This document shows, in pieces, positions 1-7,460 of a stretch of DNA of 7,460 nucleotides. The position numbers and the translations under genes were made by a program. The stretch is taken from positions 1 through 7,460 of the forward strand of contig NZ_JAHDSX010000071.1 of the NCBI RefSeq assembly GCF_020969955.1, read 5' to 3'. The notes under the pieces are model-generated. The model did not search any database. It saw only the letters and a program-made list of their open reading frames with translations, and was not told where the DNA came from. Position 1 is the stretch's first letter. Every line of letters starts with the position of its first letter. Source of the DNA: Allobaculum fili (lineage in GTDB: Bacteria; Bacillota_I; Bacilli_A; Erysipelotrichales; Erysipelotrichaceae).

Positions 1-52
1 ATCTAAAGGTGATTTGACGACTGAGAGAAGCAATTCACCTCAGCGCTCAACT

Positions 53-81
53 ATAATAACACGGGCATCGAAGCGATGCAA
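53..81 (-). promoter_or_regulatory. Candidate SigA/sigma-70-type promoter firing leftwards out of the window
   Basis: On the minus strand: TTGCAT (81..76), 17 nt, TATTAT (58..53), preceded by an A/T-rich UP-like stretch (about 82..115). The ~45 nt of transcript visible before the window edge contain two mutually exclusive pairings, CTGAG/CTCAG and AGGTGA/TCACCT. The gene it would drive lies outside the window. Confidence 0.35.
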
Positions 82-851
82 GCATTATTTGTGAATTTTT
101 AAAATATTTTCACGAGTTGATTTCAAGTGCTGTTTCCTTGCGCAAACAGCTTCCTTATTTAATCAGAGATCCCCAAACAAGGTCAAGTAAATGCATCGGA
201 TCCTCGGTGACTTTTTGCTCAAATGAGCCGTATGCTTCTTATTTTTCAAAAAGGATGTCTTTCTGAATGCCTCGAATGGTTCCATCTCTTATAAAGCCAA
301 ATCTGGTTTCCGCTATCAGCCGGAAAAAGCCGAAAAGGCTTTGTATACTGTTCGTTTATCTTCGGGCTGCTTTCTGCCTGTCGATCGAAGCAGAGCAAAC
401 GGACGCCACTGCAATATGCTTAGCGAAAGTTTACGCTCACGAAGAAATCCGATCATTCCTCTCAGGAGCGAACGAATAAAGACTGCCTTCTACTGAACGT
501 TTCTATCCTATTTATTTTATATGGGAGCCTCTGTATGGCTTAAGTGCCCGATATGGATTCATGGATGCCAGAACGTCATTTTTTTCTGGCGTCTTCTCCT
601 TCCTCGTTTGCTTTCTCATCCCACCTTTCCATTTGTTCGGCTGCATTTTTCTTTTACGTCCGTGCACAAATCAACGGGAAATCGATAAATGTTTACTAAA
701 TCATGTTTTCAATTTCAGGTAAAAGCTAAAACGAGGCTTGGAAAGGCTTACAATAGCAGCTTTTCGGATGGACGCTCCCCTCGAACGCGTCACGTCAGAC
801 AAAATCCCCCCTGTGTTCGTCTGAGACATTCGAAGAGAGGAAAGGAGAAAT

Positions 852-3122
852 ATGAAAACACTCAGACAATGGAGTCTGCCCGTGCTGATGGTCCTGCTTT
901 CCATCAGCATGCTGCTGCCAGGACAGATCCAGACAGTCGCTGCGAACGAAACCGATTCGCCGCAGACGGTTGAACAGATTACTGCCGCCGACGGGCGGGA
1001 GAAGCTGAACTTCAACCAGGGCTGGAAATTTGTCCGCGCAAATATTCCAGAAGCTGTTCAAGTCGACTACCCCCAGTCCGAACTGGAACGCTGGGAAAAT
1101 GTCGATCTGCCGCATCCCGTTCGTTTGGAAGAATACAATGCGAGCGGCGGCAAAAACTATCAGGGAGAAGCGATGTACCGCAAGCACTTCTACCTGGATG
1201 AATCCTATGCCGGAAAAAAAACTTTACTTCGAGTTTGAAGGCGCCATGGGCGTTACCGATGTATGGGTCAACGGGACCCATCTTCAGTGCCCGTTAGCCA
1301 AGCTGACCGGAAGCAAAGATGGAAACCATACCCAGTACGGAGGCTATCTTCCCTTCGTCCTCGATATTACGGATGCCGTTCACTGCGATGGCGAGAAAAA
1401 CGTCATCACAGTCCTGACCGACAACCGGGACAATGGACTGGTTCCTCCCGGAAAGCCGCAGGGCAGTCTGGACTTCTCGTACTTCGGAGGTATTTACCGC
1501 AACGTCTATCTGCATTCCGTGGAATCGGTTCATATCACCGATGCGACGTATGAAAACATCGAAGCCGGAGGCGGAATTCTGATCGATTATCCGTCGGTCA
1601 GTGAACAAGAAGCGACCGCCGTTGTCAAAACGCACGTGCGCAACGAAACCGATGCAGACAAGCAAGTCACCCTCAAGTCGACATACGTTGATCCGCAGGG
1701 CAAAGAAGCGCTCACCAAAAGCTCAACCGTAACGATTTCAGCCAGTGATGCGCAGACGATCGCGCAGAATTTCAAATTCGAAAACCCGCAGCTGTGGGAT
1801 CTTGATCACCCCAATCTGTATACGCTCGTTTCCACCGTTACCGTCGACGGCGAGGAAGTGGATCGAACAGAAACCACAACCGGTATTCGTACCGTCATCT
1901 TCAGCGCCACGGAAGGCGTAAAAATTAACGGGAAGCATCTGGGATTCCTTTCCGGTGTCAACCGTCATCAGGAATATCCGTACATCGGCTATGCGGCATC
2001 GGACAACCTGCAGCGCAAGGATGCCATCCTGTATAAGAACGCGGGCTTCCAGATCGTTCGCACCGCCCACCACGCCCAGTCGCCGGCATTCCTCGACGAA
2101 TGCGACCGGCTTGGCATTCTCGTTGTAGAAGCCATTCAGGGCTGGCAGTACTGGAATGACAACCCCGTATTCGCAGAACGCGTAAAAAACGATACGCGCC
2201 AGATGTTGCGCCGCGACCGCAATCACCCCTGCATTTTCGCGTTTGAAACATCGCTGAATGAATCCACCGGCGTTCCGGCTGGATTTACCAACTCGCTGGA
2301 AGAAATCGCAAAATCCGAAGGACCTTCCGTTCGCACAGCCGTTGAAGCCTATGATGATTCAACGAAAGGCGATATCGTCTGGGGACGCCCGGAAGAACTT
2401 AAGAACGATACATCGCAGTCCTTCATTCGTGAATACGGCGACTTCTGGCTTGAACAGTACGGCTACTTTACCGATACGTGCCGTGTCACCCGCGGCCCGG
2501 GTACTTACTACCCCGGCGGAGAAGAGCGAATGGTAGAACAGGCCAACAATCGCCTGTACAACGGCTTCCATTTCGAGGGAACAGGAGTAATCTCTTTAGC
2601 CGAGGGTAAAAAGCTGTATACCGACAGCAATAAACGCATGGCCGGTATGACCATGTGGATTGGTATCGACCATAACCGCGGATACGATCCGACGATTTCC
2701 GCCTGCGGTATCTGGGATCTGTTCCGCCTTCCGAAATATTCCTACTATGCGTTTGCTTCCCGGCGTCCTGTGGAACACGACACGGACATGGAAGCCAAAG
2801 GCATTGAAACCGGCGAAACGATCTTTATCGCCAGCACCTGGTCCAAAACCGCACGCTTGAAGCGGTATTCGAAGCCGATGTGATCTATACGCCAGACTGG
2901 ACACTCCTCGATCAGGTGATCACCAAATCAAATTCGGTTTTCAAACAGAAAGACAGCTACCAGGAAGCAAACTGGACCGCCTTTGAGAACGAGCTCAACC
3001 GCGCAAAAGACCTGCGCAAAAACAGTAAAGCCGAACAGGATGCGATCAACGCCCAGTCCGCTTCGCTGAACCAGGCGCTCCTCAAACTGAGAAAAACACC
3101 TTCCGCAAGTCTGATCCGCTAA
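852..3122 (+). pseudogene. Secreted glycoside hydrolase family 2 (beta-galactosidase/beta-glycosidase-like) gene interrupted by two frame breaks, either a pseudogene or an assembly artefact
   Basis: There are three collinear ORF pieces. Piece 1 (852..1238, frame 0 mod 3) has the signal peptide MKTLRQWSLPVLMVLLSISMLLPGQIQTVAA/NE and the GH2 N-domain motifs LNFNQGWKF and WENVDLPHP. Piece 2 (about 1213..2883, frame 1 mod 3) has KKLYFEFEGAMGVTDVWVNG, DFSYFGGIYRNVYL, the TIM-barrel acid/base motif RNHPCIFAFETSLNES and the nucleophile motif FIREYGD. Piece 3 (open from 2808, ORF track 2880..3122, frame 0 mod 3) has a FIVAR-like helical repeat (SYQEANWTAFENELNRAKDL...AEQDAINAQSASLNQALLKL). An AAGGAG RBS lies at 842..847, just upstream of ATG 852. 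The family assignment rests on remembered GH2 motifs, not a search. Confidence 0.85.
1214..1221 (+). other. A8 homopolymer that carries the first GH2 frame break
   Basis: As written, GGA AAA AAA ACT TTA CTT CGA GTT TGA stops at 1236..1238. With one A fewer it reads GGA AAA AAA CTT TAC TTC GAG TTT GAA GGC = GKKLYFEFEG, which joins seamlessly to the GH2 core in the other frame. Confidence 0.8.
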
Positions 3123-3165
3123 AAGCAATTCGCAGTACAAACTGAATTCCATAATTAAAACTGCG

Positions 3166-3198
3166 GCAGATCCCATCCATAAAGGATCTGCAGCTTTT
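3166..3198 (+). terminator. Candidate intrinsic terminator downstream of the GH2 gene
   Basis: GCAGATCC (3166..3173) pairs with GGATCTGC (3184..3191) around a 10-nt loop. It is followed by AGCTTTT and lies 44 nt after stop codon 3120..3122. Confidence 0.5.
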
Positions 3199-3271
3199 AC
3201 GTCTTACTTCTAATGTCTCTGGATTCGTTGCTGTTTCTTTTCTGATTCCTATTCGAGCCGGAAATACGAAA

Positions 3272-3309
3272 AGCCGAAGAATACGGGATTTCTCCTTTAT
3301 TCTTCGGCT
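3272..3309. terminator. Bidirectional terminator hairpin (copy 1 of a recurring hairpin family), probably terminating the MATE gene
   Basis: A perfect 12-bp stem, AGCCGAAGAATA (3272..3283) with TATTCTTCGGCT (3298..3309). T-runs follow on both strands: + GTTTTGTTTTT, - TTTTCGTATTT. On the minus strand the apex reads GGA-GAAA-TCC. Confidence 0.7.
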
Positions 3310-3351
3310 GTTTTGTTTTTGCGATTGAGTATAAAACAAATTGAAGTCCCA

Positions 3352-3369
3352 ATCGGACGTACGTCCGAT
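3352..3369 (-). terminator. Perfect 18-bp palindrome just downstream of the MATE stop codon, either a hairpin/terminator or a protein-binding site
   Basis: ATCGGACGTACGTCCGAT is its own reverse complement. It lies 15 nt after the MATE stop (3387..3385). On the minus strand it is followed by the moderately T-rich TGGGACTTCAATTTGTTTTAT. Confidence 0.35.
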
Positions 3370-3384
3370 CTGGCATGTGAATGG

Positions 3385-4725
3385 CTAAGCTGTGGCTGCA
3401 CTTAAATGCTTTACCGTCTTTCTTTTAATTCTCTGCCATTCCAGAACGGAGATTCCAGCGCAGAGAATTTCCGTAATCACAAACGAATACCAGGAAAGAT
3501 CAAGACCGAAGAGACGGGCAAGAACCCAGGTAAGCGGAACAGGAAGAACGAGCTGACGAAGCAGGGTGATCACAAGACTGATTCCTGCATACCCAAGGGC
3601 TTGAAACGCAGAGCAGAGAATCATCGATACGCCAGCGAATACAAAGCTCCAGGAAAGGACGCGCAGGCAGGGAATGCCGATCGCATACATGGACTGATCC
3701 GCATTGAACATCGAGAGAAGCTGAGACGGGATCAGCTGGAACAGCACCGTTCCAAACACCATGATGGCACAAGCCAGAAGCAGTGAAAAACGAACCGCCG
3801 GGACGATCCGATCCATTCTTCTCGCACCATAGTTGAACGCGACAATCGGGATGAGCGCGTTGCTCAGGCCCATAACCGCCATGAAAACAAATTGCTGAAG
3901 ACGGGTATAGACATTGAATACCGAAACGGCCATAGACGAAAACGGCATCAGAATCCAGTTCATGAACACAGACATAAAACTCATAACTGCCTGCATGACC
4001 ATTGCCGGAATGCCGATTTTCAAAATGCGGCCAAGCAGTACCGGATCCCAGCGGAACATTTTGAGATTTGTATGAATCTCCGGGACTTTTCGATAGGTGA
4101 TCCAGATTCCTAACCCCATGGCTACGATCTGGCCAATCACGGTTGCAACCGCCGCTCCCGCCGTACCCATATTGAAGGTGAAGATGAACAGCGGATCCAG
4201 GAAAATATTAATCAGAGCGCCTGTTCCCTGAATAGCCAGGTTATACATCGGACGGCCCACCGCCTGCATGATTCGCTCGTACGTGATCTGGAAGAAGATT
4301 GCAAAGGAACAGCCGCAGCAAATCTGTAGATATACATTTCCCTGCATAAGCACTCCCGTATCCTGCGTGAAAAGCGCAAGGAATGCCCATGATCCAAACA
4401 GACCGAACAGAAGGAAAATCAGCCAGTTGATCAGAGAAAGAAACAGACCGTTCAGAACTGCCTGACTCGCCATTTCCCGATTATGTTCTCCAAGATAGCG
4501 GGAAAGGACCGTATTGAAACCGACACCTGTACCGCAGGCAATGGCGATCATCAAACTCTGTATGGGGGAACACAGACTGACCGAAAGCAGTGCTTCCTGA
4601 GAGTAGCCGGCCACGTACATGCTGTCGATAATATTATAGAGAGCCGACATCAGCATGCTCAGTGCAATTGGCACAGACATGGACAGTACCAGACGGCGGA
4701 TCTCCATCGATTCCATTTTATGCAT
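3385..4725 (-). CDS. MATE family multidrug/toxic-compound efflux transporter
   Basis: A 446-aa polytopic membrane protein with about 12 hydrophobic segments and a MATE-like sequence pattern (MEIRRLVLSMSVPIALSMLMSALYNIIDSMYVAG..., ...GIPAMVMQAVMSF..., ...ALIPIVAFNYGARR...). I moved the start from the ORF-track TTG (4740) to ATG 4725..4723. GGAGG sits at 4738..4734, 8 nt upstream of that ATG, and would otherwise fall inside the ORF. Confidence 0.92.
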   Translation of the reverse strand: MHKMESMEIRRLVLSMSVPIALSMLMSALYNIIDSMYVAGYSQEALLSVSLCSPIQSLMIAIACGTGVGFNTVLSRYLGEHNREMASQAVLNGLFLSLINWLIFLLFGLFGSWAFLALFTQDTGVLMQGNVYLQICCGCSFAIFFQITYERIMQAVGRPMYNLAIQGTGALINIFLDPLFIFTFNMGTAGAAVATVIGQIVAMGLGIWITYRKVPEIHTNLKMFRWDPVLLGRILKIGIPAMVMQAVMSFMSVFMNWILMPFSSMAVSVFNVYTRLQQFVFMAVMGLSNALIPIVAFNYGARRMDRIVPAVRFSLLLACAIMVFGTVLFQLIPSQLLSMFNADQSMYAIGIPCLRVLSWSFVFAGVSMILCSAFQALGYAGISLVITLLRQLVLPVPLTWVLARLFGLDLSWYSFVITEILCAGISVLEWQRIKRKTVKHLSAATA

Positions 4726-4746
4726 CAAAAAAACCTCCAATGGTGT

Positions 4747-4774
4747 ACTCTATCACACGCGTCACCATTCCCAA
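4747..4774 (-). promoter_or_regulatory. Weak candidate promoter for the MATE gene
   Basis: On the minus strand: TTGGGA (4774..4769), 16 nt, TGaTAGAGT (extended -10, TAGAGT at 4752..4747). This leaves a very short leader before the RBS, so confidence is low. Confidence 0.25.
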
Positions 4775-4830
4775 AACCTCATCCCCGGCTTCTCAGACGG
4801 CTGGCCTAAGGGCTTTGGACCTCCCATTTC

Positions 4831-4880
4831 CAAAAGAAAACTCTCCGTAAGATACCGGATTTTGCCTTTATCTTTCGGCG
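4831..4880 (-). terminator. Terminator-like hairpin (copy 2 of the hairpin family) upstream of the MATE gene, with no minus-strand gene to terminate
   Basis: The minus strand reads CCGAAAGATA-AAGGCAAAATCCGG-TATCTTACGG (4878..4845), a 10-bp stem with one A/A mismatch, followed by AGAGTTTTCTTTT (4844..4832). Confidence 0.5.
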
Positions 4881-5096
4881 AGATTCCTCATTCCTGAACA
4901 GAGTCCCATTTCATTCAGCTGTTTTTAGTCGACCGCAGTTTGACGATTGCTTGAATTCGCTAAAGATACGAAAACGTGTCAGCCATAAAAGAAACTATCA
5001 CTAACTAACTAGAAGATTCCTGCGTAATCGGGTCAGGCAGCTTCTCGGATATTCATTTTATCCCTCACTATCAACTTTCTGCCTCACTTCAACCGG

Positions 5097-5222
5097 TTCT
5101 GGTTGAACATCAACTGATTCTGATTAAACATCAACTGATTCTGGTTGAACATCAACTGATTCTGGTTGAACATCAACTGATTCTGGTTGAACATCAACCA
5201 TTTCTGGTTGAACATCAACTGA
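5097..5222 (+). repeat. Six head-to-tail 21-bp direct repeats (consensus TTCTGGTTGAACATCAACTGA), an iteron/operator-like array
   Basis: The units are 5097..5117, 5118..5138, 5139..5159, 5160..5180, 5181..5201 and 5202..5222. Units 1, 3, 4 and 6 are identical. Unit 2 has GGTTGAAC changed to GATTAAAC, and unit 5 ends CCAT instead of CTGA. Every intact unit contains the palindrome GTTGA-ACA-TCAAC. Decayed copies lie just upstream (about 5067..5096: TATCAACTTTCTG, CCTCACTTCAACCGGTTCTG). Confidence 0.95.
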
Positions 5223-5276
5223 TTTTCAGGATAATCCGCCCTCTCAGTTGATGTTCAATTTTTCTGATAATATCAT
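5208..5276 (+). promoter_or_regulatory. Promoter region of the COG2865-type gene (two overlapping candidates)
   Basis: P1 is TTGAAC (5208..5213, inside repeat unit 6), 16 nt, GATAAT (5230..5235). P2 is TTGATG (5248..5253, inside the inverted repeat copy), 17 nt, TATCAT (5271..5276). RBS AGGAG at 5361..5365 lies 7 nt before ATG 5373. Confidence 0.4.
5244..5258 (-). repeat. Inverted copy of the repeat core, lying over the promoter of the downstream gene
   Basis: TCAGTTGATGTTCAA is the exact reverse complement of the 15-nt core TTGAACATCAACTGA. A further direct half-site, CATCAACT, occurs at 5274..5281. Confidence 0.9.
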
Positions 5277-5372
5277 CAACTTAGAGAAGTCTGTTCGCCA
5301 GTTCCTCACGCACTGCCTCCAGGCTGAAAAGAGGAATCTTGTACTGCTTATATCAATGAAAGGAGAGCTTGC

Positions 5373-7136
5373 ATGACCGACCAGGAAAAACTGAATTCAA
5401 TCCTTCAAAACGGAGAGCATCTTACTCTAGAATGTAAGAAAGCAGCCAATGAGATCCCGAAAGATTTATGGGAAACGTACTCATCTTTTGCCAATACGCA
5501 TGGAGGCACTATTTTATTAGGAATTGAAGAAAACCTTAAAGAATTCGACAGAGCCAAGCGATTTACCGTTCTAGGTGTTTCGAATCCAAACAAAAGGAAA
5601 AAAGAATTCTGGGACACTATGAATGGAGAAAAAGTCAGCGCAAATATTCTTCTGGATCAGGATGTCCAGATCCTGAATATTGACGACAAGTCCGTTCTGC
5701 AGATCGATATTCCTCGCGCGTCCTATCACTTTCGTCCGGTTTATATTAACGGAAATCCCTTTAAAGGAACCTTTCGGCGCAATTACGAAGGCGATTACCA
5801 CTGTTCCGAAGATGAAGTGCGATCGATGCTTCAGGACAGTTCGGATCAAGGGCTGGATGGAGCCGTGCTAGAAGGGTATACGATGGCGGATATCGACCTC
5901 AATTCACTCCATGCTTACCGAAATGAATTTGAGGTACAGAACCGAGGACATATCTTTAATACATACTCCGATGAGGATTTTATTCTGCATATTGGAGGAT
6001 TTGCCAGAAACAGACAAACCGGCCAGGAGTTTCTGACCGAAGCCGGCTTGCTTATGTTTGGAAAAGGTCTTTCCATTCGAGAACGCTTCAGCGCTCTCTT
6101 TATGGATTATCTGAATCAGGCGAAGATGATGCCTGGTCAGCGCTGGTCCGATCGCCTGACAATCGACGGCCAATGGGAAAACAATCTGTACACTTTCGTA
6201 CATCTAATCCTGCCCCGCCTGACCAGAGATCTGCCAGCACCGTTTCAGCTTGACGGGATGACCCGGGTAGATGATACCGATACCCATAAAGCGATTCGAG
6301 AAGCAGTGATCAATATGGTCATTCATGCCAATTACAGAACCAGCGGATCCCTTAGAGTCGTCCGATATGAAGACAATCTGCTTTTTTCAAATCCTGGAAA
6401 CCTGAAAATCCCAGTAAGTGAAATTTTTAAAGGAGGCCATACGTCAGCCCGAAATCCGAAAATACAGCAGATGTTTCGAATGATCGGCTTATGCGACAAT
6501 ATTGGATCGGGTATTCCAACCATACTGAAGATCTGGAAAGAAAAAGGATGGCAAGAGCCGGATCTCTATGACAATGTCACCCTGCAGCAAGTGGAATTAC
6601 GGCTATGGCTGACCGCAGGACTCTCAAGCAATACCGAAAAAGATTTGATCAACCGCTTAGGACCGAATGTCTTTCACTCGTTATCTGAGAACGAAAAAAT
6701 GATTCTATCCATCGCTCTAAATGAAAAACAGGTAACCGTTCGGCGCATGGAACCTGTTTTAAAACTCGACCCGGTGGAAATTTCTTCTCTGCTTCAGGAA
6801 TTGACCGCTCAAAAGATTTTAATCTGTCATCAGCAGCACCGTTCTTCCTTCTATACCTTCAACGAGAATCTCATATCCAATCGCGATACAGATACTACTC
6901 CACCAACAGTGCCCGATTCCGAAAGCGCCACGAACACCGACATGAATACGACGGATCATGCGATTCTGGCTCTGTTTTCTCGATACGAAACTTTGACTCT
7001 AGTCCAGATCTGTGACGAAATTGATTCGCTCAATACAGTACAAAGTGCATCTAAAGCCGCAAATCGCCTGGTTAAAATGAATCTGATTTCCAAAGGAAAG
7101 GCTGGCCGAAAAGTCGTCTTCAGAAAAAAATCCTGA
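5373..7136 (+). CDS. AlbA_2 (Schlafen-like) / HATPase_c_4 (RecG C-terminal-like) domain protein with two C-terminal winged-helix regions. This is a COG2865-type putative DNA-binding regulator, a family often mis-annotated as ATP-dependent DNA helicase RecG
   Basis: 587 aa with a strong RBS. The N-terminus GEHLTLECKKAANEIPKDLWETYSSFANTHGGTILLGIEE matches the AlbA_2 signature (E..lEfK ... AfAN..GG.l..Gv). The middle, REAVINMVIHANYRTSGSLRVVRYEDNLLFSNPGNL...SARNPKIQQMFRMIGLCDNIGSGIPTILKIWKEKGWQEPDL, matches the HATPase_c_4 pattern (RE...NA..HrDY ... i.N.PG ... RNP ... E..GsGi..i). The C-terminal ~150 aa hold two wHTH-like segments (LSENEKMILSIAL...LLQELTAQKIL and ILALFSRYETLTLVQICDEI...NRLVKMNLISKGKAGRKVVF) separated by a T/D/P-rich linker. 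Domain calls are from memory of the Pfam family patterns, not a search. Confidence 0.9.
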   Translation: MTDQEKLNSILQNGEHLTLECKKAANEIPKDLWETYSSFANTHGGTILLGIEENLKEFDRAKRFTVLGVSNPNKRKKEFWDTMNGEKVSANILLDQDVQILNIDDKSVLQIDIPRASYHFRPVYINGNPFKGTFRRNYEGDYHCSEDEVRSMLQDSSDQGLDGAVLEGYTMADIDLNSLHAYRNEFEVQNRGHIFNTYSDEDFILHIGGFARNRQTGQEFLTEAGLLMFGKGLSIRERFSALFMDYLNQAKMMPGQRWSDRLTIDGQWENNLYTFVHLILPRLTRDLPAPFQLDGMTRVDDTDTHKAIREAVINMVIHANYRTSGSLRVVRYEDNLLFSNPGNLKIPVSEIFKGGHTSARNPKIQQMFRMIGLCDNIGSGIPTILKIWKEKGWQEPDLYDNVTLQQVELRLWLTAGLSSNTEKDLINRLGPNVFHSLSENEKMILSIALNEKQVTVRRMEPVLKLDPVEISSLLQELTAQKILICHQQHRSSFYTFNENLISNRDTDTTPPTVPDSESATNTDMNTTDHAILALFSRYETLTLVQICDEIDSLNTVQSASKAANRLVKMNLISKGKAGRKVVFRKKS

Positions 7137-7158
7137 AAACGCTCTTCCCAATAAAACG

Positions 7159-7203
7159 AAAAAACCCCCGAAAGATATTGGATCTCTCCTTTATCCTTCG
7201 GGG
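7159..7203. terminator. Bidirectional terminator (copy 3 of the hairpin family) shared by the rRNA operon (-) and the COG2865-type gene (+)
   Basis: The minus strand reads CCCCGAAGGATA-AAGGAGAGATCCAA-TATCTTTCGGGG (7203..7166) followed by GTTTTTTCGTTTT. It starts 10 nt after the 5S 3' end. On the + strand the A/C mismatch (7173/7196) weakens the stem, but ATTTCATTTT follows. The + gene stops at 7136. Confidence 0.8.
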
Positions 7204-7213
7204 ATTTCATTTT

Positions 7214-7321
7214 GTCTGGCAGCTTCCTATCTTTGCCTTGCGGCTATTGTCGGCGTTCTGCAGCTTAACGGCCGGGTTCGATATGTTTCCGGGTGTATCC
7301 TGCAGGCTATCGCCACCATAC
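7214..7321 (-). rRNA. rrf: 5S ribosomal RNA (short, about 108 nt)
   Basis: The minus strand reads GTATGGTGGCGATAGCCTGCAGGATACACCCGGAAACATATCGAACCCGGCCGTTAAGCTGCAGAACGCCGACAATAGCCGCAAGGCAAAGATAGGAAGCTGCCAGAC. It carries the conserved 5S blocks GGTGGCGATAGC, ACACCCG, CGAAC.CGG..GTTAAGC and GCCGA. The terminal helix TGGTGGC/GCTGCCA pairs with two G-U pairs. Ends are accurate to about 3 nt. Confidence 0.93.
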
Positions 7322-7434
7322 ATTAGATTTTTCGAATGGATCTTCCAAAAACAAACATCAGTCTTCCAACATAACGATCTAACGCGATCGTTGGTTTCGT
7401 AGTGGCTTCTTGCGTATAGCTTTCTCGAATCTTA

Positions 7435-7460
7435 GATTAAGCTTTCGACCGATTAGTACT
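7435..7460 (-). rRNA. rrl: 3'-terminal ~26 nt of a 23S rRNA gene (partial, continues beyond the window)
   Basis: The minus strand reads AGTACTAATCGGTCGAAAGCTTAATC. This resembles the conserved 23S 3' end as I remember it for Bacillus (…GATACTAATCGATCGAGGACTTAACC). It lies 113 nt upstream of the 5S gene in the expected 23S-5S order. The spacer (7322..7434) contains the hairpin AACGATC-TAACGC-GATCGTT (7373..7392). Confidence 0.7.

What the first reader, a model, noticed from the sequence alone, without database searches (positions are those of the whole stretch)
5067..5283. Helically phased array of palindrome-bearing 21-bp repeats wrapped around the promoter of a COG2865 (AlbA_2/HATPase_c_4/wHTH) gene
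Seen directly:
- Six tandem 21-bp units span 5097..5222. Four are identical and two carry 2-3 substitutions.
- Two decayed units lie on the upstream edge (5067..5096).
- One exact inverted copy of the 15-nt core lies at 5244..5258, and a direct half-site lies at 5274..5281.
- Each unit contains GTTGA-ACA-TCAAC, so the array alternates GTTGA and TCAAC half-sites with 3- and 8-bp spacers.
- The 21-bp period equals two turns of B-DNA, which would place every palindrome on the same helical face.
- The last unit supplies the -35 (TTGAAC) of candidate promoter P1. The inverted copy sits at about +1..+17 of P1 and also forms the -35 of candidate P2. The final half-site overlaps the P2 -10.

Inference:
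- This is a cooperative multi-site binding platform for a dimeric DNA-binding protein. The obvious candidate is the product of the adjacent gene, which ends in two winged-helix regions, giving autoregulation or nucleoprotein-filament formation.
- Alternatively it could be iterons of a replicon origin, or a parC/parS-like centromere array overlapping its own promoter, perhaps left by an integrated element.
- Weak DnaA-box-like cores flank the array in inverted orientation (TTATCC at 5058..5063, GGATAA at 5229..5234), but each matches only 6 of 9 positions.
- I am not aware of a described phased operator array for this protein family.
Basis: partly seen in the sequence, partly recalled or inferred. 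Interest (0 to 1): 0.8.

Follow-up and report, generated by a model that had tools for sequence, protein, structure and literature searches.

The report
Binding-site array beside a Schlafen gene
A phased row of 13-bp palindromes sits over the likely promoter of a bacterial Schlafen-type RNase gene, and relatives of this gene almost always carry their own matching motif array, so it is most likely the docking site for the protein's own DNA-binding tail.

Summary
A 21-bp array (TRF 5089..5224, 6.5 copies), an exact inverted 15-mer (5244..5258) and a half-site (about 5275..5281) lie 90-306 nt upstream of gene 5373..7136.

The gene encodes a prokaryotic Schlafen-HisKinase-HTH protein: an AlbA_2 domain with an intact Ex4ExK motif, HATPase_c_4, and two C-terminal winged helices.

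What tools added:
- **Arrays are family-wide.** 137 of 155 homologous loci carry their own tandem array at the gene, about 13-14 times the flank density. Most lie in-frame in the linker before the last winged helix or just after the stop. In the window's nearest clade they lie upstream.
- **The motif tracks the last winged helix.** It follows that cassette, not the conserved N-terminus.
- **The motif acts at nucleic-acid level.** The same core is read in two frames, and in some loci it also forms a noncoding upstream array.
- **Sites are helically phased.** In the window's subfamily, site spacings are only 11-12, 19-21, 32 or 40-42 bp, and sites occur on both strands. This points to one face of double-stranded DNA.

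Best reading (0.6): a cognate binding-site array for the protein's own C-terminal winged helix, here probably giving autorepression or tethering. Binding itself is inferred.

Iteron, centromere and ToxIN-like readings are poorly supported. I found no published description of these arrays.

The parts
5067..5096 (.). Decayed upstream edge of the array; only TCAAC half-sites remain (5072..5076, 5090..5094)
   Evidence: family D1: 65% identity in register. Sequence read.
5097..5222 (.). Six 21-bp units, each holding the 13-bp palindrome GTTGAACATCAAC (5-3-5) plus an 8-bp spacer; 21 bp is two helical turns
   Evidence: Palindromes carry about 5-fold fewer substitutions than spacers across 11 units from two strains: 4/143 against 13/88, Fisher p = 0.0012.
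5244..5258 (.). Exact inverted copy of the 15-nt core (TCAGTTGATGTTCAA), 21 nt after the last unit
   Evidence: I2, I4, I5, I6. As RNA it would pair with the last unit into a -25 kcal/mol hairpin followed by U5.
5241..5286 (.). 13-nt inverted repeat (CTCTCAGTTGATG ... CATCAACTTAGAG) that brackets the candidate -35/-10 of P2 and includes the final half-site at about 5275..5281
   Evidence: I10 (92% complementary, 20 nt between arms). Sequence read.
5208..5235 (+). Candidate promoter P1 (TTGAAC-16-GATAAT); its -35 lies inside the last unit
   Evidence: consensus scan only: 3 sites against 1.0 +/- 1.0 in shuffles.
5248..5276 (+). Candidate promoter P2 (TTGATG-17-TATCAT; also TGaTAATAT at 5266..5274); its -35 lies inside the inverted copy
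   Evidence: Extended -10 read from the sequence.
5373..7136 (+). Gene for a 587-aa prokaryotic Schlafen-HisKinase-HTH protein (COG2865 type)
   Evidence: Architecture class as in PMC13056530. 99% identical protein in a second sample.
5415..5786 (+). Schlafen/AlbA_2 nuclease domain (aa 15-138) with catalytic-type motif EHLTLECK (E15, E20, K22)
   Evidence: E15, E20 and K22 are invariant in 41 homologues. Motif defined in PMC13056530.
6354..6578 (+). HATPase_c_4 (GHKL/histidine-kinase-like ATPase) region, aa 328-402
   Evidence: Foldseek matches to 3LMM and to pyruvate dehydrogenase kinases.
6687..6860 (+). First winged helix (aa 439-496)
   Evidence: AlphaFold2 secondary structure H-H-H-E-E. 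Weak Penicillinase_R match.
6861..6947 (+). Disordered linker (aa 497-525); this is where most relatives carry their in-frame array, but there is no array here
   Evidence: pLDDT below 50 for aa 503-521. Array positions in relatives.
6948..7127 (+). Second, C-terminal winged helix (aa 526-585; MarR-like; recognition helix ...TVQSASKAANRLV..., basic wing KGKAGRKVVFRKK); proposed reader of the array
   Evidence: MarR_2, E = 9e-6, just under cutoff. Motif/helix table.
7165..7213 (.). Hairpin plus T-run between the gene and the convergent 5S rRNA gene; probable terminator. There is no motif cluster after the stop in this locus
   Evidence: Sequence read. 5S rRNA at 7214..7320 (-).

Best explanation
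The array is a bank of cognate DNA-binding sites for the protein encoded next to it. That protein is a Schlafen-type RNase fused to a GHKL-like ATPase and two winged helices.

Each 21-bp unit presents one 13-bp palindrome, GTTGA-ACA-TCAAC, so one dimer would bind per unit. The two-turn period puts all dimers on one face of the helix and would allow cooperative loading.

The last unit, the inverted copy and the final half-site overlap the only promoter-like hexamers. Occupancy would therefore shut off transcription. This would keep a potentially toxic RNase scarce, or park it on DNA beside its own gene.

**Shown:** the array and its statistics; the domain architecture; family-wide pairing of gene and array; co-variation of the motif with the last winged helix; helical phasing and mixed site orientation in the subfamily; faster change in spacers than in palindromes.

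For: 1. **Family-wide pairing.** TRF on 155 homologous loci finds arrays (period >= 9) at these densities:
   - 1.24 per kb in the last 600 nt of the ORF
   - 1.16 per kb in the 200 nt after the stop
   - 0.37 per kb in the 400 nt upstream
   - 0 in the first ~1100 nt of the ORF
   - 0.088 per kb in the flanks
   Only 18 loci have none, and several of those still carry irregular motif clusters right after the stop.
2. **The nearest clade has upstream arrays in different genomic contexts.**
   - L082: 99% identical protein, 5.5 copies.
   - L084: 53% identity, CAGTTGATATT x3.6 at -274..-235, plus GTTGAACTTCAAC at about -73.
   - L166/L167: 52% identity, AGTGTATATTCACT palindromes, 20 bp x about 4.5, at -293..-205.
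3. **The motif follows the C-terminal cassette.** 32 pairs have N-termini >= 85% identical but C-termini < 30% identical. Their array similarity averages 13, against 34 for pairs that share the C-terminus. Recognition-helix variants pair with specific cores:
   - ASKA with CAGTTGAT
   - AN(A/V)ALGR with TTGGTGTA
   - ANKALKR with AGTGGAAACCACT
   - RQGA(F/A) with TTGACGA
4. **The signal is at nucleic-acid level, not protein level.**
   - The Bacteroidales core AGTCAAGGAGTAAA is read in two frames (KSQGV / KSRS) at 13-16 nt spacing.
   - In L143-L153 the same motif also forms a noncoding array at -157..-22, with stops in all frames.
5. **The target is double-stranded DNA.**
   - Same-strand site spacings in noncoding clusters of 18 lineages are only 11-12, 19-21, 32 or 40-42 bp. 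R = 0.8 at 10.5 bp with mean phase about 0, Rayleigh p about 7e-9.
   - Sites occur on both strands.
   - In L089 the array lies after a terminator-like hairpin.
6. **Motif copies are essentially confined to the gene-adjacent cluster** in every locus checked, with only isolated single copies elsewhere.
7. **Two strains differ by one unit and in spacers but keep the palindromes**.
8. **The protein is built to bind DNA.** The model shows two winged helices, and the last has a basic wing.
Against: - No binding data exist.
- The promoter is only a consensus match. The same scan finds no + strand promoter near the upstream arrays of L084 and L166.
- In most relatives the array is at the 3' end or inside the ORF, where simple promoter occlusion cannot apply. 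Autorepression may therefore be special to this clade, or may not be the primary role.
- Bacteroidales and Lachnospiraceae in-frame arrays (13-16 nt) are not helically phased.
- In-frame arrays adjoin the winged-helix coding segment, so co-inheritance alone could produce the co-variation.
- The loci are not phylogenetically independent, so the p-values are optimistic.
- The source genome is not in the collections, so genome-wide uniqueness of the 21-mer could not be checked.
Confidence: 0.6

Rival explanations
1. By-product of slippage and cassette exchange. On this view the arrays are unstable low-complexity DNA. They arise at the junction where C-terminal winged-helix cassettes are swapped, or in a tolerant disordered linker, and they bind nothing.
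For: - Copy number varies between strains: 6.5 against 5.5 here, and 2.8-5.8 in Holdemanella.
- In-frame arrays encode low-complexity linkers such as KSQGV, SVHKEEG and DSSQSL.
- The window's own linker is disordered.
- L047 carries array remnants and a spare array+winged-helix ORF downstream.
- C-terminal cassettes are clearly exchanged between near-identical N-termini.
Against: - Arrays persist in noncoding DNA, both upstream and after the stop.
- Many clusters are irregularly spaced and contain inverted copies, which slippage does not produce.
- Spacings are restricted to whole helical turns.
- Palindromes are conserved while spacers drift.
- Related winged helices keep related cores across species.
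Confidence: 0.12
2. Sites for a different protein. The array would be an operator for another regulator, for example one controlling the divergent MATE gene, and its position next to the Schlafen gene would be incidental.
For: - The array lies in a 630-bp divergent intergenic region shared with a MATE transporter gene.
- No binding data assign the sites to any protein.
Against: - Relatives with unrelated neighbours still carry arrays with related cores: Rrf2/Macro in L084, tsaE-like in L030, helicase/recombinase in L168, acetyltransferase in L169.
- The only constant partner is the Schlafen-HisKinase-HTH gene.
- The motif co-varies with that gene's C-terminal winged helix.
Confidence: 0.1
3. 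RNA-level element. The array would be transcribed and act as RNA. One version is a ToxIN-like repeat antitoxin that the Schlafen RNase processes and that inhibits it. Another is an mRNA site bound by the winged helices, as SelB binds SECIS.
For: - Tandem repeats upstream of an endoribonuclease gene resemble type III toxin-antitoxin loci (my own knowledge of ToxIN).
- The last unit plus the inverted copy fold into a -25.4 kcal/mol hairpin followed by U5, z = -5.5. This would be a terminator-like element between array and gene.
- Each unit could form a 5-bp hairpin.
- In-frame and post-stop arrays are necessarily in the mRNA.
- Foldseek lists SelB's RNA-binding tandem winged helices among weak matches.
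Against: - No promoter-like site lies upstream of the array.
- Units are 21 nt here and 11-12 nt in relatives, too short for ToxI-like pseudoknots of 34-45 nt.
- Cores share no RNA structure across lineages.
- Spacing follows the B-DNA helical repeat.
- Sites occur on both strands.
- In L089 the array follows a terminator-like hairpin.
- No Rfam match, and the protein is not a ToxN/AbiQ/CptN family member.
Confidence: 0.08
4. Iterons of a replication origin, or a parC/sopC-like partition centromere left by an integrated element.
For: - Directly repeated 21-bp units of iteron-like length, overlapping a promoter as in R1 parC (form only).
- TTATCC and GGATAA hexamers flank the array.
- Foldseek lists the centromere-binding winged-helix protein AspA among weak matches.
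Against: - The locus is chromosomal, between GH2/MATE genes and an rRNA operon.
- There is no Rep, ParA, ParM or integrase gene in the window or in L082.
- Homologues occur in only 33 of 72,556 plasmid records, and 25 of those are non-mobilisable.
- The array has no plasmid, phage-contig or viral match.
- The DnaA-like cores are bare hexamers.
- In most relatives the array lies inside the protein's own ORF on chromosomes.
Confidence: 0.03

Closest known systems
Prokaryotic Schlafen-HisKinase-HTH proteins (pSlfn classes in PMC13056530; COG2865; PDB 3LMM and 2KYY)
   Same: - Same domain order: AlbA_2/Schlafen with Ex4(E/D)xK, HATPase_c_4, then a C-terminal HTH.
- This is reported as the most frequent bacterial Schlafen architecture.
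   Different: - That paper does not mention any DNA repeats, operator or array.
- The HisKinase fusions tested there were not among the two systems that conferred defence, so the function of this class is open.
- The gene-array pairing described here is additional.
Promoter-overlapping repeat arrays bound cooperatively by their own operon's product (R1 parC/ParR, pSM19035 omega heptads; my own knowledge)
   Same: Multiple phased direct repeats overlap a promoter next to the gene for the presumed binder. Binding would give both a nucleoprotein complex and autorepression.
   Different: - No partition NTPase is present and the locus is chromosomal.
- The binder is a 587-aa RNase-ATPase fusion rather than a small RHH/HTH adaptor.
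- Most relatives place the array at the 3' end or inside the ORF.
RepA_N replication initiators with origin repeats inside their own coding sequence (pAD1/pSK41 type; my own knowledge)
   Same: The layout in relatives is alike: a conserved N-terminal domain, then a variable central stretch of tandem DNA repeats in frame, then a C-terminal domain. The repeats are thought to be bound by the encoded protein.
   Different: - No RepA_N domain and no plasmid context.
- In the window the array is upstream and noncoding.
- No evidence of replication function.
Winged-helix regulators of defence islands (BrxR/CapW-type wHTH-WYL; my own knowledge)
   Same: A winged helix binds repeats at the promoter of a defence locus and holds it off until a trigger arrives.
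   Different: - Those are separate small regulators that bind one inverted repeat.
- Here the winged helix is fused to the effector, and the sites form arrays of 3-10 copies.
Type III toxin-antitoxin loci (ToxIN, AbiQ/antiQ, CptIN; my own knowledge)
   Same: Both have a short tandem repeat array immediately upstream of an endoribonuclease gene, with a hairpin plus U-run between them.
   Different: - Repeat length is 21 nt (11-12 nt in relatives) against 34-45 nt.
- No upstream promoter was found.
- The toxin family is different.
- DNA helical phasing and mixed site orientation argue for duplex DNA.

Membership tests
Prokaryotic Schlafen-HisKinase-HTH protein (the gene) | Schlafen/AlbA_2 nuclease domain with the Ex4(E/D)xK motif | tested here: met
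   PF04326, E = 2.1e-11, aa 15-138. EHLTLECK at aa 15-22, with E15, E20 and K22 invariant in 41 homologues. Motif as defined in PMC13056530.
Prokaryotic Schlafen-HisKinase-HTH protein (the gene) | Histidine-kinase-like ATPase region (HATPase_c_4) | tested here: met
   PF13749, E = 6e-12, aa 328-402. Foldseek matches to 3LMM and to PDK kinases.
Prokaryotic Schlafen-HisKinase-HTH protein (the gene) | C-terminal helix-turn-helix domain(s) | tested here: met
   AlphaFold2 shows two winged helices, aa 439-496 and 526-585. MarR_2 E = 9e-6 on the isolated C-terminus, 26.2 bits against a cutoff of 27.
Prokaryotic Schlafen-HisKinase-HTH protein (the gene) | Anti-phage defence activity | not testable with these tools
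   PADLOC gives only weak partial matches to Schlafen-bearing pAgo models. The window has no known defence genes as neighbours.
Autoregulatory operator array | Sites overlap the promoter of the regulated gene | tested here: inconclusive
   The only + strand promoter-like sites (5208..5235, 5248..5276) overlap the last unit, the inverted copy and the half-site. They are consensus matches, 3 found against 1.0 expected. No such sites were found in L084 or L166.
Autoregulatory operator array | Sites are bound by the product of the adjacent gene | not testable with these tools
   Indirect support only: the motif co-varies with the C-terminal winged helix, and the gene is the only constant neighbour.
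Autoregulatory operator array | Sites are conserved or replaced by equivalents in homologous loci | tested here: met
   137 of 155 loci have arrays. Upstream arrays occur in L082, L084, L166 and L167.
Iteron replication origin | Adjacent Rep initiator gene of a known family | tested here: not met
   No Rep domain in any window ORF scanned or in L082.
Iteron replication origin | DnaA boxes or an AT-rich unwinding element beside the repeats; plasmid or mobile context | tested here: not met
   Only 6-nt cores are present. GC is 0.41-0.43 around the array with no sharp AT-rich block. The locus is chromosomal, beside a 5S rRNA gene. No plasmid match.
Partition centromere (parC/parS/sopC type) | Adjacent ParA/ParM/TubZ-type NTPase and a small centromere-binding protein | tested here: not met
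   None in the window or in L082.
Type III toxin-antitoxin (ToxIN-like) | Repeat units of about 34-45 nt that fold into inhibitory pseudoknots | tested here: not met
   Units are 21 nt here and 11-12 or 20 nt in relatives.
Type III toxin-antitoxin (ToxIN-like) | Promoter upstream of the array and a terminator between array and toxin gene | tested here: inconclusive
   A terminator-like hairpin plus U5 is present. No promoter-like site lies upstream of the array.
Type III toxin-antitoxin (ToxIN-like) | Toxin of the ToxN/AbiQ/CptN families | tested here: not met
   Pfam shows Schlafen/AlbA_2 + HATPase_c_4.
CRISPR-like array | Repeats separated by unique spacers | tested here: not met
   Units are head-to-tail with a near-constant 8-bp spacer.

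The most novel reading that the evidence does not exclude
Schlafen-HisKinase-HTH proteins, the commonest class of bacterial Schlafens, may as a rule carry a private docking array for their own last winged helix.

The array is often written in-frame into the linker that precedes that winged helix, so that array and reader form one swappable specificity cassette. The array would then serve as a cis tether. It would capture the newly made RNase beside its gene and hold it inactive on DNA until infection disturbs the complex. In the window's clade the same array has moved onto the promoter and also sets the dose.

This would be a defence effector kept in check by its own chromosomal binding sites rather than by an antitoxin.
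Probability: 0.3. Interest if true: 0.9.

Novelty: new variant of a known kind. Interest (0 to 1): 0.75.

Why it matters
Bacterial Schlafen nucleases were recently shown to be anti-phage tRNases. Their most abundant architecture, Schlafen-HisKinase(-HTH), has no known trigger, target or regulation, and the tested members gave no phenotype (PMC13056530).

If each such gene comes with a cognate, co-varying site array, three things follow:
- **A defined ligand.** The HTH domain has a DNA ligand that can be tested directly by EMSA, ChIP or structure determination.
- **A possible reason for missing phenotypes.** Cloned constructs may lack, or may titrate, the array.
- **An unusual coding arrangement.** A DNA signal is maintained inside a coding linker, read in two frames with 13+14-nt units, and exchanged together with the downstream domain.

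For this window specifically, the result explains an otherwise orphan repeat array in a 630-bp intergenic region.

Tried and rejected
- **Exact-pattern scans.** Two adjacent palindromes (GTTGAACATCAAC-N8-GTTGAACATCAAC) gave 0 hits in genome contigs, metagenome contigs and viral contigs. blastn of 5040..5300 against plasmids also found nothing. The array is therefore specific to this lineage, but the source genome itself is not in the collections, so genome-wide dispersal could not be checked.
- **Rfam.** No family matches the region; the only hit in the window is 5S rRNA.
- **Coding repeat.** Two frames stay open through the array on the minus strand, giving 44-aa and 25-aa ORFs such as 'VQPESVD' x3. 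These ORFs start and stop at the array edges and the array is palindromic. I did not search them for homologues and I treat them as artefacts of the repeat.
- **Relic of a lost upstream gene.** I considered that the array is the 3'-end array of an earlier copy of the gene. I rejected this because three lineages of the nearest clade have upstream arrays at nearly the same distance, -293 to -149.
- **Shared upstream homology.** Aligning the upstream regions of the window, L084 and L083 gave only 53% mean identity and no convincing homology beyond the half-sites.
- **Promoters in relatives.** Scans of L084 and L166 found no + strand promoter.
- **Literature.** Five searches found no description of repeats or operators for this family.
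Full report
**1. The observation**

The window holds a 21-bp tandem array. TRF places it at 5089..5224 with 6.5 copies, 89% matches and unit TCAACTGATTCTGGTTGAACA.

Each unit contains the 13-bp palindrome GTTGAACATCAAC. An exact inverted copy of the 15-nt core lies at 5244..5258. A further half-site at about 5275..5281 forms, with that copy, a 13-nt inverted repeat at 5241..5253 / 5274..5286 (I10).

The palindrome with up to 2 mismatches occurs 8 times against 0.23 expected, and no shuffle out of 200 reaches 8. The 'decayed units' at 5067..5096 keep only TCAAC half-sites.

The two candidate promoters are exactly the sites a consensus scan reports. That scan is weak evidence, with 3 sites against 1.0 +/- 1.0 in shuffles.

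**2. Context**

| Feature | Coordinates | Source |
|---|---|---|
| Glycoside hydrolase family 2 gene | to about 3122 (+) | |
| MATE transporter gene | 3385..4740 (-) | |
| Intergenic region containing the array | 4741..5372 (630 bp) | |
| 587-aa gene | 5373..7136 (+) | |
| 5S rRNA gene | 7214..7320 (-) | |

The locus is therefore chromosomal.

The protein has these parts:
- **Schlafen/AlbA_2 domain**, aa 15-138, with EHLTLECK at aa 15-22. This fits the catalytic Ex4(E/D)xK motif of Schlafen RNases and is invariant in 41 homologues.
- **HATPase_c_4**, aa 328-402.
- **Two winged helices**, aa 439-496 and 526-585, separated by a disordered linker (AlphaFold2 model, mean pLDDT 77).

The last winged helix is MarR-like with a basic wing. 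Foldseek's best matches are the uncharacterised 3LMM and 2KYY, then tandem-winged-helix and MarR proteins.

This is the 'HisKinase-HTH' class of prokaryotic Schlafens. HisKinase fusions are 34% and HisKinase-HTH fusions 19% of 5,930 proteins in PMC13056530. That paper tested HisKinase fusions, and they were not among the two systems that conferred defence. It mentions no repeats.

**3. Relatives: the key result**

No GTDB species representative has a protein more than 50% identical. The larger protein collection holds one at 99% and a few at 52-60%.

I ran TRF on 155 homologous loci with a complete ORF end (80 from genomes, 80 from metagenomes, plus a few fetched individually, less those whose ORF runs off the contig). 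Arrays of period >= 9 are strongly concentrated at the gene:

| Region | Arrays per kb |
|---|---|
| Last 600 nt of the ORF | 1.24 |
| 200 nt after the stop | 1.16 |
| 400 nt upstream | 0.37 |
| First ~1100 nt of the ORF | 0 |
| Flanks (989 kb in total) | 0.088 |

137 of the 155 loci have at least one array. Several of the 18 without still carry irregular clusters of a motif immediately after the stop codon, including inverted copies.

In-ORF arrays sit in the linker just before the last winged helix. That is the segment which is disordered and array-free in the window's protein.

**4. The repeats act as nucleic acid, not as peptide**

- In Bacteroidales the core AGTCAAGGAGTAAA recurs at 13, 14, 15 or 16-nt spacing. 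It is therefore translated in two frames, as KSQGV and KSRS.
- In Lachnospiraceae, 13- and 14-nt units alternate to give 27 nt.
- In L143, L145, L149, L150, L152 and L153 the same motif forms a noncoding array of 7-9 copies at -157..-22, with stop codons in every frame. It also forms an in-frame array of about 10 copies at +1512..+1673.
- Holdemanella arrays (AGTGGAAACCACT palindromes, 20-bp period, 2.8-5.8 copies) begin at the stop codon.
- In every locus checked, motif copies are essentially confined to the gene-adjacent cluster, with only isolated single copies elsewhere.

**5. The motif follows the last winged helix**

Among 112 non-redundant loci, 32 pairs have N-terminal 400-aa regions at least 85% identical but C-terminal 80 aa less than 30% identical. 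Their arrays are unrelated: mean similarity score 13, against 34 for pairs that share the C-terminus.

Within the window's subfamily, variants of the recognition helix pair with specific cores:

| Recognition helix | Core motif |
|---|---|
| ...ASKA..R.. (window, L084) | CAGTTGAT / ATCAACTG |
| ..AN(A/V)ALGR.. | (A)GTTGGTGTA |
| ..ANKALKR.. | AGTGGAAACCACT |
| ..RQGA(F/A).. | (C)TTGACGA |
| ..ASVALNR.. | AAGTTGAA or AGTTGTA |

Caveat: in-frame arrays adjoin the winged-helix coding segment, so linkage contributes to this pattern.

**6. Double-stranded DNA rather than RNA**

In the noncoding clusters of 18 lineages of the subfamily, spacings between same-strand sites are only 11-12, 19-21, 32 and 40-42 bp. 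These correspond to one to four helical turns. R = 0.8 at a 10.5-bp period with mean phase about 0, and Rayleigh p is about 7e-9 using one value of each spacing per lineage. The lineages are related, so this p-value is optimistic.

Sites occur on both strands. In L089 the array follows a terminator-like hairpin. The 13-16-nt Bacteroidales and Lachnospiraceae arrays are not phased in this way.

**7. The window's own clade**

- **L082** (99% identical protein, same MATE-array-gene context) differs from the window by 24 substitutions and a single indel in 4.4 kb. That indel is one 21-bp unit.
- Across the 11 units of the two strains, palindromes carry 4 changes in 143 nt and spacers 13 in 88 (Fisher p = 0.0012; p = 0.034 without the edge units).
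- **L084** (53% identity, different neighbours) has CAGTTGATATT x3.6 at -274..-235 and a GTTGAACTTCAAC palindrome at about -73.
- **L166/L167** (52% identity) have about 4.5 units of 20 bp bearing AGTGTATATTCACT palindromes at -293..-205.

Upstream placement at a similar distance is therefore a trait of this clade. More distant members (L002-L008, L086-L098, L135, L168, L169) place the cluster after the stop.

**8. Mechanism**

The best-supported reading is a cognate binding-site array for the protein's C-terminal winged helix. One dimer would bind each palindrome, with all dimers on one helical face. The promoter-proximal sites would then give autorepression or tethering of a potentially toxic RNase.

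- **Shown:** the sequence features, family-wide pairing, co-variation, phasing, and domain architecture.
- **Inferred:** binding, dimerisation, repression, and any role in defence.

Autorepression is the weakest link. The promoter is not mapped, relatives show no promoter by the same scan, and most family members have the array at the 3' end.

**9. Rivals**

- **Slippage or cassette-junction by-product (0.12).** Copy-number variation and the array remnants downstream of L047 favour it. Noncoding, irregular, inverted and phased clusters argue against it.
- **Sites for another protein (0.10).** Varying neighbours and winged-helix co-variation argue against it.
- **RNA-level, ToxIN-like or mRNA-binding element (0.08).** The last unit and the inverted copy would fold into a -25 kcal/mol hairpin followed by U5. 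However, no upstream promoter was found, the units are too short, the spacing follows B-DNA, and the sites are on both strands.
- **Iterons or centromere (0.03).** The locus is chromosomal, there are no Rep or Par genes, homologues occur in 33 of 72,556 plasmids and in 22 phage records (mostly streptococcal satellite phages), and the array matches no plasmid or virus.

**10. Novelty**

Operator and iteron arrays are well known. I found no description of such arrays for Schlafen-HisKinase-HTH / COG2865 proteins in five full-text searches or in the two recent bacterial Schlafen papers. The library is incomplete, so prior description cannot be excluded.

I rate it a new variant of a known kind. 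The in-frame, two-frame arrays that travel with the winged-helix cassette are the most unusual aspect. Their nearest analogue is the in-gene origin repeats of RepA_N initiators (my own knowledge).

Noticed in passing
L011 7492-7593; L013 7523-7583; L070-L081 about +1233..+1305 from the start: In most homologues the array lies inside the ORF. The DNA core is read in two reading frames (KSQGV/KSRS; 13+14 = 27-nt units encoding KKASEKSVR), so a DNA-level signal is kept inside a coding linker.
   Followed up: partly
L143, L145, L149, L150, L152, L153 (e.g. L149 2838-2972 and 4507-4669): The same motif, AAAAGTCAAGGAGTA, forms a noncoding array just upstream of the start codon and an in-frame array 1.5 kb further on. 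The two arrays are direct repeats that flank the Schlafen-ATPase part of the gene.
   Followed up: partly
L047 7820-8060 and 8289-8648; L033 7931-8092: Downstream of the gene lie remnants of several array types that belong to other C-terminal cassettes. There is also a separate 119-aa ORF made of an array plus a winged helix. This looks like a store or graveyard of exchangeable array+winged-helix cassettes.
   Followed up: partly
L031, L033, L034, L035, L038, L047, L155, L156, L160; L070-L079: N-terminal 400 aa are 83-99% identical while the C-terminal winged helix is under 30% identical. The C-terminal module is being swapped between otherwise near-identical genes.
   Followed up: partly
window 1-3122 against L082 156-6949: Relative to L082, where the GH2 protein is 1980 aa, the window lacks 3.66 kb inside the glycoside hydrolase gene and has small indels near its 5' end that split the reading frame (ORFs 852..1238, 1030..2883, 2880..3122). 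The gene may be a pseudogene or a shortened variant.
   Followed up: partly
window 7214-7320 (-) and 7390-7460: A 5S rRNA gene converges on the Schlafen gene, and the window edge looks like the 3' end of a 23S rRNA. The locus therefore abuts an rRNA operon.
   Followed up: no
L014-L017, L030, L103, L115-L134 (Holdemanella), e.g. L030 7685-7780: The array of AGTGGAAACCACT palindromes varies from 2.8 to 5.8 copies between strains. It fills the whole gap between the stop codon and the ribosome-binding site of a tsaE-like gene (tRNA t6A pathway). A separate 17-bp near-palindrome, TATGAATATTCACATGAT, lies at -197..-164.
   Followed up: no
L143-L153, about -250..-165 from the start: A second, unrelated repeat lies upstream of the motif array in Bacteroidales loci: 22 bp, TGGTGCGGATGCTTAGCACCAA, 3-4 copies, palindromic ends.
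   Followed up: no
L032 23-360; L163 about -626..-209 from the start: A long 40-bp repeat array of 8-10 copies (AATGGGCCCAAAAAGTTTTTTTCATGCGAAAGCCTCAGGA) lies upstream of the homologue in Tannerella-like loci. Its nature is unknown.
   Followed up: no
L001 1-56: A short-read (Logan) contig carrying the identical gene starts inside the array. Assemblies tend to break at these repeats, so arrays will be under-counted in metagenomes.
   Followed up: no
Phage records MK448645, MK448661 and others: Homologues sit about 1.3 kb from one end of streptococcal satellite-phage (Javan) records. This is a typical position for accessory or defence cargo.
   Followed up: no
window 5001-7250: GC content of the array and gene (0.41-0.48) is lower than that of the GH2 and MATE genes (0.49-0.55). 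This is mildly suggestive of horizontal acquisition.
   Followed up: no
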